Shown in pieces: positions 1 through 64,000 of a stretch of DNA of 64,000 nt. Numbering within the stretch: position 1 is the stretch's first letter; every line of letters starts with the position of its first letter. Source of the DNA: Neophaeotheca triangularis (taxonomy: Eukaryota); the NCBI GenBank assembly GCA_054600435.1, contig BAAIJX010000002.1, positions 496,001 to 560,000 on the forward strand. Direction: 5' to 3'. The position numbers were made by a program, and so were the translations under genes. The notes under the pieces were generated by a model. That model was given only the letters and a program-made list of their open reading frames with translations, ran no database searches and had not been told where the DNA came from.

Positions 1-2
1 GC

Positions 3-506
3 CGGGTAGTAACACAGATATCCGAGTTCGAGAGACTTCTTCGTTCAAACGTGCCACACCAAGGCGGGCCTTCGTCGGAGTCCTCCACTCAAGCCTGGGA
101 GGACCAGGAAGAGGACAAACCCGAAGATCCAACCAAAGGCTTGAAGGCTCTATTGGATACTTTGTCGGTACTCGTCGGGTCCCTGGAGAACGACTTGAAA
201 CACGTTCATGAAAGGCGTTGGAATCTGCTCATCGCAGCGATAGGTGCGGAATTGGAGGCACTTCGTCAGGGGCAGAGCATCTTGGAAGGTTTGGTGGGCA
301 ATGCAAGAACGCAACATATTTCACACGACGATCAGGGTGTAGGCGATGGCGGCGATAGGAAGGCCCAAGGCGAGGAGATCCATAGCATGGACCAGGGGTT
401 TGCACCGTCGAAGAGACAACCTTCGAGCCAGGCGACATCTGACACAGACGAAGATGCCCCCCCTGAAGAGCTTCTGTTCTCGAAGCACGCAGTAGATACA
501 GATTGA
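3..506 (+). CDS. 3' end of a hypothetical protein (runs off the left edge of the window)
   Basis: The frame of ORF 51..506 is open back to position 3 (RVVTQISEFERLLRSNV...). Amphipathic helical segment followed by an acidic disordered tail. No family recognised. Confidence 0.55.
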   Translation, partial: RVVTQISEFERLLRSNVPHQGGPSSESSTQAWEDQEEDKPEDPTKGLKALLDTLSVLVGSLENDLKHVHERRWNLLIAAIGAELEALRQGQSILEGLVGNARTQHISHDDQGVGDGGDRKAQGEEIHSMDQGFAPSKRQPSSQATSDTDEDAPPEELLFSKHAVDTD

Positions 507-860
507 GTATGTGATCCGCGTCGCTGCCAATTAGAGAGGATATGATGCCCTGTGAGCTCGTTTGCGGTTCAAAAGTTGTCTGGCGAGGCAACCAGGAGGC
601 TGTTCTGTTCTGCGAAGTTGACCATGCGGCACAACACGGAATCGGCGACTTTGCCGTGACCCGCAGCCTGCATGTCATGTACAATATGATGTCGGGTGCT
701 TTTACTTGCCGAGGATCCGTCGCGGAACATCAACAAGCCCTTAGCACGGACGCCTTGAATGTTGCCAAGCACGAGAAAGCTTCTTCGCGAACATGATTAT
801 CTCCAACCTCCACTTCTTCTCAGTGCCTCTTCGCATCCATCCCTACAACCTAAAGAAGCC

Positions 861-892
861 CAGCAGCAGCAGCAGCAGCAATAATAATAATA
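861..892. repeat. Compound microsatellite (CAG)n(AAT)n directly upstream of the ATG at 893
   Basis: cagcagcagcagcagcagcaataataataata read directly. Confidence 0.85.
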
Positions 893-1582
893 ATGCATTT
901 CTTTACCATCCTCTCCGGCTTCGCAACTGCCGCGCTTGCCCAAAACATCAGCTTCGAGCCAGGCACCGGCACCAGGTCCCTATGGGTATGCGCTAAATGG
1001 AGGAGCATGACCAACCAAAACACCAGGCTTGTCTGACGAGCAATTTGTAGATCCCCTTCAAGACTGCCACGAACCTGGAGGCTTCCATCTTGAATAACGT
1101 GAGTCTCGGATGGACAGACACATCACATACTCGACCTATTACTAACTTTCCACGCAAAAGTCTGGGGACAAGAACAACCAAACAACCTATGTGGTGTCTT
1201 GCGCCACTCCAGCGCCGCAGTGCGACATTGGGCCCAACCTCACCCTTACCCAAGGCCCTACCACCGCCATGTACAGGACCGAGAACGCAGCCGGGTGAGT
1301 ATTACGGGCGCACTTCCAATATCACGCGCGATTGTGCCGACTAACACCGTCCTCAGCTGGGCCGACCTCAGATGTAGCATGAACGGCACCGAGTCTGCCG
1401 TCTGCAAGAACTTGGCGACCGATTCCTCCACAAACTTTTTCGAGCGCCGCACCACTACGCTGACGGAGAAGCAGCCCTATGTGGCTGTGCACGTGACTGC
1501 CACCATGGACGATGGAGACGACGAGACCCCTGCGACTGCGAGCGCGAGCGCGACTGCAGAGCCCACCGAGACCGACGACTAG
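893..1582 (+). CDS. Small secreted Cys/Thr-rich protein (166 aa, 4 exons), cell-wall-protein-like
   Basis: Exons 893-985, 1051-1098, 1161-1294, 1357-1582. Three GT-AG introns with CTGAC/CTAAC branch points give one continuous frame. Signal peptide MHFFTILSGFATAALA, 4 Cys, several N-glycosylation sequons, acidic Thr/Ala tail. Confidence 0.85.
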
Positions 1583-1916
1583 GACTTCCACTGATTCGAC
1601 TTGAGAAATGAGTGGAGCGAAGACCTGACCACTCGGTATCTGTTGGAGGTTGGAAGCTTGCACGACTTTCGCGTGGCAAAGTGTATGGAGGATTCCTGGC
1701 GTTTTAATGTAGCTCTCAATTACCCGAAAAGACGCAACCTTGGCTTTTCTGGCACATAAATACAAATACAACTTTTCGAATCTCCTATCATTGTCTTGTC
1801 TTGTCTCCTTGGATCACTTGCAAGTTGATCGCTGGGTATCTCGCTACTCTATACAGGCGTGTAGAATCACTACGAAGGCACCATACAAACCTATCCCAAC
1901 TCAGCAGCCACCTCAG

Positions 1917-4538
1917 CTATGACCTGCCGTGCTCAATCTCGGACGGCCGTTCCACCAAAACAACCTCTACCGGCCCCTTCTCATCATTTCGGCTCGCCAT
2001 GGGCACGATACCGAGGATCGGCCGGTACTTGAAAACCGTCGAGCATCTTTCTTCGAGACTCTTAGCCGCCGGTACCAGACCGCCCTCACTATCCTTGCGC
2101 TCTGATCTGACAAGTGCCAAGCCCCGCTGCTCCGTTTCATCCTCCTCAGCCCCTACACCATCAGGCAGGACCTCCTTGTCGCCTGTTCCATTCGTCATGC
2201 TGTCTTTTCGCTTCTTGCCCTTGCCGCCCTCGATGTGATCGTCTGCCTTTCGTTTCTTCAGAGTCGCTGCCGAAGAAGACTCTCCAAAATCGCTGCTTAC
2301 GTCGAGCGCACAAAGCCAGCTGCTCCCGTAGAGCCAGACTCGGTCACGGGCCCCACTGACGTCCCAAATCGCTCCCATGGCTCGGTCTTGAAGGGCAGTG
2401 AATCGCTCGGGTAAAGCCGCCGTTGGGTTCCTTCTGCTCCATTCGGTCAATCGGCCAAGCAGGATGTCGAACTCGTACACATGGTGTTGGCCAGTCAACG
2501 CGAAAAGCCTGTGGCTTCCCTGTGGAAGCTCGTGGGAGTGTGCATGGGGGTTGTGTCGTGTCGCATGAACACCAGGATTCCCATTGGTCACCCCATTCTC
2601 TAGTGCAAATTGTGTGCTGTGGTTCGGACGGAATGAAAGAACGAGAGGTGCGGAGTCCAGTTTGGGTAGAAGGTGGCCTGATGGGTTATCCGCCCAGTGT
2701 TGGCCATAGAAGATGACGTTCTCCTCGTCCTCGTCATCAGAACTGTCTGAGCTGCTGTCCTGGTCGGAGTCTCCACCCGATGAACGTGAGTTAGCGTCGT
2801 GGGTCGTTGTGTCGATGGCGGGTGCAGTCAGATCTTCGTGACCTTCCAGAACCCAGGAGTCAAGGCACCCTGACAAGTCGCTGGCTACGAGCACGGAGCT
2901 GTCATCGGCGAAGGCGAGCCGGGATATGGTACGGTCGTAGTGCTTGAACCCCGTCTGGTACGGAGCCTTGTGATGCCGGCGGTCAAGCTCGATGGCTTTG
3001 CCGAGTACTTCGAGATGTTTGGGTCGAGCGGCGGAGCTTTGTAAACGTGCTATGCGGACTTCGCTGTCGGGAGTTACGGCCGCCAGCCATTTCCCATTTG
3101 GGGAGAAGGCAAGCAGTCGTGCGCCGTCGGAACGCAAATCGTCAGGCACGGCCAGCTTTCGGACAGCCAAAGAGCCACTGTCGGGTCGTCGACGCAGTTG
3201 AAAAACACGGACTTCTTCATTGGTGCACGCCGCAAGCGTTGTTCCGTCCCCGGATATTGCCACGCTTGCGACGGTCTCAATGGTATCCAATACGATCTTT
3301 GCAATCAGTTCTCGAGGCTTCTGCTCCACTTCGGGAAGATCACATTCCCCTAGATCAGCAATACGCCAAATGGAAATGCTGTGTTCCCACCAGCTGACGA
3401 GTAGGCGAGCATTGGGCGCGCTCGTGACGGGGGAGATATGAGGTAGCCGGGGTAGATGTCTGATTTGATCCTGGCCGTAATTCCGCAGAGGTGTAACAAC
3501 CGGCGCAACATCGTCACCCCCTGAGACAACAACGCTCATGCCCTTGCTGTCGAACGCAGCTATAGCTTTCGCTTCGCCCGTATGTATCTTGCGGTGAGAC
3601 AGCTTCGCCCAGCTTGGTCTACCACCTTGATGATTGGCTTGCCTGAATCGTGCCATCTTGCCGTTCATTCCGGCAGCAAAGACAGTCTTGCCATCGTTGC
3701 TGACGGCCAGGTCCAGCATCTCTGTATCAAACCCCACCACGCGCTGTAGCATAGAGTAGTGACGTCCATCCCAGAACCGTACTTCGCCATTCGAATCTGC
3801 TGAAACTATGTCGCCGTTCGGCAGGGCCTTGACCGACCATACGTGAATATTTTTCGGTGCGCCGGGTAGTCCAGCACCGAGGCTCATGTTTCTCAACAAA
3901 GAGCCGTTCCTGGTGTCGTACACCCTGATCATACTGTCTTGGTACCCAGCAATCACGGTATTGCGGTTTTGGTACGCAATTGACATGCAACCAGACTTCT
4001 TGCCGCTAACACGGGCAAGGAAGCGCGTGAACTGCAGATCGTTGTCCGCCGTTGATAGCTGCACAAGCGTACCATCGGCACAACCAGCAACGATATCCTG
4101 TGGTGGCGCCTCTTCCATCCCTTGCTGCGGCTGCTGCTTCAATCTAGGCTGGGCTGCAAAGCACCATACCTCGCTGAAGTTCCCCGTTGACGTCCGCGCG
4201 ATCTGCCCCGTCGCAAGATTCCACTCGATTACTGCTGGTGAGGCAGCGATGCTGAAAAGGCGGTATTGGCCCATGATAGTTTTGCCGTCGGCATCCTTCT
4301 CGTCCGGCTCTTGAGTCCATTGCAAAGCATCAATGCTAGCGTTCGCACCGGCAAACGCCACCTCCTGCACCCAGTTGCCTTTTAAAGCGTTCCATAGTTC
4401 AATGCTGCCGTTTAGTCGACCTAGCGCAAGCCTGACGGGCTCACTAGGATGGTGACCGCTGTCGTTCGTTCGCGAGAAAGCGAGTGCTGTGATGGGGGAA
4501 GTCGGATAGGGTACGAAACGCGAACGATGAACGTCCAT
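1917..4538 (-). CDS. UTP4: U3 snoRNA-associated protein 4 (WD40, SSU processome t-UTP)
   Basis: 873-aa intronless ORF. N-terminus MDVHRSRFVPYPTSPITALAF, WD40 repeats (VSADSNGEVRFWD) and C-terminal VVLVERP are typical of Utp4/cirhin. Confidence 0.92.
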   Translation of the reverse strand: MDVHRSRFVPYPTSPITALAFSRTNDSGHHPSEPVRLALGRLNGSIELWNALKGNWVQEVAFAGANASIDALQWTQEPDEKDADGKTIMGQYRLFSIAASPAVIEWNLATGQIARTSTGNFSEVWCFAAQPRLKQQPQQGMEEAPPQDIVAGCADGTLVQLSTADNDLQFTRFLARVSGKKSGCMSIAYQNRNTVIAGYQDSMIRVYDTRNGSLLRNMSLGAGLPGAPKNIHVWSVKALPNGDIVSADSNGEVRFWDGRHYSMLQRVVGFDTEMLDLAVSNDGKTVFAAGMNGKMARFRQANHQGGRPSWAKLSHRKIHTGEAKAIAAFDSKGMSVVVSGGDDVAPVVTPLRNYGQDQIRHLPRLPHISPVTSAPNARLLVSWWEHSISIWRIADLGECDLPEVEQKPRELIAKIVLDTIETVASVAISGDGTTLAACTNEEVRVFQLRRRPDSGSLAVRKLAVPDDLRSDGARLLAFSPNGKWLAAVTPDSEVRIARLQSSAARPKHLEVLGKAIELDRRHHKAPYQTGFKHYDRTISRLAFADDSSVLVASDLSGCLDSWVLEGHEDLTAPAIDTTTHDANSRSSGGDSDQDSSSDSSDDEDEENVIFYGQHWADNPSGHLLPKLDSAPLVLSFRPNHSTQFALENGVTNGNPGVHATRHNPHAHSHELPQGSHRLFALTGQHHVYEFDILLGRLTEWSRRNPTAALPERFTALQDRAMGAIWDVSGARDRVWLYGSSWLCALDVSSDFGESSSAATLKKRKADDHIEGGKGKKRKDSMTNGTGDKEVLPDGVGAEEDETEQRGLALVRSERKDSEGGLVPAAKSLEERCSTVFKYRPILGIVPMASRNDEKGPVEVVLVERPSEIEHGRS

Positions 4539-4678
4539 GTTGAAGTGTCCTGCGAGTATCAGTTGTAGAGTGCGCCCGCCATTACTACCGGGTTCGAGTC
4601 TGCGATGTTGTGCCTGGCTAGTCGCAGGAGCACGTAGCAGTCTGAAGATTTGCTGGCTGGAGTTAAGGTTGTCTCAAT

Positions 4679-4704
4679 TGAAAGAAATCTTTAGATAAGA
4701 TAAG
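4679..4704. promoter_or_regulatory. Candidate ribosome-biogenesis regulon elements (RRPE-like plus tandem GATAAG) upstream of UTP4
   Basis: TGAAAGAAATCTTT followed by GATAAGATAAG about 140-165 bp upstream of the UTP4 ATG. Motif identity is inferred. Confidence 0.35.
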
Positions 4705-6202
4705 CTTTCGGGAAGAACTACCGAGCGCGCGAGCACACTTTAGGTTAGCTCGCTTTTTGGCTACAACGTGGCTCTGTATGTAGTAGTAGGGTTGGTTGCT
4801 GATGGCATGCTCACTCGGACTTTATTGACAGGTCGAGTAGCAGCATATAAGACCAGACAAGTCCTTGCCATTCAACTTTGCCCCTCGTTTTCTAGACAAT
4901 GCATATGTAGTAGACAATTCGGCGTTGACACTGGTCGCGAGGAGTATCCCATCAAAGCCAGGCAATCCGGTTGAACTTCTACTCGACGGCGAGAGCATCT
5001 CCATTCTAGAAACATTACCCGCTATATGTTGCGTGCCCTAAGCGCAGTTGCTGTCAGGCAATCATCCTTCAGCAGGTTCTCAATGACGGTCATCAAGAGC
5101 AAAAAGAAAACTCCACGCTGGGGTGTGCTGCCCCAACTGCGGAGCATGAGCGTGCCATTAAACACCAAGGAATTAGCATCGGGCTCCGACTTCAGGCAAT
5201 GTTCTTCGGTATTATCGCGGTGCTAGCGGCAGGTTGGCCTGTAGCATGCAGGAGTGCAGATGACCACTTTGCTGACAGCTTGTTTTTACGCGTTGACAGA
5301 CACCGCCCATTGACTGGCACTGCCGATTTGATCTTCTGTCTTTGCTGAGTCTTGCGATTAACAAATGGATGCGACGTGCTTTGCACGGCAGGGTTGAAGT
5401 CTATCGATACCGAAAGGGACCGGGAAGCTGAGAACACTGATGACGGGCAGCAAGAATGCTGCTCAGGATTGCGGCGACTTGTGGTGGGATGATGTGCAGT
5501 ACCAAGTGCTTGAGTACTAGTATGGCGAGTCTGATGTGCATCCTGCCGCAGGTGACCACGCACAATGATGCCTTCTTACAGCGTGGGGGTTCTTGACTTC
5601 TGAGACCTACTAGTCTTTACTGGTCTCCTTGGGCGGTGTGTCAATTGGTAGGTGTGCGCTGCCTCAACGGCGGGAATAGAAGACATGGTACTCAAGAGGA
5701 GACGAGTCAACTGAGAGTGTCTGCAGTCCACCTACACCATTGCCTTGAGGGGCAGGTGGCGCAGTGATGGGCTGTTCATGCCATCTGATTCTTGCTAATT
5801 TTCAGGCTGCATGGTTGCTCATAGCATTGACGTGAGGCGGCCGCTTTGGCGGGTGATAGGACGAGGGCATGATTGTCATTCTTGTCAGTAGTGCAGGCGG
5901 TCTATAATAACAAGGCGGCCATGGCCAATGCATGCAACGCGATTCGGTAGACGTCGTCGCCGTCTGTGCGCCCAAGTCGCTACCACCCCCACCAGGCGCC
6001 GTTTCTAGGTACCCAACAGTAAGTACTAGTACTTCCATGCTTGTACTTACTTATGAATGAGTTTGATATGCTGTCGTTAGCCTATCGCTCGCCTAGTAGT
6101 AGGCTAGTAGGAGGCTAGTAGGATGCTCTTCCATTCTCACCAGCACGCCAGCGGCCAGCCTCCCACCCGCCGTCTTCTCTCCGTCGCTGCCATCCACCAG
6201 CC

Positions 6203-6203
<1 letters not shown>

Positions 6204-6239
<36 letters not shown>
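6204..6239. repeat. (GAC)12 microsatellite
   Basis: Perfect trinucleotide run in intergenic/5' leader DNA. Confidence 0.95.
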
Positions 6240-6964
6240 TCGCTCACCGCCCTCCTGGGAGCTTCAAGGTTGCTTATGTATACCTACTGTACTACTACTA
6301 CCTAGAACTTGCAAACTCGTCAAGCTCGCTCGGCAAGCACCGTGAAAACCCCCACTTGCACGACTGCACGACCCTGCAGCTACAATTAAAGCGCATGCAA
6401 CCATGAGCCTCTGGATTGGCTAGACTGCCGCTAAATTTTCTGGAAATCTTTCTTTGGCCTCTTAACGTACGTGATATCTCGTTTCTTTGCTGCCCTCAAT
6501 CTCCACGAGGGCTGCCTACAGTACCCCTCCAGTGTTCAGAGTCGACTGCACGCCTGACGACAACGGCGGGTTCGCGGACCAAAGTGTCGTCTGTATAAGG
6601 TACTGTAAGTAGCACTGCGCCTCTTGCAAGCGTTTCCACATACGCGAAGCGCGTCGGCCCCCCGCGCAGACCTGATACCTACTATGTACTGTACCACCTT
6701 ATCAGGGTGCTGCTTCAATTGGTCTTGAACTTTCTGCTGACTCTGGATCAGTACACACTGCTCTATCAGACTGACTGCGACTATTTCTTCCAAAGCCCGA
6801 CGCCTCCTACTTCGTGTCTCATCTGTCTCGGTGTGCCTGAGACAAGCCGCCCCGTCGAGTCAACCGTTCGCATGACCGTCGGCCACTGTCCTCTGCTTCA
6901 CATCGTTTGACCAGATCGCAGACCACTTCGCGCTCATGTATGGTTATGAGGCCTATGCACTACG

Positions 6965-9535
6965 ATGGACTCGGAGGATGGACAAATATTCGTAAAGGCG
7001 GGTCTCGAAGCAATCCGGCATGGACCTGTTTCAAGCAGGAATCGCTGACTTGTGTGTCCACAGAATCTCGCACAATTCGTACGAACCCATGAACGAGCAC
7101 TTGCGAACGCCCTACAACTTCAGCGCCAACGTACTAAGAATGATCGGACCACGGTCAGCGCCGCGGACAGCACCGCAAGCGCTGCCTCATCGTCCACATC
7201 CATCACCCTCGCCGATGCCTTATCTCGACCCTATCTGTCCTTTACTTCTCACAGCGTAAAGCCGGCCAAGTTGACTCTCACTCCTCACCACCTTTTCTAC
7301 CTGCTCAGCAAATTTGAGGACCTGGGTGTCGATGTCGGACCAATGGGCGTCCGTCTTGAGAATTTGCACAGTGATGCTGCTCCAAGCAACTATGTGTCGT
7401 TTCTTGGCCACGCTCCCAAGTCAAAAGGAAGACAGGCGGATACCGAAAGTTTGAAGTCTGTTTCGAGCGTGCGTAGTGTGATGTCGGGCATGACTTCAAT
7501 GTGGTCACACTTGACGCTATCCAACAGCGCCGCAAAGGCAGAGAAACAAATGGCTCAACACCGTGAGGATATCAAGTACTTGTATTCGTGCTTTACCAAA
7601 ATACCGGCGCTGAAGCTAGCGCCGGACGGCAGAGCCAGGCTTATCTCGGGCTTCGAAGAGTTCCCGTTCGACACTGCAGTGCCATTGTTCTGCTTCAAAA
7701 ATTTGAGTGCGCTGGAGGTATGCGATATCGACTTCCGACAGTTCTTCGGCTGGGACAGACTGGCCGAGAACGTGCGTAGTCTCACCTTGAGACGCGCACA
7801 CGTAGACGATCCCATCGACATTCTATCCAACATTGTGCTCGACGACATGGACAGGCGAAGACGCAGGTCCTCCAAGCTAGCGGCACCACAAACACCATCC
7901 ACTCCAGGAGTACCCTGGCCACTGAACAGCCCCAAATCGAAGCATCCTGAGCTAGCAAGATCAGCTTCCACCCCCAACTCCCCAGCGAACGATCAGGCCA
8001 TAAGACGTGGCTCCGCAGACAGCCCGCAAAACATAATCCTGTCTCGGGCTGGTTCCTCAGAGGGGAAGAGAATCTCGGCTCACAAAGTACGGCAGCGGAG
8101 CATATCGCCTTCACGGCCTCTAAGCTCTAGACAGCAGTCAAGCTATCTTCAGCACAGAAGTGGAACGCCTAAGTTTAGAAGATCTTCTGGCAGCTCCGCA
8201 TCTAGTTCGCACGAAATGACACCCCGACACAGTACTTCCAACTTGCTGGCTTTTGGTGTCCTGCCTTCTTCAAAGTGGCGATTCTTGAGACATCTGAGCC
8301 TTGCTGAGAACGGTCTGACCCACTTGACAGCCTCCTCTCTCGCACCAGTAGCAGGTACTCTTCAGTCTCTTGACTTGTCCGGCAACCTTTTGACTGAGAT
8401 CCCGGACGCATTGGCGACTCTTACCCATCTGCGTGCGTTGAATTTGAGCAACTGCATGGTTGACAACTTGCAGTCCCTCGTGCGGAACCCGTTGCCCGCA
8501 ATCAATACTCTCAACCTCAGATCAAACAGGCTACTCTCCTTGATAGGCATTGAGCGCCTGCTCTCCCTCGAGCGACTGGACGTCCGTGACAACAAACTTC
8601 ATGATCCGACTGAGCTTGCTCGACTGACTGGTGTGCCTGACATTGCGGAGCTGTATGTAATCAAAAACCCGTTTACGAAAACCCACAGCAACTTCAGAGT
8701 GACAATCTTCAATCTCTTTCGGGCGGCACCCGGTCATCATGGAGATGTAACGATCGATGCAATGGGCCCAAGCTACAGCGAAAGAAAGCAACTAGTTGAT
8801 CGTGCGCCAGAGCTACCGAACGTGCCAGTTATGGGGCCCTCTCCGGAAGAAGGGAGCTCTCCCGCGCAATCACCTGCTGCTCCAGAATCAGAGCGGCCCT
8901 CTGCCCCAGGTCCTCAAGATAGCGCTTCGCACAGTGCTGTACAGCCGGCTATCGACCCTGTACCTCAAGGGACCCAGAAGCGGAGAAAGGTGCCACGCCG
9001 AAGGGTGGTAGAGCTTGCCCAAGCAGATTCGACGATGCAGCACCCTTCGACAGAGGTTCTAGACCCCGAATTAACAGAGCTGCCTCCTCCGCGAACGCCC
9101 GCGGAGACTCAAGAATCCATCGTGCCGGACACAACAGGCCATGCGGTCTTCCACACAGCGTGCACGAGCCAAGCTGCAGCCGAGAGCGACCCTCGGCAGC
9201 AGCAGCGCCCGACTATCAAGACAGTATTTACCTCGCCTACTCCGGCATCCCGTGTAGAGCCAGGCTCCTCAGACGACGGCGATGATAACGATGCCACAGG
9301 GAACTCACCTGTACGGACACATCAAGACGTTAGCTCACACAGCGATCTGTATAGACAAAAAATTGAGGCTCTCAGGAACGAGCTGGGGCCCAACTGGCTG
9401 ACGGCTTTGAACGACGATCACCTCGCAAGTCAGCAGACCCGCAATAGGAGCTTCAGCCCTGGTTCTAGAGACACAGCTGTACGGCCAGAAAGACCTGGGC
9501 GAGGTGTGAGTGTTGGTGGCCGCACTCTTGGTTGA
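6965..9535 (+). CDS. Leucine-rich repeat protein (nischarin/STK11IP-related fungal LRR family)
   Basis: Exon 1 6965-6997 (MDSEDGQIFVK) and exon 2 7064-9535. LRRs LRHLSLAENGL, LQSLDLSGNLL, LRALNLSNCMV, INTLNLRSNRL, LERLDVRDNKL. Acceptor gctgac...cacag at 7063. Confidence 0.85.
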
Positions 9536-11039
9536 TCGATTCTTTTACACTATGGAATTTTTCTCCAATATGTGGCGTTGCGATGGCGTTGCATACGGCG
9601 AAGAAAAGGCGTTGCAAGGAGCGAACTGTTTTCCTTTATTGGCCAGGGACAAGATGGCGTTAGATGTTCACTGCACGTCGTTCTTTGCATGGCGTTCTTG
9701 ATGCCGCATGGGCTGAGCGAGAAGTTCTTTTTTTCGTACAGCATTTGTGAGACGTCCTTCGATGGGACGAGGATATTTAGAAGCACTATTAGCGCGGCGC
9801 TGGGGTTGGGTTAGGTATTGCTAGGTAATTCTCCTAAATACATTTGTTGAGACAGGCAGAGTGAGATAGCCTTCAAGAGAGTGTGAATTCCAACGCAAAA
9901 GCAGGACAAGCGCGACGATTCTGTCTTGGACCAGCAAGAGGCCGGCCTGTACGCCGGAACCCAGAAGTGATAGATTGTAGGTGGTCCAATCTATGGGACC
10001 TGGAGTATGTATGTATTCACATATAATTATATGCCATGCGTGTACTGTACGTCTCGGCGAGCACGGATGGCCAGTGCCGAAGCGTAACTCCCTCAACCAT
10101 TCACGGGCAGCGGAAGCCCAGGTTCCATTGGCTGGTTGCTTGAGCAGCTGTCTCACGGCGCGATATCTCCATGAGTGACGAAGGTGTTGATGAGAACAGC
10201 CCAGGGCAAAAGGCCATGCCCGCGTGTTGGCAATTGATTGACTAGGTGGTCGTAATACCCAAGTACCTAAGTAATGAGATATCAAAATACGTGGGGTGGG
10301 ATTGATGGTTATTGATTGAAAAGCAAACGCAACCTTGGTCGGGCAGCGGCTTCTCCCAGCTTAGCCTTACCCTTCTTGGTTACTGGCAACTGCCTGGTCT
10401 GGCTGAAACGCTGCAAAACTCGTCCGCCGAGCCCCAAGCCGCGTTCCTCCAAACATCACTTCACACCACTCACTGCAACCACCACTACTTCAAACCACCA
10501 TCTCATCCAGCACGACGACTGCCACCATTATCACCGACAACTCACACTTACCTTCACCGAATTGCCGGCCCATTGCCAACCCAGCTACCCATTACAGCCC
10601 CAACTTCTGTGGTCCGTAGCAATACCCTGACCGCGCCCATTGCCCGCCCGCTCGACCGCCTGCCGTTGCGTCTGTCAAGATACGTGCGCCGCCCCACTCG
10701 CCCTGAGCATCTTGAACCCAGCGGTGAAAACAACACTGCAATACGCGCTCAAGCCGTCTCAAACCACCCATTCGCCTCTATACACCGCGATCGCGCTTCA
10801 TTGCAAGCCTTGGTCAAGAGCATCATACCAAGACAGAGCATAACCCGCCGAGCACAAAACAAAGGTCCAAACAGGGCGAAATCGCGTATTTACGCTTGCT
10901 TGTAGGCATCACAGAGGCGCGACCTCACTTGCACAGCGATCTACAGCAACGACCGCAGGCTAGGCGCATACCCAAAGGAGACCGAAGCGCATACATCCGC
11001 CCTTTTCCTCAGAGCCCTCGCGCTCGCACCACTCTTTTG

Positions 11040-11269
11040 GTAAGTGTCGTTACATCTTTGCAACTCTGGACTGCCATCACGTGAGCTAGCGCTATACAAG
11101 TGCCTGTGTTCCCGCCATTGCAAGGCCTTGTGCTGTACGGCGACAGCTACAAGGTGAAGGCGAGGTAGAGGCCGACTGGGCGCCAAGCCTAGCACGGAAG
11201 CGACCAGATCTAGCCAAACTCCAGTGCGTCTCTATGGTAGAGCATCGCTAACGAGTCTGTCTTCTTCAG
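11040..11269 (+). other. Probable 5'-UTR intron of the PP1 gene
   Basis: GTAAGT donor at 11040, GCTAAC branch point, pyrimidine tract and CAG acceptor at 11269, 86 nt before the PP1 ATG. Confidence 0.7.
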
Positions 11270-11355
11270 TGACGCCCCTACCGCATTCCTCTTAATCCCA
11301 AGCGCACCGAGAAGTACCCAGGACAACCTACAGCGAACCTTTCTCAACCGCTCTC

Positions 11356-12458
<1,103 letters not shown>

Positions 12459-12922
12459 ATGGCTTCCCACGGGACCGGGACGGTGACTTACTCGGACAAT
12501 GCTAATACAACGTGTGGGAATAGCAAGCCGATCATCCTTGGCATGGGAGAGCTCACCACCGAGGGCGACAACGACAACAAGGATGATTGAGGAACGAAGC
12601 AACCTGTGCGCCAACACTTGAACGTGCGAAACTTCAACCAAACTCGGATTGCAGGGATGCGATGCTATCAAGCGAAAGAGAGCGGGGTTGTACGATTTGC
12701 ATGAGACTCTTTAGGGCCAAACAATCATTCGCGAGGCCGGTTGCATGGTGAGAGAGAGCTTCTTGCTTGCGTATACGGACGGGTTTAGACGCTTGGAGCA
12801 TACGCGCTTTGGCGTCTGCGCGAGCTTCGATGCAGTCGCGCCTTTTCACTACTACGTAATTCTCCAAATGCTGCCGACATCTGCTTCGCCCTCGTGGCAC
12901 AAACCCGCGTGCTACTGGACTC

Positions 12923-13827
12923 TTAATCGATCTTTTTGTTGTTGTAGCTTCCTTTGAGCTTCCAGAGCTTGAACATCCTTGTCATCACAGTGTCCTATCT
13001 CTCGTCAGCACGACTTCACATCAAAACACCGAGGAGACAATCAAACTCACCATTACCCATCTTGGGAAGAACTGACTGAGAAAATATACCAACCAAGCCT
13101 TGCCTCCAGCCCACACTGTATCTTTGCCCTTGAGAACCTCTTTCACCACAGTCCTCGCATACTCTTCGTTCGGCACACCGTTCGCCTGACTATGCGTCAA
13201 GCGCCCCTCATACTCCTCCCTAAGCGGCAAGTAGATTGAATCTTCCGGCAACTCCCTATGCGTCCTAGCAATATTGCTCTTCACGCCGCCCGTCACGATG
13301 GTGCAGACTCTCACCCCGAAAGGCGCCAACTCCACCCTCAACGTGTTGCTGTAAGCGTGCAACGCCGCTTTGGAGGCGTTGTACACGCTGCCAAAAACGT
13401 AGGGCATAATGGCCGCCAGCGAGCCGATCTGCACGATTGTGCCCTTGGCTGCTATGAGCAAGGGCGCGAAGGTCTGGCACATGGTCATCACGGCGAAGAC
13501 GTTGGTCTCAAAGGTTGTACGAATCTCGTCCAGCTCCACGTCCGTGGCGGGTACTGTGTAATTTCTGCCGGCATTGTTGACGAGGATATCTAGACCGCGA
13601 TTGGAGGTGCGGGTGCGAATTTCTTGGAAACAGGCTTGGATGCTGGATGGGGATGTGACTTCGAGGCTGAGGGTTTCGATTCCAAGCGCTGCCAGGTCGG
13701 TTATTGACGTCGTTTGGCGTGCTGTGGCGAAGACGCGGAAGCTTTGGGAGTGGAATTCGCGTGCCAGGGCATGCCCGATGCCACCAGGGCTGCAGCCTGT
13801 GATCAGGACGGTCTTCTTCTCGGACAT
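12923..13827 (-). CDS. AYR1: Short-chain dehydrogenase, AYR1-like 1-acyl-DHAP reductase
   Basis: TGCSPGGIG, NNAG and YNASK motifs. Intron 13050-12995 (GTGAGT...CTGAC...TAG) adds the last exon DTVMTRMFKLWKLKGSYNNKKID*. Confidence 0.8.
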
Positions 13828-14483
13828 GGTACCTAGGTTTGGCGTGTTTCGGGGGTCTCGCTGGGGGTGGTTATCGCCGTGGAACGCGATGTTCTAAGCC
13901 CTGTCTTCACTTTCGAAAGATGAACCGGCGGGTAAGAGCAGCCGTATGACAGCTCCTCGGGTTACACGACGACTTTGTTGAATAGGCGCTTAGTTCTGCG
14001 GCATGTGTTGTTATCTAGGGGTTTAGTATGAGAACAGAAGCATTGACTACCGCGGCACAAGCCTGTCATCAAGCTTTGGGGAAATGGACTTGAGCCTGCA
14101 GAGGGATAGCTTCGAGGTATTGATTATGAGCTACCACCAGTAACACCGACTACGCGCACATACCTCACAAATACCATTCATACAGCAGTTGTCGTGTACA
14201 CCGGTCATCCGTGGACACTGGACATCTCTGAGGTACCGAGGTGGTAGACCCAAGCTGCCAAAGCTCATGACACTTCAATGGCGCAAACTTTCTTCCCACG
14301 TCTCGTGTCGATCTACCGTAACATGGCGTTCGAATCGAGACTTCCTGCTCGTCGACTGACTTGTTGGCCACCCTAGGCTTCTTGCAATACCACAAAAACC
14401 ATCCAAATCGGACCTGCAGATGGTCTTGGGTTGATACGTGCCATCATACTCTTATCCCGTAAGGATCCGATAGCTCGGGCGAT

Positions 14484-17400
14484 ATGGCTGATGGAGGCAA
14501 TCAGAATCAAAGTGCGCATCCCACAGATGGCGTTCAAGACGGTGAAAAGGAAAATGGGGCGAATCAGGCATCTCAGGGATCATCTGGATCTTCCCAGCAG
14601 AATGCTCCCAAGGACGAGGACAAGAAGCAATCACTCCCCCAAAGGATGAAGGCATTGCAAGCGAAGACCGGACTCGACATGCCAACCATTTTGATGATGT
14701 TCAAAGGCTCTCTACCACCCACGATTGCGATCGCGATGTATCAATCCCAAGCGGTGGCGGACCAATTTACAACATTAGGGTATCTGATAGCCATCGCCTC
14801 GATCCTGGGCTTCTGCATCATGCCAAGAGGAAAGTTCATTCAGACCATGTCTTTGAACATACTCGCCATCTGTTTCGGCGCTGCCATTTCGTTGCTAGCG
14901 CTATGGTCGTCTGTCCAGGCTCGGATCAACACAACAGCGCCGGATGCGCCGCTAGTCGGTTACAACAGCTCGCAGAGTGCCGTCTGTGCCATCTGGCTTT
15001 TCGCTATGGTCTACGCGGTGAACGTCCTGCGATCGGCTAGGCCGCAATTCAACCTGCCTGCTATCATGTTCAGCATCTTCGTCATCGTTTCCATGTCCTA
15101 CGGCCCGCAGTTCCCCATCATGACTCAATGCTTGTCTTTCATGAGGAGGCTTCTCGAAGCCTTTCTAACTGGCCTCGCTCTGGCTACCGCCGTTCATTTC
15201 TTTTTTCTCCCCCTGAGTTCCAGAACTGTGGTATTCAAAGAGGTGGCCGGTTACGTTGGCTGCTTGAAGGGTGTACTCAAGGCGCAATCGAGCTATATGG
15301 AAAGCCTGGAGACGTTGGACCCTTTTCAAGCCACGCGAGATGACTCTATTAGCAACGGAGGGGGCGTGCAGAGGAAGAACAAAAACCAAAAGAAATCCAA
15401 GGGGTCACAGGGGGACAGTCCTCTTTCGAATCCTGCTTCCAAGACCGCAAGGGAGGCTTTCAATCAGCTTCTCGAACTCCACGGCAAACTTCAGGGCGAT
15501 ATCACTCCGGCAAAGCGGGAGTTTGCTATCGGGAAGCTACAAGGCAAGGACATCAGCCAGATATTCAAGCTGCTTCAAGGCATCTTTTTGCCCATATTGG
15601 GGTTGTGTTCAGTGATAGACATCCTCGAGCGTCGATCTGAGGAAGCAGGCTGGGGGAATCGAGAAGACTCTAAAGATCAGCGAGCTTTAAAGGAGAAACA
15701 GGTGGAATCTCTGCATTTCATCATGCGCACATTGCATCAACCCTTTGAAACGATGATCTCGGCTATGGAGGAAGCTTACAGCCACGTCATGATCAGGCTG
15801 GAACTAGCCCCGTCGCCTAAAAAGAAGAAGAAAGGGGATGAAGAAGACGTGCTGAACGGCAATTCCCCTGGTAGCGATGGCTTCAGAGCTGCCTATGATC
15901 AAAAAGTCAACAACTTTTTTGACAGCAAACAGAAGACTTTGAAAGAATGGTGCGATGAGAAGGGTATCGAGTTACCAAAAGACTTCTTCAACTCGTCCTT
16001 TGTCAGGCCTGAACATTGGGACAAGCTGGACAAGGAGAACGAAATACTCAGGGAGCGCAATCAGCAGCAGCTCTTCTTTGTGTTATACATGGAATACTTG
16101 TTGTGTTGCGCCGGCAGAGCGTTACTGAAGCTCGTCGAGTTTGCAGACGAAAATCGAGCCGATATGAAGTCAAGCAAGCTTATCCTCCCAGGCGAAAAAA
16201 CTTCATGGAAATGGCTCAAGGCCATCTTTTGCAAACAAGACAATCCGCAAGCGGACAACTACGCTGGCGACGTTGATTCAGGTGGCGCGAGCTCGCTATA
16301 CCTGGGACAGGAGTTTGGTAAGACGAAGGATCCTGAGCACCTACCGCCAACAGACTTTGGACAACGCATCGGGGATTACATCAGGAAGATTCCCGCATTC
16401 TTCCGCTCCGATCATAGTGCTTTTGGTTTTCGGGTGGCGTGTGCTACCATGTCCGTCGGCATCGTGAACTACTTGCGAAATACGCAGTCGTTCTTCATCC
16501 AGCAAAGTTGGTTCTCAATTGCAGCGCCCTCGGCGTTGATCGCAGATGTCCTAACGTGAAGTTTAGGATTGCTCTGGGCAATGATCATGGTAGCCATTTC
16601 CATGAGTCGCACCGCTGGCCAATCGACATACAACTTCATCTTCCGCATCCTCGGCACGTTCATAGCGATGTGTGCCAGTCTGGTGATATGGTATATCGTC
16701 AACGGTCACGCACCGGGCGTCATAGTGTTCCTTTGGCTCTGGTTGTACGTATCGCTCGACCTCTTCTTCCACCGCGCATGACGTGAGCTACCGAGACTCC
16801 ATAACTTACGCAGTAAGCAGATTTGGCGCCTTCTACGTCGTACTCAAGTACCCAAAGTACATAATCGTCGCCCTACTCAGTCTAGTCACCGCCGTCCTCA
16901 TCATCGGCTACGAGCTCCAGGTCGATGTCCTGGGCGTAGAGGTTTCGGAATCTAACGGTCAACCGGTCTACCCGACTTATCTCCTTGCTCCATACCGTTT
17001 GGCCACTGTGACTGGCGGAATCCTCGTCGCCTGGGTCTGGACAATCTTCCCTTACCCGATCAGCGAATCGACCGAATTGCGCAAAGACGTCGGCGCCTCC
17101 CTGTACATGCTGGCAAATCTCTACTCGATCGTGCACGAAACCGTGCAGGCCAGGGTTCGGGGTATGGACGGCGCTCCCTCCTTCAAAGGCACGCATGCAT
17201 ACCAGCTCGAAAAGGCCCGGAGCAAAGTCTTCTCGAAACTACTCCCGCTCATTCAGGAGATGAAGACCAACTCTCAATTTTCCATCTTCCAGCTACGAGT
17301 TGGTGGCCGCTTTCCCAAAGAGGAGTACGAAGCCATCATCGAAATCATCAGGCGAGTACTCAATTACACCGCGCTCATCTCCTATGCTTCGAACAGTTTC

Positions 17401-17891
17401 TCCACCCAAGGCGACCATTCCGAGGAACGCTCGACGTGGTCTGCGGATTTCCGTAAGCTCGCACAAGAAGTAAACCCGACTTCGCATCGCATCACGTCGC
17501 ACCTGTCCTTGCTGTCTTCGAGCATAAGCAACGGGCAGCCTCTGCCGCCGTACATGCAGATGCCCAAAGCTTTTGCATTCGTCAAGGAGCTTGAGTCGAT
17601 GGACCGCGATATTTTGAGCGTGAGGCACATTGCGGAGCCCGAGTATAGCGCTTTTGCCGTGATACAGATTTGCGCGCAGTGTTTGACGGCGGACATTGAC
17701 AAATTGACAGAGTAGGTTTTTACGCTCATGGTTCACCTTTTGTGGTTGGTGTCGCTAACTTTGTTTACTACTGCAGGCATGTTAAGACGCTTGTAGGGGA
17801 AATGGATTTCTCTTTTCATGCGGTTTCTACTAGAGATGGTGCGTCGGATACGTCGTCAACAGACTCGCTCGAAAAGGGTAAGGTTGAATAG
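14484..17891 (+). CDS. Large multi-pass membrane protein, ArAE/FUSC-like (fungal aromatic acid exporter/Bre4-related) family
   Basis: Exons 14484-16506, 16567-16744, 16821-17711, 17777-17891. Two hydrophobic TM blocks separated by a long soluble region. DPEHLPP and FGFRVACAT motifs. Confidence 0.8.
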
Positions 17892-18189
17892 TGGGCTAGT
17901 AGCTAACGCTTCACCTACCGTTACGTTCTCGACTGCATGCATACTTCGTCTTTCTCGTTTTCACACCCCAGCTCTTCTGAGCCATGTTCAGACTGTTAGC
18001 TCGAAGGCAGAGTGCGATCTGAGCAGTGCACGATCCAGGATATGCAGGTGGTGCAAATATTACTCCGGTCCCGTTTGGGTCGCTTCTCTCCGAGAGACCA
18101 GACGGACAACTAGCTTGCAAGTGAATGCTGTTTCCATTGCGGCAGGCGATTCAGAGATCAAACACCTCGGCCTGGCGTTGAATGATCTT

Positions 18190-18972
18190 TCACTTCGGCT
18201 GCAAAGCGTACATTCTTACAGGGTACAGATCCTTGGGGAAGCCTTTCTGCAACTCGGTAGCGACCAGCTTCAACCCAGCTTGTCCGAAAAGCTTGCGGAA
18301 CTTCTCGTCGGTTCTCGTGACACTACTGTCGGTCTCGTCGTAAACATCCTCACCCCTGTAGTTGTTGCTGAGGTTTTCCTTGACCACGATCCAACCGCCC
18401 TCGCTCAGCACCTGGGGCAGGCGTTGCAGGTACGCCACGAACTGCGCATCGGTGAGCTGGCCCACGCACCATTGGTTCCATATCAGATCGTACGGCCCAT
18501 GGCCATCGCGATCCGGATGCCAGGCCTCCAGGCCAACGTTGTAGATGTCTCCCACCTCGCCGTTGTCGACTTTGATTTGGTCGGTGAAGGCTTTGACAGG
18601 CTCGACAATATCCACGACTTGTGCGACGTTGCTCAAAAAGCCTGTGGTGATTCTGCCGATGCCCGCGCCGCAGTCGGCAGCTCTACGCAGCGGTTTGCCG
18701 GAGGGGTGGGTTTTGGAAGCTCGGCGGAGTTTAGCGAGGAAGTTGTTGGAGGTTTGGAGGTCTACGCGCGAGACTTGCGGGTAGCCGCCGAGCATGCCTG
18801 TCACGCTGGCCTCGGTGGAGGACCAGTACTTGATGGCTTCGCCATGGTTGATGTACGAGTCTGGCGCGGCGGGTTGGGGTTGTTTGGTGGGTTGCTCGGT
18901 GCGGACTCGTTTGGCTGCTTCCTCGCCGTCAAGGGCTGGTGAGTCACTTTTGCGCTTAGGGGAGTTTGCCAT
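18190..18972 (-). CDS. TAE1: Alpha-N-terminal protein methyltransferase 1
   Basis: GMLGGY, DCGAGIGRIT, YDLIWNQWCVGQLTD, VKEN, DSSVTR and PVRMYAL motifs. First ATG at 18972 (MANSPKRK). Confidence 0.93.
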   Translation of the reverse strand: MANSPKRKSDSPALDGEEAAKRVRTEQPTKQPQPAAPDSYINHGEAIKYWSSTEASVTGMLGGYPQVSRVDLQTSNNFLAKLRRASKTHPSGKPLRRAADCGAGIGRITTGFLSNVAQVVDIVEPVKAFTDQIKVDNGEVGDIYNVGLEAWHPDRDGHGPYDLIWNQWCVGQLTDAQFVAYLQRLPQVLSEGGWIVVKENLSNNYRGEDVYDETDSSVTRTDEKFRKLFGQAGLKLVATELQKGFPKDLYPVRMYALQPK

Positions 18973-19316
18973 GGTGTGCGTTGTTGCCGATTGTGTGGCC
19001 AGATGTTTGGTGTTTGAGTGGTGAGCACTCGCTGTCTGCTCCAAAAAGCGTCGTCGCGTAAACCTGCTAAATGTGGAATTGTGTTTTCTCGTGTCGAGGG
19101 GCACGGCGGGGTCCACTCCACCCGTGCCGACCCCCTTGAACGTGGCCAGCTCTGCCCAATACTTTTAGGTACAGATTAACAGGACCCTGGAGGTAGGTAA
19201 ACCGTACCTAAAGACGAGACCAACAGCAGCACATGCAACCAAGCTCGCTACTGGGGTGCTGCAGTTACCGGATGCCTTGCTGATAAGCTCGAGAGGTAGG
19301 TCGGTTCTGTTCCATC

Positions 19317-21044
19317 ATGTCCCTCAGGGCACTGTTCCCTCGATCCTCTTGCATCCCTCTCCTTCGTCCAGCTTTCTCCCCTGCCCCCTTCGTCAACCGG
19401 AGAAGGTTCGCCTCGTCGATGTCAAACATGTCGGACCTATCAATCGAGCTCACAACCCCCAACGGAAAGACCTACACCCAGCCCACCGGCCTCTTCATCA
19501 ACAATGAGTGGGTAGCCAGCAGCAAAGGCCAGAAAATCACATCCATCAACCCCTCGGACGAAAGCGAAATTACGTCTGCCCATGCTGCGGAGCCGGAAGA
19601 CGTAGACAAAGCCGTCGAAGCCGCCAGGAAGGCGTTCAAGGGGCCATGGAGGGACATGGCGAGCAACGAGCGCGGTGAGTTGATGTACAAGCTGGCCGAG
19701 CTGGTGAACAAGCACAAGGAAGTTTTGGCCAGCATTGAGACGTGGGACAACGGCAAGCCGTACTCTGTCGCGCTGAATGAGGATCTCGCAGAGGTCACTG
19801 GAACGCTGAAGTACTATGCTGGATATGCCGACAAGATTCATGGTCAGGTCATCGATACTAGCCCAGCGAAGTTGGCCTACACAATCCGGGAGCCGCTGGG
19901 TGTGTGTGGCCAGATAATACCTTGGTGAGTTTCACAAAGATGGGTTGGATCATGGACATTTGCTGACGGCCTACCAGGAACTACCCTCTCGTGCGTTGAT
20001 AGCTTTCTCGCTGACTACCAAACGATCTCCGACTAACCCGGCACCTAGAGCATGGCAGCATGGAAGCTAGGTCCAGCAATAGCAAGCGGCAACTGCGTGA
20101 TCCTCAAACCTGCAGAACAAACCCCCCTCTCCATCCTCTACTTCGCAAACCTGATCAGAGAAGCTGGTTTTCCTCCCGGCGTCATCAACATCCTCAACGG
20201 CCAAGGTAGAATCACTGGAGCAGCAATGGCCCAACACCCAGGCATCGACAAAATCGCCTTTACAGGCTCCACTACTACAGGCAAAGAGATTATGAAAATG
20301 GCGTCTACAACCATGAAAAACATCACCCTCGAAACCGGCGGCAAGTCACCGCTACTCGTCTTCGACGACGCCGATCTCGATCAGGCCGTCAAGTGGTCCC
20401 ACGTCGGCATCATGAGCAACATGGGCCAAATCTGCACCGCGACTTCTCGCATTCTGGTTCAAGAAGGCATCTATGACAAGTTCGTCGAGGCTTTCAAGCA
20501 GCAAGTCAAAACTACCAGCATCGTCGGTGATCCATACCAAGACAACACTTTCCAAGGCCCGCAGGTTACGAAACAGCAATACGATCGCGTGCTGAGCTAC
20601 ATCGAAACCGGCAAGTCTGAAGGCGCGACACTAGCCCTCGGCGGGCACGCGGACAAGGACGTCGCCGGGGGCAAGGGATTCTTCATCTCGCCCACAGTCT
20701 TCACGGACGTCACGCCTGAGATGCGTATCTTCCGCGAAGAGGTATTTGGCCCTTTCGCTGTTGTCTCGACTTTCAAGACCGAGGAGGAGGCCCTGGAGCG
20801 CGCAAACGACACAATGTACGGGCTGGGTTCTGCTGTATTCACACAGGACATTGTCAAGGCACATCGGGTGGCTAGGAAGATTGAGGCGGGCATGGTGTGG
20901 ATTAATAGCAGTCAAGATAGCCATTGGTCGATACCTTTCGGAGGTGTCAAGCAGTCTGGAATTGGCAGAGAGTTGGGTGAGGCTGGGCTGGCAGCTTATA
21001 CGAATCAAAAGGCTGTTCACGTGAACATGGGCACTAAGTTGTAG
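19317..21044 (+). CDS. NAD(P)-dependent aldehyde dehydrogenase with N-terminal mitochondrial presequence
   Basis: Exons 19317-19924, 19978-19990 (13-nt micro-exon), 20049-21044 restore IIPWNYPL. Motifs FTGST, LETGGKSP, GQICTA, EEVFGP, PFGGVKQSGIGRELG. Confidence 0.95.
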
Positions 21045-21163
21045 ATTGATCGTTGACAAGAGTCAATCGAAATAGCTTTCTCCGCCTTTCCTCCCTTGGC
21101 TGCTGCTTTCCTTCCGCTAGGTATCAAACGCATCTCACACCGCCTCTCACGAATCAAGCTCCC

Positions 21164-21827
21164 TCAGTCGTCCTTGATCGGGTTGTCGTCCTCTGTGCCA
21201 ACGTTAGCCGCCAGCACGATGCACTCAGACAACAAGATCTTCCAACACAAAGTTCAGACTTACCATTCAAGATACCCTCCTTGACGAGCTCCCCCGGCTT
21301 CGGTCGTTCCTGCAACTTCTTCTCCAGGCTATCAGCCCGCATATGCTTCTCGAGATCCTTCTGCTGTCCCTGAATCGCCGGGGCAGCCTTGCTGTCGGCA
21401 AGAATGTTGCCTAGTATCCGGCGTTAGCCCACGCCCCAAAACACCGCCGGACAAGAAGGGGAAGCCAACTCACGCTCAACAAGCTCATCCTTCTCCGGCC
21501 GCTTGGCCAATCCCTAAGAACACCGAGACATCAGCGCCAATGCTCCCTCCTAGCCACTTGCAACACCCCATGTTTCCTGCTCTCTGAGCTCGATCTCACC
21601 TTCTTCAGGTTGTCACTGATCCGCTGCCTCTCCAACTCAGCCTGTCGAGCCTGCAGCGCCGGCGCCGTCGTGGTGTCGAGCAGGATGTGGCGGTCCTTGA
21701 GGTCTTTCTGGTCGGGACGGTTTTGAAGGTGCTTCTCCAGGGAGTCGCGGCGCTCGAGGGAGGGAATGGGCGAGGCATCGACGACGCCGGCCTGGGCGGT
21801 TGCGTCGTTGGTGGTGCTGTCTGTCAT
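21164..21827 (-). CDS. Small RPEL-repeat protein (147 aa, 3 RPEL repeats)
   Basis: Exons 21827-21600, 21513-21474, 21410-21264, 21192-21164. Repeats LEKHLQNRPDQKDLKDRHIL, LKKGLAKRPEKDELVERNIL, LEKKLQERPKPGELVKEGIL. Confidence 0.92.
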
Positions 21828-22682
21828 GGCGGTGTGCTGGGCCGTTGTGGTTGGCTGGTGATTTGGATGGGGTTGCAGTGACAAGAGGACTTGTGGAGTG
21901 TTGGTTTGTGTTGTGAATGGAATCCTACGTTTGCTGTTTCTATAAGACTCAAATACTGTACCTAGGCTTGGAAGATGGCCCGCCCAGTGCTGGAAGGAAT
22001 GTGACGTCTGGGTGCTTGGGATGCAACTTCCAAGGCTTCGAACCAGTCTCGCCCTGCTTTTGCGTAGACCACCTGCAGCTTGACGGGGGGTAGGCACGTG
22101 AAAGCTGAAGGTGTACTTTGTACATGTACTGTAGGTAGGTACTGTAGGGATCTCCTCGTGAGGGGAGCTCGAGGGAGCTGTCCCAATCCGGGTTGCATCG
22201 TGGAGCTATGCTGCGCCTCACCATGTAGTTACCTCCCACGCTAGAGTGCTCAACACCAAGATGCTGTACCTTGTGATGTAGCTCCACGGCGGCAATACAG
22301 GCCACACGGGCGGTTAGCGCCATGTCTCATCGATATAGCTCCTAGGTTATGAACATTCTGACAGCGTCACTTCGACTAGGTAGTCATTGATGAATCAGGA
22401 TGAATCTAGTGCCAATGAAAGTGAGAGTGATCAACGTCAAGCCTCGAAAAAACGAGCATTATGCATTAAGCTCCGTATTGCTACAAGGCCGCCAACCTCG
22501 AAAAGGTCGACAGTGTCATCGCCAGAAAGGTATCATTTGCACTCTCTCCGGTAGGATGCAATCTTCTCGTACCGCCACCCCCTTTCACGTCAACTACTTT
22601 CAGCCTTCTCCAGTCACAGTTTCCTGCAGCTCCCCCTCATCCCCTACGCTTTCGTCTGGTTTGTGGTACTCGGCGAGAGCAT

Positions 22683-23913
22683 TTACGCACCCTCGTCGTC
22701 GTCACCAACGCGGATCTGGCCCTCGGAAGAGAGACCCTGGCTCCAGAAGCCGTTCAGCTCGACGTTGGTCTCGGGCATGCTGATGTGCGTGAACAAGAGC
22801 CAGGCACCGAAGATGGGCTTGGCCAAGATGTCGAGAACCTGATTAAATGATCAGCAGCCATTCAGCGAGAGCGTTAGGTAATAAATATGACTTACAGCAT
22901 AGGCAATGATCTCCTCGTCAACGTTCATGTTGCGGGAGCCGTCAGCGATACCCCAGATGATGGGGTAGACGGTCCAGATGATGAGGGTGAAACCACCGAT
23001 GGCAGCGAAGAAGTTGCCGACCTTGCCGCCCTTGTTCATGGCCATGCTGCGGCCGTGGTAGGCGAGCTGCCAGATGACGACGAGGTAGGCAATGCAGGCA
23101 ATGGCGTACCAGCCCCACTTCTGGGGGGTACCCTCAGCACCGAAGGCAGCGAAGAGACCAGTGAGGATCATGACAACGTCGGCAATAATGGCCATCAAGA
23201 TGGAGCCACCGTTCATGCCGGCAAGGAGGCACAGGTCGAGGAGCAAGAGAGGGGTGGTGAAGGCCCAGTCGACGTAACGGCCCCAGTAAACCTGGCGGTA
23301 GATGTCGTGCTCGGTGTCGGGAACGTGCTTGTGCGACTCACGCTCAACGACGTGGTGGTAGCCGATACCGTGGCCGCTGGCCATGGCGAAGTAGGACAGG
23401 GACGCGGTGATGGTGATGAGGGTGGTCACGATGTGGTATAGGCGCTTGTTCTGCACATGTTATTAGCACCAGGCCGGGCGTTTAGGGCTCCATGTGTTAT
23501 GGTACTTACCATCGGGACGTTCCAGGACATGCCTGTGAAGATGATGGAGGCAACCAACATGACAACGAAGACGACCCTGATGCATTGTTAGTCTTGTCCG
23601 GATGATGGTAGTTTGCATTCGCGCTGCTCGCCATCAGCAGCAACAAGTTCAGCTTTGGCGTGGCTCGAGCTGACAGAGCTTCAAACAGCTGTGAAAACTC
23701 GCCAACAGCACGGATCTGAGGCCGTCGAAGAGACGACCGAAGCTTCACTGCTGCCTCAAAGATGGTATTGGAGCTCGTGTGCGCTTACCAGAGGGTCCTG
23801 TTGCCAACGTCGCTGGCATCCTGGTACTCGGGGAGCGATGGCACCACGGTGGGCACAGGGGAGACGGTCGAGGATGGCTTGGCCATGAGGGCTTCGACGG
23901 GGTCGACGATCAT
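22683..23913 (-). CDS. Microbial (type I) rhodopsin, Leptosphaeria-rhodopsin/NOP-1-like, 300 aa
   Basis: Exons 23913-23789, 23576-23510, 23450-22896, 22838-22683. Helix C RYVDWAFTTPLLLLDL, helix F WTVYPIIW, helix G VLDILAKPIFG with the Schiff-base Lys. Confidence 0.95.
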
Positions 23914-23986
23914 CTTGACGGATGAGATTGTGTGTTTTGAGAGATGGGAAATGTTGCTCGTCGCAGATGGAGAGATGAGCAGGAAG

Positions 23987-24004
23987 AAAGAGAGAGAGAG
24001 AGAG
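23987..24004. repeat. (GA)n/(CT)n tract in the opsin 5' leader
   Basis: aaagagagagagagagag read directly. Confidence 0.75.
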
Positions 24005-24260
24005 GGAGGAAGGTGAAAGAGAAATACAAGAGCGAAGAGGTGGTAGGTAAGGTAGGGACTGGGCAGGCAAGCAGGCAGAAGGAAGGTAAAAGCGGGGATG
24101 GAGCAGGCTCGCGATTCAGCCCGTGCGTCGGACGGGTACAACGTCACTTGCACCTTGAAATCGGCCAATCGACCACTGGCACTAGCCAGTCTAAGCCAGT
24201 CACCCACGCCCATGCTCTTGCTTGGCGATGAGGCGCGAGCTACCCGGTCATTTCGAGAAT

Positions 24261-24333
24261 GTTATTGTTATTATTGAGGATTTTATTATTATTATTATTA
24301 TTATTATTATCATCATTACGGTATCATCATTAT
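24261..24333. repeat. Imperfect (ATT)n/(ATC)n microsatellite upstream of the opsin gene
   Basis: gttattgttattattgaggattttattattattattattattattattatcatcattacggtatcatcattat. Confidence 0.9.
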
Positions 24334-25366
24334 TGCTGTGGCTGAAGAGAGCTACCCTATCGTTTAGGTACCTCCCCTCCACCAAGGTGCACGCCTCGCG
24401 ATCGTCCCTAACTACCATCGCTCCAGACGAGAAGTCCCCAGTTCTGACAAGGTACATGTGACATGTCGACCTGTCTACCTATTCATTATTGCCCTGCTTC
24501 ATTAATGATTAATAGCCTTTAGCCGACCAAGCCGACCTCAGTCCTCACACCCTGCATCAAAGCGTAGGTTGCCTATCAATCGAAAACCAAGCCTACCTGC
24601 TGCCGCTGCGGCGTGCAAACTGCCCGGGCGTTTATAATTCCCCGCGGTACTCCCTCGTCACTCCACCCAGACGAAACGGCTGCCGTCTGCGGCGCGATGA
24701 TGTCTGCGTCAGGTGAAATAATGTCTCCCAAACAAGAAATCGAGCTGGCAAGCGGCGAGCGGGAAGCCACATGATGCTCTAGCAGTCAAGCCTCATCAAG
24801 TGACATATATGGGCCCGTTCACGCTCCGCGCCCACCTCTACCTAACCTTTAAGTTTTAACGCTTATCGCGCTCTACCTAGATCAATGTTGTGCCCGCAGC
24901 CATCCGGAAGTTTGCCCTAGCAACCATCATCGATCGGTCGACGCAATTTACAATAATACCTATTGTTACTACTTGTACCGTATTACCTTGCTGCTGCTGT
25001 TGCCATCCATGTTGCTGTAATGAAGAACACGAATGGGAATCGTCAACTACCTAGGTACCTACCTCCAATGGCCATGATCCCTCAGCGCTATCATCTATCG
25101 TGTCCGCAGATATCGCGACGGGTGTTCGCTTGCAGTTCAAGGTTTCAATGCAATATAGCGCCCCGCTCCGCGGCTTCCGACACCTCTTTATCAGGAATGC
25201 TGAAAAAGCATGCACGCCCGGTATCAATGTGATTCAACTCACGTAGCTGATGCTAATATTGCGAAACGACCTGACTCAACAATGGAATGGAATGTTTGCT
25301 GTTACAGCCCAACGATAAGTAGGGTCTCGTGATAAACGTATTCTTCCCTTTGCTATCCCAGCGGCC

Positions 25367-28339
25367 TCAACCCTTGCCCATCCTATCTGCCCATCCGTTC
25401 ATGCTTCTTCGCACGCCCAGAGTCTTCTTCGGCCTTGAAGATCCAACAGTAGACACGGATGTTGTGTGGAATGTCGAGGCAGGCCGAAAGGTGGGCGGTT
25501 GTTTTCGCTCCGGTTCGTCTTCCGGTATTTGGCCTGACTTGGCGGCATCTTTTGAATCATTCTTCCTTGGTGGCGGACTCGAAAGAAAGACGTAATCATT
25601 ATTCGCTGCCGACTCCTCTTCGGTCATCACTGGAGTTTTGTTCGGGCGAGGGAGAGGAGTCGCTAGAGGCCTACGAAAGGCAGACGGTAGCTTCTGAACT
25701 GGCGCGTCTGCTCGCTCACTGGTATCGATATTCGATATGTCTCCCAGCGGTTTCGTCGAAACAGTGTCCCTAGCAGAACCGGAAGTCCTGACTGCAGATA
25801 CTGTCCTAGCCATAGGCGGCTCTGGCGAAGGCTCCGGCGACGGTTTCGTACGTTTGGCTCCGAAGAAATTGGCAATACTTTCTTGACCCTCCAGCTGCCT
25901 CTTCCGCCCCTTCCCTGGCCCTGCGCCTTTTTGTTTGTCTTGCGCTCGTTTGTCGATTTTACGTAGTTGACCGTCTTCATGAGTCGCCATAAGTTCGTCG
26001 AACCGCGAGGCTACACTCGTGAAGCCGGGCGTCATGGATGTTGTAGAAGTTGAGAGAGCTTTCGGGTCTACCCACGAAGCAGGCCTACTGAAACCCGGTA
26101 GGGAAGACGTCTTGGTCGCCTTCTGGTAGTCCCACCTTGCAAACTCCTCGGAGCGCTCTTCGCCTGTCAGAGGCCAGTAATTATCCTCTTCTGACTCAAG
26201 ATTCGTTCTCGTCTTCTTGATCTCGTCGGACGGGGGCAACGTGCGGCCTAGTGTAGTCGCGAACCCTTTGACAGATGTTTCGTCGATACTAGGCCCATGT
26301 TCTTCGAAGTAGGCGCTCACTCCTGGCTGCGTAAGGAATGTAGACATGGTCGTCTCTTCTCTCTGTGCATTCTTGACGGGACAGCTCAAGTACAAGAGGG
26401 CCTTAGCTCTTGTCATGCCGACGTACAACAATCGGCGCTCCTCGTCGTTGTCTTCGGCTCGCGAGTGCGGAATGGAACCATCATAGCAGGCTGGGATGAA
26501 AACAACGGGCCACTCGAGCCCCTTCGCGGCGTGAACTGTAGACAAGGTCGTTTGCTGGATTGGTTCGCCCTCGTTCTCGGCCTTCTGCTCCGCTGCCGAG
26601 CTCAGAGCGATGTTCGAGAGAAATGAGGAGAGCTGGTCCTCGTCGGAGTCAACTTCACGTTGTTCCATACCATCAACGAGCGGAAGCGATTCGTCGTCCA
26701 CCTTCACGGACTGGTCTTCTATGGAGCTTGCTTCGGCTGCTTGGATCATGAGCTCCTCCACACTGGCCCAGCGCGCATCGAAATCGTCGGGGTACTTTTG
26801 CTTCAGGAAGTCTTGCAAAAGAATCTTCTTGACTACCAAGTCGATTAGATCGTTAATGGAACATTTTTGGTGGTCATATTGTGCTTCGAGTTTCCTACGG
26901 CCAGTCAAGATTAAGCCAGTAAATGCGGCGATACCTTGTAGAGCTTGCTTGGACAACTTCGTGTTTGCTTTACTTCGGCCTTGAGCGCTATCCAGCACGG
27001 CTTTCCACAAAGTGACGCCTTTATTAGAGGCCTCATCCTTTAGAGCTTTCAATGCTACTTCGCCAACTTTCCGCGACGGCACGTTGATGATCCGCTCGAT
27101 GGCTTCGCTGTTATTGGGTTGGCTCATGACTCGCAAGTAGTCCAACACCAGCTTGACCTCTACGCGATCGAAGAACTTAACGCCACCAATCATGCGATAC
27201 GGGAGTCCGGCGGCGCCCAGCGCAGTTTCGATGGGTCGGGATAACATCGCTGATCGTAACAGTATTGCAAAGTCGCTCGGCTGCAGCATGTTTCCGGTCA
27301 ACGCCTGCATGCGCTTGATCTCTGAGACTAGCCATTCGGCTTCTCCTGCAGCAGTGGGCAACTTGCGAAGGACGGGTCGCTGGCCTGCCGTGTGCGTAGC
27401 TTGCAGCTGTTTCGGCGGCCTTGATTCGTCTTGTTCGATGACTTTCTGCGCAGCATGCAGGATTGAGCCCGACGAGCGGTAGTTCTCCTCCAGATTGATG
27501 GTGATGGTGTTCGGCCACTGCGCTTTCATTCGGGCGAGGTTTTTGATCTCTGCGAATCGGAAGCCATAGATGCTTTGATCTGGATCTCCAACGATTGTGA
27601 TAGTGTTGAGACGCTGGGCAAACAAGCCCATCAAGTCGTATTGCACATTGTTCGTGTCCTGGAACTCGTCAATCAAGACGGCCTGCACGTTCGCTACGCA
27701 TTCGGGATGAGTCCGCAGTAGAAAGCTACATTTGAGAAGTAGGTCGTCATAGTCCAATAAGTTCGACTTCTGTAGTGCCTCCTCGTACTTGTCGAAGAGC
27801 AATGCAAACTCTTGCTGCTCTACAGTCTTGGACTTGCCAGCGGCGGAAACGGGGTCCTCGCTCTTAACCTTCTGCCTTGATATCCGACCGATTGCTACAC
27901 CCGGCTCGATGCTGAGATTGTACTGCTTTATGATGCGCTTCAAGATAGCCTTGCTATCATTCGTATCCGCAATGCCAAAATCCCGCTCGAGTCCGATATG
28001 CTGGCCGTATCGCCGCAGGTAGCGCACGGCTACCCGGTGAAAGGTGCCCAGAATAAGCTGCTTCTCAAGACCCTCGCCTACAAAGCCCCTTATACGCTCC
28101 TGCATCTCTTTTGCTGCCTTCACCGTGAAGGTACAGACAATGATGTTCCATGGTTTTAGCTGGCGGTGCGATATGAGATGCGCCACGCGCGTTGTTAGCG
28201 TTTTTGTCTTGCCTGATCCAGGAGGCGCAAGAACCTGGAGGACCGCAGCAGGTGAAGTTACGGCATCTCGTTGGGCGATATTGAGACCTGCGAGTATGTC
28301 GGCCATCTTATCAAGAGTCGCATTGTTCGTGCTGGTCAT
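25367..28339 (-). CDS. SRS2: UvrD/REP-family (SF1) ATP-dependent DNA helicase, Srs2-like
   Basis: Walker A APPGSGKT, DEFQDTN, VGDPDQSIYGFR, LEENYRS, STVHAAKGLEW, EERRLLYVGMTRA, plus a disordered C-terminal tail. Confidence 0.9.
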   Translation of the reverse strand: MTSTNNATLDKMADILAGLNIAQRDAVTSPAAVLQVLAPPGSGKTKTLTTRVAHLISHRQLKPWNIIVCTFTVKAAKEMQERIRGFVGEGLEKQLILGTFHRVAVRYLRRYGQHIGLERDFGIADTNDSKAILKRIIKQYNLSIEPGVAIGRISRQKVKSEDPVSAAGKSKTVEQQEFALLFDKYEEALQKSNLLDYDDLLLKCSFLLRTHPECVANVQAVLIDEFQDTNNVQYDLMGLFAQRLNTITIVGDPDQSIYGFRFAEIKNLARMKAQWPNTITINLEENYRSSGSILHAAQKVIEQDESRPPKQLQATHTAGQRPVLRKLPTAAGEAEWLVSEIKRMQALTGNMLQPSDFAILLRSAMLSRPIETALGAAGLPYRMIGGVKFFDRVEVKLVLDYLRVMSQPNNSEAIERIINVPSRKVGEVALKALKDEASNKGVTLWKAVLDSAQGRSKANTKLSKQALQGIAAFTGLILTGRRKLEAQYDHQKCSINDLIDLVVKKILLQDFLKQKYPDDFDARWASVEELMIQAAEASSIEDQSVKVDDESLPLVDGMEQREVDSDEDQLSSFLSNIALSSAAEQKAENEGEPIQQTTLSTVHAAKGLEWPVVFIPACYDGSIPHSRAEDNDEERRLLYVGMTRAKALLYLSCPVKNAQREETTMSTFLTQPGVSAYFEEHGPSIDETSVKGFATTLGRTLPPSDEIKKTRTNLESEEDNYWPLTGEERSEEFARWDYQKATKTSSLPGFSRPASWVDPKALSTSTTSMTPGFTSVASRFDELMATHEDGQLRKIDKRAQDKQKGAGPGKGRKRQLEGQESIANFFGAKRTKPSPEPSPEPPMARTVSAVRTSGSARDTVSTKPLGDISNIDTSERADAPVQKLPSAFRRPLATPLPRPNKTPVMTEEESAANNDYVFLSSPPPRKNDSKDAAKSGQIPEDEPERKQPPTFRPASTFHTTSVSTVGSSRPKKTLGVRRSMNGWADRMGKG

Positions 28340-28385
28340 TCACTTCTTCCCTCCCGTCGCGATGTGTAGATAGGATCGCTGAGTT

Positions 28386-28412
28386 ACGCGTTGAGATAAG
28401 GTGTGACGCGAA
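28386..28412. promoter_or_regulatory. Paired MCB-like elements (ACGCGT, ACGCGAA) upstream of the SRS2-like gene
   Basis: ACGCGT at 28386-28391 and ACGCGAA at 28406-28412, 47-73 bp upstream of the ATG. MBF-type elements are typical of DNA repair and G1/S genes. Confidence 0.5.
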
Positions 28413-28726
28413 GTCACGTGCCTTGGGCCGCAGCTCTTCCCAAACCCTTGGCCTAAAATACCTCTAGCCCCCTTCCAAGACATCAACAAATGCATCTTTA
28501 CTGCCATGCATCGTCTGATAATGCACATCCTAGCCGTGACCTCAATGTGCGGAGTCCGAGTCCAAGCTGGCGAACAAGAGCCTGCAATTGCGCGATTTCT
28601 TACTGGAGTGTCGGCACATAAAAAAGACTAGATTGGAGACTGGACTATCCACCCGAACAGAACACTGGCCACAAATTACCGCAAAACGACACCAGACGAT
28701 ACCTTCGCCGTCACGATTGGTAACCA

Positions 28727-29575
28727 TTATCTCCGTAGCTTGGTCCCCGGCGTAGTAAGATCGACCTCATCTTCGCTCGTCAAGCCGTCCTCATCTATAC
28801 CAAGATCCACCAGGCCCTTAGGCCCTTTGAAGTTGGCATCATCCGCTCTTAAATCCCGGAACCCTTTCCTCCTTTCTTTGGGCACTGGGATTGCAACGCC
28901 TCGACGGTGTTGGTTCCTGGCCACCTGCTCGTTCGAACGGCGTATCTGCGTCAGCGAAAGCTTCGTACCTTGCTTTTGGGCTCGAGTGTCAGATGTGACT
29001 CCTACCGCAGATTCGTTGCTTTTCGATTGGATGCGATCAGGGACTGTCCTGGTATCCTCTCCAGAATTGCCGCTACCTTCTGTCGATCTCGAACGGGGGC
29101 GCCCCCCCTCCGCCTCCTCCGTCGTCGATGTGGTTTTGCGCACTTTGTCAATGGTTGGCGTGCCATCAACATCAACCTCCCGCTTACGCCTCACCGCACC
29201 GTCTCCAGCAGCGCGCTCGAAGGAAGACGCATGCTGCAAGGCTTCGTCGCCGGCCGCTAGAGCGCTCTTTGGGCCGGCGAGTTCCATACCATCGGCACTT
29301 AGTTCAGCAGCTTCTTTCCGTTTCTTAGGATCGCGGTGGATATAAATGCCTTCCTTGAGAATGTAGTCGTCGATGTCGATGAGTAAAGGATGCCTTGGTC
29401 TTCTGCGGCCGTTCTTTTCGGCCTCCCTGATCTCGCTTCGGTAAGCTGTGTTGATTCCAAGGGAAAGTTCTTTCCTCTCCGCAACCTCTGCGGCTGATGG
29501 ATTGTCAGTACGCTGCTGCATCTTACCTAGCTTGATTGCTAGAAAATTCGACCTTGGCATTTTGGAGCTTGACAT
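28727..29575 (-). CDS. Hypothetical (orphan-like) charged, largely disordered protein, 282 aa
   Basis: Long intronless ORF. ATG in ACCATCATG context at 29575. Basic NLS-like patches (PKKRK, RRKR). No recognised domain. Confidence 0.6.
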   Translation of the reverse strand: MSSSKMPRSNFLAIKLGKMQQRTDNPSAAEVAERKELSLGINTAYRSEIREAEKNGRRRPRHPLLIDIDDYILKEGIYIHRDPKKRKEAAELSADGMELAGPKSALAAGDEALQHASSFERAAGDGAVRRKREVDVDGTPTIDKVRKTTSTTEEAEGGRPRSRSTEGSGNSGEDTRTVPDRIQSKSNESAVGVTSDTRAQKQGTKLSLTQIRRSNEQVARNQHRRGVAIPVPKERRKGFRDLRADDANFKGPKGLVDLGIDEDGLTSEDEVDLTTPGTKLRR

Positions 29576-30146
29576 GATGGTGGATATATCCTCTGTTGAT
29601 TCGAGCTTGGTATTCTGTAGACATACAAAAGAACAGCAGCTGAAGGGGGCAGTTTTAGACCTATCCCAATCTCTGTGCCACTGACACATCTTGATCGATT
29701 GATTTCATTAACATAAGCAATCCATCTTCAATGTATCTTGATCGCCGTGTTAATGGCTCCATACCTTGTCTATACAAGTGCTTGCCATCAACTCCCCTAC
29801 CCAGGCTCGCGCATTAGAGCGGTCAATCAGTGTTACCTGAATGGGCGGTTTCCGAGGAGCTGTAACAGAGAAGCAGTAGAAATTGTGGCAATATGGATAT
29901 CCATGATGCCTATCACAATATCCCTGACGCAGAGCTTTGACTGCGTAAGCGGAAAACAACTCACATTGGTCACTCAAGAGGGTAATGTTGGGAAGGAACT
30001 AGTTGTCCGTAGGCAAAAGTGACAATAGTCTTCAGGAGTACGTTGGTTTTATACTACGCCACTGGCTACGGAACCCGACCTATTGAAGAGCTACTACAAA
30101 CGGTTGGGCAGTTCCAACTCGTCACCTGCGACGTTCCGGCTGTTGC

Positions 30147-31564
30147 TCACGCCACTTTCTCCAATAGAACCATCGCAGAGTGACCAGCCCTTGTACGATC
30201 CTCCATCTTCTGGATCGATGACTCACTGACGTTCTTGTCGTCAATGTGATACCACTTTCCGTCCATCTTCCTGAAGGCAGTGTAGTGTCCGCCGTTGCCA
30301 TCACCCCTATGACGGATAAGGGCCCGCAAGGTGTACTTCGTGCCGAGGACCATGACGTGCTCTTCAGCCTGCAGATTGACATGAGCTTCGTTCTTCGTAA
30401 CTCCGTCAATGAGACGACGCATATTAACGAAAAGCTCGCGTGGGAGAGAAGTGAAAGTTTTGTATCGGACAGTTGTGTTGGTCTCGTGGCATTTGCTACA
30501 CGTGTAACCGTCCAGTTCACTGCTCAGGCTGTCCTTGATCAGTTCGCTGAGGAGCTTCTTGCCCTTCTTGTGTGTGACTGCGACGTTCAGTGACGTCTCT
30601 GTCTCTGGCGTCGTAGAGCCCTTGTAGTTGCAGTTGCCGCATACGTTGTGTTGCTCGGAGACACTGGTGAAGGAACTGGCGATCGATGGACGCTCTTTGC
30701 CAAGTCGTTCCATCACTGCCGAGAGATAATCCGAGACACATTGCTGCTCCTGTCCGTCGTGGAAACGCTGCCAGGGTTCGGATCCGTGACCATGAGCCAC
30801 TGCTTGTTGGAACAACCATGGCGTGACATAGTTGTCCTTCTTGACACTCAAGCGGCTGTCGCCGTAAATGCCTGTTCGCATGTCCTCTAGCAAGCTGCCG
30901 AGATAGGTGGCGATTTCAAGCTTGTCGTCCTTGGCAAAAACATTGCGCACGTGGCTGGCTTGTGACTCTAGCTTTCTGCTCGCGGTGGTCCTGAGATGGG
31001 AATTGTCGTACTCCAGTAGGGTGTCGTAGCCCGGCAGCCCGTCGGGTATGCCGCCTTGTCCACCATGGAGCACGGTTATCTCGCTAGCAGTGAGCGCCGA
31101 GGAAAGAAGTTGAACCACCGCGTTTGAGAAGCAAGCGGTCTTCGAGTTTACTAAGCCGTGAATTCGGTACTTCTCCTCGCTGGGAAGCACCTTTGATGTC
31201 GGCATCTTGTCTGCGGTCATCGTCCTCGGCGGGCTATCGATAGCTGTAGTAGATGCTGAAGCGGAGTCAGTGCCGCGCTCCAGCGAAATAACGTACTCGG
31301 AATGTACGAGGTGCCGAAAGATCACTTACAGACTGTCGCCGGGGAGGACGATTCTGAGCATGGTTTTGCAGAGTACGCCTCTGTCTCGTACAAGTCTACA
31401 GGCTTCTGCGGCGGAGGAGTCGCCTCTGGGCGACGTTGTGCAGGTTTCTTGACAGGGTATGCTACGCCTCTGAGGCGCTTAGATGGTGCGGCCGGATCTT
31501 CTTGGCTCCTGTCGTGGTGACGTTTCGTGCCAGCTAGACGCTGAGGAGCTATTGGGGAAATCAT
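30147..31564 (-). CDS. Divergent ubiquitin-specific protease (peptidase C19/UCH), 447 aa
   Basis: Exon 1 31564-31330, intron GTAAGT...CTGAC...CAG, exon 2 31255-30147. Cys box GLVNSKTACFSNAVVQLL, finger CGNC...CSKC, His box HRGDGNGGHYTAF...WYHIDDKNVS. Confidence 0.85.
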
Positions 31565-32845
31565 TGTGTTCGTGGATGTGATAGCTGTAGATGTCTTCGT
31601 TGTGGGCGAATGGTCCTTGAAGTAGTCCCCGGCGCCTTCGAGTGTATTGGATACGGTAGCAGAGAAGCTGGGATGGAGTTGCAAGCAGTATTCTGTATCT
31701 CCAGGAGGGACTGGTGGAAGAGAATGGCGAAAGAAAATGCACCAGGAAGCCGAGTTTATGTGTTGCATCACGGTAATGTCCTCAGGTTAAGTAGACGAGG
31801 ACATTGGAAGCCACTCACCGATGCCTCCCAGCCATTGTGTTTCCAGTCAAGCGAACGACGGCTTACCTTTGATAGCTACTCAGACAGAGCGCAACACGTT
31901 CATGACAGCTAGGCTAGCAGTATTACACCGGCCAGAGTCTGCCGAGAGAACGCATGTTTGGCATCGCTCCGCAATGAAAATCCGTCCCCGGCACTGCTTT
32001 TCACCAGAGGTCGGGGTGGCATTGGGTGAGGAGATGCCATTGTGAGGACATTGTGGATGATCAGAGATTGGCAAGGCAGGCAACAAAGAGTTTGTGGCCG
32101 AGGATAAGACCTTTTCTGCTGACCGATGGAAAACGACGAAGCATCGTCCTCCACTCACAGGGCTTGCTTAGTAGGACGTCAAATCTGCGAGTTCATTTGC
32201 CAGTGGAAGCAGCAACAGCGACGGACGCGGCCTACAATCAGGGCAGTTCTTGCTTTGATCCTCGTCCGGCATGGGTGGCCTACCAAATTCCTGGAAAGGA
32301 TAAGACTGTGGTTGCTAGTCTTGTCTACTGTAAACACTCGTTAATACTAGCGATCGAGGGTGCGCTCGCAACAATACTGCATAGTACCTACCGCCCCAAG
32401 CTCTGCCTTGGACCATACGATAGATGGCGTTGTTTAGTTGAGTAAACGAAAGGCCCCGTCTAGTGCAGCTTCGTAAGGACATAGTGAGTGCCCCCTTGAG
32501 ACGGAAATTGAGAGAAAGTATGACCTGCGATTAGTCCACCACCTTGTGGGCAACAGGATACTCAGCTTTTCGAGGCTTATAGGGTATATGGACGTTTAGG
32601 GGTCAACAATTACCTTTAATGCTGAAAAAGGAGGGAACCTGAAGTTGGGAAGGTGTCCGGGCAAAGATTCATGTTGCGGGGCTCTGCGGGCCGTCATTGA
32701 AGTAAGGGTCCGCATCTTCAGCCTCCACCAGTACCACAGTGGGGAACTGCGCCTAGCACGTTCGTCAAACTTCCTGGATTCATACCGACTATCTTGTACT
32801 TATAACTCCCTGCAACCTCTCATCCTTCCGAGGGCAACCAACAAT

Positions 32846-33332
32846 ATGCGTTTCTCAATCATCACCTCAGCTTTGGCACTGCTTGCAACCAGCGTCACAG
32901 CGTTGGAGAAGCCCCTCGACATCCAGACAGACGTCGCCAAGGAATGCAAGCGCAGGACTAAAACAGGTACACCTCATCCTTCAACACGCTCACCAGTACT
33001 ATAGACACTGCTAACCAGATGCAGGCGACAAGGTCGAAGTTCACTACCGTGGGACTCTTGAAGCCGACGGGTCCGAATTTGACGCCTCTTACAACCGCGG
33101 CAAACCTCTCTCTTTCCATGTCGGCAAGGGACAAGTGATCAAGGGCTGGGACCAGGGGCTTTTGGACATGTGCCCTGGTGAGAAGAGGACTTTGACGATC
33201 CAGCCAGAGTGGGGCTATGGCAGCAGAGGCATGGGCCCGATCCCGGCGAACAGCGTGCTGATATTCGAAACGGAGTTGGTGGCTATTGGTGGTGTGAAGC
33301 CAGAAGAGGACGCTGCGCCGGATGAGCTATGA
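32846..33332 (+). CDS. FPR2: ER-luminal FKBP-type peptidyl-prolyl isomerase (FKBP13/Fpr2-like)
   Basis: Exons 32846-32966, 33025-33332. Signal peptide, [37 protein letters not shown]-terminal PDEL. Confidence 0.9.
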
Positions 33333-33970
33333 ATAACGAGGAAGGTGTTCTGAGCCAGTCGGGGTCAGCCTTGTTCGCAGACACACCTAAACTGCAACGA
33401 CGTATCTGCTCGTCCGGTTACTACTATGTCGACCACCATACAGCATTACGAGACATGCCGCCTACTCTAGACTTTGCGATTGCAAACACGAGAAAAACGC
33501 AACGGATAGCAAGAAAAGCATATTGCGATATTCTAGCATGAAAAACGGAGGCTTCCTCACGCCATGATGATTCATCCCGACATCGTGCGTGATACCTTAA
33601 AAAGTTTGGTAGCGATCGGGCCTATTATCAGTCCTCCATGATCAACTACTATCAAAGGATCCTAAGTTTGGCCTTCTCACGAACATGCAGTATGAACTCT
33701 TCGGGGCCAATGTATCTGCTTCCAATCGGGCGTCTTGTATGGTTGATAGCCACGTCGGAAGTATTGTTGATCGCGAGACTCAAGAGTACGTGGATCACAC
33801 AGATGATTCGACAGCATTGAATTCTCCGCTACGTAGTAATAGCTACGCCAGCAGTTGTTCCGAGCACACCCGTCGTGTAGAGCTCGAGTTTACGTCCTTG
33901 CGAACGCCGTGCCTCCATGCTCACGAAGCAACTTGTCATTCCCATCCTGCATCAACCCCAGCAGCGCCTC

Positions 33971-34663
33971 TTAAAACTTGTTAAACTGCTTGACAGCCTT
34001 GCCGGTACGGGGAATCTGGCGGATGACGTTGAAGCGGACCTGTCGCGCCGGTGTTAGTCTTGTTATCCAAGCATACGCGAACGCGCTCCGCCACTCACAG
34101 TCTTGCTCAAAGGCCTGCACTGGCCAACGGTGACCTGGTCGCCAACCTCAATACGGAAAGCCGGGGAGACGTGTGCGGCGAGGTTCTTGTGGCGCTTCTC
34201 GTAACGGGAGTACTTTGGGACGTAGTGGAGGTACTCGCGGCGGATGATGAGGGTACGGTGCATCTTGGTGGAGACGACGGTGCCAGTGAGGATACGGCCA
34301 CGGATGGAGACCAGACCAGTGAAGGGGCACTTCTTGTCTGCGTTGCGGAACAACATTAGCATTGCCCTAGCCATATCCTCTTTCCTTGCTCTGCCACGCC
34401 AATTTTCGCAATTGTGCCCGTACTGCAGATGCTTTGCCGCCTTTTCCTTCACTCTTCTACATCCGTACCAGGGAATGCATACCAATGTAGTTGCCCTCAA
34501 TCGCGGTCCTGGGGGTCCTGAAGCCCAAACCGACGTCCTTGTACCATCTCCTGCCACCCTTGCCTACCGCCTTTGACTTTCCGCTCTGGCGCTTGGAGTT
34601 GAGGAAGACGTGAGGCTGCTTCTGGAAAGCGCGCTCGCTCTGGACGGTCAATTCGGTGGCCAT
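33971..34663 (-). CDS. RPS11: 40S ribosomal protein S11 (uS17)
   Basis: Exons 34663-34483, 34337-34099, 34039-33971. [16 protein letters not shown]...DKKCPFTG...[14 protein letters not shown]. Confidence 0.97.
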
Positions 34664-35011
34664 GATTGCGGATGTGGTTAGCAATCAACTTCCGGGGGGA
34701 TGGGCGTCGAAGTCGTTGGGCGAAGTAGGCGTAATTCGTGTGAAGTCGGGGCGCGGGTCAAATTGCTGCAATTGCTGCTCAAAATTGGAGCGAGAGTCTT
34801 GGCAGTGTGTGAGGCACGCATGCCTTAGATATGAGGCCGACACATTGGTGCAGCTCCACAATGTTTGTTGTGCCCTTGCCGCTTTGGGCGCGCTTCGACT
34901 TCCACATTGCGAGGTACATACCTACACGAGGTACAGCGGTATTGTTTGCGCGAGAGGGTACTACTGTATTGCTACTCACCACCAACACGGCGCACGCGAT
35001 ACGCGCAAAAT

Positions 35012-38000
35012 ATGTCGTCGACCGCAGAAGATAAGGAGAACATGGCGCCCCTGACCTCGAGTGATCCGCTGCAGCGCAAAGGCAACAGATCCCCGTCGCC
35101 GAAGAAGGCGAGCAAGAAGACAAGAAGCCACAGCATTGGCCCTGGTGGACTCGACGGCCCTGACAACACCGACAACGACGTGAAGAATAGACGCAAGGTA
35201 TACCACACTGCTCGCGCGCAAACTTACGCCGGTGCATCGTTACTGACCAACGCACCCAAGTCTGCGTTCCCCGCGACAAAGTCAATACTGCCGACCAAGG
35301 ATGAAGAGGCAGAAAGGAAGGCGGCGCGTCGCAAATCGCTCGGTAGGCCACCAAGAACAACGAACGAGGCAGCATGAAAACTATGCTAACTAGTCTAGCC
35401 AACCGACGCGTCTCATTCGCTCCCGAGGCTACCTTACACACCTGGGACGTCGTCGAATACATGCGCGACCATACCACATCGACAGAGTCATCCGATAGCA
35501 CGCGTAGAGCTTCGAATATGACTAGACATACTCCCGAACCATCTCCCAGCTCACCAATGGCGAGTTCGGACGACGAAGATGACGGACCTCCATCTACACC
35601 GCCCGAACAAGCCGACGAGGTCGAGAGTTCCCCGACCGAGCCGGCGCACCAGCGCGATCTTCACCAGAAGAAGAGACGAAGGAGCTCTGGGATTCCGCCG
35701 ATGAACTTCAACGACCCTAACGAGGCGTTCTCTTCAAGCCCGAACGCTGGAAGCAGCGATGTATCTGAAGACGAGGACGACACTGGAACTGCGATGAGTA
35801 TCGACATGGGCGATGAGGAGACTGCACGGTCTGCGGGCAGTGGCTCCAGCACTGGATCGAGTCGAGCTCTTGATGCTGCGCTTAGGCAGGCAGCGCAGCA
35901 GGCGGGCACGAGAGGTATCGAGTATGATGAGTACGGGGATATGTCCATGGAGATTGCAGGAGATGAGGTCACAAATGCTTTCAAACCGTGGGCTCAGAGG
36001 GGAGAACAATCGCTCGGATCCGCTTCCATGGACCAGGAAAACATCAACCCGTTCTCACCAGCGTTCAAAGCCGAGCTGGTAGCGGAGAAACGACCTAGGC
36101 CTGAAACCATACAAGAAGAGGAAGAGGGAGACGAGACAACCATGAGCATGGATGTTACGCGCGCTGTGGGAGGCATTGTGAAGGATCAGCGAGCAGAACC
36201 ACCAAGTTCGCCTTTTGGTGACGGCACAATGGACATCACTCAGGCGGTAGGGAAAATCCACCACAAGATGCTGGCACAGTCACCCAAGGGCAACACGGGA
36301 CAGAAGAGGGGACGTTCTACAACTGTGGATGGCTCTCCTGGGGTCGACGAGCAAGTAGCATCAACTAAACGCAGGCGCTCCTCTGTTGCGCGCTCGTCAT
36401 TCGGCGACGAGACCATGGACCTGACTGTCGCTATGGGCGGCATCCAGCACACAGGATCGCCGGCTAAACCAGCGCGTCGAAGGAGCGTTGGCAAACGCCG
36501 TTCGTCCGGAGTATTTTCGGAGCAAGAAGATGCCACCATGGACATGACCCGCGCTGTAGGGGGCATTCAGCCAAAGGATAAACAGAAACTGGAAGAGAGC
36601 TTCGATGAGAATGAAGAGCTTACCATGGAGCTGACGACGGCTATTGGCGGTATCGGAAACGACCAGCCGAAAGCAGAGGCGGACAAGGCACCCAGCACAC
36701 CTTCATCAAAGACAAGATCACCTGGAGGATCGGCTGCCACGACGCCCAAAGATCAGGAACCGTTTCAAGCATCTGCCGAATCTGGCCCGGTGAAGAACCT
36801 CACACCGGTATCTCAGAAGCAAACCCCACAAATCCCAGACCACAGCTCAGGCCGCACGACAAGATCTGCTGGTAGGGCAAAGCCCGCCCAAGCTCTTGAA
36901 GAGTTGCGCCATTCGTCGCCTAAGAACGTGACCCCTGAAGCCTCTCTGAGCGCAAAAGGAATCGTAGAAGATGGGAAAGACAGCAGTCAACGAGGCTCGC
37001 CTAGTGAAGGACCGGTGAACTATCCAGGACTACCAGCTCTGGAACAAGACGAGCTACCGCGCACTGACCCGGTCAACGAGGGCGATCAAACATCGAACCC
37101 GGGCCCAACTAGCAGCGAAGTGCGCCACCAAGCAAATTCCCAGCAACCGCAAGTTGAGCTGTCTCCTAGCGTTGAGAAACAACAAAGAACCACCCCGAAA
37201 AAGCAGGCGACCCGATTCGAGGCATCGACCCCTGAGGACCAGGGGTCTCCGAGCAGGGCGATCAACATTGCCGACTCGCTTAAGCTCATGTCTACGCCTA
37301 GGAAGGAGACGCTGAAGAACAGCACACCAAAGAAACAGACGCCTTCAAAGCCGACGCCACGCAAGATGGCAACTCCAAGATCCAAGTTGACGCCCAAACC
37401 CCGTTCACAAGCCCCCGCTTCACCAGCCCGACAGCTGAGCGACGATATTTCGAAATCTGCCGGCAAGCATGTGCCGAAGGTCCGCTTGAATGAGTTTTTG
37501 GACATGGCAGGCATCAGATTCATGGAGCTCACCACAACAAAGCGTCGAATGACTGTTGCGCCTACGCCGTCCAAAGCGCGTAGGGAAAGTTTGCAAAATG
37601 GCGAAGATGTCCCAAGCGAGCCCGAGGTCAACCTCGAGACCGCAGTAACCGCCGCAGCATGCACTGAGCCAGAGCTGGACATGTATGCCCATGCTTGTCG
37701 AGAGCTCAAGCATTACACATCTGAGGGCAAGGCAATCATCAAGGAGCTCGAAGCAGAAACCTACCATCAGACGCCTCCGTTGATCCAAGCCTATCTTTCT
37801 GCGGCCCCTGAGCGCAAAACTGCCATCGATGCTCAGTTGCGAGACATGAAGACGCAGGCGCGGTTTCGCAGCAAGGAGATGTGGTACGCATGGCGAGGCC
37901 AGTTGCTCGATGATCTGATGAAAGGTCTGCAGGGCATAGGAGAAGGTCTGATACAAGATGACGAGATGCTACAGCGCTCGGAGCAGATTCTGGAACAGGT

Positions 38001-39045
38001 CCTACCTCATTTACTTGAGCGTGGGGACCAGCTGAAGCACGAGGCCGAGCGGCTTGAAGAGGCCGCCTCAGCTGTCACAGCGGAAGAGAAAGAGGAGCTT
38101 GAAGCTGCTCGCGAACGAATGCAGGCTGCTGATCAGGAGCTCGATGAAAAGCGAAAGTTGTTGCAGGAGATGGAGCAAGAGCTTCAGGCGTACGAACAGA
38201 AAGCGGGTGATTTGCGCGAGAGCAAGGACGAGTTCGCCGCAGCTATCCAAGAGGCCGACCGGGTTCGCGACTCGTGCCGCACCGTTTCGGCCGAAGAAGT
38301 GGCGTCGTTGCAAGGTAAGTCCCAGCAAAAGTCTCACGCGCATCGTCCACACGTGCTAATCAAACACACAGAGAGGGTTCAGCATCTTGAGGACACCTAC
38401 AAGTGGACCATCAATTCGGCATCGTCGTCGCCTGCGACGGTCACCATGACCTACAAGCAGGATCTCCAGGTGTTCTTCCATCCCCGCGCGTTCAGTAATG
38501 ACAGTGCCCGCCCGAACTCTCCCATCAGTTTGACCTACATCGCCAACGAGCATCCTTACAATCCGAGGAAGATGACAACAACCCTACGATTCTTCCTACA
38601 ATTCTTGAGGGCCTCGCTACAGGCGTTGCCGCAATGCGAAACTCGTATCCAGGACCTCCTTTCGCTCGTTAGCTCAGGCTGGGACACCGCCCTGGAAGTG
38701 GTAGAAGCTCAAAGGCGGCTGTCCCTGCAACATCCGACTGAGGCGCGCATTGTTAGCGATGAGCGTCTGGCCATCTCCACTTCGATCCTACTTCCAAAGG
38801 TCCGGACGAAGGTCTCCGCCAATTTCGAGGTCGCAGTGACCGTTGGAGAGGGACTCATGTTGAGCTGCACGGTTGAACCCGGCGTTCGCGTTGTATATGG
38901 CGAAAAGTACAAGGAGGAGAAGATGCGGCAGTTTGTGAGTGAGCGGACGGGGGATAGCGTTCGTGGGTGGGACGGGGCGGTTGCTGAGTTGCGAGAGAAG
39001 CTTATCATCCGAGGCGCCAAAGGTGCTGCGACTCCTAAGAGATGA
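35012..39045 (+). CDS. SPC105: Kinetochore scaffold Spc105/Spc7 (KNL1)
   Basis: Introns 35198-35260, 35343-35398, 38315-38371. KSIL and RRVSF PP1-docking motifs, MELT-like repeats (MDVT, MDIT, MDLT, MDMT, MELT), coiled coil and C-terminal folded region. Head-to-head with RPS11 (about 350 bp). Confidence 0.92.
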
Positions 39046-39769
39046 CGGCACTAGGTTGCCAGGATTGATGTTTATTGATGAAATCTGACGATGCATGTTT
39101 TCAGAGCAGCGAAGCGTTATCAGGCGTTGATTTTGTGGATCTGACAGGGTTCTCGGCTTCTTCCTGGTATAGGTATCCAATCTTCTACTTTACTGGACCG
39201 ATCAGGCACCTGTATGTTGTAAATAATGCAACCACGCTACATGGGTTGCCCGATGTCTTCCGCCGATCCCAAGTCGCAAGGAAGACGTGCCTTCCTCTTC
39301 CGGAGTAGCGCATTGCCAAGCTTCGTCCATGTGTAAGCATGTCACCGAGCGGCGATTGCTGCCCGCCACGGGACATGGACCCGTGGACACCTCCATGAAT
39401 TTGAATGACCTCACGTCTGGGATGCCGTCTGCACATCTCCGCGCGTTCTGCGACTTGGCTCGAAGTGGAAGGTAAGTTACTGTGAGGAGAACGACAGCCT
39501 TTCGATGATAGGCTCGGCTCGCTGCTGTTGTCACGGCGATTGCGATTCCAGCAAGGACGTAATGGTCCCTCTTTGAGGAAGGCAAGTTAGGCACCTTCAG
39601 TTATTATGTAAAGGTAGGCTGGCACCGAAACACGATGGGAAACCCCTAATCACGCTTCTTCACTTTGCCTCCCAGCGTCTCTAGTTGAGGTTGATTACGC
39701 CAGGAGTCGCGAACACAAGCAGCGCCGCCAGAACTCGACACCCTGCTCATTCTGTGCTCATTCGAGGAC

Positions 39770-41470
39770 ATGGCTCCGCTACTCAGTGCTCTAGCGACGC
39801 TCTTGTACGCCGCCGCGACCGTCGCGCAATCCTGTCTCCCTGAGCCGATTAAGGGGCAGGAATTGCCGGCCTTGATCGATGCAACCACCGAGGACTTGGT
39901 CACTGGATTGGAAAACGGTCTCTTCACGTCGGTCGACCTTGTAGAGGCATATGTCGCACGTATCAATCAAGTCAACGGTACTCTACACTGCGTCACGGAA
40001 CTTGACCCGAATGCGGTAGCAAGGGCTCAACAGGCGGACGCCTTGCGTGCCAATGGTACCGTCTTAAGCCCTCTGCACGGTATCCCAATCTTAATCAAAA
40101 ATAACATTGCCACGGGCCCAGAGGATTCGATGAATAACACTGCCGGTTCGTATGCTCTGCTGGGCGCCACGGTATCTGAGCCTTCTACGATGGTGAAGAA
40201 GCTGAGAGCGGCCGGGGCAATTGTGCTGGGAAAGACCAACCTAAGCCAATGGGCAAACTTCCGATCAAGTAACAGCAGCAATGGTTGGTCGGCTTATGGC
40301 GGTCAAACTTACGGTGCCTACTACCCCCTACAAGACCCCTCGGGTTCCTCCTCAGGTTCAGGAGTGGCGAGCTCCATTGGTCTTGCCCTTGGGGCTCTAG
40401 GAACAGAAACTTCGGGCTCCATCTTGAGTCCAGCCGGTTTGAACAATCTGGTCGGTATTAAGCCTACCGTAGGACTGACAAGCCGACATCTGGTCATTCC
40501 CCTGTCGGAACATCAGGACACAATCGGTCCAATGACCCGGACGGTGAAGGTATGTAGGATGGGCTCCCATTCGAGACAAAGAAGCTGACTTGGCTGCCAG
40601 GACGCCGCTTACATTTTGCAAACGATTGCTGGATCTGATTCGAACGACAATTACACATTGGCAAGCCCTTTCAACAATAATTCGCTCCCAGACTACGTAG
40701 GAGCATGTGACTACTCAGCCTTCAGTGGTGCTCGCATCGGCATCGCCCGGAACGTACTTGAAGTCTACAGCAGTTTCCTCGCCGAACCGGTCCTCGATGC
40801 ATTTTACGAAGCTGTCTCCCAAATTGAGGCGGCTGGCGCGACCATTGTTGACGCCAACTTTACCGCCTTCGAGGAGTATGTCAACAGCAGCAGTCCGGGC
40901 GTCTTGGGCACCGACTTCGTCACGAATGTGGCAGAGTATCTGGCCGAATTGGACTACAATCCTTACGGAATTGAAACCCTCGAGGAGCTTCGAAACTTCA
41001 CACAATCATTTCCCCTCGAAGAGTATCCCGACCGTGACACATCGTCGTGGGATGATGCACTCGATCTAGGCTACAACAACACTAGCCCGGAATTCTGGTC
41101 AGTCTATCAGCAAGGCCTGTACTTCGGCGGCGAAGGCGGCATCCTGGGTGCCCTCGAGCGCACCAACACCACCGCCGTCTTGCTCCCAACCGACATATCC
41201 GCAGGTATACCAGCGCTAGTGGGCAGTCCGGTCTTAACCGTACCCCTGGGCTTCTACCCGGCCAATACAACTGTTCAAACGAACAGCAGAGGTCTAGTAG
41301 TGGAGGCTCCCAATATACCTTTCGGCATCTCTTTCCTGGGCGACATGTGGAGCGAAGCTGATCTCATTGGCTTTGCGTACGCGTACGAGCAACGTACTTT
41401 GCACAGGCAAGAGGTTTCGCCATACATTGTGCCGAATATTGAGCTTTCGGACTTTGTTGATGGGATGTAG
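39770..41470 (+). CDS. Secreted amidase (amidase signature family)
   Basis: Exons 39770-40549, 40601-41470. Signal peptide, GIPILIKNNI (Lys), SGSSSGS, GTETSGSI (Ser-cisSer-Lys triad), GIKPTVG. Confidence 0.9.
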
Positions 41471-42810
41471 GAGTATAGAGGTGGCGGGCTTTAAGTAGTG
41501 CTTGCAACCTTTTCATGGGAACGTTAATTCCCCAACCAGACACTATGTAACGATTCAAATCATAAACACATGGTCCTCTCCATAGGATGTAGATCCCATC
41601 GCGGCCATGTAATAAGATCTTGTTGTAATGACAGGCCATGAACTTGAGGCTCTGCAGTCACCGGTCTTGTCTAGTCATTATCACCCCCGCGATCAAAGAT
41701 ATGCTCTCAAGTGGCTTTGTCGCCAGCGGCGAGACTATTAGAACGGCAGTACCAACAGAGATCAGGTCTCTTCAAATGCCATGTAAGACTGCCCATCAGC
41801 TAGACTATAATATGACGAAATCTCTGCCTCGCAATCCGGTCCCTTACCCCCACTGCTGTTCCTGTCCCTTCATACTTTGCAGGGGCATAGGCCTTGCTAC
41901 CGTTCAAGGCTGTTACTGAGCTTCCGCCTGATGTAGTCAATAGGGACATTGTTTGAGAGAGCTACCGTATTCACTAATTTAGGTGTAGAGTGGCCTATGC
42001 TAGCAAAACACAGAGTAAGGTAGCTTAGCAGACAGCGCTACGGAGATGTTTAGCGACCGTGAAAGGTAGTAGCTGTCCAATATGCCTACCGTTAGTCAAA
42101 CCAAAGCCGTCAGTGTTCCCCTGACTTCGGAAACGCCGCGAACCCCTTGCTATTATTTTGGAGTCCTCCCCTTGAAGGCTATTGATGCACTGGCGGCACA
42201 GAACTAGTGTTGCAATACCGTCGTTGAGTATCGAGTTGATGTTGCACGAAGAACGCGGTATAGCCTCTGGATATTACAGTTGCAGTGGTCTGAGAGGGTA
42301 GACAGACTCCTTAGAGAAGCGTGCACTACAATTATTTCACGCGGGCACAAGATTAGGGGCTGATCCTAAGGACTGATCCTATCTGGAAACAACGCATACT
42401 ACCCAATCCGAGCTACGTAACGAGCGACTATGCAAAAAGCCTTATCCCGTAAGTCGTAACATGTGTGTAACGGATTCCATTCTTGCGCTGCGACCCTTGC
42501 AAGTCTTCTTTCTCAATCTTTACATCTGTTCGTCCGCAGTGTCTCGTAGTTTCCTCTTCCCGTCACTTCTCCATCCCTCGCCGTTGCAACAAAAGCCCAC
42601 AACTATCTTATCAACTCGCGCTGGATTAGCGCCTGCAAGCGACGTGGGACAGCATGCATGAGTGTGGGACTTGCCAACTCGCTCGATTGCTTTCTGACTC
42701 CAGTGGCATTTCCCGTTTGGTCGTTCGGCCTGAATGCCTTGGCAGGTAGTAGGGTGTCCATGATCCAGAATTGCATTTCAAGTCTTCTTCCTCTAAGTGC
42801 CAAATTTGCT

Positions 42811-44270
42811 TCACTTGGGAACCCACAGCTTCCTACCGCCACGCTGATTCGCTCCACCACGAGGCCTAATAAAGCTGTTTGGATCGATCTGCGGGTTGAT
42901 GCGAGCATCGTTGGCTTGAAAATGGGGTGGCGTTGGCTGCTGCTGCGGCTGCTGCTGTTGTTCACGCTGCATGCCGTTGCTGAAACCACCCCCGCGACCC
43001 GAGTTGACGTTTCCACGACCACGAGGAGAGCCGCGAAACACGCCGCGATTACCACGGAAAGACTGATTTTGTCCTCCTCGCGGAGTAGCACCGTTCTGGT
43101 GGTTGCCCTGGGCACCTTGCTGGCGGGGCATGCTCTGCGGAGTGCGCCCTCCAAAAGCATCCGGGTCCATGACCTTCGCATGACCATTGGGACTGCCTAG
43201 CATGGCAGCAGGAGCCTTTGGCGGTTCGATGTCAAGAGGATCCTCGCCGACCTCAATCTCCTTGACCGGCAATGTTGTCTGCGGTGCAAAGCTCGGGGGG
43301 CTGGAGATGACGACGTTCTCTTTACCGTGCACGGCCTGGCGGTTCTTGAACTCTCTATCCTCCCTGTTAATCGCATCGCGTAGCTGTTCCAGGCGCTTAG
43401 TGCGAATGTCGAAGTCCTTGGCATAAGCGGTCTTGGCATGATCGTTGCAAAGGAAGATGAAGGACTCGAGAGCAGCAATGGGATCGAGCTCTTGGTGAAT
43501 GCGCCAAAGAATGTAGTTGAAGAGCGGTCTGAGCCTGAGAGGTGTGCCTGTGACAGAGCTGGTATCTGGTGCTGTATAACCTGGGTACTGTAGCTCTTTC
43601 GCAGGCTGGGCGAGTGGGGGTGCGACGCCCTTGACGGGGCTGGTGGGTGGTGAGATCATTCCCATGGATGAGCCCACACTGTTCAGCGAAGAAGGAGCGA
43701 CAGATCCTGTTGCATCGCTAGCAATTGAACTCCCAGAGGCTTTGCCCTGGTCGTCGGCAAGGGTGAGCTTTGTAGTTGTGTCCTCTGGAAGATCGTCCGC
43801 GCTAGCGAAGTCGTCGACAGGATGGTCGTTCTCCGAGAAGAGGCCTTTGGGCAGTGCAAAGCGCTCAACCTCTGCCCAGTTCTCGTAGGTATCGAATCCG
43901 CCTTGTAGGATGACAATGTTTGTGTGCTTGGTGGTAGCATCTTCATCTAGCCACTTCAGAGTGTCGCGCACGTCCTCCCCATGTCGACCAGGCGCACCTT
44001 TCTGGCGATCGAGCTGCTCCAAGGCTGAGACCGTCAACAGGGTGCTACAAAGCACAAATTCAGAGTGATGCGCATACCATATAGCGGTACGAAAAGGCGG
44101 ATCTGGCCGTTCTGAACCCACTGCCTAATCCCATTCCTCGTGCTCTTCTTCACGCCAGCCACCAGCGCGGTCTCGTCGACGATGCAGTTGAAGATCTTTC
44201 TGGCAGCTTTGTCCGGGGTGTGTGGCCTAGGGCCGTGGAGTGAGACAGGGCGCGAACGTGAGGCGCGCAT
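42811..44270 (-). CDS. PIN-domain protein with RGG-rich tail, candidate Nmd4/SMG5-6-like NMD factor
   Basis: Exon 1 44270-44078, intron GTATGC...TTGAC...CAG, exon 2 44024-42811. PIN elements CIVDETAL, LFVPLYALEQLD, FIFLCND. RG-rich region and terminal RGGRKLWVPK. Confidence 0.7.
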
Positions 44271-44814
44271 ATTGTGTAGTCGTGGAAGTGAAGGTGAAGG
44301 TGGAAGTAATTGGTTGGTCGGCTCTTGAAGATAGGTAAGGTGGTGCGCAATCGCACAGAGCGGCGAAGAGTAGTGACGGTGGTTGTCGGGTCAGTGGGAG
44401 AAAGAGGCAGGGCTAGTTGGCGGGTGTTGATGGTTGAGGACAATCGCTCATTGTCAGCCGGGCTACGGTCCGGCAAGGGCAGGCGCAGTGAATGAAGGCC
44501 GACTCCTGCTTTTGGAATAGACGACAAGTGAGGAGAGGTTGCGCATCTTCTTCTTTGCGCCAAAGTGAACAAAGTCTTTGGTGTGCAAAGCAAAGCGAAT
44601 CCAGACCCGCAAGCAAGCAAGGTACCTGAGTGAAGTGAACGAACGACACCTCGAGCACCCACCAGTATTGCTTGGCACCGTACTCGAACTTGATTAGATT
44701 AGGGTGAGGGTTGGATAACTGGATAACTACATGTCAAACGGATATCGATACCGACACCGATACACCTCTCACCGTTTGCTGAACACCTCTACCGCACAAT
44801 AGTCATCCATCGTC

Positions 44815-45540
44815 ATGCCCACCGTTTTGGTCTCGGGCGCAGCCAATGGGCTAGGTGCTGCCTTCGTCGACGCCTATCGGAATCGGCCTGATACCCAGGT
44901 CCTGGCACTGGATCGCGAGACCATCGCTTCAACCCACAACAATGTCAAAACCTTCACCGTGGACGTTACCTCCCAAGATTCCATTGACAGGTTTACGGAA
45001 ACCATTCGTGGCGAAGCGATCGACCTACTTGTCCATTCGGCAGGTATTCGAGGGCTAGTGCCTACGGCTGAAGATCGCCACCCGGACGACGTCGCTGCTT
45101 GCGAGACCATGGACGTGATGGACCCGGAGACAATGCATCGGACTTTTCAAATCAACGCTACTGGGACCTTCATGCTGCTCAGAGCCGTTACGCCCAACCT
45201 GCAAAAAGCCCAGTCCGCAAAAGTGGTCGTTATGTCTTCACGCATGGGCAGTCTCGGTAACAATGAAGCTGGAATCCGCGCTGCAGGAAGTGCGTACGCA
45301 TACAGAGCTTCGAAAGCTGCGCTCAATGCGATCGTTCGTTCTTTCGCGGTCGATGTCCAGGACGTAACGTACGTACTGTGTCACCCCGGACGGGTTGAGA
45401 GTAAGCTTGTGAGATGCTTTGAAGAGGGTGCCATCTCTGCCGAAGAAAGTGTCTCGGGTTTACTGCCACTCATAGACAGGTGGGACAATTCGGACAGCGG
45501 CAAGTTCTACGATCGATTTGGAGATGCCATACAATGGTAG
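44815..45540 (+). CDS. Short-chain dehydrogenase/reductase, CsgA/C-factor-like
   Basis: SGAANGLG, HSAGI, SSRMGS, YRASKAALN and HPGRV motifs. 241 aa, intronless. Confidence 0.88.
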   Translation: MPTVLVSGAANGLGAAFVDAYRNRPDTQVLALDRETIASTHNNVKTFTVDVTSQDSIDRFTETIRGEAIDLLVHSAGIRGLVPTAEDRHPDDVAACETMDVMDPETMHRTFQINATGTFMLLRAVTPNLQKAQSAKVVVMSSRMGSLGNNEAGIRAAGSAYAYRASKAALNAIVRSFAVDVQDVTYVLCHPGRVESKLVRCFEEGAISAEESVSGLLPLIDRWDNSDSGKFYDRFGDAIQW

Positions 45541-45883
45541 ACGTAGAAATTTTAGACCACGACACCTTGTCTATCATATGTGTACAACATAGACGATACA
45601 TAGACGATAGAAGATGCACCCTCTCTGACGACCTTGAAACAAACTTCCCATGTAGACTGGGGTGCGTACGTAAAGACTTTTGTGCTCGGGCTCAGGCCAT
45701 CTACCAGGCGGCCCGCGAACTGTATGCTTACAGCACCAACCCATCGCGGAGTGTACATGAAACATTTCTGTGTACACAGAAGCCACAGCCTCCCTAAGAA
45801 ACAAAACGCCCAGCTTAAACGCACGAGTAATGCCTGCGGGAGACGTCGAAAAGCAAAGAAGAGCACACGAGTGGCGCCCGCGT

Positions 45884-48383
45884 CTAAAAAGACCCTTGAA
45901 AGTTGAAATGGGCGCTCGCGTCCCCGTATGGATCCTGCCCAGGGGAGAAAGCCTCGTGGACGAAGTTCCGCAGGTCTTCCTGCGCGGTCAACGCATCGAC
46001 TTGCTGATTGTGGTACTCCATATGGTGTGGTGAGATTTTTGTGCTCTCATTCCCCTGGCTCTGGACAGTGCTCGGTGTTGGAATGGAAGTCGACGAGCGG
46101 CCCCCGCCTGATGCCGGCTGCTGAGAGGCTTGGGATTGGCGGGATTGGTCGCTGTTTACGCGCTGCTTGAAGTCTTGCTGCTGGCTACTGGCGTCGTTGG
46201 AACCGGGATTGGAGTAGCTATTTAGTTTTCGGGATTTCGCGTTCTTCTTGGCTTTTGTCCCAAGTATTAGCATTCGCTCTGGGGAGGGGGCAAATTTATC
46301 AATGACTTACGGGCACCGTGTTTGTTCTTGAACCACTTCTCCATCATTTGCTCCACCATCGAGATCCTCAAATCGTCTGCCCGGTCCCAGGCGCAGTATC
46401 TTAGAGTGTTCAGTCCATGCTGCATAGTTTTCTCGTCCTCATGGTAGGCTGCGTAGCCTATGGCATTGGTAGCGTGAGGCTGCGACTTGTGTAGCGCCGT
46501 CCGATACAGCGGAGTTAGCGAGGCTATGAAGGTCGTCATTGGATGAACGGCGGGATTCATCCTAATGTAGCCAAGAGATCGCTGATACGTATCGGACAGT
46601 TTCAGCATCGACGAAGCAGCTTCAGTAGCTGTTTGCAGGCAGGAGCCGAAATTGACTTGTTGTTGTGGCAGGCTCAAGCCGGGTCGGTGAATCAACCATC
46701 GCACGTAATGGAAAAGCATCTGCTCGTTGGCGTAGGAAGCCATAGTAGCAAGTTCTTCCAAGCCTTCCGCGTTCGGATCGGGGACATCTTCCGGCACTTC
46801 ATCAGCGGAAAAGTCCAGTGACTCTAGTAGATGGTCGCAGCAGAGACGATTCATCTGCTCTATCTTGGTAGATGCCTGTTTCCGCCGTCGCGTCGTATAC
46901 AGTACGTCGAGCACCCTGCTAAGTATCCTCGCCAGGCGACAGACGGAAATGAAGCGGTGAATCTTGCTCTCGCCCGGCAAAGATTCTGTCACACTCGTGG
47001 ATGTTAGTTGGTCGTCGTCAACGTCACTAGGCTCGGCGATGGTGATGTCTGCCTCGTGCAGTGCTCTGGGAATACCGGAAAGCGCTGACGAGAAGAGATG
47101 AAGCATGAAAGTACACCAGAAGATTCTGCGTCTCATTTCCGTTTCAAGCGGGTTACCAGTGTAACGATTTCCATCGTGATGTAGCCCGCACTCCAGGGCC
47201 TTGATATTGGCGATGGCGCTGAGTCGTAGCGCTTCGCTTCGCTGTCGTAGCATTATCAGAGCATAAGCATGCAGCGAAAGCGTCTGTAGTCTAGTGAGGC
47301 CGTCTCTCCTCATGTGCAAAGTGGCGTAATGGCACCGGCAGCCCGCTTGCAGCGCCTCGATCTGCCGCGACGTCCGCTCTTCTCTAGTCAGCTCGAGGCT
47401 GAAAGAATGACCAATGGACAAAGCCAGGTAGAACTGTGCGAGCATTTCGAAAGATTCTGTCCCTATGGTGTCCATGGAGTACAATTCGTCTATCACAACG
47501 ATGAAGGTAGGCCGGTGCAGAATAGGAAAAGATCGCTCCGTGAAGATGAAAAAGTTGGATATTATCGGATCAATGGAGGCCCGATCTGGCAGGTTCGTAG
47601 GGGAAACGCTCCAGAGGAGGTGGTCGGACTGTTCCAATGCGTTGCCTCTACTGAAATCGTCCAGACTGAACAGCGCATAGTCTAGCCAGGTCAGCCAATG
47701 CAGACTGATATTACCCAATATTGCACTTACAAGCTGGATCTTCTTGTTGGTCCTAAAGAACGGTCCTTGGTTAGCGAAAATGGTGCCTGTGAGTGCGTGG
47801 CAAAGTCTACTACCCACCTCGTCTACGACCTCTTGAAGTACTTGCGCAGAGAAGCCAATCCCAGACGAGGGCCCCATGTATCGTGACAAGCCGTCCTCGT
47901 CAATCACGTGGGTTCCTAATTCTTGCAAGACAGTCAAGTCCGGCTTATTGGGCCTCTTTGCAGAGGCTTCAGGAGAGTCAGCAGTCTTTCCTTGCTGGAA
48001 CGAATCGCGAGGGCCGGCGCCGCTCAGTGGTGTTTCACTGGGAGACGGCTTCTCCTCGACCTTGCCCTCGAGTTGCCGAACGCGATCCTCTAGGTACTGA
48101 ACATATGACCTGGGAGTCGAGTTCTTGGACAATCTGACCAGAAAATGTCAATCGAGTGAAGCTTGGCAAGCTACTTCCGATCCTCTCACCTGGCACCTCC
48201 CTCGCAAGGGAACTTTGCTGCAAGACAATTGGAGCATGGTCTCCTCCCATCACACTGAGCGATTATTAGCTAGTGGTCGAGTTGCAGTAAACACGTTGGT
48301 CTCCTTTCCTTTATTTTTTTCGTGCGACAGCGAATGCAGACTGTAATGACATCCTTGTCGTCACCCTGTCCCTCAGCCGGCAT
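45884..48383 (-). CDS. Zn2Cys6 transcription factor with fungal-specific middle homology domain
   Basis: Exons 48383-48309, 48254-48190, 48133-47818, 47752-47731, 47681-46311, 46251-45884. CIRCRTKKIK|CDGRRPCSNCLAAKFPC, YVQYLEDRVRQLE, YMGPSSG, FPILHRPTF, GLHHD, EMRRRIFW. The first intron has a GA donor. Confidence 0.85.
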
Positions 48384-50320
48384 GATGAGAACTCTTCAAC
48401 TTCTTGCGAGCGTTTGCGATGATCATGCCAACAGCTACACCTCCAACGGACCTCAGGCCATGAAGGTGGCTAAGCAGGTGTTGGTGGAGGTGACAGAGAC
48501 GCCGAGAATGATGTGCGGTCTGGTAATGATATCAATTTTCCAATAGTAGTTGCGTGTAATGCATTGCTTGCGTATTCACGTGATGTACTTTGTTCGCCCT
48601 TGAAGTGAATCAAGTCGCCTCGCCACCCGTAAGAGACTACTTAGGTAAGACAAGAGGTACCTAGATTCGAGTGTAGGTTGCTCCAAGACGTGCACGTGAC
48701 AAGGAGCGTTCGAAATCCGCAACCTTTGAATTTCGGCGGTTCGGATAACTTACGGCGACCTCACCCTTTGAACTTTGCACCCTTTTGGACAGCAACAATA
48801 ATAATAAGTCAAGGTACCTCGGGCTATCATTATTAACAACGTGCTAGTCAATTTGGCATTTTAGTATGTAAAGTATTTTAGTAGTGACAAGTCACACTGC
48901 CTTACGCCACGCCACCTACGACCACTACGCTCGCCTCTATCATGACAGGTCACAGGTACCGATACTGCGAAACCTTCTTATAAACTTAACAGCATCAATG
49001 TCATCATTTGCACCTCGTGAGTAGTCCGAGGTCATAGCAGTCGGTCATATACACTCCAACGGCCGGTCAAAGGCAACCCGAGACGAACAGCTGCCACTAT
49101 TACACGAAGCCGTTGCTGCTCCCAACATGGTATCCCCTACAAATGCGTTTTCAGGACAGAACCCACTGCCACTGGCTCCTGCATGCGTCAGCGCTGTCTC
49201 AAGTCTCAGCTTTCGGCTACTTTACGTCCCGAGACAGCTCTATGCCGGTAGGCAGGTATCCAGTCCATGTAATTGCCGGTACTTGTACACGTGGAGCGGG
49301 ACATGACCGGCGACCACCTATAAAAGTTACAACTTTTACAAGTTGCAAGTCCCCGCGGAACATGCGGGAGCATACGGGAGCTTTAGAGGACTCGAAATGG
49401 ACGTATGCGTACAAAGGCACAGTGATAATGTCTATTGTTTCGGGGCTGCATCACGTGGCAAGCACCAGGCTGGCTCTGACCAGCCTTTCCACAGTGAATA
49501 TTTGCTTCGACGACGGCCAATGGGAGAATGCTTTTTCACAATGAGCCCAATCTCCCGGAGTCGCAAGAGAATCACGGACGGTCGTTCGCGGATACGGCAT
49601 GACCTCTAAGCGCCCTTTAAGAGTACAGCATGGACGTGAGAAAATAGCCTCGGATTCTTGTTGTTGGGAGGTGTGGCCACTACTTGTCACGAAGACCACG
49701 AGGTACCGGCTGATGAGTTGACATGTCATTACAGTACCTTTCTTTGTACGCTCAAAACAAGACCACCTTTGGCTCGACAAGCTGCAGGACTAGCACAAAG
49801 CTACGATACCCCACCTATCAAAGGCAAACGGCGGTCACTCAGGGCCACACGGATACCTGACAACCTGCCAACGTCCACTGACTACGGCTCTTCGGCGAAG
49901 GCAATGGGCCTTCGGTCGCCTGGCGACGCCAAGACAGGGACTATGCCAAGCACAGAGACAAGGCATGTTGTCGGCCATACCCTACATCATTGATTGGCCC
50001 TTGTCTTCCCGCACCATGGCACTAGTGCTTCTTCCTAGTCTTCCAAATACTGTAAGTTACTCTAATGACCCCTAGTCTCCACAGCGAGGAGGGAGACTAT
50101 GCGGAGCATAGCGCCAAGCCGTGGTAAGCATTCACTGCCACGCTGGGCTTCTGTCTTGACCTACATAACCATTGTCTACTCCCTCAATTGCAATCCTGGC
50201 CGCTGAGGATGACCACATTATTCCACGAGACGTCAAAAGACGCCTCGAGACACGTCGACAATCGCAAGCTAGAGACGCTGGGGTTAATCAAAAACACTAG
50301 GATCCTCGAAGAAAGCGACA

Positions 50321-51418
50321 ATGGATGACCAAAATCGACCCTCTCAAGGGGGCGAGCCGCGTACTTATCGATTCATATCTGACCGATTCCACAAAGAGAA
50401 CCTATCGGGACGTGTTCGAGCAGCATGCGTCACTTGCCGACGCCGCAAGGTCAAATGTGAAGGAGTGGAGCCATGCCGCACATGCAACGAAAAGGGACTT
50501 GTTTGTGAGGGATTACCAAAGCGCAAAACCTCTGATCAAGACGCACCACTGGTACCGAACGAAGCAGCAAATGAGTCTCGAGGGGTCAAGAGATCAAGCC
50601 AGGACGCTCTGCTTAGACCAAACGCAGAAGCATTGCACAAGGATCATAAAAGCGATGATTCTGGCTACGAAAGCATTAAAGCCGCAAGGAGTCAGGCAGC
50701 ATCACCGGTCAATATCGAATCGACGATCAAGAATGGCAAAGAATCACAAAAAGCAGGCTCCCACCACCAGCAGTCTCCACGAGGGTACCAGTTCATCAAC
50801 GAGACGCTCACCTTCGGCCAGGGACATAGCCAAGACAACCAACATTACTTCGATGAAGCCACCAGAAAAGCTTCTGCCGCAAGTACTCGAGGCTCACTGG
50901 ATCAATCGAAGGCCAGCAACTCGGCGGACAAATTTCGCTCGCAAGATCAAGGATCTGCGAATCTTATGACGACAGCCCGAGCCCTGGAAGAACAAGCCAG
51001 ATCGCTGCGCTTAATGGCCATTCAGCAAGGCTCGGCCGATTGCGAGGACCAACACAGTCCACACAGCACCACTGGCTACTCAATGTATTTCATGACACAG
51101 GACAACGCCCCACAATCCATCAGCTTCCAACAGCCTCTCGGTCGCGATACGAATAGCCTGTTTCCGGATCAAGTCCAGAGTGTGGACTTTCCCAATCACC
51201 CCGGCCTTACCTCAGGGCAATGGTGGAGCCTTTACAACGATGTTGGGCAGCATCAGAATGGGCCGCATCCAGCAGCACGTTTCGATTCCATGGCCGACTT
51301 TTCGGGCAACACTACAGTCTCCGGTGATTGCGGCGCCTTTGACACTTCGTTCACCAATAACATTGCAACAGATTGCTATTCTTGGCAGTTCCCGTCATGC
51401 GGACAAGGGAACGCATAG
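50321..51418 (+). CDS. Short Zn2Cys6 transcription factor (365 aa, no obvious middle homology domain)
   Basis: RAACVTCRRRKVKCEGVEPCRTCNEKGLVC followed by an S/Q-rich disordered region and an aromatic/acidic C-terminus. Confidence 0.88.
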   Translation: MDDQNRPSQGGEPRTYRFISDRFHKENLSGRVRAACVTCRRRKVKCEGVEPCRTCNEKGLVCEGLPKRKTSDQDAPLVPNEAANESRGVKRSSQDALLRPNAEALHKDHKSDDSGYESIKAARSQAASPVNIESTIKNGKESQKAGSHHQQSPRGYQFINETLTFGQGHSQDNQHYFDEATRKASAASTRGSLDQSKASNSADKFRSQDQGSANLMTTARALEEQARSLRLMAIQQGSADCEDQHSPHSTTGYSMYFMTQDNAPQSISFQQPLGRDTNSLFPDQVQSVDFPNHPGLTSGQWWSLYNDVGQHQNGPHPAARFDSMADFSGNTTVSGDCGAFDTSFTNNIATDCYSWQFPSCGQGNA

Positions 51419-51677
51419 ATCTGCGCCGGCTTGAATAGGATCTTCGTTGCGCACGGCCATGCATATGTGACTTGGCAGAAGGAAAGGGCCGTAACAACAA
51501 GGCAAGCAGAGTTAACTAGGGGAAAGGTTTTCAGGTTTGAAGATTCGTGCCAATTAGCGAGGTGCGAAAGGGCATATTGCACAGAGGGGAGGCGTTTGTT
51601 AGATTATACCAGCACCTGGCGCCATATAATTCCGTTCCACATTCGCAAGACTACTCATTCCCACACCATTGCTATGG

Positions 51678-54600
51678 CTAAGCTGCCTCCTGAATCTTCT
51701 TGCGTCGTTCTTTTGCATTCTTCCCCTTGCCTTTGCTGCTTGAAGCGGCGGTCTGCTTCTTGGACTTTCTCGGGGGCTGCTCGAAATCGCTTCCCTCTTC
51801 GACTTCCGAGGTGGCAGTGTCTGCTTGGCGTGCGCTCGAATTGCGCTTCTTGCTGCCCTGGCCCGACGACTTTGCGCCATTGGAAGCTTCCGCATCAGCT
51901 CCCTCCAAGGCACCATTGTCATCAGCCGGTGCTTCGGCGCTTTGCCTACCCCCCTTTGCCTTCTCCGCTAACCGAGTCAACGCACTCCCCATGCGCTTAC
52001 TCCCCTGAACTCTCTTCCTAGGCGCGAAGCTTTCCTGGCCTTGCCCGCTACCACCACCACCTGCGGCGCCGAGACCTACCGAGCCCTCAAAATACCTCGT
52101 CAAATTCGCTTGCGTGCCCTCGTCCATTCTGCGATTCATGTCACGGATGACCGGAACGAGCACTTCGTCAGTACGCTCCTGGCTCCAGCCAATCGTCGCC
52201 ATGAGAAAGGAGCGCAAGGCGTCTAGATCCGGCACGCCCCACTGAAAGGGCTCAGGGTCAGCGTCAACTTCGGGCTCAAGGTATGCAGCGTCGACGCGCG
52301 GGTCGGGGAAGGCTGGGGGCAGAAAGAGCTTGCTAGCCTGACGGCGAAACTTTTTGCGGAAAGCGCTGTTTGCGTCTGCGGACTTTGGTATTGACGTGTC
52401 TTGCACGCCGGAGTACCACTCTTTGAAGGCGTCGAGAGAGCCGAACTCGGCGATCAGCTCAAGAGCAGTGACCGGACCAACGCCGGGGAGGCCCTCGGTG
52501 TAATCGCTGCCTAGAAGGTGGGCGACGTTGATCAGCTTTTGGCGGGTGAGGTCAAACTCTTTCTCGAAATCAGAAGCTAGGTAGCATTCGACGAATTTTG
52601 CTTGGTTGAACATGTTTTTGTAGATTCTCGTGCCACCGAAGAGGAAGCAGTCGCTGTCGTCAGTGACTATGCCGTCGACCAAACCCGAATTGACTAATTC
52701 TGCACACTGTGCTTCTGCTTCCATTGGCGCTGTAACGTACGGTAAACCAAAGAGCTTGAGTAGTTGTTGGCATTCTGTGACCATGATATGGGTGACTTCA
52801 TCAGCGTCTCGGCGGTCCTTCTTCTGCTGACTGCGTAGTTGTTTGAGCTCCTTTTCGTAGTCTTGAACATTCTGCTCTTGGGTTTTGTTGTTCAAGCTAC
52901 TCGCAAAGCGTGCGTGCTCTCCAGCCTCAGCAGCGAGAGTGCGTAGAAGCTCTTCCTCTTCAGGGTCATAGAACTCGTCGAGCTCCGGTATATCTTCCAT
53001 GCCACCTTCCGGTAGTGTCTCCTGTTTAGCGAGACCTGACGCAGGCACGGACCCTGCTTCTCCGACATCATCGTGTTCGGCAGAAGTCGCCATCTTGGGC
53101 TCCGGCGGATTCTCTTCACCCATGCCAGCAACGTCCTCGAACTCCATTTCCGGAGTCAGTGAACGGGAGACCTCTTGCTGCAAGTGGCCACCAGCCGGTT
53201 CCGCATGAGGCAAGGGTTGCATTTTGGCGGCCTTGCCTCCCACGGGCGATCCGTCTTCGCTCTCACTCCAAGCAATCTGTTCGTCCTCAGAATTGCCTTC
53301 GAGTGCAGACCGAGAGAGCGCAGTGCTTCCCTGAGCTTGTGGGGTAGTCGAAGGTTGTGTCTGTGGATCTTGGGTGTCTTCAGGGGCAAGCAATGTAGAG
53401 GCACTGCTCTGAGTCGGGACATGGGGAGCGGCCGATTGCTCTGGCTGCTGAACTGTGATATTGGACGAAGGCTCACCACTCATCTCTTCGTCACTATCAT
53501 CAGCAATGAATGGTCCAGCCCGTGGTGCGGTCGTCACATCAGGCTTTGAGCTCTCTATGTGCGAGGACTCAGGAGGTTCAGCACGAACTGCATCAGCCAT
53601 ATCTCCCATTCTGAGCTCTGGGTCTTGCACAATAGTTTGAGGATGATTCCATGTTCCTTCAGGCGCGCCTTCTGCCTCGGCATCTATGTTGATTGGCTCG
53701 GATTTTCTAATGGACGCCTGCTCGTCTTCAAGATCGATGATCGTGTTCCTCTCAGCTTTCTGGCTAGTCTTCGGTTCGTCTTCCGCATCAAGGTCAATTA
53801 TTTCGTTCTCGTTCTTACGGCTTGAGCGATTTTCACCCCTGCTTTGAAACTGATATTGCTTGTCAAAGTCCTTCGCTCGTTGCCTGTCGTCCGCCTCGAG
53901 ATTCCTCTGCTTGGCAATGTCTTCTTCCAGTTCCCCAGAAAACCAGGGCGGGAGTGGTTCAGCATTTTTTTTCGCAGGCTTCTCAGCCACGTCGGGATTT
54001 TCGAACCCGCCTGCTTGCTCGTCTTGACGCTGTTGTGCCTTCTTTCTGCCAAGTAACGAGGAGCCCAGATCTAGCTTCTCGAAAGGTAGGGGCCCCGAGA
54101 AGCCGTGTGACTTCGCGGCGTCCGTTTGTCGCGCGGGCCTTGCCGGCTGCGTAGGCCGAGCTTGTGACGGTGGGCTGGGTTTGCGCTTCGACTTACGACT
54201 CTCGGCCAAAGCTGCTTGAAAGTCAATGGTGTCGTCCTCGCTGTCGCTGTAATCCGGCTTTGGCACGGGAACCCCGAAGCTGGTGACCTCTTGGCTTTCC
54301 GGGGCGATCTTGTGCGCACGCTGGTTGACAAGAGAAGCGATGCCCCTACCACTGCTTTTAGGGATCGGCCGCGATTCTTCGACTGCAGACTGCTGAAAAG
54401 CGTCAAGCATGTCGTTATCTTCGTGGGCATCTCCTTGTTGCTCTTCCAAGGGCATTGCAATGGCGCGATCAGTATCGGCGTCTTGCGATTCATAATGTTC
54501 GGGTGACCGGTGATCCCTCTGTAAAGACAGCGCAATGGCACGGTTGAGCTCCTCATCTTCATTCGTCTCGCCAAAGAGTTCACCTTCTGCATCCTGCCAA

Positions 54601-55907
54601 TCTACTTCGTTCTCCTCCATGTCCTCTCCATCGTCGCTTGGCTCCTCGGCAATGAATAGCGAGTTCGGATCTTCAGCCTGTTGTGCCTTCTTCGCTTTTG
54701 CCTTTTTTCTTGCGCTCTGTCGGCGTGAGTTGTAGAGAGCACGCCTTTGCCTTGCTACATCTTCGTCGTGGCCAGCACTCGGCCGCGATTGCTTCGGCAG
54801 TCGGTTCAGACCCTCTATGGGCACATCCTCAAAGGCATCATCATCTTCCCACTCATCCTCATCCTTCGCAACCGGAGCCGGTGCATCGATATCGATAGGC
54901 TTCTCTTGCTTTCCTTCGTCACCGATAACACCAAGCGCCCAGCCGCCCTCGACGCCATCGTTCTTGACCAGCACATACTCTCTCCCTTTCTCGCCAGCCA
55001 CTCTGCCAGCACCGTTGATTCCAAATGCAGCGTCGTCACCGGGTCCATTAATGTTCATCAGCCGCTGTGTCAGCTCGTTGCGCTCCGTGACACGCTCAAT
55101 CTGGAATTTCGAGAAAGCCATACGGTCTGGGAACATGCTATCGAGCTGCTCCTTGGAATGGCCCATTCTCAATCTGCTCCGCAGTCGCGCGGCATTAAGG
55201 ATGTTGTAGCGGTCGCTGGCCGGCAAAGACATGAAAAAAGCACTATCGTAGTCTATCTTTGAAAAGTCGTAGACATTGATATCCTCGCCTGTATCGAACT
55301 GTCTCGCATATGCCTCGAGGTCTTCTAAACTCATGACACGTGGATCGTCCGGTCCACCCATATCGTTCATGCTCGTATCCATCTCGGGCAGATGATATTG
55401 GTCCTTCTTCTTGAATTTGCGATTCTGCTGGCGCTCTTGTTGGCTCATCTGTAGCTCGTCTACATACACCAGCCCTTCCTCTGGAATCGCCTCTTCTTCC
55501 TCGACCGGCTGCCTCCGTTGCTGCTCTTCCCTCCTCTTTGCATCCTCCTCCTCAGCCCTCCGCTGCATCTGCACCGCAAGCAGCTTACCGGCAGTACGAA
55601 CGGCATCTTCCCTTCTCCCTTCTCGTCTGGATTTGCGAGCGCCGATAGTCTGTCTCTTGAGCGCTGGCGCGCCGCCATCGAAGACGAAGACTGGCTTGAT
55701 GCCGAAGTAGAGCAGCTTGCAGATACGGCGAAAGAATCCGACGACGTGGCTATTACGCAACGCGTTGCCCTCTTTGTCACGGACTGCCTTGAGAAACTGG
55801 TATATCCAGATCGAGGCATCAACCGCCAGCCGTTTGCGGTTCAGCGTCTCGAGCTTAATGGGCCTGGCGCATGGCTGCACAATCTGCCAAAGAGACGTGA
55901 CACCCAT
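51678..55907 (-). CDS. RAD2: DNA repair endonuclease Rad2/XPG (Rad13)
   Basis: MGVTSLW, AVDASIWIYQF, PVFVFDG (N-domain), APMEAEAQCA, TDDSDCFLFGG, LLGSDYTEG (I-domain/H3TH), PIP-like QANLTRYF, basic NLS tail. Confidence 0.95.
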   Translation of the reverse strand: MGVTSLWQIVQPCARPIKLETLNRKRLAVDASIWIYQFLKAVRDKEGNALRNSHVVGFFRRICKLLYFGIKPVFVFDGGAPALKRQTIGARKSRREGRREDAVRTAGKLLAVQMQRRAEEEDAKRREEQQRRQPVEEEEAIPEEGLVYVDELQMSQQERQQNRKFKKKDQYHLPEMDTSMNDMGGPDDPRVMSLEDLEAYARQFDTGEDINVYDFSKIDYDSAFFMSLPASDRYNILNAARLRSRLRMGHSKEQLDSMFPDRMAFSKFQIERVTERNELTQRLMNINGPGDDAAFGINGAGRVAGEKGREYVLVKNDGVEGGWALGVIGDEGKQEKPIDIDAPAPVAKDEDEWEDDDAFEDVPIEGLNRLPKQSRPSAGHDEDVARQRRALYNSRRQSARKKAKAKKAQQAEDPNSLFIAEEPSDDGEDMEENEVDWQDAEGELFGETNEDEELNRAIALSLQRDHRSPEHYESQDADTDRAIAMPLEEQQGDAHEDNDMLDAFQQSAVEESRPIPKSSGRGIASLVNQRAHKIAPESQEVTSFGVPVPKPDYSDSEDDTIDFQAALAESRKSKRKPSPPSQARPTQPARPARQTDAAKSHGFSGPLPFEKLDLGSSLLGRKKAQQRQDEQAGGFENPDVAEKPAKKNAEPLPPWFSGELEEDIAKQRNLEADDRQRAKDFDKQYQFQSRGENRSSRKNENEIIDLDAEDEPKTSQKAERNTIIDLEDEQASIRKSEPINIDAEAEGAPEGTWNHPQTIVQDPELRMGDMADAVRAEPPESSHIESSKPDVTTAPRAGPFIADDSDEEMSGEPSSNITVQQPEQSAAPHVPTQSSASTLLAPEDTQDPQTQPSTTPQAQGSTALSRSALEGNSEDEQIAWSESEDGSPVGGKAAKMQPLPHAEPAGGHLQQEVSRSLTPEMEFEDVAGMGEENPPEPKMATSAEHDDVGEAGSVPASGLAKQETLPEGGMEDIPELDEFYDPEEEELLRTLAAEAGEHARFASSLNNKTQEQNVQDYEKELKQLRSQQKKDRRDADEVTHIMVTECQQLLKLFGLPYVTAPMEAEAQCAELVNSGLVDGIVTDDSDCFLFGGTRIYKNMFNQAKFVECYLASDFEKEFDLTRQKLINVAHLLGSDYTEGLPGVGPVTALELIAEFGSLDAFKEWYSGVQDTSIPKSADANSAFRKKFRRQASKLFLPPAFPDPRVDAAYLEPEVDADPEPFQWGVPDLDALRSFLMATIGWSQERTDEVLVPVIRDMNRRMDEGTQANLTRYFEGSVGLGAAGGGGSGQGQESFAPRKRVQGSKRMGSALTRLAEKAKGGRQSAEAPADDNGALEGADAEASNGAKSSGQGSKKRNSSARQADTATSEVEEGSDFEQPPRKSKKQTAASSSKGKGKNAKERRKKIQEAA

Positions 55908-56177
55908 CTTGCATCGGTTGACGGAGCAGTATCATCGCCGGATCGGTATTCACTGCGAGATCTCGATATATGCACGTGTGTACAGTTGATGATGAGGTGT
56001 GAATGGAAGCACCCGACAACTTCAACAAGCCGATGACGTGCACCCTCACTCGAAGGACGCGGGTCAAAGCGCGCGATCACGTGAGTCCCACAGTCCAGCT
56101 ACAGTGAGATGATAGACAGCGACGCCAATGATACAATGTCAGGATGAAAGCTACATGCAATAAGTAACTCGCCTACG

Positions 56178-59100
56178 TTAGGCTATACCCAGGCCTATTC
56201 TTGACCCCCCAACATCATCGCTGCGTCCGCGCTCTCGAAGCCTTCTCCCCTCCATCAACCCCCTGAGTCCTCGCTTCTGCAGCCCAACGACAGCACTGAG
56301 AGCTCCATTCCACACTTCACGGTCCCGCTCACCTCGGCTTGCGAGACTGCGGGCGCTCAAGCTAGCGTCACTTTCGCTCATGCTGACATCGGTGGTAGCA
56401 CTGCCAGGGACGTCCTCGTCAGCGTCCTCCTGATGCGCAAGAGCTGTTCCCGGCCGCAAAGTGTTTCTGGTAGTCCGACCGTTGGCCATATCTGTATCGA
56501 TGCGCAGCCCGTTTAGACCACGGTTGCCTCCATTCATGGTCAATGCATCAATGCCGTGGAGGCTGTGGGTACGTAGCGGTATCGTACTTTCTCTAGTAGT
56601 GCCTTGCGGCGCGAAAAGAACGCCGCTCCCACCCCCGGCAGCCATGGCTGCCGCATTGAATATGGCTGCTGCGTTTCGGCCGTCCAAGCACTCATGCAAC
56701 TTTTCCACAACAGCCTCAAGCAGCCCGTCGATCTTGTAGGGCCTGGCGAGTTGTAGGAGCGAGCAGTAGATCTGTGGTGTTGCGAGTTGGTGCGGCGGTG
56801 ATGGCAGTGTTGATGTGTATAGGAAATGCAACAACGCATGTAAAGTTGGAGCGGTGTGTGGCAAGTAAAACAACCTCGGTCTAGCGGGGGCAGGCTGAGT
56901 CCTCGGATTAGGAAGCTCATCTGTCGCAGCAGAGTTGTTCGTAACAGTCGTAGCATTAGAGGTGACGGATGGCGTGATAGTGATGCTCGAGTTCCGTGAA
57001 GCATGAGCTCTACCACCAGCCCGCAACGTTGCTGTGTCGGTTTCTGCGGCGGATGCAAGCGACTCTCGCAGTAAGTTGGTGAAGGAAGGCCCCCATCCTT
57101 GTGCGATCAACCTCGAATTGACGGGTATCCTCGTCCCATCAATAGCGAAGAAGTCCATATCAGCAACCTCACGAAGATCCACACACCTCTCACCGAGCTC
57201 TTCCGCGGCTGGTGTCAGTTGACGACCGTACACTGAGGTATCACCCTGTGCGTGCGGCAGTAGATCTGCACTTGCAGAAAGATATCCAGATGTCGGTGCT
57301 GTCCTTCTAGGGTTGTCGTATAGGCCAAATGCTTCAAGCTCTACCAGACATACGTTTGAGAAATTGATGCGGCGATTGTTGTAGTCGTCGACCAGACTCC
57401 TTCTGCGGTTTCCCAAGATCACGAAGCAGTTCCGCCTGCTCCACAACACACCTCGATTCCAGCTGCCCTGACTGAAGATGCTTCCACCAGCATCGATGCG
57501 ACTCCACGTTAGTGTCCTCAAATCCAGCGCCCAAAGCGCGTACTCTTGCTTCGAAGACGTCAAGAATGTGCCCGACACCACAAAGTGATTATCGATGACA
57601 CCACCGTTTGGAAAGCGTAGGCCAGGAGGAGATACGGTACTTTGCATTGGTTTCTCGACTAGCGTGCCGTCTGTCTGGCGGACCTGCAGCTCCAACTTGA
57701 CGTCCAGAAAGTTGTAGTTCGAGTACATCAGCATCGGCGAACCCGATTGGGCAGTGGAAGGTTCGTCCTCGTCCTCTTCGAGATCGCTAGGGGCGTGCGG
57801 ACCCGCCCCAATCTGACCGGCGCTCATGGTGGTGAGGGGGGTGACCACACTGCGGTACGCACCGCAACTGCGGCCCATGCCGGTCGTCGAAGTCCATGTC
57901 AAGCTTCGCAAGTTGAAGACTGAGACCTGCTCAATGTAATGATTTGCACTGTCTTGGCCGCCGACCACAATCATTTCGGCACCTCCAGTGCCATCCAGGG
58001 CCACACCAAGGGACCCCTGATTCGGATTGCTGCCCGACGGATTATGGTGTACGGCAGACATTGGCGCATTAGAAGACGCAAAGACAGCAGAGGAAGGTAG
58101 TATAGCCGCACAATGTGCGTACCGGCCCTGAGGCGAATCTGTTGTCGAGATCTTCATCCATGTCTGGGTGCCGACATCGTAGATGTGTATGTCAGACATG
58201 ACAATTACCTCGGGCTGCCCTTCAGCACCGTTTTCGCCGGTAGGGGCTGGCGACATGCCACCGTAGCAGACCAGCTTCCTTTCACCAAGACCACACACAC
58301 TGTGAAAATACCTTGGAGCTGGGATATCTCCTTTGGTTTCCAGTTTGGTCCAATGGCGTTTAACAAGGTCCAGCTCATAAAGGTTTGAGGTTAGTTGCGG
58401 TTTCGTACGAGACAGCCTTCTTCCCCCGAAAACATAGAGTTTGTCGCCGAGGATTGTTGTGGTAGCACCGACCAAGGGATGCGGTTCCTTTCCAGTGGTC
58501 CTGTGTACATTGCAGACGAGACCTGAAAGGTTTGCGGTATTTCCAGGAGTACCGACTGCCGGGTGCGGTGATAAAGAGGTAGCCTGAGAGTGAGAGTGAG
58601 CATGGCTCGGCTGCAGAGGAGGCTGCTCTGCTTGCGTGGACTCTGCTTCCGATGCTGATTCGTAATCCGCCGCTCGTTGGCTCAGTCCGACCAGACTAGA
58701 CTGACTGCTATTTGCACTCGCCGTAAGGACGTTGGGATCTGCGTTTGAGCGGCTTGCGTACAGTTGACGAGGCGACGGTGCGGAAGTGTTCGAGTCCATT
58801 GTGTTCGCTCGACTTGAATCTGGCGTGGGGCGAGACATATCTGGTGGCGAGAGTGAAGCAATGGATGCGAAAGGATCAATGAATACCGAGCGACTGATAT
58901 CCAGACGAGGAGGACGGTCAATACGCTTTTCAACGGGCTGTGCCCAATGTGGAATCTGAATTGGCACGTATCGCGGACCTCTACGGTTCGTGGCTTCTGC
59001 GGTATCCGGCAAAACTGCTGGGGCTTCGCACTTGGTGGGCAGATCACTGCTTGAAGTAGTGACAAAGGTCGCAAATGAGTCTGACCTGCCAATGTTCTTG

Positions 59101-59552
59101 GGGCTGTCAGGGGTTATTGATGCATAGCTAGGGACGAGAATCGGAATGTGCTTTGGTCGAGTTTTACTGCTCCCGCGGGGCGAAGTTTCGGCAAGTTCGA
59201 ACACAGGCGGTGCAGAAGGAACAGGTGTTGATCCTGTAGTGGTCTCGTCGTCCTGCCCAGGGCACGGGGCTCGGTCAAGACTCCGGAAGATTGAAAAAGA
59301 TCGTGACTTCTCGACGGGCGCCGAGTGTGGCTGATGTAGATCAAGAAGTGATAAAGACTTTGCAGCTTTCCTTGCAGGCCAGAGAGAGAGTTGCTGAGTA
59401 GGCGCCGCGAGTCTCGAAGATATCCCACGCTTCGGTGACGCTGCAGGAGATTCGGCTTCGTTGTTCTGCAGGAAGACTCGACTGATTCGCCGGCGGCCAC
59501 TGTTTTGGCCAGATGCTTCTGGGGCAGCTAAGGAACCTGTGTGGAACGTCAT
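56178..59552 (-). CDS. Kelch-repeat/BTB-like regulatory protein, Ral2/Mds3-like
   Basis: Kelch blades (LYVFGG, PRYFHS, LVCYGG, GRYAHCA, IVVGGQD) and a BTB-like LLHFLYTSTL segment. The start codon is uncertain because the first ~240 aa are low complexity and MSRPTP is an alternative start. Confidence 0.85.
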   Translation of the reverse strand: MTFHTGSLAAPEASGQNSGRRRISRVFLQNNEAESPAASPKRGISSRLAAPTQQLSLWPARKAAKSLSLLDLHQPHSAPVEKSRSFSIFRSLDRAPCPGQDDETTTGSTPVPSAPPVFELAETSPRGSSKTRPKHIPILVPSYASITPDSPKNIGRSDSFATFVTTSSSDLPTKCEAPAVLPDTAEATNRRGPRYVPIQIPHWAQPVEKRIDRPPRLDISRSVFIDPFASIASLSPPDMSRPTPDSSRANTMDSNTSAPSPRQLYASRSNADPNVLTASANSSQSSLVGLSQRAADYESASEAESTQAEQPPLQPSHAHSHSQATSLSPHPAVGTPGNTANLSGLVCNVHRTTGKEPHPLVGATTTILGDKLYVFGGRRLSRTKPQLTSNLYELDLVKRHWTKLETKGDIPAPRYFHSVCGLGERKLVCYGGMSPAPTGENGAEGQPEVIVMSDIHIYDVGTQTWMKISTTDSPQGRYAHCAAILPSSAVFASSNAPMSAVHHNPSGSNPNQGSLGVALDGTGGAEMIVVGGQDSANHYIEQVSVFNLRSLTWTSTTGMGRSCGAYRSVVTPLTTMSAGQIGAGPHAPSDLEEDEDEPSTAQSGSPMLMYSNYNFLDVKLELQVRQTDGTLVEKPMQSTVSPPGLRFPNGGVIDNHFVVSGTFLTSSKQEYALWALDLRTLTWSRIDAGGSIFSQGSWNRGVLWSRRNCFVILGNRRRSLVDDYNNRRINFSNVCLVELEAFGLYDNPRRTAPTSGYLSASADLLPHAQGDTSVYGRQLTPAAEELGERCVDLREVADMDFFAIDGTRIPVNSRLIAQGWGPSFTNLLRESLASAAETDTATLRAGGRAHASRNSSITITPSVTSNATTVTNNSAATDELPNPRTQPAPARPRLFYLPHTAPTLHALLHFLYTSTLPSPPHQLATPQIYCSLLQLARPYKIDGLLEAVVEKLHECLDGRNAAAIFNAAAMAAGGGSGVLFAPQGTTRESTIPLRTHSLHGIDALTMNGGNRGLNGLRIDTDMANGRTTRNTLRPGTALAHQEDADEDVPGSATTDVSMSESDASLSARSLASRGERDREVWNGALSAVVGLQKRGLRGLMEGRRLRERGRSDDVGGSRIGLGIA

Positions 59553-60062
59553 GTCCAGTCAGCACAGATGCAACAAGCAATGAGAAGAAACTTGCAGGTC
59601 GACAACAGGCAACACTGATATTTGGGAGAAAATGATAGACACTGTGGTTTGAGGGAGCAGCTGGGGCTCTTTCAAAAGGCGCCTCCTCCATGTCTAGGAG
59701 GGCCATCATTCTCCACGGGCGAAGTCGTGGTCATGACGGCGCTCAGTCTTGCTACGATGGTGGACGGACGGTCTCGGACAGCCACTCGAAGCCGAGAGTT
59801 GCCAGAGCGAGTAGAAAGCAATTGCGTCTGCGTTATGCAGGTAGCCTCTTGCGTGAGACAAAAGGGGGATTTCCAGGAGATCAGCCATGCCACTCGATCC
59901 TTTTCCGGTATCCAGTGCATTTGCGAGATGTAAGAAATGGGGCAATCAAACTTACCTTGCTATGGTCCAATGGCTCCCAAAGACAACGACAACGACATGT
60001 CAGTAACGGCACCTCACTCTTTGAAGGGGCTTGATTTGGAAATGGAAGCGGGATTGCAATCA

Positions 60063-60086
60063 AGCAGGGCAGGGCAGGGCAGGGCA
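60063..60086. repeat. (CAGGG)4 pentanucleotide repeat
   Basis: agcagggcagggcagggcagggca upstream of the kelch gene. Confidence 0.8.
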
Positions 60087-60652
60087 AGGTTGTTCGCCCG
60101 CTCCCAAGTCGCTCACATGAGGTGCATTCCACAGGTGCAGTCGCAAGTCGCGCCAAGACGTCCGTCGCGAGGCGCTAGAGTCTCGGCCCGCCGCACGCGC
60201 GCAATGAGACGACGGCAAGGATGGCATCGCGATGGATTACTAGTAGGTACCTACTACCTTATTACCTAGCAGGGACCATGGTCGAAAAAGCATCAAGGTG
60301 ACGCCGATACTGGTATGCTGACGAACGGAATACCGCAGCAGTTCGCAGAAAGGCGCGGGTGTTTGCAACGACGGGCCGAGTGGATGGAGATTATTCTACC
60401 ACTTGACCGGACCCGAGCTTCAGCGGATTTCAATGCACAGACCGTTCGTCACTCATTTCAGCAGAGTTCCAAGGTTGTCATGGCAGGAAGTCGTTGTTAA
60501 AAAGGTGTCCATGTACGATCGAGTTTCAACTTTTGCCCTGACGTTTGCTTCATGGTGGGTTTGATTTGCTTGCTAAATAGTCACTAAGCCCCATTCTCTC
60601 CTACCCGGATACCCCACTCGCTCTCCCACGTCTGCCTGTAGACCCAATCGAG

Positions 60653-61608
60653 TCAGACCGCAGCGCTCGTCTCCTCCTGGGGAAGAGGAGTGAATCGGAG
60701 GTAGGGCTTGACGATCTTCATCTTAGGGAACAGCTTCTCGGCGTCCGGGCCCTTGACGGTAGGGTGGACGATGACATCGTCGCCAGGTACCCAGTTGATA
60801 GGAGTGGTCACTCTGAGTAAGCGTTAGCGGTCTTTTTCTCTCGAGTATTAGTGGACAGGGCACGTACTTGTGAGCATCGCCGGTTTGAAGCGAGTCGACA
60901 ATACGCAGAACCTCGGCGGTGTTGCGGCCGGTGCTGGCAGGGTAGGACAGGATGGTCCTAATGGTCTTCTTTGGGTCGATGACGAAGACGCTGCGGATGG
61001 TGAAAGCAATGCCCTTCTCGTTGACCTACAAGAAAGTACACGTCAGCGACCATTGCTTCGAAGAATGAAATCGGCAGTGGTTCGACCTACGTTGGTAGCG
61101 TCCTGGTGGTCGATCATGTCGTACTGCAAAGCCACGTTGCGCTCCTATATCAACAAACGATTGTCAGCAATCCAATCATGGGGGCACATTGACTCCGACT
61201 ATTCTGCCCACCTTGTCACCGATGATGGGGAAGCGAAGTTGGCTGCCGGAGATCTCGTCGATATCCTTGATCCAACCACCGTGGCTCTCAACAGTGTTTG
61301 CGCTCAGTCCAATGAGCTTTGTGTTCCTCTTGGTGAACTCGGGCTCGAGCTTGGCGAATGCGCCGAGCTCAGTGGTGCACACAGGGGTGTAGTCTTCGGG
61401 GTGAGAGAAGAGGACGACCCATCTGGTTGCATGGAATGAGTATGTGTTTGTTCACCACAGCCATCGCTTCCCTTGCTTTTGTTTCTAGTGGCACCTACTT
61501 GTCGCCAATGAACTCGTGGAAATCAATGGGTCCGGCGGTGGTTTCGGCCTTGAAGTTGGGGGCAACAGTGCCGAGGCGAAGAGGTTCGGGGCGGTCGTTG
61601 GATCCCAT
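60653..61608 (-). CDS. PRX1: 1-Cys peroxiredoxin (Prx6/PRX1 family)
   Basis: Five exons joined by GT-AG introns. LRLGTVAPNF, FSHPEDYTPVCTTE, FTIRSVF, YPASTGRN, TPINW, KPYLRFTP. Confidence 0.93.
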
Positions 61609-62506
61609 TGCGGCGGTTGTGTTTGATACGTGTGTTGGTGACGGTGTGGTTCCGAATGGTATGGATTGGATGTACCTGAACGAGGAGTGAAGTCTATCTC
61701 AGCAAGGGTCGGTTATTATAATGGAAGATGATAAGAACGTCACCAGAAGTTACGTGGGGGTTCTCTAGAATATTATTATTTCTAAGCCCACCACTGCCCA
61801 CTCTGCCACCCACCCACCTTTGTTCGGTGCCCCACCAAGCAATGGCGTGCTCGAGCTAGGGACGGCCAACGTGTGAGCCTCCAGTCCCAAGCCTCCTTTC
61901 AATCCGCGGCAAGCATCATGATTTTAACACTCACGTAACTTTTACACGGTTCGCTACTACACACCTCGGGGGTGCATACCAGGTACTATTCGTACATGGA
62001 AGCCATCTTCTCGTCCTATGAATTGCCAAGCCTATAACCTGAGGCCGGACTCCAGGGCTCTTTCTGGGCGAGGTATGTATCTCTGCCATACAAAATTATC
62101 TACATACATCGAACAGATTGGCACGAGGTGTGAACGTACTCGACGGCTCTAAGGAACTTGAATCCTCCAAGGTGATAGGATACTAATAGAGTCATTTAAC
62201 TATTCCACGTTATATCCGGGCCGAGCATGGGCTTATCGATAAGTCTCCCGAGGTCCTCTTTGCGCGCCGCGCCCTTCCAAGTTCAGACCTTTAGCGTCGT
62301 AGATCACCGCTGCTACATCGGAGTCTTTTTGCCTCTGATACCTTCCAAATTATTTATTAGTATCGTCCTTTTCCTAACGTGCCTCCACGGGCTCTTTCCA
62401 TGGCCGCCATGAGCCTTGACGAGCCAACTTGATTACTATACCACTTTGTCTTTTGTTGCCATCTTTGGCATTTGTGACAAGCAACGCCAACTGTCCAGCA
62501 GCAATA

Positions 62507-64000
62507 ATGGCCGATCCTGAGGTGAAGCTTCCTCCAGACCCGCTTAACAGTCAAGACACCAACGCGGACCCGGATATCACTCGCGAAGAGAGCAGGAAGG
62601 CACCAAACAATGTACCATCACCTCGACTCAGTCATGACAGTCAAGGCGTCTCCCACAACAAGGAGATCGTTTGGCATTATCTCACCCATGAGACCGAGCT
62701 GCCACCACCGGCGCGAGTTGCATTGAATGAGCAGCAATCTCCGCCTCCTGCGTGCCCCGATATGGGAAAATATACTTCTCCCTTCCTCTGGTCGGACAAA
62801 CGCAAAACATTCATCACATGGCTTTCCTGTGCTGCTACGGTCGTGACGGCTTACACAGCTGGCTCTTATACCAGTGGCAGCGAGCAAATGTCTGCTGAGT
62901 GGGGAGTTTCGACCGTGGCAATCAGTGTTGGAGTCACCATCTTCACATGCGGCTTTGCCATAGCACCCATGTTCTTGGCCCCGTTCTCCGAGATCAACGG
63001 ACGTAGACCAGTATTCGTCACCACTGGCATCCTGTTCGTCGTTTTCCAGCTGTGCTGTGCTGTGACTCGGTCCTATGGTGGCATGCTCATCTCGAGGTTT
63101 CTGGCCGGGTGCGCTAGCAGCACCTTCTCCACAATGGTAGGGGGTGTGGTCAGTGATATCTACCATGCCAACAATAGGAACACCGCAATGTCACTCTTCT
63201 CAGGCGCCGCGCTCTTCGGCACCGGCCTTGGCCCTCTGGTATCTGGCTTTATTGGCCAAAACACTACATGGCGATGGATCTTCAGATTACAGGTCATCAC
63301 ATGCGGATTGCTCATGGCTGCTGTCGTCATCTTCTTCCAAGAGACTCGCGGAAGCGTCTTGCTATCTCAGAAGGCCAAAACCTTGAACAAATGGTACGAT
63401 GACATGGAGTCGCACGGTTATCACGGCGTCCTCATGCCTACTGAAGAGGGTGAGAAAGCCTTGCCGCAGCGCGTACGCTGGAAAGTCAAGTCGGATGAAG
63501 AACGCGGCACCATTCTACAAATGATCAGGATCTCGCTCTATCGACCTTTCTATATGCTCTTCACGGAGCCTGTGGTCTTCTTCTTTAGCCTATGGGTCGC
63601 CTTCGCATGGGCTGTTTTGTATCTTACCTTCTCGGCAATTCCTGTGGTGTTCCAAACCAGCCACAGCTTTACCCTCCAGCAGACCGGCGCCGTATTTACC
63701 GCGTTGTGCGTGGCCAGTATCATTAGCACCATCATCAGCATTTACCAGGAGCGCGTGGCCCGCATGCTCTTACCTGACAGCCGTAAGCAAATATTCACGA
63801 CGCCCGAGGGACGACTTTACTTCGCTTGCATCCAGTCCGTCTTGCTTCCAATAGGATGCTTTTGGTTCGGATGGACTTCGTTTCCGAGTGTGCCGTGGAT
63901 AGTGCCTACTCTCGGTATTGGCTGTGCCACAATGGGAGTAAGTCGCAAGTAATATGTCTTGACAAAACGGTAACACTCACTGATGTTGATGGCCAGATCT
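62507..64000 (+). CDS. MFS transporter, DHA1 (drug:H+ antiporter) family, truncated by the window edge
   Basis: PFLWSDKRK, APFSEINGRRPV (motif A), WRWIF, QETRGSVLL, PFYMLFTEP, PEGRL. Intron 63938-63996. Confidence 0.9.

Follow-up and report, generated by a model that had tools for sequence, protein, structure and literature searches.

A probable GA-AG intron within the zinc-cluster domain of a Fungal_trans gene from a Neophaeotheca triangularis-like fungus

We analyzed a 64,000-nt stretch of fungal DNA (hereafter, the window) and found on its minus strand a gene of the Zn2Cys6/Fungal_trans type, whose DNA-binding domain is uniquely restored by the removal of 54 nt, from 48308 to 48255. This segment opens with GA and closes with AG, and the GA dinucleotide is genuine in two DNA samples, with no sign of a sequencing artefact. 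Based on the continuity of the encoded domain and the sequence signals described below, the segment is probably a genuine short, phase-0 spliceosomal GA-AG intron of a Neophaeotheca triangularis-like fungus.

Gene structure and continuity of the zinc cluster

The gene is laid out as follows:

48309..48383, minus strand: exon 1, with the ATG at 48383, 25 codons encoding Cys1 and Cys2 of the Zn2Cys6 cluster, and a 3' end of AAG
48255..48308, minus strand: proposed intron 1, 54 nt, phase 0, donor AAG/GAAAGG (GA at 48308-48307), acceptor CAG at 48257-48255
48270..48272, minus strand: TAG reached in frame upon retention of intron 1, from translation of the unspliced frame
48265..48270, minus strand: branch-point-like motif GCTAAT in intron 1, branch A presumably at 48266, 11 nt upstream of the acceptor G
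48190..48254, minus strand: exon 2, opening with TGT GAT GGG at 48254 and encoding Cys3 to Cys6
48134..48189, minus strand: intron 2, 56 nt, canonical, donor GTGAGA, ending in CAG, branch motif TTGACA
47817-47753, minus strand: intron 3, 65 nt, canonical, donor GTGGGT, branch motif GCTAAC
47730-47682, minus strand: intron 4, 49 nt, canonical, donor GTAAGT, branch motif GCTGAC
46310-46252, minus strand: intron 5, 59 nt, canonical, donor GTAAGT, branch motif GCTAAT
45887..48133, minus strand: exons 3-6 including three canonical introns, encoding the Fungal_trans domain

With the 54-nt intron 1, the full coding sequence comprises 738 codons. A first-pass annotation of this DNA had read ATA AAG ending at 48309, a 54-nt segment that starts with GAAAGG, contains GCTAAT and ends in CAG, and then TGT GAT GGG, and all of these elements are present; it had also reported that the unspliced frame hits a TAG, which we located at 48272-48270. 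Introns 2-5 are all canonical and measure 49-65 nt, a range into which the 54 nt of intron 1 fall. The branch motif of intron 1, which is identical to that of intron 5, is followed by the CAG at 48257-48255 as the first AG. Outside the exon 1/intron 1 region, exon mapping revealed intact exons with no stops and no frameshifts, and a Pfam search of the 621-residue downstream frame detected the Fungal_trans domain (PF04082; 82.8 bits, E = 2.8e-23, cut-off 23).

Translation of exon 1 gives a peptide (P0001) that ends in KKIK, and translation of exon 2 one (P0002) that begins with CDG. In the Pfam Zn_clus profile, residues 14-25 of the exon 1 peptide align to positions 1-12 (E = 0.13) and residues 1-18 of the exon 2 peptide to positions 13-31 (21.8 bits, cut-off 21), such that the two halves abut between profile positions 12 and 13 with no gap. 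Removal of the 54 nt sets the six cysteines at C-x2-C-x6-C-x5-C-x2-C-x6-C, in agreement with the spacing of PF00172 (C-x2-C-x6-C-x5-12-C-x2-C-x6-8-C), which is obtained only with the 54-nt splice. Three orthologues with intact clusters, from Neohortaea (P0005), Acidomyces (P0007) and Teratosphaeria nubilosa (P0008), all at 49-53% identity, read KKIK and then CDG, uninterrupted at the position of intron 1.

We then enumerated every in-frame, stop-free donor/acceptor pair whose donor lies within 48353-48249 and whose intron measures 20 nt or more (n = 959), and ranked the products with two home-made HMMs, one derived from 18 zinc-cluster N-termini taken from homology matches and the other from the three orthologues with intact clusters. 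The GA-AG removal of 48308-48255 ranked first of the 959 with both models (63.1 and 78.6 bits); together with the abutting profile halves, this bears out the claim of the first-pass annotation that excising these 54 nt gives the correct six-cysteine spacing. Boundaries shifted to GG-CA or AG-TC yield the same product as the top-ranked pair, with an AG acceptor present only in the GA-AG version. Nine of the 959 pairs were of the GT-AG, GC-AG or AT-AC type, and every one of them costs at least one cysteine, so that none retains all six. Only two GTs occur within intron 1, at 48294 and 48292, and with the acceptor at 48255 they would add 14 or 16 nt and shift the frame, as had been pointed out before. 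Two segments are needed to follow the alternatives:

48241..48294, minus strand: best-scoring GT-AG alternative, 54 nt, AAC/GTGTTT, acceptor inside exon 2, without Cys3 (ranks 244 and 223 of 959)
48309..48341, minus strand: segment that is intronic in the public gene model, 33 nt, 11 residues including Cys1 and Cys2

The GA dinucleotide in DNA and selection on the gene

The first-pass annotation had left three options for the donor: a real GA donor, which on a tentative view might hold down production of the factor, a recent GT to GA loss-of-function allele, or a base-call error. Under the last of these, the true base at minus-strand position 48307 would be T and the intron an ordinary GT-AG one. 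We found all of the 298 sampled 31-mers of 45850-48650 in a sequencing run (X1) that may be the source run of the window, and whose contigs come from a different assembler. Given a sampling of about one word per nine bases, at least one of the words found very probably covers 48307. A second DNA sample with the same organism label (X2), which shares 0.61 of the words and diverges from the window by about 1.2%, provided a 2436-nt contig at a depth of about 100 that covers 46313-48754, with 30 substitutions plus a deletion of 6 nt at 48659.

Altogether, X2 differs from the window by 46 substitutions, of which 40 are listed with their positions and six (2 A>G, 2 C>T and 2 G>A) are not. All three T>A changes are among the listed ones and lie elsewhere (46347, 46666 and 48672), so the plus-strand T at 48307 is unchanged, and X2 has GA too; the first-pass annotation had suggested examining the donor in other strains, and in this one the same dinucleotide recurs. 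On the 2436-nt contig, 29 of the 30 differences are listed and thus at most one is unlisted, and a C>T change of X2 at 48308 or 48255, while formally possible, is unlikely. One listed X2 change does fall within intron 1, at 48258 (acceptor position -4), and leaves the CAG intact. The published N. triangularis drafts, among which the window may or may not be, were built from 2x150 Illumina reads at a coverage of 146-189x and polished with Pilon (PMC13064199). The complete word set in X1, the same base at a depth of about 100 in an independent sample and the polishing of the published drafts all stand against a base-call error, which is practically excluded.

We also used the X2 differences to examine selection on the gene. 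The 40 listed differences comprise 25 in coding sequence, six in introns (over 283 intron nt) and nine in the flanks. For some of the 3'-end differences X2 offers two alternative contigs (records 6 and 7), one of which carries them. Among the coding differences, 19 are synonymous and six non-synonymous, which, over 509 synonymous and 1702 non-synonymous sites, gives a dS of about 0.037, a dN of about 0.0035 and a dN/dS of about 0.09. Exon 2 contains two X2 changes, at 48228 and 48192, both synonymous, and exon 1 contains none, which is uninformative by itself. Most of the selection signal stems from the C-terminal region of the gene, which counts against reading it in favor of the GA donor.

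The presence of GA in both lineages places it, by parsimony, in their ancestor. With GA ancestral to both, the dN/dS of about 0.09 means that purifying selection acted while GA was carried. We found neither further lesions nor relaxed constraint of the kind expected of a pseudogene, and a pseudogene or a recent null allele is disfavored; the selection data also make an old loss of the DNA-binding domain less likely. Among the three options of the first-pass annotation, the error thus practically drops out and the recent loss-of-function allele is disfavored by the shared GA, the 19 synonymous against six non-synonymous changes and the intact remaining exons, and a real GA donor is the best reading, as far as can be inferred.

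Competing splice readings

If the GA donor is used, splicing at AAG/GA...CAG/ would join the exon carrying Cys1 and Cys2 to that carrying Cys3 to Cys6, producing an intact cluster within a 738-residue protein. For this, the U2-type (major) spliceosome would still have to recognize the donor despite GA at +1/+2. Compared with the fungal donor consensus, with which the four other donors of this gene agree, AAG/GAAAGG fails at +2 and +6. The donor otherwise fits, with AG at -2/-1, G at both +1 and +5 and A at +3 and +4, and the branch motif, the first AG after it and the intron length are all typical of the gene. From the donor flanks, the branch motif and the first AG we infer ordinary U2-type splicing in which the +2 mismatch is tolerated, probably at the price of reduced efficiency. 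Use of the GA donor is made less likely by the fact that a T to A change at +2 is usually strongly deleterious to donor use, and by a cryptic, in-frame GT at 48341, which serves as donor in the public gene model and could be the real junction.

Two further explanations were rejected. A U12-type intron does not agree with the donor GAAAGGAG, which is unlike the U12 consensus of the type [AG]TATCCTT, and RNA editing of GA to GT does not agree with A-to-I editing, which yields G rather than U.

The closest protein in our homology search was a hypothetical protein of 727 residues from Neophaeotheca triangularis (P0003), which spliced mapping places onto the window in six exactly matching exons. 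The first intron of this model runs from 48341 to 48255 (donor ACA/GTCTGC, 87 nt), skipping 11 codons; the upstream in-frame GT at 48341 that serves as its donor does not appear in the first-pass annotation. The 48341-48255 splice is in frame and stop-free, ranks 290 and 464 of 959 with the two HMMs and loses Cys1 and Cys2, and a Pfam search of P0003 gave no match to PF00172.

P0003 is exactly the kind of product expected if an ancestral GT had turned into GA and the donor were dead, with the upstream cryptic donor at 48341 (87 nt) or retention (TAG at 48272) taking its place. Such a protein, truncated or devoid of Cys1 and Cys2, could not bind DNA through a binuclear cluster, and what is left of it would be kept for a DNA-binding-independent role. 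The in-frame, stop-free 87-nt splice suits this reading, as does the common activation of cryptic donors near +2 mutations. We nevertheless regard it as rather unlikely. As a donor, GTCTGC falls short of the four others of the gene (GTGAGA, GTGGGT and, twice, GTAAGT), and the 87-nt intron exceeds the four canonical introns, with whose 49-65 nt the 54-nt version agrees better. The 33 nt that it removes still encode, in frame, both cysteines together with the basic linker that the orthologues show. In addition, GA is common to lineages about 1.2% apart with a dN/dS of about 0.09, which is unexpected if the DNA-binding domain was lost before they split, and both changes in exon 2 of X2 are synonymous.

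Contigs from RNA libraries matched the window at three places:

46552-46871: contig from X3, 100% match, exon 5, flanked by adapter-like loose ends
46901-47051: contig from X5 (a polyA metatranscriptome), 100% match, exon 5
47187-47337: contig from X5 (the same metatranscriptome), 100% match, exon 5

The loose ends of the first are presumably template-switch cDNA adapters. At seven places where X2 differs from the window, these contigs carry the letters of the window. Their match to the window suggests that the gene is transcribed, with the caveat that DNA can occur in RNA libraries. All three lie in exon 5, none reaches 48134-48383 and none contains a joint, and they therefore favor neither the 54-nt nor the 87-nt junction, a neutrality that leaves room for the dead donor.

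The two donors might also compete, the GA donor (54 nt) giving a DNA-binding isoform and the upstream GT (87 nt) a cluster-less isoform that is likewise in frame, with retention as a third, non-productive outcome. Each splice is in frame and stop-free, and the acceptor and branch motif are common to both. The RNA-library contigs, confined to exon 5, lie away from both junctions, and conservation of GTCTGC is seen only as a Val-Cys codon pair; we give this reading a low probability. A more specific version, in which a weak GA donor is maintained in competition with the GT at 48341 such that a cluster-less isoform, possibly a built-in antagonist, is made alongside the DNA-binding factor, is also improbable.

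Use of the GA junction, the reading that we favor, would have consequences for annotation. The public model would be wrong, short of 11 residues and two zinc ligands, and the public protein would escape recognition as a DNA-binding factor. Gene predictors that accept only GT or GC donors would, by the same token, silently damage models at rare donors.

Known GA donors, relatives and surroundings

The earlier statement that GA-AG introns are rare but reported in fungi is upheld by two reports, cited here from the excerpts available to us. In Fusarium graminearum, GA-AG is found among the 0.31% of junctions classed as 'other', and seven genes with non-canonical junctions were confirmed by Sanger sequencing (PMC3577648); in Ganoderma lingzhi, 35 GA-AG junctions make up 0.038% (PMC11590231). 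As far as these excerpts go, the introns resemble the one proposed here in being rare, short and U2-type, with a GA donor, a normal AG and a place in ordinary genes. The cases in the two species rest on RNA reads or Sanger sequencing, whereas the present one rests on domain continuity, confirmation in DNA and selection. The intron is, judging by these sequence features, a probable new example of this already documented rare fungal class. Our literature search found no report of GA donors in Neophaeotheca triangularis or its order.

Outside the fungi, and again from the parts of the sources available to us, intron 12 of SYMRK in Trema orientalis has a natural GA-donor allele that is fully functional and spreading in the population (PMC10668435). 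Like the present case, it is a natural GA-donor allele in a conserved gene, with the function of SYMRK established. It differs in being a plant gene whose ancestral GC is known from relatives and which has been tested by complementation, whereas the donor described here is known from sequence alone. In Eurytemora affinis as well as in Oikopleura dioica, GA-AG introns are abundant and outnumber GC-AG genome-wide (PMC7072748). The flanks reported for them, an AG preceding the donor and an A following GA, are both found at this donor, but the phenomenon is genome-wide there and a single case here.

A GA 5' splice site in a human FGFR gene, as cited in the available part of the same source, is efficiently used and depends on a canonical site 6 nt upstream (PMC7072748). 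The likeness lies in a GA donor within a conserved gene; efficient use is a property of the FGFR site, and for the present donor use is proposed. Whereas the canonical site is 6 nt upstream in FGFR, the nearest upstream GT in our gene lies at 48341, at a distance of 33 nt. Should the GA junction be in use, it would constitute a DNA-verified, selection-supported fungal addition to the few functional GA donors known, which bear on the variation permissible at +2 of the 5' splice site. Beyond annotation and this list, the case is a single-gene curiosity.

A protein search retrieved orthologues at 49-53% identity in Neohortaea, Acidomyces, Teratosphaeria and Polychaeton. The orthogroup is small, with five full-length members found, and the same five were retrieved with the N-terminal region of the Neohortaea protein (P0005) as the query. 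With the proposed splice, the protein resembles other Zn2Cys6/Fungal_trans regulators (PF00172 and PF04082) in its six-cysteine spacing and its PF04082 domain, although this orthogroup is uncharacterized and Cat8-like proteins are only about 25% identical. The orthologue of Teratosphaeria destructans (P0011) has annotation trouble at the same codon, which, on the improbable reading of a maintained weak donor, might reflect the same non-canonical donor, conserved across the family.

A metagenome scan for orthologue DNA returned one locus (L001), which matches residues 337-742 of the query only and lacks the N-terminus. A run from the same study as X1 (X7) yielded no contig at 80% likeness, a result that does not bear on absence. 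Searches for read-through ORFs of exon 1 in relatives gave no candidate among database proteins of near-query length. The sole match of an exhaustive phmmer search for such ORFs was a 1731-residue tandem-repeat protein (P0035), which we rejected as spurious because the score accumulates over a short motif that recurs in it and resembles the N-terminal residues.

An Rfam search of the window gave no match, and RNA folding across intron 1 gave a z-score of 0.58, with no notable structure. A local donor weight matrix, attempted through an ORF-pair heuristic, was abandoned with 204 candidates that were mostly spurious. We also observed the following repeat:

48297..48305 and 48245-48237 (exon 2), minus strand: 9-nt direct repeat AGGAGACCA, copies 60 nt apart

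A repeat as long as 9 nt occurred in 37 of 5000 shuffles, which makes this one, noticed post hoc, only mildly unusual, and we make no claim of the intron sliding or duplication scar that it might bring to mind. The neighborhood is that of an ordinary fungal chromosome, with genes for Spc7/Knl1, an amidase, XPG/Rad2 and a Kelch protein, and also includes:

44803-45540, plus strand: short-chain dehydrogenase
50288-52021, plus strand: second Zn2Cys6 gene, its cluster uninterrupted

Public models of the zinc cluster

When the 727-residue public N. triangularis protein model of the gene (P0003) is compared with the window, its first intron is an 87-nt GT-AG intron spanning 48255-48341 (minus strand). 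As a result, 11 residues, including two of the zinc ligands, are absent from the model, and because of this absence P0003 is not recognized as carrying a Zn_clus domain. The 87-nt intron is probably an annotation artefact, produced by a predictor that admits only GT or GC donors.

In the orthologue from Teratosphaeria destructans (P0011), the conserved frame is lost at the N-terminus immediately ahead of the Val-Cys with which the cluster begins, at the same codon where P0003 places its donor, and is regained only ~100 residues further on, pointing to annotator difficulty at the same spot. The Polychaeton citri orthologue (P0006) carries a 23-residue in-frame insert, beginning V-G-V-M and ending T-P-L-Q, after CDGQRP and before the fourth cysteine. 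This insert looks like an unspliced 69-nt intron lying five codons further downstream than the intron of N. triangularis, so that the position of the intron within the cluster seems to differ among orthologues.

Introns and repeats within the gene

Two canonical introns lie further downstream in the gene:

47817-47753, minus strand, canonical intron, in frame and without a stop
47730-47682, minus strand, canonical intron, in frame and without a stop

Since both are in frame and stop-free, the 626-codon stop-to-stop ORF runs through them, and their inclusion explains why this ORF is 92% rather than 100% identical to P0003.

A 9-nt direct repeat, AGGAGACCA, has copies 60 nt apart:

48305-48297, minus strand, copy in the proposed first intron
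48245-48237, minus strand, copy in exon 2

Both copies encode Arg-Arg-Pro, the first in the read-through frame of that proposed intron; a repeat of such length arose in 37 of 5000 shuffles, the repeat itself having been spotted post hoc.

The neighbouring gene and variation in sample X2

A second gene of the same class is found ~2 kb upstream, its cluster encoded within a single uninterrupted frame:

50288-52021, plus strand, second Zn2Cys6 gene, divergently transcribed

In the 5' flank of the P0003 gene (48435-48723), the second DNA sample under the same organism label (X2) differs from the window by seven substitutions and a 6-nt deletion at 48659. Over the 3' end of this gene (45790-45907 and 46174-46342), X2 is represented by two alternative contigs, each at about half depth (55.9/75 and 61.6/67.9), which look like two haplotypes within the sample; one contig covers the remainder of the gene.
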